From positions 32,922,001-32,986,000 of the forward strand of contig JAQFVV010000002.1 in the NCBI GenBank assembly GCA_028023455.1: a DNA stretch of 64,000 bases. Reading direction: 5' to 3'. Origin of the DNA: Epiperipatus broadwayi. Its lineage: Eukaryota; Animalia; Onychophora. Position 1 is the first letter of the stretch. Every line of letters begins with the position of its first letter. The translations under genes were made by a program, and so were the position numbers. Below, piece by piece: positions 1 through 64,000 of the stretch. The notes beneath the pieces were generated by a model, which searched no databases, was not told where the DNA came from, and worked only from the letters and a program-made list of their open reading frames with translations.

Positions 1-1920
1 CTCTCTGTATAAAAAAAAAATGAAAAGACTGTGATACCTTGAACCAGCTATTGCTATCTCCAGAACATTATCTTCCAATGGAGGTGTCACGGGAATTAAA
101 AGCAGAAACCTGGACTCTTCTACCATGAGCTATGAACTTTACAAATTAACAACAACAAAAAAAGTAATTAAGAACTTTCGTCATTGTTTTTTTTAAAGAT
201 TCAGCTAATTTAAATTTTAAAATGAACTCTTATTTGATTTTCAAATTAATAATTGATTGTTTAAATTTATATAGTTAAGTTTTGCTAAAATCATTTCCAT
301 TTTATTATTTTTATTGGTAATAATATTTATTGTAGAAATTATTAAATGCATTACATTTAAGTTGGGTATAGACGTTGCATAGATTCGTTAGCGGTTGATT
401 ATGTTGGGGTTTTTACAGTCGATTAGAACATATAAGTCAACAATGTCACTGCGGTGTCTTATGATGAACACCAAAGGGTCTCCTGTATTCCCTCAGCAAT
501 TGACGTTATCGATTGACTTTGTATTTTGATCGGTTGTGTTTAATTTGGAATGTTTTTGACCGTGGAATCTGTGCAGCCGATCTATACTCGACATTATAAG
601 ACAAATTGGATAAAAATAATCTGTGCAAACGTATTTAAATGTTAAATTTAAGTCGGGAGTGAATGGCTATATAGTTTTGTAAAGTTATATTAAGGGAGGG
701 TAATCTTAGGTTATTCATTTCGTAGTTGAATTGGTTCAATGGATGGGATATATTTGTGTAATTGTAGATGTAGTATGAGATCCGCTACGGGCAGGATTAT
801 ATATATACGCCACACACCTTCTGTTTGCCTATGGATGGGTTTGTAAGACGGCAAAGGACCACAGTCCATTCCTATGGAGTTTTATGTTTATTGTTCTACT
901 CGCCAACAGATGTGACATTCCTGTTGGTGGAGAGACAATGTCTTCTCTAATTCTACTTACTGATCAGATGTACATTCCTGACAGTATAGTATTTTTGTTG
1001 TCGTATTTTCATGCTACATTGAATGCATAAATGTATCAGATGGATTGGCGCCGGTTTGATTGCGAAATTTGTTGCCTAAGGTTAAATCAGGGAAGAATAT
1101 TTTCTTTTCAAATGCAGATCTATGTAGTCTATTCATACTCGACTCACTAAATAAATATTAAACTCATGGTGGTAATTTACTTAAATGTAAAACTAAAGAT
1201 TAATAGAAAAATCTAAAATGTTGAATTTATTCCTCAAAATTTAAATGTTATTTTATATGTGCATAAATAAATATTTTTATGTGTTAATTTCTGGCAGTGG
1301 CTTTTATTCTTTTATATTTAAGATATAAAATTTATATTTTATTATCTCTGCTACTCCACTGAGCTAGTGACTTGGGCTAACGATCTGAATATTTAAATAA
1401 AGTGGAATCTTAACAGCGCGTATCTGCCTACTCTATAAATTTTTCTAGGTTTAAATGCCTAGATGGTGCCTTGTAGAGCAGATATTGTAGTTTGCGGTTA
1501 GATTCGATCTTCACTTTCATTTCGATCGTTATTATGCAACTTTATATATACTAACTTGTGTAATTTTCCAGTAATTTTTAAAATGAATATTTATAAAACT
1601 TCAATAAATTTAATTAACAACTGGTTAATTTAAAATGATTGGGAAATTATATAAGGTAGTATGTATAAAGTTGTATAATGTATGTATTATTTATGATGTA
1701 TATTGTCATGTTATACAGTTAATTCTTTGAAGTTATATTGGATCTCTATTTGAAAGTTTTAATCTATTGAATGCTTTTATATTAATTTGCCCTGTCTGTG
1801 TATGTTTCTGTCTGTATGTCCACATTTTTGAAGTTTTAACAATGGAAAAAAAAATCTATATCTGTTTAGAATTCGAACTCACGTCCTTATGCTTCCCAAT
1901 TTCTTAGCAGCTGAGCCAAC

Positions 1921-2075
1921 AGAAATATATTTGTAGAATAAAATTTTGTTAATATTAACTCATACTTATTAATTAAATTAATTAATATATATATCTGACA
2001 GAAACATTACGCTTGTAGAATAAAATTTTGTTAATATTGATTTAATTGATACTTAATTAATTAAATTAATTAAAA
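1921..2075. repeat. Short direct duplication (about 65-bp core)
   Basis: ttgtagaataaaattttgttaatatt...atacttattaattaaattaattaa occurs at about 1931 and again at about 2013. Confidence 0.75.
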
Positions 2076-2284
2076 AGCCAATACATAAATATTTTTATAT
2101 ATTAGACAATCACATGATATTTAAATTTAGGATTCATTTGTTAGAGGGTATATTTTTTATATTCACATCTTTTTAAAATATAATTTTTGTAGATTTTTTT
2201 TTTAGTTTTAAACATTTTTTAAAAAATAATATGTAAATATAACAAAATATATATAAAAAAATTTTTTTTAAATAATATGTTTAT

Positions 2285-2865
2285 GTAAATAGGCAACTAA
2301 AAAGTAGAAAAATAACAAAGTAATATGTCTCTCAGTTAATTTGCCATTCTTAGAAAATATCAGAGATCTTAAGAATCTATACATGTTATAAAACAATTGG
2401 AAATTGCAGAAATATTGTCATTTCATAAAAGCATTGGAGCCTCAAATAAATCAAAAAGGTCTCAAATGCTTTTATGAAATGACAATATTCCTGCTATTTC
2501 CAATTCTTTTGTAACAAGTCTAGATTTATATATATTGCTTTAACTCCGCTCATTCATATACACTTTAATGCAAATTTTTTTAATGATTTCTTTATTTTCC
2601 TGATAGTTTTGACTGTCCTGCAGTCTTCATCAGAAACTGTCAGGAAAATAAAGAAATCATTAAAACATTTTTTTGCATTAAAGTGTATATGAGGGGAGTT
2701 AAAGCAATATATTTATGAATATATGAAGAAATGCAAAAAAAGTAAAAGGAGAAAAGAAGAATACAAGTCTAGATTCTTAAGATCTCTGATATTTGCCAAG
2801 AATGGCAAATTAACCAAGAGACAGATTATTTTATTTTTCTACTTTTTAGTGGACTATTTATTTAC
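2285..2865. repeat. Nested fold-back: outer inverted repeat enclosing two inner hairpins, one carrying a family A hammerhead
   Basis: Outer arms at about 2285-2380 and 2765-2865 (gttaatttgccattctt / aagaatggcaaattaac). Inner hairpins at about 2380-2520 and 2530-2715. Confidence 0.85.
2600..2640 (-). ncRNA. Family A hammerhead remnant in a hairpin loop (GAAA mutated to AAAA)
   Basis: Minus strand reads CTGATGA a gactg cagga cagtc AAAA. Confidence 0.5.
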
Positions 2866-3510
2866 ATTCAAATATCAGCCTTTCAAGCTAATTGTGCATG
2901 CGCTTTGCGCGTGCTAATAATAAATGAATACTTTCCTTTCCAATACAAGATATAGTATTTATGCAGGAATAAAATGAATCCACTTATTCCTACAACTCAA
3001 ATGCTTATTCCTGCATAAATACTATATGTTGTATTGGAAAGGAAAGCATTCATTTATTATTAACACTTGCAAAGCGCATACACAATTAGCTTGAAAGGCT
3101 GATATTTGAATGTAATACAATTGTAAACATAGCGCTATATAAAAATAAATGCTTATTTACATATGATTAAGTTTCAGTTAGAGTGACATTTAGTAAATTC
3201 CAGACAATTTCACCGACATCATTCATTCAGACATCGTAAGTAGTAATTTAAAGTGAGTGGTCTATCCTCATGGTTTCCTTGCCAGTACTTCATATTTGCT
3301 CATATATAAGCATTTGAGTTGTAGGAATAAGTGGATTCATTTTATTCCTGCATAAATACTATATCTTGTATTGGAAAGGAAAGTATTCATTTATTATTAA
3401 CACTCGCAAAGCGCATGCACAATTAGCTTGAAAGGCTGATATTTGAATGTAATACAATTATTGTAAACATAGCGCTATATAAAAATAAATGCTTATTTAC
3501 TTATGGACTA
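2866..3510. repeat. Three-copy inverted/direct duplication of a unit of about 145 bp
   Basis: 2866-3008 is the reverse complement of about 3308-3450. 3010-3160 is a direct copy of about 3348-3500 and an inverted copy of 2866-2960. Confidence 0.85.
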
Positions 3511-4849
3511 TTTATGCAAAAGCATTTTTTTTTTAAAAAATTTTGACATTATTTTTTACTGTTTTATTTTGTTACCGTTGTTATTTTACTTTCATTATAC
3601 TACACTAGATGGTGTTCTATCTGCTATAATTGGTTAACAATGTAAAGAGATGATTAACATTTGAAAAGGTCATGAAACCATATGCCAAAAAAGACTTTTT
3701 ATATGTAATTACTAATATATATATATATAATTATATAGCTATTGTATGTGATTTTTATTATTTATTATACTTTATATGAAATAACAGTATAATGGATTTC
3801 ATTGATTTCCATTTTTGATGATATTAAAATAAAATATTTAATATACTTTTTTTAAAGGTTTGCACTAAATAAATATTTTTGATGAAGATTAAATGCAGAA
3901 TAGAAATATCAAGTAGAAATATATCAAGCAGCACATACAATTAATAATTTTAAAGCCCCCCCCCCCCCATCTTTATGTTTAAACTAATTTAATATACATT
4001 TTTTCTCTGTTCTATGTGAAGTTATTTAATCTTATATATACCTTTTAAGCCCTATTTTATTGTCATAATATTGTATTTCCAGCCATGAGAATTTATTGTT
4101 TTAATTTTAGGCTCTCTTTCCTGTGTTAGTTTGCTTTAAATATTATATTAGAAGTACAAACAGTGGCGGGAATGGACAGCTTTTGATATGCAAATAATTT
4201 CAGGCTTGCCATTTTTCTTATATAATTGAAATGGGAAAATATTTAATTTTGAAATGATATGCATAATATATATGTTGGAATGAAAGATGAATAATAATCA
4301 ACATTTTGTCAACTAATTATTATTACTAACATTTACACAGTTGACCAAAGCTGATTGGTTTTCTCTCCAAGTTGCCTACAGTGCCATCTCTAGGTCAATC
4401 CATACGTTATATAGTGATGTATTTTAGCTATTTATCACAAAACTTTTAATGCATTAGCATATCTGGATTATAAGTTATTATTATGAAATGTGACAGTGCT
4501 TTTGTACCTTTTATAGATCATCTTCAATGCTCGCTACCGTCATGAAATCTTGCATCCCACTTGAGAAACATTCTTAAAGCACATAGTTTCATTTCTTTTC
4601 ATAGTTCGTATCATTTCAAAATGTTTCAATAGCAGATTTGTGCAATTTAATAAAATTAAAATTTTAATTTAGCATATTGTTATATTGTAGATCAAGATAT
4701 AAATACACCGTCACATTTCATTTTTATAACACATGCTCCAAACATGGTAGCACCTTAAAATTATTGTGGCAAATAGCTCAATTATGTGTCTCTGTAGCAC
4801 ATATTGATTCAAAGATGGGTTATAGATAGCTTGGAGAGAGAATCAGTCA

Positions 4850-4950
4850 TCATCTTTTCACTTAACACACTGTAATTAAAACAGGCAAAACTCTCCATAC
4901 AGTATTACCACTCAGTGCAAGACAGAGTAATCAATGGATGCCAGAAGGCT
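4850..4950 (-). mobile_element. Family B (hammerhead retrozyme-like) fragment without the ribozyme
   Basis: aaaacaggcaaaactctccatacagtattaccactcagtgcaagacagagtaatcaatggatgccagaaggc matches the B copies at 35460, 41270 and 55870. Confidence 0.8.
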
Positions 4951-5199
4951 TAAAAATTCCAGAAGGCTTAAAAATTCCAGAAGTGTGCTAATTCGTTTTG
5001 AAGCTTTAAAAATATGTAGATATTATATTGTATAGGAGTATTACAATGTTTCATTAAAACAGGATTTTTCATTAATATGTGACTTTCTTTTTAACATTAA
5101 CATTGTGTCTCCACTTTATTACGATTATACACATTCTTGTAAACCGTTGCCAACAAACCTTTAGTTTGAAGTAATGAAATGATCCATGTAGATGTAGAC

Positions 5200-5515
5200 A
5201 AATACAAACTATGGTCGACATTTAATGACTGCGAAATTTATGGCTACAATGGCAGGACTCAAGAACTTATCTTTAATACATTCTATCTATCTTTTAACTG
5301 GAATCTCTATGAGTTAATAGTCAGGCTATCTAAAAAAAATCCACGTATTGAATAAATAAATACAATCATCAAGCATAATTTCAATCATCATCACTGTCAG
5401 CAGCAGTTACCCACAAATGAGTAGCCATTCCAATTCTAAGTGAAAAAGATAAAATGAATAATAATATCCTAGAGATGAGTTGCAATGTCAGTACAAACCA
5501 ACTTATGAAGCACAA
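5200..5515 (+). pseudogene. Degraded Penelope-like GIY-YIG endonuclease remnant
   Basis: Manual translation gives KYKL..FNDCEIYGYNGRTQEL and ILSEKDKMNNNILEMSCNVSTN, resembling PLE endonuclease N- and C-terminal motifs. Heavily decayed. Confidence 0.4.
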
Positions 5516-5525
5516 ATATGACTAC

Positions 5526-6239
5526 TAGGAATTGCCTTTTTCCTGAATTTCGGTAATCCCGGAATAAAAAAAAAAGTTCTTTTCTCAGAATCCTGGGATT
5601 TCCCAAGATTATTGTAGGTGGAATTAAAACCGAAAAATTCACAGGATTTTATTCATGTATATATATATATATAAACTACAAATTGAAATGAATTCAAAAC
5701 TTTTCAGAAAATGAACATTTTCTTTTTTTAAACCATGATAGATTAATGGGTACATTGTTAGAAAAAAATATTTCACTTGAGTTTATTTTGAGATTGGTTT
5801 GGCAATTGACATGTAATATGAATGTAAGAAATTCAGGCAATGTACACTTTTATTGATCTTTCAAGGAAAAATGACGTGTATAATCATGAACATGTATGAG
5901 AGCTTGAGTCGGCTCAGTCGAGGGGAATCTCAAATCAAGACTCAAGAAATGACGACGATGACATTATAGAGATATGTAAGGAAGGGCTTGCCTTTTGTTT
6001 TGTTACATATATATATATTGCAAATAAAATGTATGAAAATAAATATTTTTTTAAATTAAAGTAATACACATCGGTAATGCTGATGATCTCAAATTATGAA
6101 GAAACTATTTATTTTGCCAGCGCATGATGGTTGCATATATATATATAATGAGTGTGTAAGACTGTTCGTATTGATTACTGGAGTTAGTTATTCAGAGTGG
6201 GAAATCCTGGGATTCCAGGACTCTGGGAAACATTCCTTA
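5526..6239. mobile_element. Non-autonomous hAT-type element
   Basis: Termini TAGGAAT / ATTCCTTA, subterminal tcc(c/t)gggatt motifs, and an 8-bp TSD atgactac (5518-5525) / atgaccac (6240-6247), 7 of 8 identical. Confidence 0.6.
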
Positions 6240-6779
6240 ATGACCACATGTAGAATGCAAAGACCAATTTCTCTTTTCATATCTGGTATTTTTTATGGTG
6301 CTGCCTTTCAACTTCTTCTATAGAAAACTTTCTTTTCTGAAATACTTCAATACCTTGTCCAAACTAAAACAATCAAAAGTATTTTTGTCCACTATAGAAA
6401 TTTAATTATCAAACAATAGAAGAAAAATATTTGTTTAAAAAAAAAGGAATTATGTCTGTATTAAATGATTAATCAAATTAATGTGTTAAGAAAATCACAA
6501 ATATTACTAAATCCACCATTTCCTTTATTTTTCTGTCCTTACTTTGAACTCTTTTAGCAAAAAAACTTTTTTTATATGCATGTGCACACAATCTTACATT
6601 TCTGTCCTACAGTTTTCTTCAGAGATATGATATAATGGCAAAATAAATAACTATATAAATTATTTATTTCAGCTTTATTATTTTTTGTTATATTTTATGT
6701 TGGTTTTCTTTATTTTTTCATTTTGTTTACATTTTTAATGATATTATTTGTATAGTTATTTTATTTGTCATTATATCGT

Positions 6780-6816
6780 AGCTCTGAAGAAGACTGCAGG
6801 ACAGTCAAAATGTAAG
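6780..6816 (+). ncRNA. Family A hammerhead, degenerate (G12 to A)
   Basis: agct CTGAAGA a gactg cagga cagtc AAAA tgtaag. Confidence 0.5.
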
Positions 6817-9166
6817 ATTGTGTATATATAAGTATAATAAAAGTTTTTTTGCTAACAACTATTAAGGTGAAAAATTGCATTTTTGTTAAGAAAATATTTA
6901 AGTAGTTGTAATCTTAGGTCTGTTGGGATATCAATCTTGATAGAAGAAAGGCGAATTGAAATTTATATAACAAATTTTGATATGCCCATTTATAAATTGC
7001 CTTAGATTGTATTGATCGATATTCTGAAGAGAAAAAAAAAATGATCAGGAAAGAAAAAAGAAAATGCTAATGTAAGTTCATCTTTAAAAAGATAAAGACA
7101 AATTTTAAATAGTCCACTGCAAAACAAAGCATCTCCCATAGTATCCCTCCTTTCTATAGAGGAACAATGAAAATCAGCATTAATCTCCATGGTTTTTAGT
7201 TGTTAGATCATTAGAGTTGAGTAGTTTTCAAATATTGAATAGAGATATCTGGGTTTAAATGCAAATCATGATGTAATCTTTTTGAAACTGCCAAATACAA
7301 ATTTTTCTTGATTGTTTGACCCTGGTTTACAAATGGTGACTGCATAATCTCTTTTATAACAAAAGGTAACAAAACTTCATGTGAATCAACCGAAATACGT
7401 GAAACATTGAACAATACACTGGAACCAAACAAACATCTCCAATAATGTCAGTTGGCGCATTGACATAGAAGAGTTCAATGAATAATCACTTCAGTCCATT
7501 CTACAAGCAATCCGTCCTCCAGAAGTGAATTCCAGTTTCTTTTGATTATCGCTTATATATCCTCTCTCATCATTTTTGGGATTTGTCTTATTTATTCTTA
7601 ATCTATACCAAATAAATCATCATATGACTTTCTCATTTATATATATATTTATGCTTTAAAAAATCCATTTCAGTGGCCAATAATTGTCTCTATTTTTATT
7701 TATATTCCACCAATTTTTCTAGAGGACTATTCTCTTTATTTCCAGTTCGATCGGCTTAGTCCATAAAATTGGGTATGCATTCTTATAACACTCCCTTTTG
7801 TACCTTCTTTCCAAAATCTTATCATTGCTATTAAATATATATTTATACTAGTTTGTGTATGTTTAGATATATATATATATTCAACACATACGCTAACAAA
7901 ATTGCTTCCAAATATATGATTATACATAGATATTGGGAAGCCTCTTTTTTAAAAAATTCATATATCTATATGGCACTTTTTAAGAAAACGGAGGGGGAAT
8001 AGATATCTAAGTAATACAATCCTCTAAGATAGAATGGAATTTTCCATTATAAATTTAATCCTTAATTTAAAAATAAATAAAATCTTACTAATTATATAAA
8101 ATTGCAAGCAGGTAGATAATTTACATTAAAAGAAATTGGAGAAAAATAAGTGGAGAAAAGATTTTTTGGCAACTAAGTAATTATTGAAGAGATAAAGAAA
8201 GAAAGAAAAAACGTTAATTGTACCTTTCACTCAAAGAGCTGTTGAAAGAAAGATACATTGAAAATTACAGCATGCCGTTTTCAGTAAAAACAAACAATTA
8301 TATATAAATACAAGTAAGAGCCGTCAGAAGTTATGACTGATTTCAATCCCACCATTAGATATCTATATTGAGTCGTTACCCCCCCTCCCCCGTCCTGTGA
8401 ATTGATCAAAAGTCATGAGCCTTTTAACCATGTCATTCTCATTTAAATGAGCGGTCACTCGCTATTATATGCTGCATGCAAGTATTATGAAGATTTTGTT
8501 ACAATTGATTTACAGGTGTCAAATTTTCTTCACTTGCAGCTTTAACACAGCCTGCTTCAGTGAAATACACTAAAGAATATTATTAATCATTAATTAAGCT
8601 AGAGATTGTCATAGTATTCCTAGCCTAGATATAAACTTTATTTATCTTTTCAAGAATATGTGGAATGGAAGTTTTCAAGTACTGTATATATAAAGATTTT
8701 TAATAATGTTTAAAACATATGTAACAATTTTAACGTGTTTTTTTTATATAAAAAATTAACATTTACGTATACATTTTAAACATACTACATATAAATTTGT
8801 TTGCTTCTGATAATAAAAGAAGTAACATTTAATTAAAAAAATACTGCAAATTCATCTTGAAGTAAAACTCAACGCTGACACATTTAATAAGTTAAAGAAA
8901 TACCCATATTCTAATAATAAAGGAGAATATGGGTTTATATATTCATATATGATCATTAAAATTGTTTAACTTCAAATGCGCCCCACCCCCCTTGTTGTGA
9001 GTTTGCGACATTATCTTATTTTTCATATAAAACTGCTTTAATCGGATTATTGGGAATTAAAGATATGATATTAATAAGATGTCTCTCCATTTCAAATAGA
9101 GTGACATTAGATAAAAAATAGATTATACAAAGTCTATTTGAAATATATATTGTATACATGTTTAGA

Positions 9167-9202
<36 letters not shown>
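9167..9202 (+). repeat. (AAT)n microsatellite
   Basis: About 12 AAT units directly 5' of the GAA tract. Confidence 0.95.
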
Positions 9203-9203
<1 letters not shown>

Positions 9204-9205
<2 letters not shown>

Positions 9206-10618
9206 GAAGAAGAAGAAGAAGAAGAAGAAGAAGAAGAAGAAGAAGAAGAAGAAGAAGAAGAAGAAGAAGAAGAAGAAGAAGAAGAAGAAGAAGAAGAAGA
9301 AGAAGAAGAAGAAGAAGAAGAAGAAGAAGAAGAAGAAGAAGAAGAAGAAGAAGAAGAAGAAGAAGAAGAAGAAGAAGAAGAAGAAGAAGAAGAAGAAGAA
9401 GAAGAAGAAGAAGAAGAAGAAGAAGAAGAAGAAGAAGAAGAAGAAGAAGAAGAAGAAGAAGAAGAAGAAGAAGAAGAAGAAGAAGAAGAAGAAGAAGAAG
9501 AAGAAGAAGAAGAAGAAGAAGAAGAAGAAGAAGAAGAAGAAGAAGAAGAAGAAGAAGAAGAAGAAGAAGAAGAAGAAGAAGAAGAAGAAGAAGAAGAAGA
9601 AGAAGAAGAAGAAGAAGAAGAAGAAGAAGAAGAAGAAGAAGAAGAAGAAGAAGAAGAAGAAGAAGAAGAAGAAGAAGAAGAAGAAGAAGAAGAAGAAGAA
9701 GAAGAAGAAGAAGAAGAAGAAGAAGAAGAAGAAGAAGAAGAAGAAGAAGAAGAAGAAGAAGAAGAAGAAGAAGAAGAAGAAGAAGAAGAAGAAGAAGAAG
9801 AAGAAGAAGAAGAAGAAGAAGAAGAAGAAGAAGAAGAAGAAGAAGAAGAAGAAGAAGAAGAAGAAGAAGAAGAAGAAGAAGAAGAAGAAGAAGAAGAAGA
9901 AGAAGAAGAAGAAGAAGAAGAAGAAGAAGAAGAAGAAGAAGAAGAAGAAGAAGAAGAAGAAGAAGAAGAAGAAGAAGAAGAAGAAGAAGAAGAAGAAGAA
10001 GAAGAAGAAGAAGAAGAAGAAGAAGAAGAAGAAGAAGAAGAAGAAGAAGAAGAAGAAGAAGAAGAAGAAGAAGAAGAAGAAGAAGAAGAAGAAGAAGAAG
10101 AAGAAGAAGAAGAAGAAGAAGAAGAAGAAGAAGAAGAAGAAGAAGAAGAAGAAGAAGAAGAAGAAGAAGAAGAAGAAGAAGAAGAAGAAGAAGAAGAAGA
10201 AGAAGAAGAAGAAGAAGAAGAAGAAGAAGAAGAAGAAGAAGAAGAAGAAGAAGAAGAAGAAGAAGAAGAAGAAGAAGAAGAAGAAGAAGAAGAAGAAGAA
10301 GAAGAAGAAGAAGAAGAAGAAGAAGAAGAAGAAGAAGAAGAAGAAGAAGAAGAAGAAGAAGAAGAAGAAGAAGAAGAAGAAGAAGAAGAAGAAGAAGAAG
10401 AAGAAGAAGAAGAAGAAGAAGAAGAAGAAGAAGAAGAAGAAGAAGAAGAAGAAGAAGAAGAAGAAGAAGAAGAAGAAGAAGAAGAAGAAGAAGAAGAAGA
10501 AGAAGAAGAAGAAGAAGAAGAAGAAGAAGAAGAAGAAGAAGAAGAAGAAGAAGAAGAAGAAGAAGAAGAAGAAGAAGAAGAAGAAGAAGAAGAAGACAGA
10601 AGAAGAAGAAGAAGAAGA
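9204..10618 (+). repeat. (GAA)n microsatellite, about 1.4 kb (about 470 units)
   Basis: Pure GAA with one GAC interruption at about 10597. Confidence 0.98.
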
Positions 10619-10689
10619 TTTATAATATAAAAATTAAAGTACAGCTCGAAAAAAATAATAAAATATATATATATTGTTTAGAGATATAT

Positions 10690-10860
10690 TAAATAACTAT
10701 CACACTACCACGTATTCCTTTAAAATCATATGAATAAAGATACAACAAAAGACAAATAACCCCCAAGATGCATTTCATTTTGAATCAACACTCATCAGTT
10801 GGCCCAAGTCACCATTTGTCATATATATCTTTAATGAATTATTTGTTATAGACTTCTTTT
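10690..10860 (-). mobile_element. Family D-related retrozyme-like fragment with hammerhead at 10763-10802
   Basis: Minus strand reads ccaa CTGATGA gtgttg att caaaat GAAA tgca TC ttgg. Stem I is ccaa/ttgg; stem III is the palindrome ATGCAT. Confidence 0.75.
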
Positions 10861-10934
10861 AGATTATAATAATACTGATAATTCTGCTAACAAGCTTGTT
10901 AGAGAAGTTTAATTTTGTTTATAAGTTTATATAC

Positions 10935-10974
10935 GCTAAGCGCTTTTGAAATTCTTAGACTTCATATTCATAGC
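10935..10974 (-). ncRNA. Family E variant hammerhead (A3-U8 core), G12 to A, predicted inactive
   Basis: gct ATGAATA t gaagt ctaaga atttc AAAA gcgc TT agc. Confidence 0.55.
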
Positions 10975-11484
10975 TGAATGCAGTCAATGATAATGAGGAG
11001 GTGTATTGTAATTTATACAAAATAGTTTGCTATTCATTTTGCCATAGGTCATGGCATTTTCTTTGTTTTAATTAATTTGTCCATCTTTTTGAAATGGTGG
11101 AACAAGTGTCCTTCCTTATAGAATTAGTATCGTTATTTATGAAGTTGCCATCGCAACACCTGTATATATATAGAAGAGCATAGAACAATAAAGATACCAC
11201 AACGGCAATTTTAGAATGTGAAAAAACAACTAGGCACAAATTTGAACCTACCAACCCCATAATATTATGTAGAGAAAGAAATGACCATAGGCATAAAATT
11301 AAAGAAGCCTACTTCATAAATAACAATACCATTTCTATAAATAGGAAAAACACCTGTTTCACCATTTCAAAAAGATGGACAAATTAATCAAGACAAAGAA
11401 AACGCCATGACTTATGGTAAAATGAACAGCAAACTAATTTGCATAAATTACAATACTCCTCCTCATAATCATAGACTATACTCA

Positions 11485-11524
11485 GCTATGAATATGAAGT
11501 CTAAGAACTTCAAAAGCGTTTAAC
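11485..11524 (+). ncRNA. Family E variant hammerhead, degenerate
   Basis: gct ATGAATA t gaagt ctaaga acttc AAAA gcgt TT aac, about 95 nt after the endonuclease stop codon. Confidence 0.5.
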
Positions 11525-11594
11525 GTATATAAACTTATAAAATTGCACTTTATGCAAAAAAGTGAAGCTTATTATTATTAGAAAAGAATTATAC

Positions 11595-11637
11595 GGCTGA
11601 GCACTTTCAGAGAACTTAAGTCTCCATATTCATAGCC
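11595..11637 (-). ncRNA. Family E variant hammerhead (A3-U8 core)
   Basis: ggct ATGAATA t ggagac ttaa gttctct GAAA gtgc TC agcc. Confidence 0.7.
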
Positions 11638-12279
11638 TACTTTAAGCGAAGTTTAGCAGTAATTTATGCAGAATTTATGCAAAGTTTTCTTTCATAAAGA
11701 CCATTTTCTGGAGATTGTAAAGCATGATTCTTTTCGGTTTATTACATTGTTGTCATTTGCAATAAAGCATGCCTCCTTAATCTTTCATTTCATATTATGT
11801 TCATTGCACTGTGCCCTTGCCATAATGGGTTCGAACACATGGCCTGTTGTTTTTTGGTGCTCAAAGAATATGGATTTGTTTTCAGTATTACTTAGAGCTT
11901 TCCTGTATAAATAATGATGTTGAAGTGTTCTGGTGATGTTGGCACGGTCGCTCCATAATATGCTGTTCTAGATCCATTGATTGGGCATGAAATTTTATAA
12001 ACTGCTTGGGCTATTTGATCAGAAGATATTTTGTCTTTGGTATTGTTTATCATTCTGTTTGTTGTAGATGGGATGTGGAATCCTAGTTCGAAGGACTCAG
12101 CAAATATTTTATATTTCCTAGCAATTGATGGTATGTAAAGTAGCAGCATTCTTTATTGCAAATGACAACTATGCAATAAACTGAAAAGAATCGTGCTTTA
12201 CATCTCCAGAAAATGGTCTTTATGAAAGAAAACTTTACATAAATTCTGCATAAATTACTGCCACACTTCGCTTAAAGTA

Positions 12280-12322
12280 GGCTATGAATATGGAGACTTA
12301 AGTTCTCTGAAAGCGCTCAGCC
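12280..12322 (+). ncRNA. Family E variant hammerhead (A3-U8 core), most intact copy; predicted cleavage after C12318
   Basis: ggct ATGAATA t ggagac ttaa gttctct GAAA gcgc TC agcc. Stem I ggct/agcc, stem II ggaga/tctct, palindromic AGCGCT stem III. Confidence 0.75.
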
Positions 12323-12934
12323 ATATAATTCTTTTCTAATAATAATAAGCTTCACTTTTTTGCGTAAAGCGCAATTTAAAACTTACCACTCAAAGGTGAA
12401 GTAAAAAACAAGGATTTTATAAACTTATAAACAAAATTAAACTTCTCTAACAAGCATGTTAGTGCAGAATTATTAGTATCATATATATCTTTATTATATG
12501 AAGAGTATTTATCAATAGTAAATTGTTTCATTTTGATTTACAAGTGTCAAACTCGCTCCTCCCACAACTTTGACACCATCCACTTCAGATAAATACAGTA
12601 ATGATTATCATTAATCATTTACTAAACTGGAAATTGTCACTTGTAAATCAAAATGCAACAATTTATACATATTGTGCTATTTCAACCATCTAGTTTTAAT
12701 TCGTAAATACTCTGCGCATTTTGGTGTAGTTGGTAGAGCATTCAACTTGGGGATTTGGAGATTCTAGGACCGATTCTGACCTCACAGGTTTGGTGCTCGA
12801 ACTGCTTATGAATTCCCAAGCTGTAAAGCCACACACCTTTTTTTTTAGTTTGTAAATGTTTTTAGAAAAATTCAAAATTTTATTCAAAACTTTTTAAAAG
12901 CATCCAATTGTTATTAATAATCCATAGGTTACCG

Positions 12935-13111
12935 TATAACACAAAGTTTCAAGCATTTAAAGTTGCAGACCATGCTTGTAATAATGAATTTATGTTCAAT
13001 TGGAAAAATATAAGAATATTGGACAGGAAGAATCAGAACATCTGGAAACCACTCATTTACCAGGTCCTTAAAAAAAGAATAAAATCAGAAGTCTCAAATA
13101 GTATATACTGA
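12935..13111 (+). pseudogene. Penelope-like GIY-YIG endonuclease C-terminal remnant
   Basis: KVADHACNNEFMFNWKNIRILDRK matches the H...H.F.W.N..ILD.E motif of PLE endonucleases. Confidence 0.65.
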
Positions 13112-13300
13112 TTATTGCTTTTGATGGGATAACCTAGTTGGTTAGAACATTTTATCTTATATTCAGTATTTATGAATCTAAAAGTCTTTAGTTTAATTCC
13201 CTTGCTAATACCGTCATTAGTCAGTCCAACAATGTCTGAAGAAGAATACCATTCAAAACATTGTTCAATGGCGGAATACACCATAAGCTGGCTATAGCAA
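13080..13300 (-). pseudogene. Possible PLE RT thumb/linker remnant
   Basis: YSAIEQCF...LKTFRFI...SNQLGYPIKSNNQYI resembles the L..NGYP...I motif. It lies head-on to the endonuclease fragment. Confidence 0.35.
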
Positions 13301-13859
13301 AGGAAATTAATCTTTAATTTCATATAGGCATTTTAAATTTGTTTATATATATATATGTATATGTGTGTAATACAAATAAAATGTCTGTTAATTAACAAAT
13401 TGTAATAATAATAAATATAACAGTGATTAACTATTATACACAGTCTTTCAATCTGTAGAAGTACTTTCAGTTAATTACTTAACCCTCTTCAACTACCGTT
13501 TATTTTTTATTCTTATATATATATAATTATATGATTATTTGCTCAGGGAATCGTAATGTTTGAGCATCTAGGTTGAACATAACAATTGTGGGTTGATGGG
13601 TTCTTTTTAAAGGCTTGCAACATCTTTGATCCAATTTTTATCAACTATGATAAATTATCAAATAATTGTGAAAATGACATTTAAATATTAAAAGGATTCC
13701 CATTTGAATGTTAAAAATTTAAAAGAATAAAACCAATTCAGTAAAGAAAATCTGTACATCCTTGCACATATAATTAATTATCTTCATTGTTTGTTAACCC
13801 TTTTCATTCTCTAAAATAAACTATAACCAATTCTGCCAATCAAGATTGCCACTCACCTT

Positions 13860-14200
13860 TTTAAAATATTGTATGAATATATGTGGACAATGGATAATAG
13901 AATTAGGAATATATTGGAAGCCTTTGAGATGTGGACATGGAAAAGAATGGAAAAAATCAGTTGGATGAATAAAGCAACCATAGAAGTTTTGAAAAGAGTA
14001 AATGAAAAAAAAATTGAGGAAATCAAAAAGAGAAACTGGATTGGACATATATGGTGAGTGTAAGAAGAAAGGATGGTAAAGATTGACATTGTTGGATGAT
14101 ACAAGAGATAGCAAGAGTTACATGGAATTGAAGAGCTGGGCAATGAAGAGAATGGATTGAAAAAATGAATGAATTGATGATATGGCTATTCTCTGGACCT
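13860..14200 (+). mobile_element. RTE-type LINE RT C-terminal remnant
   Basis: WTMDNRIRNILEAFEMWTWKRMEKISW...WIGHI. Confidence 0.8.
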
Positions 14201-14748
14201 GTCGATAGGTTACAATACTGTTGATTGATACATTAATTTAGTTATATGCTATCAAAATATATATATATTTAAATAAAAAAATATAAACAAATAAAAATGA
14301 AAAATCATTTACTTCACTTTTATAGTTTTTAAAATATTGAGCGATTATAAAATATCCAATATTAATATGCATGTATATGTATCTTTCCATCTCTCACACT
14401 TTAAGAACGTCTTTACTATTAATAATCAATGGTAGTAAGCCTGGGCTGTAGGATAAGAAGATAATTATTAATGTTGGTTAATCGACTATTAAATATTATA
14501 AAGTATTAATATTAATATGGATTAAATATGTGTGTATTTCTTTCTTTTGGAGACATTCTTCTCTCTTAACTTTTTACTTATATATAAACCACCATTTTGA
14601 CATGGATGTGTCCTACTACAATATATTTCTTTATTTGACATTAGATATAACTCAGCAAGTCTCTGTTGATTGTTTGCATCTTAATAATAAATACATATCA
14701 TACCATTTACAACTTTCTTAAACGTTTTATCAATACTCCTTATATCAA

Positions 14749-14788
14749 AACTAACAGTTTCGGCTGTCCTGCAGTCATCATCAGAGTT
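14749..14788 (-). ncRNA. Family A minimal hammerhead, intact core
   Basis: aact CTGATGA t gactg cagga cagcc GAAA ctg TT agtt. Stem I is aact/agtt. Confidence 0.65.
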
Positions 14789-14834
14789 ACAATATTCAAA
14801 TATATAGTTATATAATTGTATATTTGAATATTGT

Positions 14835-14873
14835 AGCTCTGATGAGACTGCAGGACAGTCAAAACTGTTAGTT
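14835..14873 (+). ncRNA. Family A hammerhead (G12 to A)
   Basis: agct CTGATGA gactg cagga cagtc AAAA ctg TT agtt. Confidence 0.5.
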
Positions 14874-15059
14874 TTGATATAAATAAAGAGTATTGATAAA
14901 GGGTTTAAGAAAGTTGTAAATGGTATATGTTAAAGTAGAAAGCAATACGAAGAAGAAAATTATATAATAATAAATACATTGAATTAAAATTTATGAAACC
15001 ATTAAAACAACATGATTATCATTTCTCATGCATAAACAAACTTAAAATAGTAGCAAATT

Positions 15060-15425
15060 CTCCCTACTTGCTCATAAGCTGATGGTGACTGTGATTTTTA
15101 AAAAGCCAAAGACACCAAAATGATACTGGACATAATATATGACTATACAAGCAAATGAGCTTGGATTGAAAACGTTATTGTGATTTCATCTGGACTCATA
15201 GCTTTATAGTCAACTAAATAGATAAAAGATGGCTGCTGGAGGGTTGCATTAGATCCTAAGATTTAGATGCAGTGCTCTCAGGTCCAAGGCTCTTCACTGA
15301 TGAAAGCCACAAACTAGAAACTAGTCTGCGGATATTTGGTGAGTAGGCATTACGTATACACAAACCTTCTTGCATCCATTGTTTTGTGAGGCTTGCACTA
15401 GGTGGCACTACTGTTTAGAGTTTGC
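15060..15425 (+). mobile_element. Family B retrozyme-like unit with hammerhead at 15291-15332
   Basis: tcttca CTGATGA a agc cacaa act a GAAA ctag TC tgcgga. The body matches 38210-38700. Confidence 0.8.
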
Positions 15426-16382
15426 TACAATTTTAAAATTGATGATGATTTATAATATTGTAGACAGAATTTACCTTATTATCATTATTTATCAATCTCA
15501 GTAGATCCAACAATATATGCTTTTTCTCAATTACATTTATTACCTGAATTAATACCAGTTATATTATAAATATTATATTATTTACTGATGATCAATTTCA
15601 CATTTTTGTTTTTCAGTACTGTTTGTTGATGTTTTTAATCTTCCATTTCTATTAGATATAAAGCTATAAATGTGTATAGATAATTTTATTTATATCTGAG
15701 TAATTTAGAAGTCATAAATATGTATTAGGAAAATTTATTTGTATTGGAATTTTATAAAAACATAAAAATAATATTAATGTTTTTGTATCAGTTTGTAATA
15801 TAAATTTCCATAAAACATATTTATGACTTTTAAAAATATCCAAATATAAATAATATTACCTATATAACATGTATCTGCATATATATACTCATAGTATAAT
15901 AAGGACATCATAAACAGTACCTGGGTGTTGAATATTTAAAGATATAGATGCTAATAGCTTTTAAATAATAGAATTTTTATATTACAAAACTCTATTAAAA
16001 TTTTTTAAAAAATTAATAATAAATGAGTTGTATTATACAGTACTTATTCAAATTGATATTATAGCCATAAATAGATATATAAACATGCATTGTGCAAAGA
16101 AACTGCAGCATTGGCAGATAGTAAATAGACTAACCATAAACGAAAATAATTGCTACTTTAAACTAAATTTGGAATAACCCAATCACAAACATTTTGTTTA
16201 GCATCAGTTTAAAAAAAGAATCTCTTTGAATTATTTTGTTTAGAAGAGCTTAAATTTTGCTAATAAAATTGTAACTCAAGCCTTTTTTTTAAATGTGACT
16301 TAGTTTTTATATTTGTTATTCTTTTTTATGGTCTATCATTTCTGGTGAAGGTGGAAAGAAAAACAATTTATTTTACATTAGA

Positions 16383-16650
16383 AAATATAGGGGATTTGAA
16401 CTCAGACTTTCTAGCAACCTTCAACTATCCACACTATCTCATACTACTGATACACATATTCACTCACATGTAGAAAACATAAATAATCATCAATATACGT
16501 ATTTTGAGCTGAACCAACACTCATCAGTTGGTCCAGATTATCATCTCCCACATATGTATATTGGTGATTAAGGTCATGTGTATCAGTAGTATGAGATAGT
16601 GTGGATATTTGAAGGTTGCTTGAAAGTCTGAGTTCAAATCCTCTATACTT
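16383..16650. mobile_element. Family C fold-back copy with a degenerate hammerhead (16489-16533, minus) near the turn
   Basis: Arms ggggatttgaactcagacttt...caaccttcaactatccacactatctc / gagatagtgtggatatttgaaggttgcttgaaagtctgagttcaaatcc. Confidence 0.85.
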
Positions 16651-17696
16651 ACAATTTTTTTTCTTTCCATAATTTCATTTTCTGCTGTATTTTGTTCCAA
16701 ACCATCCTCATTTACATCACATATAATAGTTCGCATTTTATTGATAAGCTTTGATTACAATAGGATAACATATTATTTATTGAATTACAAATGAACCATG
16801 TTTTTCAACATGCATATAGATATGACTTCTTTATGTATAGAATGCATAAATCACAGGACAAACAAAATTAAATATAATCCAGTTATTAATAATAAATTAA
16901 AGGAGTAAATTTACATATACATTTACTATGTGTGTGCTTATTCATTCATATTTACTCAAAAAATAAAAATTTATTGTATCCAATCTTTATTTTTCTAGAT
17001 AAAATGAATAATGAAATGACTTTCATCACACTTAAATGCACTCTTAGTGATATTCTTTTATTCTAAAACTTTTTCCCTATAGAAATGTAATAGCAATTTT
17101 GTTATTAGGGACTAAACTCTAATTATTTTGATGGTTTTAAGTCCATATCAACTTTACGAATATTCCTAAATTTTGCAAACTTTTAGAATTATTCTTAGAA
17201 AACATTTTATTACATAAAACGCTGTAAATCAAATTCTGCAAGAATAATAACGCTTTAAACATAAGCTGATGAGCATTACTAATCACATGTAATGTTCAGA
17301 GATAGAAAAATGATTGCTGAAATGTTATAAATTTTATTAAATTTACAGATTTCAGTGTTTTGTTTTTTGTCGATTTAACATTCTTGTTTAGTTACACATG
17401 CTTACGGTTGCAGTACCGAAATTTATCAAAATCATGAAGAAAACATGGTTAAGTAAATATGCATTTAAGATTGTTGTCATACTGAAATTCGTAAAATTTA
17501 ATAAGTTTGTGAATTTTAATGTTTTTATTATTTGTTTACATTTTTTCTTATAGCGTATAATTAAATTTTTGTATATGGATACAGCATATATTGTGGCTTA
17601 CTGTAATTATAAAACTTTAATTGGAGAGTTTCTTTTTAATATTTCTTATATAAACTCCCTATTTTGTCTGTCGTCTGAATGTTTTCCGCAATGTTG

Positions 17697-17795
17697 TTTT
17701 TTTTTTCATGTGTCAAAGTATCGGCCGGAAGTGAACTCGCGAACATGGGACAACGGCTTGTAAGGCAGCTGTGCTGACCACCCAGCCACCAACGC
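17697..17795 (-). mobile_element. tRNA-Gly(TCC)-derived short SINE, anticodon loop reads CT-TAC-AA
   Basis: GCGTTGGTGGCTGGGTGGTCAGCACAGCTGCCTTACAAGCCGTTG..., tail tgacacatg(A)10, and a 16-bp TSD aaacaac(c/a)ttgcggaa. Confidence 0.75.
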
Positions 17796-18193
17796 TTTGG
17801 CTTCCGCAAGGTTGTTTAATTGGTCATTTTAATAAATTACAAAAATGACAAATTTGACAGCATCGAAAAAAACTTAATAAGTAACCATACTTAACTAAAT
17901 TGTAATTTATATTATGAACATTTTACACAAAGCAAGTAATTCCACCCTTTATATTTGATAATCCGTAATTTTTATTACGAAGCATATTCTATGCGAAGGA
18001 AGTAATTCCCCATTAATAAAAAAATATTTGGAGAAAAATCAGTATATGTATTTTTAACTACAGTACAGAATTGAATAGGCATAGTATTTAAATAAAAAAA
18101 AAAACTATTACAAAACCCATGGCCTTTCAGGCTGACTACATTTCTGACATTTATTTCTATAATATTAAAATATTTTAATTTACATTGAATTGC

Positions 18194-18345
18194 AACATTA
18201 TTAATCGTAAAGACACATGCTTCTCGATATCGAAGAAATGGAGCAACTGACCTTTAACGTTGTATAATTTGCATATAGTCACAGAGGGTTACTTCACTCA
18301 GAGCTATGAAATATGAGAGCACACCTCTCGAAAGTGCTCAGCAGA
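18194..18345 (+). mobile_element. Penelope-like 3' end (subfamily E3) with variant hammerhead at 18303-18342
   Basis: INRKDTCFSISKKWSN* followed about 55 nt later by gct ATGAAATA t gagag cacac ctctc GAAA gtgc TC agc. Confidence 0.75.
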
Positions 18346-18839
18346 GAAATTTAGTAATAAAGTAAACAGTAGCTTTGTGGGTTAGGTGTTAATAACACCA
18401 ATATTGTTTTACTCATTAAATTTTAAACAAAAATTGTTAAAGCAACCAATGGCTGGGTACATCTGGTATTATTTATATTTTCAATGCAGAGTTATATTTC
18501 TGTTAGAATCATATTTTTTATAGGATAATTTTAAAAGAGAAAAAAAATATTCACGAGTTGCATTTTTATTGCTTATAAAAAATAATATTCTTTATAGACA
18601 GCAAATAAAATTAAAGCTAATAACTGAAAGGGCTTTGGACATTTTTTTGCTAATCATTGTATAATGGATAAGATGGCGTAGTATTAAATTGGCATCTTTG
18701 TAAATTTAATATAAACACAGAGATCTGTAAGACCTACATATGAATCAAGTTTATTTACATTAACTTTTAGTGAGAATAAATGTAAAAAAAACATAAAGAT
18801 GGCAAATTATTTCTCTTATTCAGATGCATCCGTGTATAT

Positions 18840-19583
18840 CAGGGATGGCCAAGATATCGGCCGTGGTCAATCAGTCGACTGCAAGATCCCTGGAAGTCAA
18901 CTACAAAGCTGACATGAACATTGACAAATTATAGTGATAAATTCAGAGCTGATTTGAATATAAAAAATAATAAAAGTAAAAATTCAAAATTATTCTCATT
19001 TAAAAATAGTTAAATTTAAAATTAAAATATTATCTGTTGTTATTATCGATCTCAAAAATAAACCCAGGTTGGAAGAAGCTGAAAAGAATTAAATTCAATT
19101 CTAAAACAATAATTTTCTTTTTTCTCTCTCTATATTTTCTTGAATTTTTTTTAAAATTTAGGACCAGCTCTAGAAAATAATTATTTATGGGTAATTTAAT
19201 AATTGTAATTTAATAAATATTTTATAAAGTGACATAGACAAATTGTAATACTAGAGGGAGCTGATGTAATTTAATAATAGTCATAGTAAAATGTCTTTGA
19301 TAGAAAAAAAATCATCAGTCCATATGTATCTTCTAAAAATGTCACCAATATTTGTGAATACTTAAAAAGCCTATATTTATATATAAAAAAAACACCAATT
19401 CGTAAGTACATTCTTAAAAAGCCAGAACTTCAAAACATTTTTTCCGTTCTGGTTTTCGATCTGGCAAAAATAACATTTTTTTTTTTGGTTTCCAGTTCAA
19501 AGTACTGAAAAAAATATAGTCACCCTCAGATACACTTTCACCAAAAAAGTCACCCCCAATGTCTAAAAGTTTGGCCAACCTTG
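18840..19583. mobile_element. Possible hAT-type non-autonomous or composite element
   Basis: Termini cagggatggccaa / ttggccaaccttg. TSD only partial (gtgtatat / ctatatat). Confidence 0.4.
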
Positions 19584-19689
19584 CTATATATGAATATAGG
19601 TAATTTTATTTATATTTAGATAACTTAAAAAATCATAAATATATAAAAGTTTGTTACATGTATTTCAAAATTTGTATACAAAAAAGAGA

Positions 19690-19915
19690 CATGTGACTTT
19701 ATTGCTTAGGAATTCATAAGATGTTTGCGTGCCAGAATTGATTCTGGAAGGTCCCGATCCTAAGTCAGATGCTCGACCAACTATGCCAAACTGGTAAAAA
19801 ATGCTAATGGCTTTATTGGTCAGGAGTTCATAAGAAGTTTGAAAGCCAGAATCGAACGTGGGGTTCCCAATCCGAAATTGGATGTTCAATCAACGGCGAT
19901 AAACCACACAGAGTA
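19690..19915 (-). mobile_element. tRNA-headed SINE family F, two units in tandem
   Basis: The gaattcataaga(a/t)gtttg..gccagaat motif occurs twice and matches 49296-49430. Confidence 0.7.
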
Positions 19916-20559
19916 TTGTATGTATAAAAACATTAAATCCATTGAAAAGAAAAAGTGTGGACATCATTAAACACATTTAACATTTTATTACTATATAATA
20001 AAATGTTATATAATAATTTCAAAATGGTATTATTAAAATAATAACAACTATTTGATTTAAATTTTCTTGTGGGGGGGTGGGATAGACAACCCTCTCTCCC
20101 ATTGGTAGTAGTACATTTTTCAGTGATTTTAATATAAAATTATTTTGTTAGTACAACTGTAAAAGATGTATAAGATAGTATATGTCCTTTCAAAATGTCA
20201 GGGTTAAAACTTATTAATGGTCAATGATATGATTTATAAATATTTGTTTGAATATAATGTTAATTCATATTATGTAAAATTTGCATTATGTTTCTCCCTT
20301 CCCCCTTTTATGTTCTAAACATTTTAAGAATTTTCTTCTAAAATTTGTTTTTATATACTTTAACAATTGTACCAAAACTTGTGAATTTTATATGATAGTC
20401 TAAAATTAACCAATATTAGCAAGACAAATAAACATATTCTTAATTGTTATGGTTCAATTGATTAATCAAATTATGTTAATAATAATCAGCTAATATTAAT
20501 AATAACCAAATAAAAAGGTTAAAGTGAATAATTTAAAAGAATTTATCACATGAACTGGT

Positions 20560-21060
20560 GGTTATTAATAATTCACAACTGTCAATGGTAAATGTAATAA
20601 TTTTCAATTGAAAAATAGTGAAAAAATCAAGAAACTCTTCTTTCACATTCAGTGAAATTTCTGCAAAAAATTCAAGAAGCAAAGCTCTGCTAAGCAGTCA
20701 CTGAATAAGAAATTGAAAAAATATTACTGTTTTCTAAGACTAAATTTCCAATTGCGAATGTAGGCGAAACTACTCGAATAAGGATTCCAGAGATAGATAA
20801 GTCTAAAGCTGATAACCAAAATATAGCTTTTATAATTTCTATTAAAAATGAAAACTTATATAAACTAGGTACAAAATATTGTATTTTAAACAAAGTCTAT
20901 ACAAAAAATGAATTTACCATCTGCAAGGAAACTTATAGCAGTTAATGAAGTTCCAGATATTGAAATAAGTCTAAGAGAATTTTAGGTGGTCAAGGAGTTC
21001 AATATTACAATTATATAGGCGATTGTAACTCAAATCGCTGCAATTGTAAAATGCCAAAAA
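20560..21060 (+). mobile_element. Ginger2/KRBA2-like DDE transposase C-terminal remnant
   Basis: VGETTRIRIPEIDKSKADNQNIAFII...YKLGTKYCILNKVYTKNEFTICKE...VPDIEISLRE...GGQG...CNSNRCNCK. Confidence 0.7.
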
Positions 21061-22104
21061 TCTTTTCTCTTTCTACAAAAATAGTTTGTTTACTATATGT
21101 ATAGAAATTTATTTGTGTAATAAAAGATGTATTTTAATAATAAATAATAAAGTAAGAAACATTATAAAACATTTTTATTAAATTTATCATGATTCACTAA
21201 TTATTAATTTATCAGTAAATGTAATTATCACATTGACCAAAAGACACGGTTATTATTAATATTTACCAGTAAATGTAATTATTACATGTTATTAATCACA
21301 TTAACCAAAAAACACGGTTATTATTAACATTAGCCAGTAATTTATTAATACTAACCGAATTTAATATTTTTTATTTTCCTTTTTGTTATTGTTTGTAATA
21401 AATTAGCAAAAAAAATTTTTACATCCGCAGTTGAAAAGGTTTTATTTTTTAGGTACAGCTGATCATGCCTTGGTTTGGGACATCAATTACATGAACCTAA
21501 CATTTATACTGTATTAGAAATTTTACTTCAAATTATTATTTCATTTATGCATATTTTATAATATAAACAATCATATTCCTAATCTTAAAAACAAAGTTAC
21601 TATATATAATAAATCTATAAATAATAAATAAAGCAATATGCTTTAAAGTTCAAACTAGATCTTAACATGTTACGTTTTATTATTATTCTTCCATGTCTCT
21701 AAATATACATATTTAATTATATTACTACATAAGTAGGTTTTTATTGCTAATTATATAGTAATGAATATGCATTTCAATTAGACCCTAACAGAACTTGTGA
21801 ATTAAATAATTCACGAGACCATATTGCAAATCTTAATTGGGAGGGGGCAATTAAATTAAATCTCTATAATAGCACTTCCATCACCATTCATAGAGCTGTC
21901 AAACAGTATATTATTTTTGTTTTGTAAAACTACTTACATCTCAATAGTTATATAAATCTTAGATGTGAGAATGCAATTCTTATTGTAATCTTATGGATGA
22001 CTGAAGAGAGCTTGAAAATCTGGGTTCAAATCCCTTTTAATTACATCTAGTTTAAGTATATACACTATACGTGTATTTAAATAATAAAAAAAAGTATAAT
22101 CATA

Positions 22105-22340
22105 AGATGGACTTGTTCTTGGATAATATTTCTGTAGTATAATTTTCACTAGACCATTCTCACGTAAGGTAGGGTCTGGTTTCCGCTTTTAACACCTTGT
22201 GGAGGGATATAATTATAAGCATATGACCAAAGACATGTGAAAACAATCTGTGATCCTTAAGATGAGCATATGCCCAGACCGCAATACATATCTCTATCAT
22301 TATTGGATAATCACTAGTCTAATGAATGACTAATAAAAAT
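22105..22340. mobile_element. Family D fragment, ribozyme deleted, partial fold-back
   Basis: atatttctgtagtataattttcacta...gtagggtctggtttccgcttttaacaccttgtggaggg matches 32820-32910. Confidence 0.7.
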
Positions 22341-23074
22341 TAGTAATGGACTTGTTTATGATTATGGATATATTCTAGTACAATCATCTTGATGATGAAT
22401 CATGAAGATGTAAATTGACGATAGATCATTATAGAGAAATAATGTTTACTGTATATGTTTAGCAAGAATCAATATTAACTCGACAGAATAGCATTTAGCC
22501 CAATATTTATCAAAATGGAAACTTAAACTGAAAGCAAACCATGAAACAAAAAAATCAATGACATTTACAAGTTCAGTATTTCAAGTGACAGTTTGTGACT
22601 ATTTGGATAATAATTTTCTTTTTAAGACATTAAATAGATAAGTGTTAAAGGATGATGGACATTGAGAAACCGTTTCCGACGATTATCAAATATTAGCCCT
22701 CGGTCTTACTACCAGAACGCAATATACATACACGTATACTATCATTTTTAAAAAAAATTAAGAATATTTGTTTGAATTAGTATTTAATTAATAATGTTTT
22801 TTTGGACGTGGTCGTATTAATTAATTACACATTTTGTTAATATCGTGGACCGACAATCGCCAATAGATTTCAAAACTACAAATCCATAACGCCTTTAAAA
22901 AAATATATAAAAATTAATCATAGGAATCTAATTATTAACTTATAAGTAATAATTATGATTTAAAATTTATTCTTTTAAGTTAAATATATATGTATTTTTT
23001 CTCCATACTGAAAAATATTCTTAACGCTCACTTACAATAAAATAATTAAAACTACAGGATTTGAAGAATGGCAA

Positions 23075-23140
23075 TTGAACGTCACGTGATACATTAACCT
23101 CGTTACTGCCCTCTTGCAACTGACCAATCGGCGTTGCTTT
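23075..23140 (+). promoter_or_regulatory. Candidate proximal promoter of the K2P gene
   Basis: Locally GC/CpG-richer patch with gtCACGTGat (E-box) and CCAAT, about 300 bp upstream of the ATG. Positional inference only. Confidence 0.3.
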
Positions 23141-23418
23141 CCATAAATTTACTCTGTTGTATTTTCTTTTATCCAGAAGCAACTGTTGCTGAAACTTGGC
23201 TTTATAACTTATTAATTTTTTTTCTTTTTCACGTATATATACAATTTGAAGATTGTTTTTTTTTTAATGAATGGGAATATGTATCGTTAGTTTAATGATG
23301 GTTGTTGTTTTTTTATGGAGTAGATGGCATTTAACGAATGTAATTTTTCTGGATAATTTATATACTGGAGCAAAAAAAAAGACTTTGTTTTTAATTAAAA
23401 GCGAAGATTTCTTCAATT

Positions 23419-23611
23419 ATGACTAAAAAAATATGTGGCTGTTTTCTTCCATGCGATATTCGCTTGATGTGTTTAATCATATTCTTCTTCGCATATCTTT
23501 GCTGTGGTGCATTAATTTTTGGGTTTCTGGAGCAACCGGAAGAAGATAGATCGAAAATAATGCTAAGAAAACTTCGGCAAGATTTTTTAAGTAATCATAC
23601 TTGCGTAACAG
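23419..23611 (+). CDS. First coding exon of a two-pore-domain potassium channel (TWIK/KCNK1/6-like): N-terminus, TM1 and cap helix
   Basis: MTKKICGCFLPCDIRLMCLIIFFFAYLCCGALIFGFLEQPEEDRSKIMLRKLRQDFLSNHTCVT matches the K2P TM1 (YL..GA.IF..LE.P.E) and cap (FL..H.C). A phase-1 donor CAG|GTAGG at 23611/23612 lies at the expected position. Confidence 0.88.
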
Positions 23612-24544
23612 GTAGGAGATATTATAAATCTTTTTAAAATTATTTATTTGCTTTAATATTAACTAACGTTCAGTGAATTGTCAGTGCTTCATTTATTAAT
23701 TTTATAAATACAGTAATGTGTTTTTGCGATCTCTTCTACTCTTTTGCCGAAAAATTAATGACTCTTGAATATATATTTGAAATAATTTATATGTATTGAA
23801 TCGTAGATAGATTAAAATAATTAAATATATATTATTTTAAAAATTATTTGAATTATAAATAGGGTGAACGATATCTTGAAATTAATTTTTAATAAGAAGA
23901 GTGTAGGTGGAATTCGCCTATACATTTTATTGTCTCTTGCTTGAAGAAACACACCTACTGAATGTATCCCTTATTTATAATTGATGTTTGATTAAAACAC
24001 TCTGTAATTGACCTTTAAGAAATCAATTATTAAAGTAATTTATCTCGTTTTCTTTTCAGCCACTTATTAATATGCTTTACGTTAATTATTTTATAAAATA
24101 TTAATTTAAAACATTTAAACTGCATTTTATATATAATTTGAGAAATATGAACAATAATTAAAAAAATAGTAATAAGCCAAGATGTGAATAAAACAAAATA
24201 TGAAAACAAATATATACAGTATAGTCTATAAATCCTGAGTTTGATGTGTAGGGAGTTTATAAATGGTTATTTTATTTTAGCTTCATTCATGTGGTTTGCC
24301 AATCAACCTAGATAAGAAATAGATAGAATGCGCCTTGAATATGAGATTTATCGTGTGGAAATTGTTGAACGAGTAGATTGGTTTTATTTTCATTTGTAGA
24401 ATAAATAGGCACAGAGGTTATGATGTATTCCAAAGTATCTAATTTAAATAGTCTTTTTCTGAATTTATAGTGTTTTTAAGAATATATGGAGAGAAAATCT
24501 TTTGGTTATTGTCTACAACTGATTTTAATTTGAATACCATTGTA

Positions 24545-24750
24545 GGTACTTTAATATTGTACCTGCTGTGAAATGTTATCACTATACTGGGTTAGGATTA
24601 GAGTTGAGACCAAGTTTCATCACAACCTGCTGGGATGAAATTCACCTACTGTGATGAAACTCGACCAACTGTGATGAAACTCAACTTCCACTCTATTCCT
24701 AACCCAGTGTAGCCATGATATTTTACAGCAAGTCTAATATTAAAGTACCA
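24545..24750. mobile_element. MITE-like palindromic element
   Basis: Inverted arms of about 60 bp (ggtactttaatatt...ctgggttaggattagagt / actctattcctaacccagtg...aatattaaagtacc) around repeated tgtgatgaaactc motifs. Confidence 0.7.
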
Positions 24751-25214
24751 ATTTGTCAAATGTGAGATATACCAATTTTTATTAAAATAAATTTTAGCCA
24801 TGTGTTAGAATAACATTTATTGTTATTTCAAATCATAATAATGTTAGCCATGTTTGAAATAAAAGATGGCACTAACTATGAAGTGTCATTATTTGTACTA
24901 ATAAAAGAATTGTTTACAACCTTTTTCAATTTCATTTGAATTTTATTTTATGAATTTTGTAAGGGGATGAAAAAGCTTTCATAGTCAAAAATACTGAGGT
25001 CTTGCTTCAATAGTCTACGAGATGCTTGATAGATATGCTTTTCAGAGTTCCTGTTGAAATTTCTTTTTGAAATACACCTGTTAAACTATTAGGTATGTGA
25101 GTTAAACACTATAATGGTATCAGTGGACATCATGTATTGCAAAAAGAATTTTTAATCCTCATTTAGCTTATTTGACAATACATTTTTACTAAAATCATGT
25201 TTTATTCTAGATCC

Positions 25215-25620
25215 TTTTCCTCTTTTTTCATTCATCATTATTCTCAACCATTATTGATTTATAGCAACACCAGCAATTTTTTTTATTTAATTCATTCATT
25301 TCTTGGCCTTTTTCTAGATCTTTTAATCACTTATGATCCAATTTAACCAACTCACTATCTATTAACACCCCTTCTAGCAATTATGTCCAGTCCAACTCCA
25401 TTTCAATCTCTTAATTCCTTCTATGATGTCAGAGTCCTGTTTGCTGTCTCATTTGTGTATTTCATTTTTTGATCTTTTCTTGTTATATCTAATATACACA
25501 TCTCTCTCCATGAATTATCTCAAATATCTGTATTACTCTTCTGTTAAGTGTCCAAATTTCAGATCTATAAATAAGAATTGGTAAAACACATCTGTAAAAA
25601 AACCCTTTCAAATACCTCTT
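25215..25620 (-). mobile_element. RTE-type LINE 3' remnant
   Basis: Similar to 28218-28540 (atgtccagtccaactccatttc...tgatgtcag) with a tcatcatta tail. Decayed. Confidence 0.55.
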
Positions 25621-26999
25621 TTTATTATATATTGGCAAATATACATATACTACACTAGAGAATGGAAATTAATCGTGTCTGTACATTTGTTATGACTGTG
25701 TTTTAAATATAATCTCATTACAAATCTCTTGATAATAGAGTATTGTGAGATCATCAATCATCAATTTAACCATCAGTTAACTTTTGTTTTAATTCGTTAA
25801 TTTTTATGCATAAAATGCATTCTTATGTGGTCATTTTGTGAGAAAGTCGGAGAAATAAATAATTTAAATAAACAAAAAGAGTATGTATCTTTTTTTTTTT
25901 AAATGTATTTTATTTCAAATTAAAGATAATACTTGTAACATGGATAAAAGCTTGAATGCCTAATATCTTTTTTGTTTATTTAAATATAAAAAGAACGCTG
26001 TATAGTATTGGGGGTGGGGGGGTGGGGTGTACTTATAGTGTATAGTAATGAACAATAAATTCATAATACTTTATCAGTCGTAAAAAAAAAAATTATTTTT
26101 AAGAATTGGCATTTCCTTAATTAAAGTTTTGTTCTTAAATGTCAATTTATAATAATTAACTCATCGTAATATACATTAAATAAAAACGCTATGTTAATAT
26201 ACACTTTTATTATAAAATATTTATACATTTAATTTATCAAAATGTTTTTTTAATGGTTATTAATATACAAACATTCCTATTGATTTTTCTAAACTTGCTT
26301 TATTTACTAAACTAATTCAAGTAAAAAAAGAAATAACTTGAAGTTATTACGAACGTTATATTATTTTTCGTCCGCCGATGTTTAATTACTTAATGTAATC
26401 TTTTTATTAATGTATAAAAAACTCACTCTTTGATTTTTCGTAAACTTCTTTTAATATTGAATTAAATTATGTAAATAAATTTGATGTGATCTAAATATGT
26501 TATTATTGTGTAACGCAGTTCTATCAGTTATTTAATAACACAATCTTTAAATTTTTAATGTAGTAGGTTTATTAGATAAATTTTTCTCCTTTAAAAAAAG
26601 TAATTTAAAAATACTTAATAAATATTTGTGCTATTTATATTGTATATTTTGAATTATATTTTAGGTGTTCTTATTTTTCAAATATTTTTGAAATACTGTT
26701 TATCTTGAAAATGATTATATTAAATAATTGAAATGACAAATTTTGTTCATATTAGATGAATTATTTACATGATTTAGTTCAGAAGCAAATCAAGTTTAAA
26801 AAGGTATCTAAAAGATTGTTTTTTATTCATCAAAAATAGATTATTAACATTTGAAAATGACACTAAACCACGAACGGAAAAAGCTTTCTGTGGATGATTA
26901 ATATATATATAGCCGTTGTATATGATTTTTATTATTTGTTATAAATTAGGAGAAGTTGAAAAAAGTATTGGGAATTAGAAGAGTTACATTTTTAAATAA

Positions 27000-27480
27000 A
27001 ATATATTCAAATCATTATCCGTTATCTGCTAAAAAGACAGAGTCTGTACATTATCCCAATGATTCCCTTCAATCCTTTTATCCATTTGCTCTATCTTTCA
27101 CATAATCATTTTAGTAAGATTAGAGTGAATTGCTATGTCCCTTATTTTTTTTTAGACATTTCTTTCATAATTCTTCTTCATCTAACCTTATGCCCTGTCT
27201 AATGGTCTTTTCAACATCATATATCTAGTAATAATCTATTCATTTATTATCTTCAGCATCTTCAACGTAAGATCCTTTTTTTTTTTCTAACTTTTTTCCA
27301 TTCCTCTCATCGTCCACATTTCAAAAGATAACTATCTTTTCATTCTTTCTAATCTTCAAGTCTCTATACTCATTTGTACAAAACATTTAACAAATCTTTT
27401 TTCTTTTAATTCCAATTTTATTAAGTTTCAAAATAATTTTCTATCATTATTAGAAATCTGATTTGTCCTGCAATTTTTGT
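27000..27480 (-). mobile_element. RTE-type LINE RT remnant
   Basis: Minus strand contains VEKTIRQG (the GVRQG motif) in a decayed frame. Confidence 0.5.
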
Positions 27481-28217
27481 TGTTATTTCTATCACCAGAC
27501 AAACGACTTTTTAAATATACTTTATTTCTTCAGCATATGGACTTTTTTTTTTTGACTGCGTCACTATTAACAAAATGTCTAAAAGATCCTATAGAGATTC
27601 TAACCTGAAATTAGAATCATAACAGTGGTTTTATTAAATTCTTTAATTCTGTTATTGTAGACATAAATTCAGCAATCGTCATGTGGTTCATACTTTGTGT
27701 TCACCCTCATTTGCATAGATCACTGGCTGATAAATTTCATTTATGAAACAGAGTGCAATGACCTTAGAATATTGTGAATCTATTGATGAGATTCCAATTG
27801 AATCTGGAAGATCAAATCCAGATAGCTTTATCGTAGTCTATGGGGAAATAAATTTATTTGGAATTTCATAATAATTCATTTTTTGCTCATAATTCTTTGA
27901 TTATAATATTTAATTATTTTTACTATAATGTGATGTTTGTAAGTTTTAATAATATGGATACTTAATGAGAAATCCACATTCCCAGTTTTATTTCTGGTGG
28001 TTATTCTGTATTCATTGAAGAATAGAATTGTACATGCAGTCTGGCTACCATCTTTATCTTTTATACTATTAAACTAATAACCAAAATTTCAAAAACATTC
28101 TTAAGATGTTGAACCAAAGGCAAATTGCTTGTATAGTTATATAAATTTGATGCTAGACCTGTAACTATGTATTTTAATGGTCTCATGTTAATCTTTATCC
28201 TAAGGACTTTTTTTAAT

Positions 28218-28540
28218 CATCATCATTATCAACCATTATCAATCCACTGCAGGATGAAGGTCTCTCCAAGTTCAATCCAATTTCTCTGATCTTTATCTTC
28301 TCTTTTCCAAATCACCCCTGCATACTTTCTTATTTCATCCATCCATCTCACATTTGGGCTCTTTCTAGATCTTTTACAATCTCTTAAGATTTCAACTGTC
28401 TATCTCTTATCATCTTTTCAAGTAATATGCCCAGCTTGACTCTATTTCAGTCTCTTAATTTTTTCAATGATGTCAGTAACCCCTGTTTGTTCTTTCATCC
28501 ATGCATTTCATTTTCAATCTCTTCTTGCTACTCCTAAAAT
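28218..28540 (-). mobile_element. RTE-type LINE 3' end
   Basis: catcatcattatcaaccattatcaatccactgcaggatgaagg tail followed by W.GH..R-type coding remnants. Confidence 0.7.
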
Positions 28541-28568
28541 ACTTTTTTTTTAATAGAATGATATATAC

Positions 28569-29058
28569 CAGGGATGGACAACCTTTTTCAATGGCAGGCC
28601 AAATCAAATTTAACTGATGTAGATGAGGACCGTAATTTTTAGGAGTTTAAAATAAAAGAACATAACCGTGAAAATTTTAGTAATTATTAATCACATTAAG
28701 ATCTTATCCCATTTTCATTAATATTATTTATTATTACACTTGCATATAATTTTATCACTGCAAACAAAAATAAGAAAAATACAGTGTTAATACAAAAAAT
28801 GTAATCCAAATTTTAATGAGATTGTTTATTTTTAACAATGCAATATAGTTTTAGATAAGGTGCGCTCCAAATTTTTATCATTTATTCGGGATCTATTTTT
28901 TGGTTTAATAAATGGTACTTTGGAAAAAAAATTATTCACATTTATATATGCTGGAACATTTTTAAAAATAAAAATGAGCAAACACATTCTGTCAAAGACT
29001 GTTTTGTGAAATTTTGAGTACCAGAGTTGGCCTGTGGGCTGGAAATTGTCCATTTATG
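28569..29058. mobile_element. hAT (Charlie-like) non-autonomous element
   Basis: TIR cagggatggacaa / ttgtccatttatg, subterminal ggcc motifs, 8-bp flanks atatatac / gcatatac. Confidence 0.65.
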
Positions 29059-30859
29059 GCATATACTATTCTACTCCAGAACACATATTAATAGCTTGTG
29101 TAATCAGTATATATTAGATGGTAGTGTTATATCCATATCTCTAGATTAATTTTTGATTATTGGTTGTTTTCAGTGAGACTTGAATTCAAAACCTTCACAT
29201 GTTTTTGAAGTGTTCAATAATAGTGGACATTTGAATTTTGTACTATACATAGATTTTTATTACAAATACTTTGTTCAGGCCGATATGTCTTATTAAAACA
29301 TTCATGCTCAAAATGACATTTTGTGAATAAGTTGTAGTTGGGAGTCAGAATATAAAAAAAGCTTATATAGTATGATCTACAAATGCAGATTGTTAGGTGA
29401 CTCGAAAGCTAGTATGCTCCAAGTTTAATATGATAATGAGATGAATTAAAAAATACTTCCTATTCCAAGAATATAAGTAGGAAATTTGATATTTGTTCTT
29501 TAAAAGGATTTGATATTCGTTCTTTAAAAGGAATTGTTATTCATTCTAAATTTCATTAGCTATTTACAAATTTGGTTTTTCAAGATTGCCACATTATAAC
29601 ATGGAATTATCTTAAGAATCATGTTGTGGATACAAGTAATTTTATTTCTGGTTTCACTAAAAAGAAGGAATCCTCCCTCTCTCTGACAAAGATTCTATTA
29701 TTAGTGATCTAATGAAATGGGAACATGGTATTTTGTGAATAGCAGAACAATAAATTATATGTGAAGTTTCGTAATCAATGTGAAGATTTGAAGCAAAAGT
29801 CCAGCAGTTGTCAGAAAGGCTTAAAAATCATTGCTAGATTAAAACTCCATTATAGATATGATTGTGGTTATCATCTTGAATTCCTTGATTCAGTAATAGA
29901 ATAGTATCATCTGGAACTTTGTATCCAAATTGTTCCCTTCTGGTACTCAAATGTATTATGAATTTTCAATTATTAAAGCCATTTGATTAGTTATTTTCCC
30001 GCTACATGTTTTAGCGTAGCGATAGATTGTCAGATCTTAAAGCGTAAGGTCGCTTTGATTCCATGTCTATGACTTCCAGAACTTGAGCTTCTTATGAACC
30101 TCCATGCAATAAAGTCTTTCAATTATTATTATTTTATCGTTATAATCGTTTTTGTTGTGTTGAAAATAACATTCGTATGGATCTGAAAAACACTGTCATA
30201 ATCCTATTAAGTCTATGGATGGTTATCCTATTTGATAATAATGATATTACAAGCAAATAAAATAAAGGTAGTATTTTGATCATCTTTTAAATAATGATAG
30301 AAGAATTGAGATGATGTGGCATTTAGTTATATATTCTTTCTACCTACTCATTTTGATTTGGGTGAAGATACCCAATTTAATGAAGATAAAACAGCTTTTG
30401 TAATTTTAAAAAATGCTTGGTGAAGTTTTAAATTGTTGTTTTTTGTTGCAAAAACAACAGAAATTTTTAGAAATATATAAAATTATGCCACCTGATCTTT
30501 ACAATCCTTCTAATTACCAATTTATAAAAATAGAGAAGATATAGCTGAGGATGGAATACAATGGAGAACTAACATTAGTCAAGATGATAAAGTTTAATAT
30601 TAAATGCAGGAAATGAAAAACGGCATAACAAGGTGTTGTATGGGGATATGTTTGTGGTTCATGGTTTGGTTTATATAGTCATCACAAAATGCATCTTTAA
30701 TTTTTATTCTTAGTCTTTTTATCCCCCCTCCTCCCCAAAACTAGAATATCCATGCTCATTTATAGCTGCTAACAATAGAGTCAAAGGTCCTATGTGCAAT
30801 TTGTTTTTGGTGAAGTAATCAATAATCAGAAAATCTAAAAATATTAGCCCAATCTTGTA

Positions 30860-31830
30860 GTGTTTTTTGATTACCCAAACTTACAGTAGATGGCGTTTGT
30901 GTAATAGAATAAATACAAAAGCAAAGAAAAGAAAGGGATTGATAAAGAAATTAACAATGCTTTCATATAACAAATATGATATAGCTATAATTGTATGGAA
31001 GGGAGTGGCAGTAGCAGGGTTAACATATGGTAATGATGTGTTAATAAAAGAGTATTAGGTTACTTGGAAAAAGTACAAAGAGAAGTAGGAAAGCAGGCAT
31101 TAGATGCAGATGTGTGGATGGCAAGTGAGGCAATTCAAGGAGAAATGGAGAGGTCAAGTTTTTATATGAGGGATGCAAAAAGCAAAATGAAAATGTTTGG
31201 TAGATTGCAGTTTATGGATAATAAAAGAATAGGCAAAATAGTATTTAATTGGGTTATGAATAAAGGGCAGGTAATAAGATGGGCGAGAAAGATAATGCAG
31301 TTTGCAGATTTGTATGAAGAATTTATGTCAGTATTCTTGTACAAAAGGTGGCATGATTGTGTTAGGAGAATTATTAAATGTTATAGTGGTAAGGAATGGG
31401 ATAGAAGAATAGATGCATTAATAAAAATAGGGAGTTGGAAAGATGGAGAACTGGTATGGAGATTAAAAAGAGTTTAAATATATATAGAAGTAAATGGAAT
31501 ATTGGATGCAAGTTAATTTATGATAATAGCAAGGAAAGTAGTTTACTGTTTAAGGCTCGAGGGGGATTATACATGTAAATGGAAAAAATGTGGGTGATTT
31601 AGTCTGGAAGTTGGTTAAGGAAGGCATAGAAAATATTAGGCATATTTTAATTGAATGTAAATGCATGAAAGTAGAAAGGATCCAAATAATAAAGTTGTGG
31701 AAGAATAAATATAAGGAAAGTGATTATACAGAAAGTGGGTTTTATAAGGGGGATTTAGATATAAAAGCCATGGAGTTGACAAATATTATGTTGTGGAAAT
31801 GAGATGGAGCAAGATATGGGAAAACTTAGG
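30860..31830 (+). mobile_element. Non-LTR retrotransposon (L2/CR1-group-like) RT C-terminal remnant
   Basis: IVWKGVAVAGLTYGNDVL...LEKVQREVGKQAL...EAIQGEM..SSF..RDAKSK..FGRL, and later ENIRHILIEC. Confidence 0.8.
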
Positions 31831-32279
31831 GTGGGGAATGTGAAGGGAAGGTAAAATGGCTAACAGATTTCTCTGGGCATAATTGCTGAGAGATTCCTGA
31901 CTCCGTATAAGAAGTCACAGTGCATCACATCATGTCACAATGAATTATTGTTCCAAAAGAAATGGTGATTGTAAGTAGAAAAAGTCATGTATTATATTGG
32001 TAATTTCCAAAGTATATTAAAAGCACTATTCTACTACCTAATGTCCAGCTTGTTTCTGCTATGATTATAATCGCTGCTTTAGACTTTAGTTTATTGTTTT
32101 TGTTTTTTGCTTAAACTTTTTTATTTATTTTGTTAAGCTACTTCGTGATATCCCGAAGAATTGTCATGTTACCAGAAAAACTCAAGTATTATATCTTACA
32201 ACTCACAATGCTAACTCTATAGTTATTGAAACACCTCTCGTTTAGTAATTCATTTGAATATATATTAAACAGAGCAGAA

Positions 32280-32700
32280 ATTAAACGATGTCCATATTAG
32301 TCATCATTCTTCCTTTTAATCCGTATTTTTCTTTTTCAAAATATCAATTGCTACTTCTTTAATTTTCTTTCTTAGTAATAGTTCCTTTATTGCATCTCTT
32401 GATATTTAATCCATCTTTTGTTTCTTTTTCTTTTCTTTTTTTAAATATCTAAACTACTACTGCATTCTTCCTGTTTTCTATGTTACTCTTATCATTTAAA
32501 CATTTACTGTACAAATTTGAAATAGTCTCTATTTCTTTACCTGATTCTTTTAAAATCTGTATAATGATTTTATCATTGTCTGAAATTATTGCACTTTTTA
32601 TAGATTTAATTGTTTGTTTCATCTCTTCAATAAAAAAATTGTGCCATTTCAGATGATCTTATAGTTGTTTCAGCTTTATTAGTATGTGACTTTTATAGAA
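32280..32700 (-). mobile_element. Decayed LINE (RTE-like) remnant
   Basis: Pyrimidine-rich plus strand typical of antisense, Lys-rich LINE ORF2; only partial motifs seen. Confidence 0.4.
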
Positions 32701-32744
32701 TTTTCCCACACATTTCATGTCAACTTTGTCTCCTTATTGTTTTC

Positions 32745-33770
32745 AACTAATGTTATCAATTGTTTATACTAATAATTTTTATTAGTCATTTATCAGACTA
32801 AAGATTATTCACTTAACGATAATATTTCTGTAGTGTAATTTTTATTACACCACTCGTCACTCAAGATAGGGACTGGCTTCTATCCGCTTTTAACACCTTG
32901 TGAAGATGTGGTATGATATGGAAAAGATGTATGGTCGCCAAGATGCACATTTCATGCTGAACCAGGACTCATCAGTTGGCCCAGATCACAATCTCTTACA
33001 CATATCTTTATCATAGTTCAGTATATACAGATAAACATCACATGATCACCATCTCTTATACTAGCACATAACTGTTATTAAACAGGCAAAACTCTCCTTC
33101 TGGCATCCATTGATTACTCTGGTTGGAACAAGGTGGCACTACTGTATGGAGAGTTTTGTCTATTATATACAGATAGCCAATTGCTACTGTTTAAATGATG
33201 TGTCAAGCTTATTATCATTACCATGCTGGCACAAGTCACTTGATGGAAGTATATTAATAGTTTTTAGTAATCATTCATTAGACTAGAGATTATCCACTTA
33301 ATGATATATTTCTGTAGCGTAATTTTCACTACGTCACTCATGCAACGGAAGGACTGGCTTTTATTCACTTCATATAGTGAAAATTATACTACAGAAATAT
33401 TATCATTAACTGGATAATCTCTAGTCTAATGAGTGACCAATAAAAATTATTAAAGTATACCCCCATCACGTAGTATGTGTCAAGGTTCCAAGAGCAGTAA
33501 GTTTAACGTCGATTAAACTATAGTCATTGGTTATCTATATATACTGAAATATGATAAAGGTATGAGTAAGACATTGTGATCTGGACCAACTGATGAGTGA
33601 TGGTTCAGTATGAAATATGCATTTTGGGGATCATACAACTTTTTCATATGTCTTTGGTCATATGTTTATGATTATATCCTTCCACAAGGTGTTAAAAGCA
33701 GATGGAAACCAGTCCATACTTTGCATGAAAGGGATGTAGTGATAATTACAGTACAGAAATATCACTAATT
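32745..33770. mobile_element. Family D array: tandem antisense units, a fold-back, then a sense unit; hammerheads at 32938-32979 (-) and 33586-33627 (+)
   Basis: Minus strand: ccaa CTGATGA gtcctg gtt cagcat GAAA tgtgca TC ttgg. Plus strand: ccaa CTGATGA gtgatg gtt cagtat GAAA tatgca TT ttgg. Confidence 0.85.
33034..33163. mobile_element. Family B mini fold-back inserted in family D
   Basis: Flanked by the 12-bp TSD tatatacagata (33022-33033, 33164-33175). Confidence 0.8.
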
Positions 33771-34158
33771 GCTGATACTGTTTCTTTGTTGTATTCAATT
33801 AAATATATTGATCTTGAAATATAATTTTTCTGTTAGAATATAATTAAACTTTTATATGCCTGCTAATTCAACAAATCTATACATTTTTCTTTATATCCAT
33901 ATTTATCTATAATATACAGTATCCATCTTTCAAATGTTTTCAATTTTAATATTAAAATCTTTGGTTACCATTTTAAATAGTCTGTTCAAAAGTATCACAG
34001 AATTTGGAATATACTAATAATGTGATTTCTGAAGTATATTCTCTTATTCTTCTCTTTCACTTTCTTTGCATATCTTCATATAATCATATATATTGCTTAT
34101 AACACTTCTTTCTTATACACTTTAATGCAACAAATTTTCTTAAAAACTTCTTTATTTT

Positions 34159-34197
34159 CCTTACAGTTTCGACTGTCCAGCAGTCTTCATCAGAGCT
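34159..34197 (-). ncRNA. Family A minimal hammerhead with intact core
   Basis: agct CTGATGA a gactg ctgga cagtc GAAA ctg TA agg. Stem I is only 2 bp in this copy. Confidence 0.55.
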
Positions 34198-34206
34198 ACA
34201 AGATTT

Positions 34207-34295
34207 GAATAATATAAATACATAACCATCATTTCTTTGAATTATATAAATACATAACCATCATTTCTTTGAATAATATAAATACATAACCATCA
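34207..34295. repeat. 32-bp tandem triplication
   Basis: gaataatataaatacataaccatcatttcttt repeated about 3 times. Confidence 0.85.
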
Positions 34296-34479
34296 ATTCC
34301 ATTCTACTATGTCTGTTATTTGTATGTTTGTGCATTTGTCATTAAGTATAGGTCAACCTTTTCAATTCACTTGTTTTTTCATCTTTTTTTTTTCTGTCCC
34401 ATTTAATATTACACAATTTTTCCAATTCTTGCATTGAAATTCCAAATAAAAGATCATACTGAATCCAGTCTAAGATCGT

Positions 34480-35330
34480 TATTAGGCGTTTTTAGCATCT
34501 TATGCCTTCAACCATCAACCACTCACTGTCTTTAATATTAACATTATAGATTTTATGATATGATGTCATATCATTTGTACTAAGTGTAAATATGTATATA
34601 AAAAAGAATAGCCACAAATTATACCCTTCCCTCAAAATTGACATTCGGTAACTATCAGATATCTGAAAAGGCAGAGTCTCATCTTAATTGCAGAAATAAT
34701 TAATAAACTCACATCAGTGTCTGATATGTGTTAATGAGCCACACTTCTATGTTCAAGTCTTCTTTCATAATTTAAGCTTTTTTGTCATTTGCAATTCTTC
34801 TGTCTGAACTATTCCTTTCTTAAATTTTTTTTTTTTAAATTGCCCACCTTTCATTTGAATTTACAGTAACATTTATCTTGGCTATTTTTTTCCTAACAAA
34901 TTTGAGAACTTTTTCTTGTATCTTTAATGTATATAATAGTTTGTTGCTGAGTTGTTGTTTTTTAATTTAGATATTTTACACTCTTATAATTTAGTTTTAT
35001 TTCTGTCCGTATTAATTTCTGATCTAATCTCTTTTAATTCCTGCATTTTTAACATTGTTTTAAATCTCTTCTGTTCTTAGATCCGTGAGTAGTCTAAATG
35101 AAATTTGTTTCACCTACCTGGAGATTTCAATGTCTAAATTATTTTTGATTTTTAATCCGTGTAGTCAGTAATATTGTGCTATTTTTAGTTTTTAAAAATG
35201 TACAAATCTTTCATCTCTTGTCTTAAATCTAAACTATAGTCTCATACAATCGTCTTCTGTCACTTACCATAGCATTCTAATTCTAAATTATTGTTAAATA
35301 ATTACTCTTTTTGTTTTTCCCTTTAAAATT
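34480..35330 (-). mobile_element. Decayed RTE-type LINE endonuclease-region remnant
   Basis: The minus strand shows degraded motifs resembling KN.ID.I and SDHRL. Confidence 0.35.
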
Positions 35331-35427
35331 CTTTATTATCATGTTTTCCAATTATTTGAGTCAAGCATAATAAAAATAAAAAAAATTGATGTGTTAATAA
35401 AAAACTGGTATTGATTGAGCGTCAAGT

Positions 35428-35720
35428 CTAGTCATCACGTGATCACTATCTCTTATACTAGCACAATTGTTATTAAAGAAGGCAAAACTCCCCATACCGT
35501 AAAGCCAACCTGTGCCAACCAGAGTAATCAATGGATGCCAGAAGGCTTGTGCATAAAATCCCTATCTAGTACTTACTCATCTGATATCCCCAGACCAGTT
35601 TCTGGCTTGTGGCTTGTGGATGAGTAGGCACTAGATAGGGATTTTATGCACAAGCCTTCTGGCATCCATTGATTACTCTGGTTGACACAGGGTGGCACTA
35701 CTGTATGGAAAATTTTATCA
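35428..35720. mobile_element. Family B fold-back; the turn lies inside the hammerhead
   Basis: Arms share ccagagtaatcaatggatgccagaaggcttgtgcataaaatccctatctagt. The centre holds only the 3' half of the ribozyme (GAAA ctgg TC tgggga on the minus strand). Confidence 0.85.
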
Positions 35721-36529
35721 CATCTAATCCTTAATTCAAACAATTTCAGAATTAATTTATGTATTTGTTTTTCCCCTATACATCTATGATATAAGAGTGA
35801 ACTGCTGATAACTTCGATAATAACAGTTATTTAGTATTTTTAAAATAAATAGTATATCTGCATAATTGTTACATCTCTTGGAACAAGTTTCATCCTCATC
35901 TGTAAACAGCTATTTATCATTTATTATTATATAATAACACTATCTCTTGCTCTTTTAAAACAAAACTCGCACCTTTATGTCTACTTTTATCACTAGAACA
36001 ATGAATTCTTATTCTCTCTTTACTTTCATCTTGCAATCCATTTCTCTTGCTTTTTCAGCGACCCACAGTATCTATCTTATTTCTCATCATTCCTAATAAT
36101 TCATATTTTAAATATAGGTTATTTATAATTTTAAAATTCCATATATCAGTATATGAGTTCATTAAACTTTGTATCACAATGCAAAACGTTAAGAAGCTAA
36201 AATTAAATCAAGTTAAGAGAGTAGTAGTCAGTGACTGATAAACTATTATTGAAAGGGATTCCATGTTATTACTTGACCCTAATTTTTATTGTCTAGGTAA
36301 TATAATCTCTACCTGCAAGAAGGGATATAGTGAAGCTGTAATATATGCTATATATATACTGCTTCAATTATATTCAAGTCCAAGAAAAATATAAATAATA
36401 AAAAAAAAAAACATTAAACTGCGTAAATTTAATAAATTGTATGATATGGCAGCAATCATTTTTCCATCTCAGAGCATCACACATGATCATTTTTATTAGT
36501 AATGTTTCTTTATCTAATATTGAAATCAT

Positions 36530-36800
36530 ATTTTACTCTTCATTTTATGTTTACCAAATTTGATGTATGATATTTCACATCATAAAATATTTTCTAAGCG
36601 TAATGCTAAAAGTTTTCACAAATTACATTTAAAAAGCATTATAAAGTCGATATGGACTTAAAAATATTAAAGGAACTTTCCTGGAAATGAGACTGCTTGC
36701 CATTATGTTTCTAAAGAGAAAAAATCATTGAAGAAAAAGGATATAATTGTGATAAATATCAGAATTTCCATATCCATTTTGTTCAAAAATAAAGATGCAG
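36530..36800. repeat. Dispersed AT-rich repeat shared with about 59380-59640
   Basis: aaatttgat.tg...tatttcacat.ataaaatattttctaag...gacttaaaaa occurs at both sites. Unclassified. Confidence 0.55.
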
Positions 36801-38089
36801 TGTAGTAATTTTTTTTATTATTTTAATTTTTTGAGAGAATGTTATTGAATAAATACATAGTAAATATATATGTAAATGTGCAAGTTTGCTTATAATCTTA
36901 ATTTATATATGCACATTATACATATGAAAAAGCATCTGTGTGCATTAAAAATTGTCATACTCCCACAATTCAATAAACAATACTTATTCAATTATAATCA
37001 AAGCTTATCAACAAAATATGAGCTATTATGTATAATATACAATAGATGCATTGGGAGCTTAGAATAAAATATAGCAGATATTGTGACTCCACTGGGCATG
37101 CGAATATAAGAGTCCTTTTAACACTATTGTGAACTGAATTGATATCTTCCATACTGGAAACCAATTTTTACTGCAAAAGCACTTTTCCATTTGCTATTCC
37201 ATTGCCTACTAATTTAACATCCCTGAAAGTCTTATTAAATTTTATCTTGTTTTTTGCATTGCTAAAATAAATCAATCTATTAATTATATTTCAGGTTTGT
37301 GAAGAGTGCCTGGTTTTCAAATATTTACTTATATTTCAATAACATAAAACTAACTTTATGCAATTAATGTCACTAATTATACATATTTTATATGTAATTA
37401 AGGAGAGCAAACCACTCTCTCTTCGGCTACAAGTAATTAACATTCTGTTTAGCTAGGATCAATAATATATAGGTCCTTTTTATTCCTGATTCTTGCTAGA
37501 TATACACTGTTGGGAAGCTCCATTCTATTCTTGATCCTTGCTAAACACACAGAATGTTATTTACTCATAGCCTGCAGAAGAGTGGTTTGCTTTCATGAAT
37601 TATATGTTAAGCTATGCTAATTTTATGTTTCTATTTTGTATGACTAAATATGTACCACTTTAAGCCAATGAACATCACATAACCAACACTTTGTTAACAG
37701 AGATTGTGCAATGAAATGCATTGAAAAAAATGAGTTTGGGAAATTTTATACAGGAAATTTGCGCATGATTTAATAAATATTATTAGAGAAATGCACTTAA
37801 AATCTAGATTTGATTGTTTACAAATATGTCAATCACATTTAGATGATTTATTACATATACTGTATATATAAACCAAGCAATTTTGAAGCTAAACTGAAAT
37901 AATATATAAATTACTTATTACAGTATAGTTAAATCTGATAGCCAATTAAAATTGCTAATACAAAATTTACAGCTTTACATTAAAATAATATATTATTCTG
38001 GTCAGTGTGTGTAGGTAGCCTATCGTGTTTTTTAGAAGTAGGGTATTTGTTAGTTAAACTAGGATTATTTAAGGCTATAAAACCATCAA

Positions 38090-38950
38090 AACATCACATG
38101 ATCACCATTTCCTATGCTGTTAATAACAGTAGCAAACTGCTACTATTATTAACAGGTTATGTAAGCATAGGAAATGGTGGTCAGTTTTGATGGTTTTATA
38201 CCAATGCTGTTCATGGGATGGGTGATGTTAATTGTGTTTTTTGAAAAACTAAGTACAGTAAAATGTATAGTTACTGAACTGAGTTCAGAACTATGTGAGT
38301 ATACAAGTGAAAAAACAGGCAAAACACACCAAAATGTATGGGTACTGAACTGAGTTGAGACCCCTTTGTATAAGCTAATGGGCTTGGATTGAAAACATTA
38401 AGGTGTTTTCAGTTTAAGACTCATAGTTTTGTACTTAAATGGAGATAAAAGGTGGCTGCTGGAGCGTTGCATTAGATCCTAAGATCTAGGTGCAGTGCTC
38501 TCAGATCCAAAGCTCCTCACTGATGAAGGCCCCAAACCAGAAACTAGTCTAGGGATATTGGATGAGTAGGCATTAGATGGGGATTTTATGCACAAGCCTT
38601 CCGGGATCCATTCATTACTGTAGCTTGCTGTGTGTGGCAATAGGTATAGGGAGTTTTGCCTGTTTTAACAGTTATACACAAGCATAAGAAGTTGTTGTCA
38701 TGTGATGAGTATACAAATGAATGATTTGGATTGAAAACATTATTGTGTTGTCATGTTTAGGCTTTTAACTTTATAGTTAACTAAATAGGTAAAAGGTATT
38801 TTGCTGGAGTATTGCATTAAACCTCAAGATCAACACTTTTTACTGATGAAGGCCACAAGCTAGAAACTAGTCTGGGATTATTAGATGAGTAGTCATTAGA
38901 TAGGGATTTTATGCACAAACCTTTTTGCATCCATTGATTACTATGGCTCG
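38090..38950 (+). mobile_element. Family B array: small terminal hairpin plus about 1.5 tandem units; hammerheads at 38514-38555 and 38838-38877
   Basis: tcctca CTGATGA aggccccaaacca GAAA ctag TC taggga, and tttta CTGATGA a ggc cacaa gct a GAAA ctag TC tggga. Confidence 0.85.
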
Positions 38951-39139
38951 CATGCTTCTATTATTGAAAGTTGTCATAAAATTAATAAACCAGTAATACC
39001 ATACTGTCTATAGCGTCTACAATGATACAAGCTAAGTCTGGGTAAAGTAAGATTTCAGTTTTGGGGGATCATTGAAAAATCATTCTTTAAATTAAATTGA
39101 CAATGTTTTTTTTTTATTATTATTAATAAGAGGCTATAA

Positions 39140-39270
39140 AAGTAATCACCTGACCTTATTGATTGGGAGTCATAAGAAGTTTGAACACCAGATGTACTAG
39201 GGTCTATCCAAAGACTACATTTCAGAGACTGACACTCTATGATTACCCTAAACCACATAGGGCACAAGGA
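39140..39270 (-). mobile_element. SINE family F copy
   Basis: gggagtcataagaagtttgaacaccag...tccagagactgacactct...cctaaaccac. Confidence 0.7.
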
Positions 39271-39609
39271 TCTATTTTCAAATAAAATGATCAGTACGAA
39301 GCATAGTAGGTGCTGGTTTGAGATTAAATTATTAACTGATAATAAATGAACTATATTTCCTTAATCTGTATTTAATAAAAGGAAGTCGATGTTGTCATGG
39401 AAAAACCTATTTAAATTTATTAAATCTTAATCTGTTTATTTTAGAAGGAAGAATAATCCAAAGATTTTAAATGTTAATAAAAATTTATTAATAATAAAAT
39501 ATTAAATATTAAAAAAAATTATTATATTTAGAATATGTATTTTCCCATCAAACTTTATACCAACAATAAATTCCCATGTAAAATATAACAAACTGTAATA
39601 ATAAGGCTG

Positions 39610-40670
39610 TCTATTAGGAAATTGCTTTCTGTATTAATAATTTTTATTAGTCATTCATTAAACTAGAGATTATTAATTTAATGAATTATATTTCTGTAGT
39701 GTAATTTTCACTACACCTCTCACACAAGGTAGGGACTGGTTTCAATCCACTACACCTTGTGGAGGGGTGTAATCATAAACGTGACCAAAACATGAAAAAT
39801 ATGTATGATTCCAAGATGCACATTTTATGCTGAACCAGCCCTACCAGTTGTCCCAGATTACATGTTTTTACACATCTTTATCATTGTTCAGCATATATAG
39901 ATAGGGAATTACTATAGTTTATATAATATTTACTAAGGTTGTAACCTCAAGAATATGCATGTAAAAATGCGATAGGAGGGACCTCTACAGGTCTTAACCA
40001 CAAGCTTATGTTTTGGAAGAAAAGAGGGGAGCCCTTCTTTACTTCAACCTACTTTCTATATAAATAGGTGAAGCTGAAGCGGTTAGATCTGAGAGCATGA
40101 AGCTATTCAATACTTCACTAATTAAGTCCACATTTCTTATTACACATCTATACTCGCAAAATCTTTTTATTTACAATGAGTCAATGGAAAGATCTTATAG
40201 TTAGAAATCTATTACAATAATTTAAAGTTGTAATTATAAATTTATTTAAACGCACATTGATTACGCTCTTAGATCTATCTGCTTCAGCTTTACCTATTTA
40301 TATAGAAAGTAGGTTGAAGTAAAGAAGGGTTCCCCTCTTTTCTTCCAAAACGTAAGCTTGTGGTTAAGACCTGTAGAGGTCCCTCCTATCACATTTTTAC
40401 GCGCATATTTTTGAGGTTACAGCCTTAGTAAATATTACTTACGTAATCAATGTGCTGTGCGTTTAAATAAATTTATAATACAACTTTAAATTATAGTTTA
40501 TGTAATAAATTCTAAACTTACTGCTCTCACAACTTTGACACAAACCACTTGATGGAAATATATTAATAACTTTTATTAATCCTTCATTAAACTAGACATT
40601 ATCCATTTAATGAATTAGATTTCTGTAGTGTAATTTTCACTACATCACTGTCACACAAGGTAGGGACTGT
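39610..40670 (-). mobile_element. Tandem family D dimer interrupted at 39922-40512 by an interleaved inverted-repeat block; degenerate hammerhead at about 39811-39852
   Basis: The D linker ctatagttta|...|aaacttactgctc is contiguous in the copy at 33490-33530 but split here. Confidence 0.75.
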
Positions 40671-41264
40671 TTTTTGTGTGTTACTGACATCTTCATATTT
40701 ATTTTATTATATGAATATGGTGAAATAATCTGTTAGAGCAAAAATTTATATATATTTCTTTAGGAAAATCTATATACAAACAAAAATAAATAATGAAGAT
40801 TTATTAGTAATTATTATTTATTTCTTTTGTTAATATTTCATACATATGTTAATGCTATGCATGTATAATAGACCAATGACCATATTACAAAACGAAATGA
40901 TTATAATAATATATTCTTCAATACCTTCGTAATGTTGGTAATTAATGCATTTTTTTTATAATAAACGAAACACAAATAATCTATAGGATAAGCAAACAAA
41001 ATATATAAATATAATCATTTCTATTTTGACATTAAATTAATCATTTTGTGTTGACAAAATATCTGATAAAATTCTCTCAGTAATATCTATAGCATATTTA
41101 ATCCAACATTTTCACAATATGGATTTATATTAAGAGAGTGGCAGTAATAATAAAAGTAATAAAGATTTTATTTAACCATTCTTTTTGCATAGTAAGTAGA
41201 AAAATATCTTAAAACTCGTGTGTGATGGATTCTGGTTATACACAATTCTCTACCAATATAAATA

Positions 41265-41625
41265 AACAGAGGCTAAACTCTCCATATAGTAGCATCACTC
41301 AGTGCAAACCAGAGTGATCAATGGATGCAAGAAGGTTTGTGCATAAAATTCCTATCTAGTGTCTACTCCTATGTCCCCACACTAGTTTCTAGCTTGTGGC
41401 TTTCATCAGTGAGGAGCCTTGGATCTGATGAAAGCCACAAGCTAGAAACTAGTCTGGAGATATTGGATGAGTAGGCACTAGATAGGGACTTTATGTACAA
41501 ACCTTCTTGCATCCATTGATTACTCTGGCTTGCACTGAGTGGTGCTACTGTATGGTGAGTTTAACCTCCATGTAAATAGCTTATGTAAGCATAAAGAATG
41601 GTGATCAAGTGATGTTTAGTGGATT
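41265..41625. mobile_element. Family B fold-back with two hammerheads head-to-head (41374-41415 minus, 41425-41460 plus)
   Basis: The minus copy has UG at the cleavage site. The plus copy starts exactly at CTGATGA and lacks the 5' strand of stem I. Confidence 0.88.
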
Positions 41626-42309
41626 AATATAAAACAAGGAACTTTTTAACAACCTTATCTTTTGGTTATTTTAATTTGGATAATTCTTATTAAACACTAT
41701 ATCCATTGTGTCATGATTATGCAATATGAAAAGTGGATATATATTTTTTTCTACTTTATTATCTGGCTTAGTGCATTTCGTTCAGCATCGAAAGTGCATG
41801 AAGACAGATAATAAAGGAGAAAGAAAAAATATAGCTCACTTCCCAAGCATATAAGCACATATAAATGTAGACGTGTTACGTATATAATAATGTGAAAATT
41901 AGAATAAAATATGAAAAGAAATATATAAAAACTTACATTCTTATATGTGAATAATACTACAAAATTCCATAAATATATGTTGCAGACAACTTCATCTTTT
42001 ATTAGATCGGCTCAAAACTTCATTTCTTTTATCAAACTTTCCAATATATTTATACCCTATAATTATTTACATAAATTCAAAAGATCTCATAAAATAATAA
42101 TATATATATATACTTTTATAAATTTTAGCATTATATTCTTTAAAATATTATTTTTCTTTCAGTTGTACGATTTAAATTAATTACTATGCTATTTATCAAT
42201 AATATTTATAGTTGATTAATATGCAGTATTAAAAGTGATTAAAATTGAAATATTGAATATTTCCGTTTTTAATTCTTAAATATAAATAATAAAATTAATT
42301 ATATTAGAT

Positions 42310-42778
42310 CAGTGGTGGGCAAATAGCGGCCCGAGGGCCACATGAGGCCCACCAAGACAATCAGAAAAATCCACCTTGAACTGAGATTTCCTTCCTGTGA
42401 CCGAAGGTTCGTCTCATATTTTCCACTAGGATGGCCACGTCAATATACATGTGCAGTGTAAATACTATGAGCAGTGTTTTTCCATTTGATCTGGTTAATT
42501 TCAATTTTGTCTTTGCATTAGCAAATATATACATTTCCAACTTTAGTGAAACCATGAACCCTCCGAAAAAATGTAAAATCGGTGATGAATGTAATGTGTC
42601 TAATGAAGAGTGGACAAACAAATATTTCTTTCGTAATACAGGTAATAAAGCCGTGTGTTTATTGTGTCATGAAAAAAAGGTGCGGCCCTCCACTAACCTT
42701 CGCTTCCACAAAGTAGCCCCTGATGTGGCCCTCCACCAGCCTCTGCGGCCCCCGAGCCAAAACAATTGCCCATCCCTG
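42310..42778 (+). mobile_element. Internally deleted hAT Charlie/SPIN-like transposon
   Basis: TIR cagtggtgggcaa / ttgcccatccctg and a perfect 8-bp TSD tattagat (42302-42309, 42779-42786). MNPPKKCKIGDECNVSNEEWTNKYFF...AVCLLCHE is a GTF2IRD2/SPIN-type N-terminus. Confidence 0.9.
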
Positions 42779-42793
42779 TATTAGATAGTTATA

Positions 42794-43824
42794 AGATTTG
42801 AAAAGCAGGCATTCTTATACCTGGAACTTAATTGTAAATATAAGGGATTTGAACTCAGACTTTCAAGCAATCTTCAACTATGTACACTAGTGATATACAT
42901 GACCACACACATATAGAAAAGATAAATAATCTTCAATATACGTATTTCATGCTGAACCAGCGCTCATCAGTTGGTCCAGATTATCATCTCCCACACACAC
43001 ACACATATATATATATAATCAGTGCTCAGTTTATATTAAGATAGCAAATCTTTATACCTTAATGGACAGACTTCAATCTACTCCAATCTCCAACTCTTCA
43101 GCCCATCTATACCATTGAAAATCTAATGATAGAAAAGTATAAAGATTTGCTATCTTAATATAAACTGAGCACTGATTATATATGTGTGTGGGAGATGATA
43201 ATCTGGACTAACTGATGAGTGCTGGTTCAGCATGAAATACATCTATTGGTGATTATTTAGCTTTTCTACATGTATGTGGTCATGGGTATCAGTAGTATGA
43301 GATAGTGTACATAGTTGAAGGTTGCTTGAAAGTCCGAGTTCAAATCCCCTATATTTATAATTAGGTTCCAGGTATAAGAATGCCTGTATTTCAAATCTTA
43401 CACATTAAACGTGCATTCTACCCATCTCTCTTCTATGTATTTAAATGAATATTGTCCTATACATGAGGGTCAGAGTGACTTGAGGTCAACATGGACATAG
43501 CAACAATATTGGCATCTGTATGGGGTTTGGGTATTCTATCATCAGATTTTCAATGGTATGGATGGCTGAAGAGTTGGAGGTTGGAGTAGATTGAAGGCCT
43601 GTCCATTAAAGTATAAAGATTTGCTATCTTAATATAAACTGAGCACTGATTATATATATGTGTGGGAGATGATAATCTGGACCAACTGATGAGTCCTGGT
43701 TCAGCATGAATACATATATTTGTGATTATTTATTTTTTCTACATGTGTGTGATCATGTGTGTCAGTAGTATGAAATAGTGTGGATAGTTGAAGGTTGCTT
43801 GAAAGTCTGAATTCAAATCCTCTA
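42794..43824. mobile_element. Family C insertion: inverted unit plus tandem units of about 475 nt, three hammerheads (42934-42974 -, 43207-43250 +, 43681-43725 +)
   Basis: 15-bp TSD tattagatagttata (42779-42793, 43825-43839). CTGATGA at 43212 and about 43686. Confidence 0.9.
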
Positions 43825-44377
43825 TATTAGATAGTTATATAAATATAGCTATATATAATTATTATATTGAAATTAGCTATATCTGAATATAGGCTTATGG
43901 CTTTTATTGTATTTTTAAATAAATGTATAATAGAACATTTTAAATTTATATCATTTTCATTCATCTTAATTTATATGATACAATAAACAATAAATCATTT
44001 GTTTAAATGCACCTGATCGATTAATTTATCAAATCATTTGGAGTATATAATTTTAGATATATAAAACATAATTGAAACAAACATAATGAATTATAATTAA
44101 TTCATAATTATATTTGATAAGAATATTTGATAGTTTATTAATAGTTTTTCTATTAAATTAGTTCATGTAATCATTTATAATGAAATTTAATATTAGTATA
44201 GATTTGTGTAAAAATCATAAAATGTGTGTTTATACAATATATTAAAATTAATCCATGTATACATTACCTTTATTTTTTTTTTAATTTTGAGAAGCATACA
44301 GATGTTTTAAATAAGGAGTATGAGGGAATAGTCGAGAGTGAATTGTTAAATTATTCTTTACCTGGAAAAAGTATGAT

Positions 44378-44490
44378 GTCAAGCGTTGTTAGTCGAGAGG
44401 TCATCGCACCCGCCTTGCAAGCAAGTAGTTGGTTGCTGACGGGTGTGGGTTCGCGTCCCGGCCGATGCTATGACATATGAAAAAAAAAAA
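44378..44490 (+). mobile_element. tRNA-Gly(TCC)-derived short SINE, anticodon loop CT-TGC-AA, with an 18-nt insertion
   Basis: GCGTTGTTAGTCGAGAGGTCATCGCACCCGCCTTGCAAGC...GGGTTCGCGTCCCGGCCGATGC, tail tgacatatg(A)n, and TSD aaaaagtatgat (44366-44377, 44486-44497). Confidence 0.7.
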
Positions 44491-45194
44491 GTATGATTCT
44501 GAAAAAGCTTGCGAAGGAAGAGTGATGAATTACAATTATATATATATCTAATAAAAAAGACGTCATTCAACTAAAATATTTATTCTAGAAAATTAATATT
44601 ACAAATAATTTAAATTCTTCTTGTATTTAATAAATTGTTAATAATAAATTATTTTTTAAAAATAAATATTAAAAAAAAAAAAGTTATGTAACAGAAGTAT
44701 TCATTATATTTTCGTAGTATATATCTCTTCATGTTTTAAATCAGTGACAAGTGCGTAAGATCCTTGGACGACCAATTTTTTTTTGCTGTACACGAACTTC
44801 AAATGAACCCCTAAATATTATAGTCATGTGGTTATTTTACTTATATTTTAATACAAACTTCAAGTTCTGTTGCGCTAATAGAAGCAAACATTTTTTTTAA
44901 TCAATAAATTATAAATTTATACTTTAAAAAAAGTGCCTTTTTTAACATAAAAATTATTATAAATTTTTTCTAATCGTGTTGTTTTCATTTATGTTTACTC
45001 GATTAAAATCAGAGATCGTCCGATTGCAGCATAATAACATGTTTTAGCAGTAGTAATACAACAATGTTATTTGTCAATTTTTCTACCAGTCAAATAATTA
45101 GATAATAATTGTTTATTGTTGTCCTTTGAGGGTGTATGTTATATTTTAGATATCTTATTTGCTAATGCCTCTAAATTAAAGTAACTATTTCTGA

Positions 45195-45310
45195 TATCCC
45201 ATGTGATGGTTGTACAGTCATAAGGTTCTGGAGCATAAAGTTTCCAGGAATCAGTTCCAGTTCTGATCACCCAAATTTCTTATGAATTCCCAAGCAGTAA
45301 AATCATTTGC
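45195..45310 (+). mobile_element. SINE family F copy
   Basis: ggttctggagcataaag...ttcttatgaattcccaagcagtaaa. Other copies lie at about 12745-12830, 46125-46245, 48640-48740 and 54025-54165. Confidence 0.7.
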
Positions 45311-46439
45311 TTATTTTTATTTATTTATTTTACTGTTCTTGATTTTAACAGTGAATCGTAACCCAATTTAAGAATTTTAATATGAAGGATGTTAAGATCT
45401 TGTTGAAAGAATTATATATACTAATTTTTTTTTTTTTCAATGTATTACATGATTCAGTATGTACTAGGAAGCTTTCCAAAAAAGCATTTTACCCATTTCT
45501 GAAAATCACAGGGCCAATGTTTATCTTGGAAGTATGTGAGGATTATTATTATTATTTTGTAATTATTGTTTAAACAATATGTCATTTTATCTTAGATAAT
45601 AATGGACTTAGTTTCTGTTTTTCTTCACTTTGGTGCTTCAATGTCATATAATCTCCTGAGCAACTAGCCATGTGATTTTAAATATATTAATTCTGATTAT
45701 ATATATTTATTAATTTTAGTGTTCTGAAACTCTATATGAGGTCACAATTGATGAATAGCTGATAGTGATTTAAATAAGCAGTCCTGAACTGGGTTAGAAT
45801 TCTTGGATAAAAATCAACATGGAGAATATGTTGACAAAATTTGGCTAGATTCCATCGTATAAGTAAGTTACTACAGCTGTCAGCTGTTCCACAAGCAAAG
45901 GGAACGTAGGGCATCACAGTCTTAAAGAGAAAAACTTGAAGAAAATATATATATGGTAACAAAGCAATTCCTTCAATTGGGTTAAATAGTGGGTCAATGA
46001 TTTAACTTTTCTATGCTTAACCTACCACAAAGGCTTGAAGGTATTAAACAATTCATTTGCATATATGATTAATTGTTGACAAAAAATTAATACTGTACAG
46101 TAAAGTAAATAAATAATTGAGTTGCTTCATTGCTCAAGAATTCATAAGAAGTTCAAATGTCTTAAGTGCTAGCACTGAAATCATTTGAGCACCATATATT
46201 CCAGGGTCTGACATCAAGCCACTGGACTATGCAGTACATTTCTGCACAGGAATCATTCGAAAGAGAGTGAATTGAACAGAAATTGTTTTAATAATTTGTT
46301 TTTGTCTTATTTTTGATACAGAAGCCATGAAAAAGATAAAATATGATTGGAAAACATATGAAAAAAAATATTCATGCTTATGAGAAAAGAGATATGGAAA
46401 TGATTTATAACGTGATAATGGAGGGGGGGGATAATTTTT

Positions 46440-46915
46440 TATAGTGTTGGAGAGAGTATATCTGGAATTGTGTGAAAATAAGCGGGAAAATTACAAAAAT
46501 GATAAAATTTGCTATGTGTAGTTATTTGTAAATCAAAAAGAATTAGATTGGAAAGTGAGAAAGATGTCTTCTGGGGATAGATGTTACTGGGGAAATATAT
46601 GAAGGTGGATAGGCTTTAGAAGAACATTCGGTCACATTCATTCAAAATGTAACAGGAACACGCTAAAATTTAATTTAGAAAATATAGAGGAATATATTAT
46701 TGTTTCAAAAGTGTTAGGAAAAAAAATTAGAGAAAATCTATTTAGGATTTTTGCTTTTGAAGACACTGAATAATAATGTAAAACCTACTGGAAAATATAT
46801 ATATCCAGATGATTAAAAGATTGTGAAGAAAATTATTTTGGAAACATTGGGCTAAGAAAGAAGTGAAAAATATTATTTTGTATAGCGTCAGAAAAGAAGA
46901 TCATTTCATAGGCAT
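46440..46915 (+). mobile_element. Decayed L1/Tx1-like LINE 3' remnant
   Basis: Trp/Ile-rich decayed frames; weak motif match only. Confidence 0.35.
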
Positions 46916-47245
46916 TCATGGCCTGCATTATTTAGAGTAGTAGCAGAGTACCAGATTCTGGAGTGTAAGGACTTTTGATTGATTCCAATTCTGGTTTCCG
47001 TCATTTAGATAACGTAACATACTGAAAAAAGTATATATATATATCCAGAAGATAAAAAAAGATTATGAAGAAAATATTTTGGACACAGTGGACTGAGTAA
47101 GAAATGAAAGGCATTATTTTGTATACCATCAGAAAAAAGGATCATTTTATAGGCATTCATTGCCTTATGTGGTTTAGATTAGTGGTAGAGAACCAGGTTC
47201 TGGAATGTAAGGTCCTTTGATTAATTCCAATTCTGGCACTTCCTG
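46785..47245 (+). repeat. Tandem duplication of about 235 bp spanning a LINE remnant and a SINE F head
   Basis: tactg.aaaa.atatatatatccaga.ga..aaaagatt.tgaagaaaat...cattt.ataggcattcat occurs at about 46786 and 47020. Confidence 0.8.
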
Positions 47246-49295
47246 TCATTTGATTATTACTATTTTATTTTTGTTATGTCATCTCTTGTCTTCTGTCTAA
47301 TGTTAAGGGCTTTGTGCTATAGGTCTATGCATTTTACTATTTCTTTGATCCAGAGATCAAACCTGATGATCTTAGATGTTTTTTAGGTAGCTGAGGATAT
47401 TACATTTTTATATAGCTTGCTCATAACTATCCTAGTGAACAATTCAATATTGATCAGGTATTCTTATCTGAAGGCAAATAACTTGTCTATCTGAATTGGT
47501 GAAATGAATATCAGAATATTTGATTGTAAAGAAAAAAATTTGTAAGATGTCGTTACATTTACGATTAGTAAAAGTGATATTATTTACCTACCAGTAGTTG
47601 CTGAATCCTTCGTTTTTATCTATATATATATATAATACCAAAGAAAGTGATGAAATATATTATTCCCTTTGCTTGTATATGTAATTCTTTAACAATGTAT
47701 GTCTGTACTCATAATGAAATGGTTTCTTTCTTTATATCACCAAGCTGAATACACTTTCGGTGACAAACACCATAATCATTAGCAAAGGAAGTGATGAAAT
47801 AAATGAATAAAGGAATATAATTTAATGAAGATTTAGTAAATAAATTATGGAAGATAATGTGTTAATGGTGGTAAGTTCACATTTGTGATCAGTTTTTGAA
47901 AGAAACTGTTGAAAAGATTGTGACATGAAGAAATGGAAATCACGTAGAATGAATATAGAGAAAACGATAATAATTGCCTTGAAAATATATCAAAGGAACT
48001 AAGTTAGAGCTCGTCAAAAGATTTAGAATCACGGATATCCAACCTATGGCCCAGGATGTTTGTGAATGTGACCAAATGCAAAATTGTAACATTTAAAATA
48101 TTGAGATTTTTTTGTGATTACATGTTGCTATGTGATTAAAATAACCATACGTATGGACGCTAATACAATGTCAAATATCGACTGGCTTTATGTTTCTCTT
48201 TTTTAGTTTTATAGTTAATATATATATAACATTAATAGTGTTTTATTATTTAGATGTATACATTTTCTATGTTAGTGATCACAAATTTGGAGCCTGTTTG
48301 ATTGGGTCACTACATAATTAGGATAATTATTTAAGGACTTTTTTGCTTATCTCTGATGGTGGGTATCACAAAAGTTATGCAGAGACCGGTTTTTATTTTG
48401 TCATCTTTTGGTAATGTTTGTATATTTAATGTGTGACCTGATCCAAAGGTGCCGAAAGGTTGGACACTTGATTTAGCTATTTAGGAAATAGAGAAACAGA
48501 AAGTAATTTGATATAAATAATAAAATTAAATGAGTCTTCTTCAATTTATGGAACACAATTACTAAAAGAGATTACAATAAGGCAAGGATTGTAAAGATAC
48601 TGATATGGAATATGAAATAATTGAATGGTATTATTACGTGAGAGTTCATAAGGAGTTTGAACTCAGGAATAGAATCTATCTAATGATCTTACATTCCAGA
48701 GTCTGATACTCTATTGCTGCCCTAAACCACGCAGAGTAATATGGATGATAATGTTATATGATATAAATTATGAATCAGAAGAAGAACATAGGTACTTATA
48801 ATTAAGATAAAAATGGTGGAATGTATGAATAGAAGAACTATTAGAAATAGTAATTCTCATATTTTGTGGAAAAGATCTGATAATAGTCTCTAAGGGTACC
48901 ATAAAGATAAAAGAAAGGGGGCAAAGGCTCACAAAGAATAGAGCAGAAAATTAAAATATAGAATTAAATGCATGTTCTTTTTTTACTTGTTTTTTATATT
49001 TGTGGCTGCTGAAGTTGTTAAGAGAGATGCCTCTAATGAACTGGAGATTGTGTTGTTTGGAACAAGACTGTCAATTCTTTATTTTCTTATAGGATACTAT
49101 AATGAGGGGTGTGGTGTTATGTGTTAATATTATATTTAATCGTTGGTTTGGTCCAAAGCATTCCACTTTCCCTTAAGTGGTTTATTGCAATGATAATCAA
49201 ATTCTGAAGCTATCCTCTTTGGATCGTTTCTATTTTGGCATTTCTGGTCCCTGAATCTTTTGTGCTGAGCAATAAAGGTGCTCAATTATTATTTG

Positions 49296-49430
49296 CTCTG
49301 CATGGTTGAGTATAGTGGTAGAATGTCAGAATCTGGAGCATAAATTCCTTGGATTGGTTCCAGGTCTGGCACTTCCAGTACTCAAACTACTTACGATCTC
49401 CCGAGCAATGAAGCCTGTTGATTATTTATT
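49296..49430 (+). mobile_element. tRNA-headed SINE family F, best copy
   Basis: ctctgcatggttgagtatagtggtagaatgtcagaatctggagcataa...ggttccagg has A-box-like and B-box-like motifs plus the shared body. Confidence 0.7.
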
Positions 49431-50019
49431 TACAATTTAAAAAAAAAACATTTAAATTAGTCTATTGAACTATATTAAATAACGGTGAATTATTTTTATC
49501 TCATTATCTAAATCCAACCATGAACATAGTCTCATTGTTTTTCTCTGGTTGTTGCAAAATTAATGAAATTATGGGACCGTATTATCTTTTTTTAGTTTTA
49601 AATAAATTATATAATCAATTATGCATTGAATAAATGTATTAAACAAAGCATAATATAAAAAGTGGGTCATTTGACAAATTGTAATTATTAGCTTTCAATC
49701 ATTGTTCCTTATTAGATTAAGGTATAACAATTGCCGCATTAAGTGAATTTAATGGAAATTTTGTTATACTTTATTTCCTACAATTTTTTTTACTTTTTTT
49801 TTGATATTTCAGTATATATTAATACATTATGAACAGTATAGGTAGATCTCGGTCTGCTTGTTGTAATTTACATCATTTTTAAAAAGTGACATTCAAAATC
49901 TTAAGCAGGTAGTTACAGTGTTAAAAGTTGATATAATTGAACCTTCTTTTTTCTTCATTTATTTGATTTTTGGTTTCTCTCTTCACCCAAATTTCTATTG
50001 GTTTTTAATATATGTTTTA

Positions 50020-50415
50020 TCAGTGCTTACTTATGGATCAGAGACTTGGACACTTAACAGAATAGCTATGCAGAGACCTCATACAATTCAACAACAAATT
50101 ATGAAAAGAATTATGTTAGGAGTAACAAGAAGAGGAAAGAACAAACAGGTATCGTTGGCTTCATTGAAAGAATTAAGAAAGTAAAATGGAACAGGACTGG
50201 ACATATTGCTAGAAATGTTAAATGGACTGTTGACATTTTAAATTAATCCCAAGAGATTATAAAAATCCTAAAAAAAAGACTGAGATAGATGGATGAAATT
50301 ACTAAGTTTTCTGGTATGATTGGAGAAGAGAGGTTATAAGTCAGAGAAAGTGAATGTAACTTAGAAAGATCTTCATCCTGTGATGGATTAGTAATAGTTA
50401 AAAATGATGATGATA
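50020..50415 (+). mobile_element. RTE/BovB-like LINE 3' remnant
   Basis: VLSVLTYGSETWTLN...IMKRIMLGVTRR, then W..TGHIAR, and a (tga)n tail. Confidence 0.8.
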
Positions 50416-52014
50416 CTATCTGGTGTGCATGGAAATTGATTTAAAGATGTTACTCCTTCATTTTGAATATTTCTATCTCTATAGTATAAGATAGTGTTCA
50501 TTTTCAAACATGAGTTCAAAGACCATTTATTTGTGTATAAAAGCAAATATTTATAAATAAAATTATTGTCTGATATTTATTACAGGATTGTTTATGTCAT
50601 AAATATGTTGGGACTCATAATGGATGTATTTAGGAATACTAATTTATTAACATATAAATTCATTTAAATAATATTTAGTTATTTAAAATCTTGAATTGGT
50701 GAAAAGTATGGTAATAACAAGAGTTTTTAATAATCCTGGTTTCTTGTTTTTGAAAATATGCTCATGAAAATACAATTGATAAAAACCGTGGTTTAATAAT
50801 TGGAGTTTTAAAAAACCACAGATGCTCTATTGGTCATTAATTGAGAAAAAATATTATGCAACTTTTAGATTGGAGAGCTATAAATTTGAGTATATGAATT
50901 GGTTGATATATCTGGACAGTCTCAGCAAAAAAATGGACTTGGGAGTTTTGAGAGCAACACACACTCCTATAACTATTTCAAATAAATTAGCAGCTGTCCT
51001 GTCAAGTTCGTTGTATTGAAAGAAAACAAATCCCCTAGTGGCATTAAAAAGAATTAATTTAGGGGTGTGTTGTAATATTCCATAAATATAAGTTTGAAAG
51101 ACTAATAGATATATTATTCTTCAGCGTTCTGGATATGATAATGTTGAATCTACAATTGCAAGAGTATCTTCCTATAAATTAGGCATATAATGTGAAAGGT
51201 TAGCATCAAATTCATTTTCTGATGAATTTGAGTATAGTTTTGACCCCATTTGCATTGTAACGATGATTTCAATAAAATTTTAAAGAGTTGCTGTATTAGT
51301 TTCTTTCACTGAGGTATAGCTGAGAACAGAAGATAATGAAGAGTTGAAATTAGGCTGTCAAAGTCTTTCAAAAAGTAATGCTTGCAGCAAACAGTAAAAG
51401 GCGGACATTACAAAATGTCAAATAAACAGCTCAAAGTGTGTAGGTGTAATTTTTGTGACGGTATTTGTGGTTCATGGATTGAGTGATTTGTATATTCATC
51501 ACAATTTTTTTCTTTTTGTCTTTACCTTTTGAAGTTGTTTTTTCTGACTTACAGCAGTCTATTCATTCACAAGTTGTTGGTAATGATGACAATGATGATG
51601 ATGATATGATTAATAAAATTAGCTGATGACTTCAATATCTACATAATCGAAAAAGTTAAAAATTTGAAGTCAAAGAATATTTGACACACACACACACCCC
51701 AAAAAAGGAATGGCTTATTTGTTTAGGAATTACAATAAATTATAATAATTCAATATTTTGTCTTTCTTGATTTATGGTTTTAATTAATGTCTATCGCACG
51801 AAAGAATGTGTATCTGTTTATATTCATACAAATAGTATGTTTATTGATGTGGTAGAGTTTCCTACTAATGGGCATTCCATGAATGCACAATGCATTCCAG
51901 TGGAAAATGACTGATTTAGTTCTCTCCCTAAATAGCCTGCAGTAGCATTTCTGAATTAATTTATGACTGAAAGATAGGCTTATTATTTACCGTGTCTATA
52001 TATGTAATATATAG

Positions 52015-52185
52015 GGTATATGAGCACAGACTTTCACATGACCCACGACTCTCCACTCTATCTCATAACAGTGATACACTTGAACACATATGTTGAGAAG
52101 ATAAATAATCACCAATATATATATTTCATGCTAAACCAGCAATCATCAGTTGGCCCAGATTATCATCTCTACACATATATACTAT
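52015..52185 (-). mobile_element. Family C fragment with hammerhead at 52111-52153
   Basis: gccaa CTGATGA ttgctg gtt tagcat GAAA tatata TA ttggt. Confidence 0.8.
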
Positions 52186-52289
52186 ATATTGAATTAATTG
52201 ATGTGTTTGTAGAAACGTAGTTGAGTTATTTACTACAAAATTTTTAAGCCAATAGCGTGACTGAAATTTGACTGTTTTCATACCTTATC

Positions 52290-52500
52290 CCACAACCGAA
52301 CAATGAGTTAATTTTAAATTTTGTTTTTGATTGGGCAAAACTGCTATTGAAAAGTTCGAGTCAGCTGTGAAGCTCTAATTACATTAGCATTTTCGAGTGG
52401 TCTGCAAAATTTTGCGATGGCCGAGTAGCATTGAAGATGATCGACGAATATGAAGCCCATTATCACATTTGATGTCATAACTCATGATCCAGCTACTGCC
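52290..52500 (+). mobile_element. Mariner transposase N-terminal (HTH) remnant
   Basis: FKFCF-LGKTA.E...FEW..KF.DGR...EDD.R in broken frames. Confidence 0.6.
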
Positions 52501-52688
52501 TTAAATTATTTGTGGTGAATATCTAATGTGACGCTACATGACGAGTACCTTGATTCTGAGGTGGTTTGCAGGCATTGTGGGACCTTAGTATATATTTATA
52601 TACATAAATTTCAAGACATGGATTTTTAAAAAATATTTATAAACTATTATTAAAATACCTGGCCGTAACAGTTTAATGCAGAGATAGT

Positions 52689-53060
52689 GAAGAATTCGAC
52701 TCAACTTGTTTCTATTGGTGCTCGAAGTCACATGACGTTTGATTATTTTATTTATTATTAGTTGAGAATTATTTATATATATGTGTGTTTATTATATTCG
52801 ATTCAGTGTAATATATATATAATTGAAATTGTATAATAAATTTTAATACTGTTTTTCAAAAACTGTCACTTGCGGATAATGAAGAATTCGACTCAACTTG
52901 TTTCTATTGGTGTTTGAAGTCACATGACCCTTGATTATTTTATTTATTATTAGTTGAGAATTATTTATATACATGGGTTTATTATATTCGATTCAGTGTA
53001 ATATATATATGAAATTGTATAATAAATTTTAATACTGTTTTTCAAAAGCTGTCACTTGCT
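52689..53060. repeat. Tandem duplication of about 190 bp
   Basis: gaagaattcgactcaacttgtttctattggtg...ctgtcacttgc occurs twice. Confidence 0.9.
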
Positions 53061-53348
53061 GATGTTGATAATACTTGACAATTTCTGCTTTCCAGCTATG
53101 CACCAATTAACATTTTCCTTATCCTCGTCTTAACTTCTTTTTTATTAGTGCTTGTTGAAAAAAATATTCCTGATTCATAAAATATTATAATCTATAAAAA
53201 AAAATTAATAACCATTAATTTTTTTATTAAAAAAAAGTTATGTTTGAATATATTAATTAAATAGTTTAAAATTAAATTTTTAATACTTATTTTAGCTTGT
53301 CAATTTAAATTAATATAGAAAAGTGAAAATAAAGTATACTGAAATAAT

Positions 53349-53906
53349 AAGATTTGAAATACCAGGCATTTTTATACCTGGAGCTTAATTGTAAATATAG
53401 AGGATTTGAACACAGACTTCAAGTCCCTTCACTATCCACACTATCTCATACCACTCATTCACATGATCACACACATGCAGAAAAGATATATAATCAACAT
53501 TTTGTGCTAAACCAGCACTCGTCAGTTGGTCCAGACTACCATCTCCCATACATATATATAATCAATGCTCAGTTTATATTAAGGTAGTAAATCCTTACAC
53601 TTTAATGGACAGGCTTCAACCCACTCCAACTCTTCAATCATGACCTCAAGTCATTCTGACCCCTCGTGTATAGGACAGTATCCATTTAAATACATAGAAA
53701 AGGGATATGCAGAATGCAGGCTTAATATGTAAGATTTGAAATATCAGGCACTCTCATACCTGCAGCGTAATTGTAAATATAGGTAATTTGAACACGGAAT
53801 TTCAAGCCCCTTCACTATCCACACTATCTCGTATCACTCATACACATGATGACACACATGCAGAAAAGGTACACGATCACCAATATACATATTTCATATA
53901 TATATA
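53349..53906 (-). mobile_element. Family C insertion, about 1.4 tandem units; degenerate hammerhead at 53494-53531
   Basis: 14-bp TSD tatactgaaataat (53335-53348, 53907-53920). aagatttgaaat starts units at 53349 and about 53731. Confidence 0.88.
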
Positions 53907-54699
53907 TATACTGAAATAATCTAAACTTCACTAAGTGACCATAAGTTTTCTTTACATCATTATATCACGTATCATACTTCGTGAATCTCTGTGAAACTTT
54001 TGGTATTTTTACACTCCTTTCAAAAAAGGGCCTTGTATGGTTGAGTGTGATTATAGATCATCAGATTTTGGAAGTGAAGTCATTGGATCTATTTTACTCT
54101 GGTACTTCCAGTGTCCAAACTTCCTACAAACTCTTGACCAATAAGGCTGTTCGATTATTTATTTATCAAAAAAGAAATATATGTCATTCTCCATTCAAAC
54201 ACAAGTTGTTTGAGGCAGAATAAGGAACTATCCCTAGAATTTCATCAGTGAGATATTACAATTTTTGATTAGTTTTTCATATTTTTAACTTTTTGGGGAT
54301 AGTTTATGATCTTTTTTTTTTGTTCATTAATGTTAGTTGACTTTTTTAAAGGTTGCAGTAACGGCGAGATGGTTCTCTTGATACTAATGAGACATTGATA
54401 TTCAAAAGTTATGATGAATAAAGGTATGCTATTGTGAAATTTTACAGGAGAATCCTTGTTTCCAATTACTAATTGATAAATAACTAAAAAAAAAAAAATC
54501 TTCATTAAATGAACATACCAAAAATAAATCAAATGTTCTATTTAACTGCGCTTCCAGAATTAAATATTATTGATAAAATATTAGTAGATATTTTTTCCAT
54601 TGTAATTCATCATCCATTTCTCAAATACTTTCCCACAATTCTTTTAGATTGTTCTAGTTAATAAAGACACTTTTAGGCAATCAAATTTATTATTTGATA

Positions 54700-55075
54700 A
54701 AAGTCTTCATGTAATACAGAGACTTCAGACTAATCACTGAATCATGGGAAAGATGCATGTTAGGAATAACAAAAAAATATCAAAAATTAAATACATGGAT
54801 GAGAAAACAAATAGTATTACATCATGAAAGAATTAAGAGACTGAAATACAGATAGGTTAAATGTATTGATAGAAGAAATGGTAGTAGATGAACTATGGAA
54901 CTCTTAAATAGGATTCCAAGAGGTTTTAAAGGCTTAGAATGAGACCACAAGTGAGATGAGTGGATGGATCAATGGAGTTTATTGATGTGATGTAGAGAAG
55001 GGAAGCTATGGTTTGAACTTGGGACTTTCTTTATGCAGTGAATCCATAATTCTTGAGGATGATGATGATAATGAT
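54700..55075 (+). mobile_element. RTE-type LINE 3' remnant
   Basis: WMRKQ..., IPRG.KR motif, and a (gat)n tail. Confidence 0.65.
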
Positions 55076-55394
55076 ACTATGTATAGCATCATATTTCTAT
55101 GAGTAGAATATGCCATGTAATTAAAAATTTTATAATTACAATAGTCCTTCCTAAACTGTTTTGCAGATTCTGAAATTAGCAAGTAGCAGCACTATATTTT
55201 TATCACTTGCATAAACGTCTGTGTCTGTATTTTTGAATCATGGATATCGAAATCATGGCTAGGGGGAAATACTGAAATTTAGTTGCTCAGATTTATGTAC
55301 TATATATAATTCAAAATTTAATTAAACTCATATGAAAATACATTGCTTTTAATGTATTCAGTAAGAATAATATAATCTGAAATGTTTTTAAACC

Positions 55395-56095
55395 GCTACA
55401 TCACATGATCATCATTTCCTATGCGTACACAAGTTATTAAAACAATACCAAATTCTCTGCATAGTAATGCCACCCAGTGCAAGTTTTAATAATCAATGGA
55501 TGCAAGAAGCTTTATTCATATAATCCTTTTCTATTGCCTAATCATTCAGTATCCCCAAAATAATTGTTAGCTTGTGGCTTTTATTAGTGAGGAACTTTGG
55601 ATCTGAGAGCATTGTGCCTGGATCATAGGATCTAATGCAACCCTCCAGAAACTGCCTTTTACCTTTTTAGTTAACTATAAAGCTATGAGTTCAATCCAAG
55701 CTCATTCACGTGGTTAATCATATAGATTTGAACCCAGTTCAGTATGTATACATTTTGGTGTCTTTGGTTCTTTAATAACTATAGGTACCATCATCCCACC
55801 AGCATGAATGGTATTTAAACCACTAAACATCACATGATCATCATTTCCTATGCTTACACAAACTGTTAAAAACAGTGACAAACTCTCCATACAGTAGTAC
55901 CACCCAGTTCAAGCCATAGTAATCAATGGATGCAAGAAAGTTTGAGCATAAAATCCCTACCACCCTATTCATCCAATATCCCCAGACTAAGATCTAGATG
56001 CAGTGCTCTGAAATCCAAGGCTTCTCAGCATACATTGATTACTATGGCTTTGATTGGATGGCACTACTGTATAGAGAGTTTAATACTGTTTTAAA
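55395..56095 (-). mobile_element. Family B tandem (period about 430 nt) ending in a fold-back; ribozymes degenerate or deleted
   Basis: catcacatgatcatcatttcctatgc occurs at about 55398 and 55828. Confidence 0.85.
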
Positions 56096-56200
56096 AATAT
56101 GTGTTAAAAATGAATAATAGCTCACCCCATAATCTTCAAATATTGTTGAATCTAAAGGGGCATGTCTTTTTTGGAAGGGGCATGTATGTAGCAAGAGTGA

Positions 56201-56581
56201 AGTAGGACAATTTCAGAAGAGGCAGATAATCCAGAGGAAAAAATCAATAATATAGAAGAGCTATGGAATGATGAGGCTCATAGTGACAGATCCGGAAGCA
56301 GGCAAGGTGAAGTAGTGCAGATTATCTCAGAAAAGTCTGATAATCCGGTGGAAGAACTTGATAATGTAGAAGAGCAATGGAGCAATGAGGCTCATAGTGA
56401 CAGTTCCGGAAGGGAGGAAGTAGATGGCTATCCAAAGGAAATACAGCAACAAATTAATACTAGCCCTGGGTTTACTGATGAAACAGAAGAAATCACAGAT
56501 GATGAAGAAATAAGCTCACAAGAGGAAAATTTTGAAGAAATTTCAGAACAGGAAAGCGATAGAAATTCAGAAATGGGTTAA
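56201..56581 (+). other. Acidic open frame (about 126 aa) with two in-frame repeats of about 38 aa; origin unknown
   Basis: ISEEADNPEEKINNIEELWNDEAHSDRSG / ISEKSDNPVEELDNVEEQWSNEAHSDSSG. Purine-rich, no ATG, no clear splice sites. Confidence 0.35.
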
Positions 56582-56789
56582 AGTGTGAATTCCATAGATG
56601 CATGGCATCTTGGATGTAGTTCTAAGGATCTGTGAATTAAAGGACTTGGCAATTCAAAGACTCTTATGGATCAATGGAGAAGACTAGGGTTATTGACTGT
56701 AGTATGATCTCTTTAAACAAATGTATTTACATCATGTAGCGGGTGATCAGTCATCTGCATTTTTTTTCCTTAATGAAAAATGTTGACAA

Positions 56790-56881
56790 GCGTTGATGGC
56801 CTAGTGGTTAGTATAGCTGCCTTTCAAGCAGCTGGCCTGGGTTCGTTTCCCGGTCAACGCATTTGACATATGAAAAAAAAA
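56790..56881 (+). mobile_element. tRNA-Gly(TCC)-derived short SINE or tRNA pseudogene, anticodon loop CT-TTC-AA
   Basis: GCGTTGA TG GCCT AGTGGTTA GTAT A GCTGC CTTTCAA GCAGC TGGC CTGGG TTCGTTT CCCGG TCAACGC A, with the same tgacatatg(A)n tail as the other two copies. Confidence 0.75.
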
Positions 56882-57989
56882 TGGGAAAATGTTTTTAGGG
56901 TCTATTATAACTTATTTTTATCTTTAACAATAATCAACTGATCCTTTTTAAAATATAATTTATAGAAATATTTATTACTAAAATCATTTTCAAACTTGAT
57001 CGGCTCTGAATCGTTAAACACAATGGTGAGGGATTCAAAAACCTAAAGATTTCCCGATTGTTGCTCGAATGTTATCTGACCTCTCTAGCATTTTATTACC
57101 ATTGAATTTATTTTCCTTTTCAACTATTTTAATATCGAATACAAAATTTTCATCATTATATTTTCTCACACTGAATTAATTTAAATTTTACTTTAAATTA
57201 AAAACGATTTTTATTATGGCTTTCAAGATTTAATAAAATATTTAATTGGATTTCAAAAATCTTAGCTCGTTTTTATCGCTTCAATTTCCTTGATTATTTT
57301 CAATAATTAAATTTGACTATAAATATTCGGCTGTATTAGTTTTGAAAAGCGTAAACAAATTAATTCTCAATTTTATTATAAACAATAAAAATTGTTTTCA
57401 TTAATCAAAATATTTTGATAGAAATCTTTTCCTTTTTTTATTTTATTTTTGTGACGTCTTATTCATTCCTTCACCGGCTCTAAAGTAAAACCTGAAGTGT
57501 AATAATATTCTGATGGTTAATACTTGTTGAATTTCAACCTATTTAATCACTTTTTTTTAATCACTTGAAATTTAATTTTTTATTTCATTTTATAACAAAA
57601 GTGCTTGTGATTAAAAACGAGGTTTAGCTCTCCTTTTCGCAGCTGTATTTGAAATTACGATATCAGAGTTTCAAGATTATGATCGATTTCAGAAATAATC
57701 TTCTCTCGCCAAATACACTTTAATGTTTCTGTTGCTATATATATTGTTAAAACTGTAATCTTTTGCAAGTGTTTTCATGCTGATCCGATCCATTCCAGCA
57801 GCTAATATCATCCCCGAGATTTATATTCAATTAAGTATTGGAATTTATTTTTTTTAATGTGCGTATATTTATGATTTCTCAATTCTATTTAAACATTAAT
57901 TATACAAAATATCTATAACTCACTATTTAATATAATAAACAAAACCCAACCACATCATCGCTACGGATCGGCCCCACCAGATTAGTTCT

Positions 57990-58700
57990 TTATATACAAA
58001 TATTCAAAAGATAATTGACGTAAAAGAAAACCCAATCACAAATAAAATAATACTGGACAGCACATAAATTACTAAATGGAGAAAAACGCATAATCGACAG
58101 AAAATTAGACATCACCAATCAGCAACTGATATACAAATTTCACTATTGGTTCATCGAACCAAAGTACCAAGACTTTCTAATCAAATATAACCTGGACTCC
58201 CTTCCCATGAATGCCTACCTATCACACTAAAGAAATATAAAGAAGATAGACCCTATGTGCCAGATGTGCAGCAGGGAAGAGGAGTCCATAGACCACATAT
58301 TTATAAGTTGTAATAAATTAAATTACCATAGAATACTCCTCACAAGATGGACAAACAATCCATTCAGGCAATTCATACCCATTAAATGATACATCAAACA
58401 AAGTGTTTATGCAGAAATAAGGCTTAAAATCTTCATGTACTTCGCATTATGGTGCATACGATGTAAAATCACTATTGGGTAATTGGGAGATTCACAGGGA
58501 ATGGAACTAAAGAAAATCATAGAAAAAATCAAACAAAGAGACAATTTAATACTCCAGATTATTTGTTAAACACCACTTGGAGAAGCTTCAAATAAAGAAG
58601 ACGATCGCTAAATCTGCAGAATTGAACTGCTGGAGAAGCAACTATATATATAGAAGTAAGTACATTAAAGCTGAATGATTTACATCTGAAACCATAGTGT
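57990..58700 (+). mobile_element. L1/Tx1-type LINE 3' remnant with zf-RVT CCHC motif
   Basis: tgccagatgtgc...cacatatttataagttgt at about 58257-58310 translates to CQMCSREEESIDHIFISC. Confidence 0.8.
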
Positions 58701-61700
58701 AATAAAATAAACAATTTATATTATACTGTAATAGAAAAATGTAAGTTTGTACAGCATAATAAATTTCTCATAATAAAAAAAAAAAAAAATAAATGGAAAT
58801 TTTTGAAGACATAAAATCCCCCCCCCCCAGTAATGTTTACTATTTTTATTTTGGGGCAGAAATGTTCATATGGTACTGTATTCAAAGTACTCTTTAGTGT
58901 AGTGTGCATAAGTTTTCAATTCGTGAATAGGTAGTTAGAGTCATGTTAAAATTTGATATTTTACAAAATACTACTTTTAACACTTGTTTCAAGTTGGTAG
59001 TTAAGTGCTAGTTTAAGCATTGTTGATATTCTAACATACTAAGATTCTATTCACTAACATCTAACTGAAAAAAGTCTGTGAGCTCCTTATATATATGTTT
59101 GGTGAAGTCATGAATTACTCTGTACAATATACATGATTTTAATTGTACGTTATTCCAAAAAATGTAAATAAAAAATAAAATTACTTGAAATTTAATAGAT
59201 TTTACTATATTCGAGCTGTAATGTTTCCTTTCCCAAATGCTGTACTTGATCACATTCAAATTTGTAAATAAATTTTACAATATTCCCGTAGGAATTTTTT
59301 CCGTCTCAGAATGCCATATATTATTATGCTTTTTGATAAAATTCCTGTGATTTATATTGAAAGTACGTACATTTTATTCATCTTTTATTATCCTTTCCAA
59401 ATTTGATATGCAGTATTTCACATAATAAAATATTTTCTAAGTCTTATGCAGAAAGTTTTTACATAATTTTAGAAAATTCTTAAAGTTGATACTGACTTAA
59501 AAACATCAGGAACAATTAGAGAGATTCTATTTTTTATAACGACTTATTATGTTTATATAAGAGAAAATAGTTATTGGAAAAAAAAGACAAATATAACCCA
59601 GGTCATAATTAATTGCGATGAAAGTTAGAAATTTTGCTATTTACTTTATTTCAAGGCTAAAAATACAGAACAGTTTAATGTAATCAATAATAAGAATATG
59701 ACCAATTAATTTTATTTATTTTATTTTTTTTAAATTATTTAACACTTTTTTTTTTCAAATCCTTTTTTTTTTTTTATTTCATGAATCTTTTTTTGGAGGA
59801 AAATTGAAATAAAAAAAAAAAGATTTGGAAAGAAAAAGTGTGTTAAATGAATTTTTTTTAAATATATATTTTAAAAATATAGTACAGTAAGTTATTTTTT
59901 TAACATATTTTTTCAGGGAATGAATAAATGAATCACACTCAGTAAAATAGATATGTGTCTCCTCTATTTATTATTAAGAATATTATTTCTTTAAAATGTC
60001 ATTTATATTATAATTTTAATTTATGTATACATACAAAATACATGTATAAAAAGTTTCTACTATATATAGAGAGAGATTTTTAAAAGGCCCAAGAGCATAA
60101 ATGAAAGGTGTGAATTAAAGAAGAATCATTGAATTAAAATTTACATTGTGCAAGAAAAAAAGTCTAAATCCGCAATGGATCCATTGCTAGTATATGCTTC
60201 CTATTGCCGTTATCATTTTACGATATCTTCTTAAAAAGTTATCTTTCTAGAACATGCAATGAGGAATTACCTTGACAAGTTAACTGTGTGCAACATAACA
60301 TCTGGATTTGAAACAACCAAATTTCATATCTCGCATGATTCTTGACAGATTGTTTATTCGGAGATAACTTTCTAGAGAATAATGCATATAAATATTGCTG
60401 AAATAGTACGTTTGAATGGCCAGCAGTGAAGAGTATCAGTTGTTGAAAAGCTGGAGATGAAACGTAAAAATTGCAACGTTGAGCATTAGTGACCAAATAT
60501 TATACATGAGAATATTAGGAATATAAATGCATCAGCAAGTAAACAGGCATTATCTTTTAATATTTGTATTACTGAATATCTATTTGTACAGCACTTTGTG
60601 GCTTCTTTGTTTACCTAATACCTTTATATTTGAATTTGCAAATCCAATGATCCTATTATTTGGAAATCTTTTTAATCCAGGCTAGTATATATCAAGTACT
60701 TGATATATCTTGCTCAGTATAATTTATTGATTTATAAAAATCCAATGTCTTATTATATATTTTTAGTTTTCTTATAATATATATTTAAAGAGATGTATTA
60801 TGAGATTATGATCACAATTTGGTACAGAGCATTGTGAATCCTCTGGCGAACTAGTTTTGTAATATTTGTAATTCACATTTTTGCATTTTATTGGGTCTTT
60901 AAGTTGTAGTCAAAAATTAAAATGGTACCTCTTCAAGTAGAAGATGAAGAACTTACTTGATATATTATAATGGTTGACCATTTTCTTTTACCTATTAGCT
61001 GAAAAAGTGAGGATAACTAATTAAAGATAAATTGCCTTTAAAAGCTTCAAATCTGAAAGAGAATTTGAAATTAAGAACTCAAAAATAAAAAAAATGGAGT
61101 TCTTACATCATTTTTTAAAAGAGAAACTATAAAATGTTTAGAAATTAAACAAAAAATTATAGAATTGTCATCAAAACTCTCTCAGTGGATCACTTTTATC
61201 ATCTTAGATTTTCAAAGATATCAGTAATATCTATTAGTTGTCTCATCTATATATTTCACTTTTAATCTTGTTTGAATCTTAGCATATTTCACAGCTCCAA
61301 TATTATTTATTCTAAGTCTCGGTTTTATAAATGAACATTCTCTTCAGTAATCAATTTTACCTTTTGTATTTCCATTTAAAGTAATAAATTTCTACAGTAT
61401 TTATAATTTTTAAGTTATTATTATTCAACTTTTTTTCTCTCTTTTTGAGAATTGATTAAACATTACTTTGTGCATTTTTCCTTAGTACTGCTTACATCTG
61501 ATAGCTCTTGCTAGATTTTCTATAATCCTGAAGCATTATTTGTGGAAACAATTGCATTATGTTTTAAAATAATCATATTATTGTTGCGTTGCTTTTAATT
61601 TTTATTCACAAAATAATTTTTTTAAAACTTTTATAAAATATTTTGAGGAGATGGAACCACTCTGCTGCATCCAAATCGTGATGTAATTATAATTACTTCT

Positions 61701-63584
61701 GCTATAATATATTTTTCAGAATATCACAATATTCTGGAATCTATAGCATGATGTTTCAGTACTTTGTTACTCGAAAATGTTTATAAATATCGAGTCTTTT
61801 TGTAATCTACTTATCTAGTGCAAAATGGCAATACAGTTGATCTCTTGTAAAAAATTTGTTAATATTTTGATATATGATCCACTGTGCTGTGACCACTTTT
61901 AAATTCAGGTTATTCCTTCAGCTGGTTTGAATCTTAAGTTTCAAATAGATGATTGACAATAATCTTAATAAATCCATGTTATACATAAGGGGAAACACAA
62001 AAATAAACAAAATTTTGTAATAATAAAAATGGGTATTTATTTTTAGGTGTCACAAATTGAATCCATTTCCAAATATAATCCATTTAATGCAGTGTATTGG
62101 TTTAAACATGTTTTTCACTTTTCAAAAAAGTCTGGAAACTTTTGCAAAGTGATGCCTTTTAACCCCTGCATCTGGGGTTTTTTTTCACAAAAAATAAATT
62201 GAGGTATTTTTTCATTTGAGAGAATATAAAGCACTTACACAAAGTGAATTCGAATGAATATCGCTGATAGGTAAACTGAAATTGCTCATCCCTTTAAACC
62301 AAAAATAGGATGTTTTTGTCTTGCCACATCACACAAATTTTTCACAACTTACAGCTTTTAAATATTTGCTCATTACAAACAAAATCTGAGTGAACAAAAT
62401 CAGCATTGTCTTGACATTGAGTCCACACTTTTTTGGAATATGGGGGATTTGACACTTCCATTTAACCAATCGTAAACTTGTGTTTTCCCCAAAGCAGTGC
62501 ACTAATAAGCTGTTTCAAGAATTACCACTGTTTTTTTTTTGCCATTTTCCCTAAAAGAAAGCAGAATTTAACATTGATCCAACTTTTCAGCCATTACATA
62601 AATCGATAAGTATGCAAAATACTTTACAAAAAAAGATGTAATATGGCACCATTCTTTCCCATAGTGATATCATTTGGCAGATTGAGCAAAAGGATCCCCG
62701 CAAGAACTATCTAGCAGCAGAAGCATGTACTACAACAGGTGCATCTGCCAAAGAACGATTTCAATTATTTGGGGGTCCTTCCTCGTACAACTGATAGAGG
62801 ACAGAAAAATCTTTCATTCTTAATATTGTCACATGTCTAAATGCTATCTTCCAATCATGTGATACAATTTTATCATTTACATTTTTTGCATCACTTTGTC
62901 AATAATTATTCTTATTTAACTTCACTATCAAATGATTTTTTGGTTTGGACTTCTCTGCACTTTATTTATATACTGTCATGTTCATTATCAAATAATTGAA
63001 TGACATCCATCTTGTTTTTAATTATTTAAGAAAGTTTTTCTTATTATCAAGATGATGTTTTATATTTTTGAGACTTTAATTCTTTTTTATAGTTTTGTAT
63101 TGTGTTTTAATTCAAAATGTTATTTAATGAAAGAAATATTAATTGTTATATGGATTGGAATATAGATGCTAATGTTATTTACAAGGCAAGGGTATAGAAT
63201 ATTTACTTACTGTAGGTGACATTTTAAAATTAATACTCAATTCAACATTTTGTATTGCATGTTAATTCAAAAAACTTATTTAATTAATAAAAATATTATT
63301 TCTATGATAAGCATTTATTCGCTTCCAAAAAAAGATTGATTTATTAAAATTTTAAATAATAAATATGCTTTCAACCCAGAAGATCACATTCATAGTGCTC
63401 AAACGCAGTTACTGATACTATTATTGTATGAAAAATAATGGCTTAATAAATAGTAAGTATGTAAATTTGTTGATTTATATATTCCACTTTCTGTATTATG
63501 CGATACAAGTCTTTTTTGTTTATTGCATAGGTGTCGTAGTAAAAAAAAAGAAGTAAAATTGTTATAAGAATTACAAAAACATAT

Positions 63585-64000
63585 TTAAAATTTGATATAC
63601 AGGCATTCTTATACTGGGAACTTAATTGTAAATATAGGGGATTTGAACTCGGGCTTTCAAGCAACCTTCAACTATCCACACTATATCATAATACCAATAC
63701 ACATGACCACATGTGTCAGATTTCAATGGTATAAATGGCTGAAAAGTTGGAGGTTGGAGTAGATTGAAGCCTGTCCATTAAAGTATAAAGATTTGCTATC
63801 TTAATATAGCCTGAGCACTGATTATGTATATGTGTGGGAGATGGTAATCTGGACCAACTGATGAGTGCTGGTTCAGCATGAAATACGTCTATTGGTTATT
63901 ATTTATATTTTCTACATGTGTGTGGTTATATGTCAGTAATATGAGATAGTGTGGATAGTTGAAGGTTGCTTGAAAATCTGTGTTCAAATGCCTTATATTT
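63585..64000. mobile_element. Family C insertion: inverted segment plus a sense unit with an intact hammerhead at 63853-63896; runs off the window
   Basis: accaa CTGATGA gtgctg gtt cagcat GAAA tacgtc TA ttggt. Stem I is 5 bp, stem II is 6 bp. Confidence 0.88.

What the first reader, a model, noticed from the sequence alone, without database searches (positions are those of the whole stretch)
12280..12322. Non-canonical hammerhead ribozyme (A3-U8 core swap plus extra U) in three Penelope-like subfamilies
Seen: five motifs (10935-10974 -, 11485-11524 +, 11595-11637 -, 12280-12322 +, 18303-18342 +) share the layout stem I - ATGAATA-t - stem II - (G/A)AAA - GCGC-type tetramer - TH - stem I. Stem II differs among subfamilies (ggaga/tctct, gaagt/acttc, gagag/ctctc) but always pairs. 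Each motif lies 55-100 nt behind the stop of a GIY-YIG C-terminus (INRKxxCFxISxxW). Established: PLE pseudo-LTRs carry minimal type-I hammerheads at this position; C3-G8 is a tertiary Watson-Crick pair that tolerates compensatory swaps in vitro; an extra nucleotide between A9 and 10.1 occurs in some natural hammerheads such as CChMVd(+). Inference: AUGAAUA is CUGANGA with C3 to A and G8 to U, a natural variant that CUGANGA-based searches would miss. 12280 and 11595 keep G12; the two E2 copies have G12 to A and should be inactive; 18303 has one additional A in the core. I cannot verify whether this variant has already been reported.
Basis: partly seen in the sequence, partly recalled or inferred. 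Interest (0 to 1): 0.9.

Follow-up and report, generated by a model that had tools for sequence, protein, structure and literature searches.

The report
Penelope hammerhead motif with A3-U8 core
The five motifs are real copies of the small dimer-type hammerhead ribozyme motif that Penelope-like retrotransposons carry behind their endonuclease gene, in a high-copy lineage whose core C3-G8 pair is replaced by A3-U8; this extends a published kind of core covariation, and whether it still cuts RNA is untested.

Summary
All five motifs lie at the stated coordinates, and a sixth, decayed copy lies at 47734-47792(-). Each follows a GIY-YIG C-terminus by 52-97 nt.

Genome-wide, AUGANUA joined to this family's 3' half occurs 13,849 times. 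CUGANGA with the same 3' half occurs 10 times. Stems I and II covary. Position 7 is free (A, U, G or C, by subfamily), while positions 3-6, 8 and 9 are fixed, as in the hammerhead core.

Distant Penelope relatives on other organisms' contigs carry the same minimal hammerhead at the same place, with C3-G8 or U3-A8. The 3-8 pair therefore covaries across lineages. The same genome also holds at least 32,000 canonical CUGANGA Penelope-type hammerheads.

- The "extra U" is not new. [quoted passage not shown]
- G12A in the two E2 copies is copy-level CpG decay, not a family trait.

A natural U3-A8 core is published. I found no report of a natural A3-U8 core in the open library. Cleavage is untested: no raw RNA reads were available, and the window's copies are dead remnants.

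This scan has noted the same variant many times elsewhere in this genome, and earlier follow-ups reached the same verdict. I class it as a new variant of a known kind, of moderate interest.

The parts
12280..12322 (+). Hammerhead motif, best-kept copy in the window. Layout: stem I GGCU/AGCC; core A3 U4 G5 A6 A7 U8 A9 plus a bulged U; stem II GGAGA/UCUCU; G12 A13 A14; A15.1-GCGC-U16.1; C17 = 12318, the predicted cleavage site.
   Evidence: 69 bits, E 2.4e-13. The monomer minimum-free-energy fold is the three-way junction.
12150..12279 (+). Short arm of a head-to-head insertion, heavily 5'-truncated. It holds only the last ~130 nt of the element, with the GIY-YIG C-terminus broken by a stop and a frameshift.
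   Evidence: (three-frame translation).
11595..11637 (-). Hammerhead motif, inverted partner of 12280. Loop III has decayed from GCGC to GUGC. C17 is at 11599.
   Evidence: 67 bits.
11638..12149 (-). Decayed 3' part of the Penelope-like ORF: GIY-YIG region (..VYKISCPINGSRTAYYGAT..) and C-terminus INRKESCFTISRKWSL*, whose stop ends 54 nt before the motif.
   Evidence: (ORF 11892-12149, minus strand).
10935..10974 (-). Hammerhead motif of the E2 subfamily, stem II GAAGU/AUUUC. G12 has become A through CpG decay.
   Evidence: 57.1 bits.
11072..11260 (-). Remnant of the GIY-YIG C-terminus (..IRKDTCSTISKRWTN*) belonging to the 10935 copy. The stop ends 97 nt before the motif.
11485..11524 (+). Hammerhead motif of the E2 subfamily, inverted partner of 10935. 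It carries G12A, loop III GCGU, and a broken stem I 3' strand (AAC instead of AGC).
   Evidence: 52.1 bits.
11337..11387 (+). C-terminus INRKNTCFTISKRWTN* of the 11485 copy. The stop ends 97 nt before the motif.
18303..18342 (+). Hammerhead motif of a third subfamily, stem II GAGAG/CUCUC. It has a private one-base insertion in the core (AUGAAAUA) and loop III GUGC.
   Evidence: 46.7 bits. A sibling copy of the same subfamily elsewhere in the genome lacks the insertion (C1:13773394).
18200..18250 (+). C-terminus INRKDTCFSISKKWSN* of the 18303 copy. The stop ends 52 nt before the motif.
47734..47792 (-). Sixth copy, decayed: GCU-a-AUGAUUA-U-GGUG..CACC-GAAA-GUGUAU-UC-AGC.
   Evidence: (18.3 bits, E 0.13).

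Best explanation
These are copies of the minimal type-I hammerhead motif that Penelope-like retroelements (PLEs) carry 50-100 nt behind their RT plus GIY-YIG ORF. They belong to a large lineage of this genome in which the tertiary Watson-Crick pair C3-G8 of the catalytic core is replaced by A3-U8, so the core reads AUGANUA.

Shown:
- The motif has a three-way junction with covarying stems I and II.
- Helix III is a single A15.1-U16.1 pair closed by the palindrome GCGC.
- A bulged U follows A9, and all other catalytic letters are kept (U4 G5 A6 A9 G12 A13 A14 H17).

Inferred:
- In transcripts of master elements, two motifs pair through the AGCGCU palindrome to build a full helix III. The resulting double hammerhead cuts after H17 (C12318 in this copy), probably slowly and helped by the element's protein, as in other PLEs.

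The six window copies are dead remnants of 5'-truncated insertions, two of them head-to-head pairs. Only 12280 still has every consensus letter. My odds are about 0.95 that this is the PLE hammerhead motif with an inherited A3-U8 core, and about 0.6 that the core is catalytically competent.
For: Enrichment:
- The window has 4 pattern matches against 0.01 expected.
- The genome has 11,080 matches against 120 for the control.

Core census:
- A sample anchored only on the 3' half (9,119 hits) reads GCU-AUGANUA-U in about 82 of the 100 rows listed. The rest are incomplete motifs or differ by a single base, and none is C3+G8.
- AUGANUA with this 3' half occurs 13,849 times. CUGANGA with the same 3' half occurs 10 times.
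- N7 is U in 5,192 copies and G or C in 742, varying by subfamily, while positions 3, 4, 5, 6, 8 and 9 stay fixed.

Structure, on 78 distinct copies:
- Stem II is 88% paired, and 4 of its 5 pairs show changes on both sides.
- The covariation score is 0.288 against 0.174 for shuffles (0 of 500 shuffles reach it) and at most 0.161 when the partners are slid.
- The fourth pair of stem I reads GC 29, AU 16, CG 7.
- RNAalifold finds stem II on its own.

Element context:
[quoted passage not shown] It ends in INRRDTCFDISKRWTI about 75 nt before the motif.
- The window copies have the same C-terminus.

Relatives:
- Contigs encoding the nearest PLE proteins (22-27% identity) carry the same minimal hammerhead with C3-G8 (L213 twice, L215) or U3-A8 (L212 twice, L216, L217).

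Literature:
- The nucleotide between 9 and 10.1, the palindromic loop III, nearby opposite-strand pairs and a U3-A8 covariation are published PLE hammerhead traits (PMC4209133).
- U3-A8 also occurs elsewhere in nature (PMC3088659).
- In an Anolis PLE hammerhead, C3G and G8C each abolish cleavage and the double mutant partly restores it (PMC11167929).
Against: - No cleavage evidence exists. Only assembled contigs of two small runs were available, and they cannot show RNA ends.
- A3-U8 is invariant inside this lineage. The covariation rests on comparison with other lineages, not on changes within the family.
- Conservation among thousands of copies mostly reflects copying from master elements, not selection on each copy.
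- The monomer fold is no more stable than shuffled sequence (z 0.23). RNAalifold does not recover stem I and prefers a competing GC/GC hairpin.
- G10.1-C11.1 is G.U in 44 of the 78 copies.
- The bulged U could pair with G12 or A12 and lengthen stem II, which would take G12 out of the core.
- Published PLE hammerheads cut very poorly in vitro, and cleavage was not needed for insertion in vitro (PMC6765202; PMC11167929).
- No Rfam hammerhead model matches, even at E<=10.
Confidence: 0.8

Rival explanations
1. The motif descends from a hammerhead but no longer cuts. Master elements keep it for another reason: as a 3'-UTR structure recognised by the element's RT/EN protein, as an RNA dimerisation signal through the palindromes, or by hitch-hiking.
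For: - PLE hammerhead cleavage was dispensable for insertion in vitro, and no RNA-seq ends were seen at the cut site in Anolis (PMC11167929).
- Whole PLE clades thrive without hammerheads (PMC8557442).
- The monomer is thermodynamically unremarkable.
- G10.1.U11.1 wobbles are common.
- The U after A9 can pair with position 12.
- Loop II of the 12280 family (CUUAAG) is itself palindromic, and cofolding prefers a dimer through stem II.
Against: - Every residue needed for catalysis is kept across dozens of subfamilies whose stems, loops and flanks have diverged, while N7, the one core position that is free in active hammerheads, is the one that varies.
- A purely structural role would not demand G5, A6, G12, A13, A14 and a non-G at position 17.
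- The 3-8 change is to the isosteric Watson-Crick pair, not to a mismatch.
Confidence: 0.17
2. The resemblance to a hammerhead is coincidental. The conserved block would then be a DNA-level or protein-level signal of the transposon, such as an endonuclease or integration site, or a different RNA class.
For: - No Rfam family matches.
- The letters C3 and G8, which define the canonical core, are absent.
Against: - Compensatory changes in two helices show selection at the RNA level.
- The layout matches the published PLE hammerhead feature by feature.
- Related PLEs have canonical or U3-A8 hammerheads at the same place.
Confidence: 0.03

Closest known systems
Minimal hammerheads of Penelope-like elements (min-HHR; Cervera & de la Peña 2014, PMC4209133; Lünse, Weinberg & Breaker 2017, which I could not read)
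   Same: - Type-I topology, placed in the pseudo-LTR / 3' region behind the RT plus GIY-YIG ORF.
- A one-pair helix III closed by a palindromic loop, expected to work as a dimer.
- An extra nucleotide between A9 and 10.1.
- Many subfamilies per genome with compensatory stem changes.
- Frequent opposite-strand pairs a few hundred bp apart.
   Different: The core reads AUGANUA instead of CUGANGA. G10.1-C11.1 is often G.U.
U3-A8 core variant of Schistosoma mansoni Cercyon PLE hammerheads (about 1,300 hits, PMC4209133) and of other natural hammerheads (Perreault et al. 2011, PMC3088659)
   Same: The Watson-Crick pair at positions 3-8 is swapped in a natural, high-copy PLE hammerhead lineage that standard descriptors miss. 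I found the U3-A8 form again in relatives L212 and L216/L217.
   Different: Here the purine is at position 3 and the pyrimidine at position 8 (A-U, not U-A), so position 8 is a pyrimidine. I found no published natural case in the open library.
Engineered 3-8 swaps: Przybilski & Hammann 2007 and Nelson & Uhlenbeck 2008 (known to me only from citations and memory, not read here); C3G/G8C in the Anolis Poseidon hammerhead (PMC11167929)
   Same: Single changes at position 3 or 8 abolish cleavage. Restoring a Watson-Crick pair partly rescues it.
   Different: Those are laboratory mutants with reduced rates. This is a natural lineage of about 14,000 or more copies, and its activity is unmeasured.
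Canonical PLE-type hammerheads of the same genome (CUGANGA-A-GA..UC-GAAA)
   Same: Same architecture and the same habit of inverted pairs. They are present in this window at 2607, 6784, 14758, 14839 and 34167.
   Different: They have a C3-G8 core, a bulged A rather than U, and a different stem I and loop III. There are 32,422 copies against a control of 103. They provide an in-genome positive control for assays.

Membership tests
Hammerhead ribozyme | Three helices around a junction, supported by covariation | tested here: met
   Stem II is 88% paired and 4 of its 5 pairs change on both sides. The fourth pair of stem I reads GC/AU/CG. No shuffle of 500 reaches the observed score. Helix III is reduced to A15.1-U16.1 plus a palindromic loop.
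Hammerhead ribozyme | Conserved core letters U4 G5 A6 A9, G12 A13 A14, A15.1-U16.1 and H17, with N7 free | tested here: met
   N7 is A, U, G or C by subfamily. H17 is U or C. G12 is the family state, and A12 copies are CpG decay.
Hammerhead ribozyme | C3 and G8 as written in the consensus CUGANGA | tested here: not met
   The core has A3 and U8 in 13,849 copies, against 10 with C3/G8 on the same 3' half. The Watson-Crick character of the pair is kept. Relatives have C-G or U-A.
Hammerhead ribozyme | Site-specific self-cleavage after position 17 | not testable with these tools
   No raw RNA reads were available. Contigs cannot show RNA ends.
Hammerhead ribozyme | Match to the Rfam hammerhead covariance models | tested here: not met
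   There is no hammerhead hit at gathering score on the whole window, or at E<=10 on 10800-12500. The models do not cover forms with a one-pair helix III.
PLE minimal hammerhead (min-HHR) | Location behind the ORF or in the pseudo-LTR of a Penelope-like element | tested here: met
   The motif lies 52-97 nt behind the GIY-YIG C-terminus in the window, and about 75 nt behind an intact 675-aa ORF in L031.
PLE minimal hammerhead (min-HHR) | [quoted passage not shown] | tested here: met
   The extra nucleotide is U in 87 of 89 extracted copies. It is published as a conserved trait.
PLE minimal hammerhead (min-HHR) | Palindromic loop III / 15.2-16.2 that allows a dimeric helix III | tested here: met
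   A-GCGC-U is self-complementary over 6 nt. Decay gives GUGC. Cofolding of the E2 copies pairs exactly this segment between the two strands.
PLE minimal hammerhead (min-HHR) | Highly conserved G10.1-C11.1 | tested here: inconclusive
   The pair reads G-C in 28, G.U in 44 and A-U in 4 of 78 copies. Part of this is CpG decay of C11.1-G12, and part is a family-level G.U, as in the 12280 family.
Penelope-like element | RT with the DKG motif plus a C-terminal GIY-YIG endonuclease; inverted, 5'-truncated insertion structures | tested here: met
   RVT_1 scores E 3e-9. The ORF aligns over RT and GIY-YIG with a PLE-type protein (27% identity, E 2e-44), including KEDKGN and the GIY-YIG block. Head-to-head pairs occur in the window and in L031. 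Pfam's GIY-YIG model itself did not hit.

The most novel reading that the evidence does not exclude
The AUGANUA core is a catalytically active natural hammerhead with A3-U8, the third Watson-Crick combination seen in nature at positions 3-8 and the first with a pyrimidine at position 8. An entire multi-family PLE clade has fixed it, alongside canonical C3-G8 PLE hammerheads in the same genome. If so, descriptor-based censuses undercount hammerheads, and the genome offers a natural matched pair for asking what the 3-8 base identities contribute to catalysis.
Probability: 0.55. Interest if true: 0.55.

Novelty: new variant of a known kind. Interest (0 to 1): 0.45.

Why it matters
Searches for hammerheads use CUGANGA descriptors or Rfam models, and both miss this lineage of about 14,000 or more copies in one genome. 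Counts of ribozyme-bearing retroelements are therefore too low.

If the core is active, it would show that the base at position 8, whose ribose 2'-OH is held to be the general acid, need not be a purine in nature. It would also complete the picture begun with the natural U3-A8 variants.

The gain is incremental. The ribozyme class, its host element, its dimer architecture, the extra nucleotide after A9 and the principle of 3-8 covariation are all published.

Tried and rejected
- **Rfam.** No hammerhead family matched at gathering score or at E<=10.
- **Metagenome scan.** The 3' half plus either core gave 120 loci. All were chance hits without a paired stem II.
- **RNA evidence.** Only two small runs of coded organisms hold parts of the stretch, and they are kept as contigs. 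Depth peaks over 12277-12327, but no RNA ends can be read. This says nothing about cleavage.
- **Covariance model R1 on the whole genome.** Only 150 candidates were scored, so it gave no census.
- **Generic pattern ATGANTANGN{8,26}CGAAA.** Its reversed control was itself very frequent (26,859), so the excess cannot be used. I did not pursue single-mutant counts in this form.
- **Alternative core registers.** Taking the C of stem I as C3 breaks G5 and A6, so I rejected it.
- **The bulged U pairing with G12 or A12, as a longer stem II.** This is possible on paper in all subfamilies. I did not favour it, because the same bulge is standard in canonical PLE hammerheads and A12 proved to be CpG decay.
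- **Papers not held.** Lünse et al. 2017, Przybilski & Hammann 2007 and Nelson & Uhlenbeck 2008 could not be read. A prior report of A3-U8 there cannot be excluded.
- **Further genome loci.** I therefore could not compare the proteins of the canonical and A3-U8 PLE lineages.
- **Species.** I did not try to name it.

Full report
**1. Observation**

The five motifs are at the stated places and align over the whole motif. The 12280 copy reads, in hammerhead numbering:
- stem I: GGCU
- core: A3 U4 G5 A6 A7 U8 A9, followed by a bulged U
- stem II: GGAGA, loop CUUAAGU, UCUCU
- G12 A13 A14
- A15.1, loop GCGC, U16.1
- C17 (= 12318)
- stem I return strand: AGCC

The pattern ATGAATAT-N(10-30)-RAAAGYGYTYA has 4 window matches against 0.01 expected. 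The fifth copy (18303) has a one-base insertion in the core.

A covariance model built from 78 genomic copies scores the five at 46.7-69 bits. It adds a decayed sixth copy at 47734-47792(-).

GIY-YIG C-termini of the form INRKxxCFxISxxW* end 52-97 nt before four of the motifs. The 12280 copy has the same C-terminus broken by a stop and a frameshift.

The copies form two head-to-head inverted pairs and one single copy. This is the insertion structure described for Penelope-like elements (PLEs) (PMC8557442; PMC4209133).

**2. Genome-wide picture**

The window's genome has 5.6 Gb.

- **Unbiased core sample.** To see the 5' core without bias, I anchored a search on the 3' half alone (GCU...RAAAGYGCUUAGC), which gave 9,119 hits. 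About 82 of the 100 rows listed read GCU-AUGANUA-U. The rest are incomplete motifs or differ by a single base. None has C3 together with G8.
- **Counts on the same 3' half.** AUGANUA occurs 13,849 times and CUGANGA 10 times.
- **Position 7.** It is U in 5,192 copies and G or C in 742, each state belonging to distinct subfamilies with their own stem II. Positions 3, 4, 5, 6, 8 and 9 do not change between subfamilies. This is the conservation pattern of the hammerhead core, with A and U in place of C3 and G8.

**3. Structure**

On 78 distinct copies (alignment A2) I counted pairs for the hammerhead structure:
- Stem II is 88% paired, and 4 of its 5 pairs have changes on both sides (GC, AU and UA types).
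- The fourth pair of stem I reads GC 29, AU 16, CG 7.
- The covariation score is 0.288, against 0.174 in shuffles (0 of 500 reach it) and at most 0.161 when the partners are slid.

RNAalifold recovers stem II independently but not stem I. The monomer's minimum-free-energy fold is the three-way junction, but it is no more stable than shuffled sequence (z 0.23). That is expected for a hammerhead whose helix III is a single pair.

The segment A-GCGC-U is self-complementary. Cofolding of the E2 copies pairs exactly this segment between two strands, which is the dimer mode proposed for PLE hammerheads.

**4. Host element**

A locus with a motif of the commonest subfamily holds a 675-aa ORF (L031:4148-6175) next to an inverted sister copy. 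The ORF has:
- RVT_1 (E 3e-9)
- the PLE signature KEDKGN
- a C-terminal GIY-YIG block

It aligns over 603 residues with a PLE-type protein (27% identity, E 2e-44). The motif starts about 75 nt after its stop codon. An open ORF in this locus suggests a fairly recent insertion.

**5. Relatives**

The nearest proteins in the large protein database are only 22-27% identical. Their contigs carry the same minimal hammerhead, with a bulge after A9 and a short palindromic loop III:

| Locus | 3-8 pair | Note |
|---|---|---|
| L213 | C3-G8 | twice, in both flanking repeats |
| L215 | C3-G8 | |
| L212 | U3-A8 | twice |
| L216, L217 | U3-A8 | |

Across PLE lineages the 3-8 position is therefore C-G, U-A or, here, A-U. 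It is always a Watson-Crick pair.

The same genome also holds canonical PLE-type hammerheads in large numbers: CUGANGA-A-GA..UC-GAAA occurs 32,422 times against a control of 103. Five of them are in this window. The A3-U8 state is thus a lineage trait, not a property of the genome.

**6. Details of the window copies**

- **G12A in the E2 copies.** This is copy-level decay. Among the first 100 of 267 E2 copies, I counted by eye 53 that keep C11.1-G12, 25 that read CA and 22 that read TG. These are the two products of CpG deamination, in similar numbers.
- **The extra A at 18303.** It is private to that copy. A sibling of the same subfamily has the normal core.
- **Other decay.** The 11595 and 18303 copies have loop III GUGC. 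The 11485 copy has also lost part of stem I.
- **Overall.** Only 12280 keeps all consensus letters, and it belongs to an arm that holds only about 130 nt of the element. The window therefore contains dead remnants. Any function belongs to the master elements.

**7. What is known**

Cervera & de la Peña 2014 (PMC4209133) describe PLE minimal hammerheads with:
- G10.1-C11.1
- a palindromic loop III
- activity as dimers
- nearby opposite-strand pairs
- a U3-A8 core covariation in Schistosoma Cercyon elements (about 1,300 hits)

Other relevant reports:
- Perreault et al. 2011 report natural U3-A8 cores (PMC3088659).
- In an Anolis PLE hammerhead, C3G and G8C each abolish cleavage and the double mutant partly restores it. 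Cleavage there needs the element's protein and is not required for insertion in vitro (PMC11167929).
- Reviews note very low in vitro rates for PLE hammerheads (PMC6765202).
- Full-text searches for a natural A3-U8 hammerhead, or for the AUGAAUA core, found nothing.
- Lünse et al. 2017 and the primary 3-8 mutant papers are not held, so a prior report cannot be excluded.

The A3-U8 pair is, as far as I could check.

**8. Mechanism and rivals**

My best reading has two parts.
- **Shown:** this is the PLE hammerhead motif with an inherited A3-U8 core.
- **Inferred:** two motifs pair through AGCGCU and cut after H17, slowly and probably with help from the element's protein.

The main rival (0.17) is a hammerhead-derived structure that no longer cuts and is kept for protein binding or dimerisation. 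For it:
- cleavage is dispensable for insertion in vitro
- the monomer is weakly stable
- G.U at 10.1-11.1 is frequent

Against it, every catalytic letter is retained across diverged subfamilies, and N7 is the only free core position. A coincidental or DNA-level signal is close to excluded by the compensatory changes.

**9. Earlier notes of this scan**

The same variant has been noted many times elsewhere in this genome: 176 notes hold the search words. The follow-ups shown reached the same verdict. My tests were run independently and agree. They add four points:
- the C-G and U-A states in relatives on other organisms' contigs
- the free N7
- the CpG explanation of A12
- the coexistence with at least 32,000 canonical PLE hammerheads

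**10. Verdict**

The feature is real and correctly interpreted. It is a new variant of a known kind, and its activity is untested. Interest is moderate (0.45).

Noticed in passing
window 2607-2633(-), 6784-6810(+), 14758-14784(-), 14839-14864(+), 34167-34193(-): These are canonical C3-G8 PLE-type minimal hammerhead motifs (CUGAUGA-A-GACUGC..GACAGUC-GAAA), mostly decayed, and one pair is inverted 55 bp apart. Genome-wide, CTGANGAAGA..TCGAAA occurs 32,422 times against a control of 103.
   Followed up: partly
window 10773, 16502, 32950, 33590, 42945, 43212, 52124, 53500, 63858 (each about 26 nt): A second canonical family..CUGGaCCAA-CUGAUGAG-UGCUGG-UU-CAGCA-U-GAAA.., occurs at nine places. These include the inverted and tandem units at 42794-43824 that another first-reader note calls retrozyme-type. 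No Rfam hammerhead model hits them, even at E<=10. I did not work out stem III or the cleavage site.
   Followed up: partly
window about 9200-10600: A simple (AAG)n / (GAA)n repeat about 1.4 kb long reads as poly-K / poly-E ORFs. It lies directly upstream of the Penelope remnants.
   Followed up: no
window 56790-56861 (+): A tRNA gene scores 48.2 bits against Rfam RF00005.
   Followed up: no
L212 (11-60 and 2977-3026), L216 (about 335), L217 (about 812): Metagenome contigs encoding distant PLE relatives carry U3-A8 minimal hammerheads (UUGAAAA and UUGAGAA cores). In L212 they sit in both flanking repeats of a 3-kb element.
   Followed up: partly
Some unrelated high-copy repeat must contain it.
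   Followed up: no
window 12292-12308: Loop II of the 12280/11595 subfamily contains the palindrome CUUAAG. Cofolding predicts a dimer through stem II (-29.2 against 2 x -8.8 kcal/mol). This would compete with, or add to, dimerisation through loop III.
   Followed up: no
G000:C2:16828963-16829005 and C2:9577272-9577315: At these places two 3' halves of the motif meet head to head with no 5' core (GCUAAGCGCUUUC..GAAAGCGCUUAGC). They look like extremely truncated inverted insertions.
   Followed up: no
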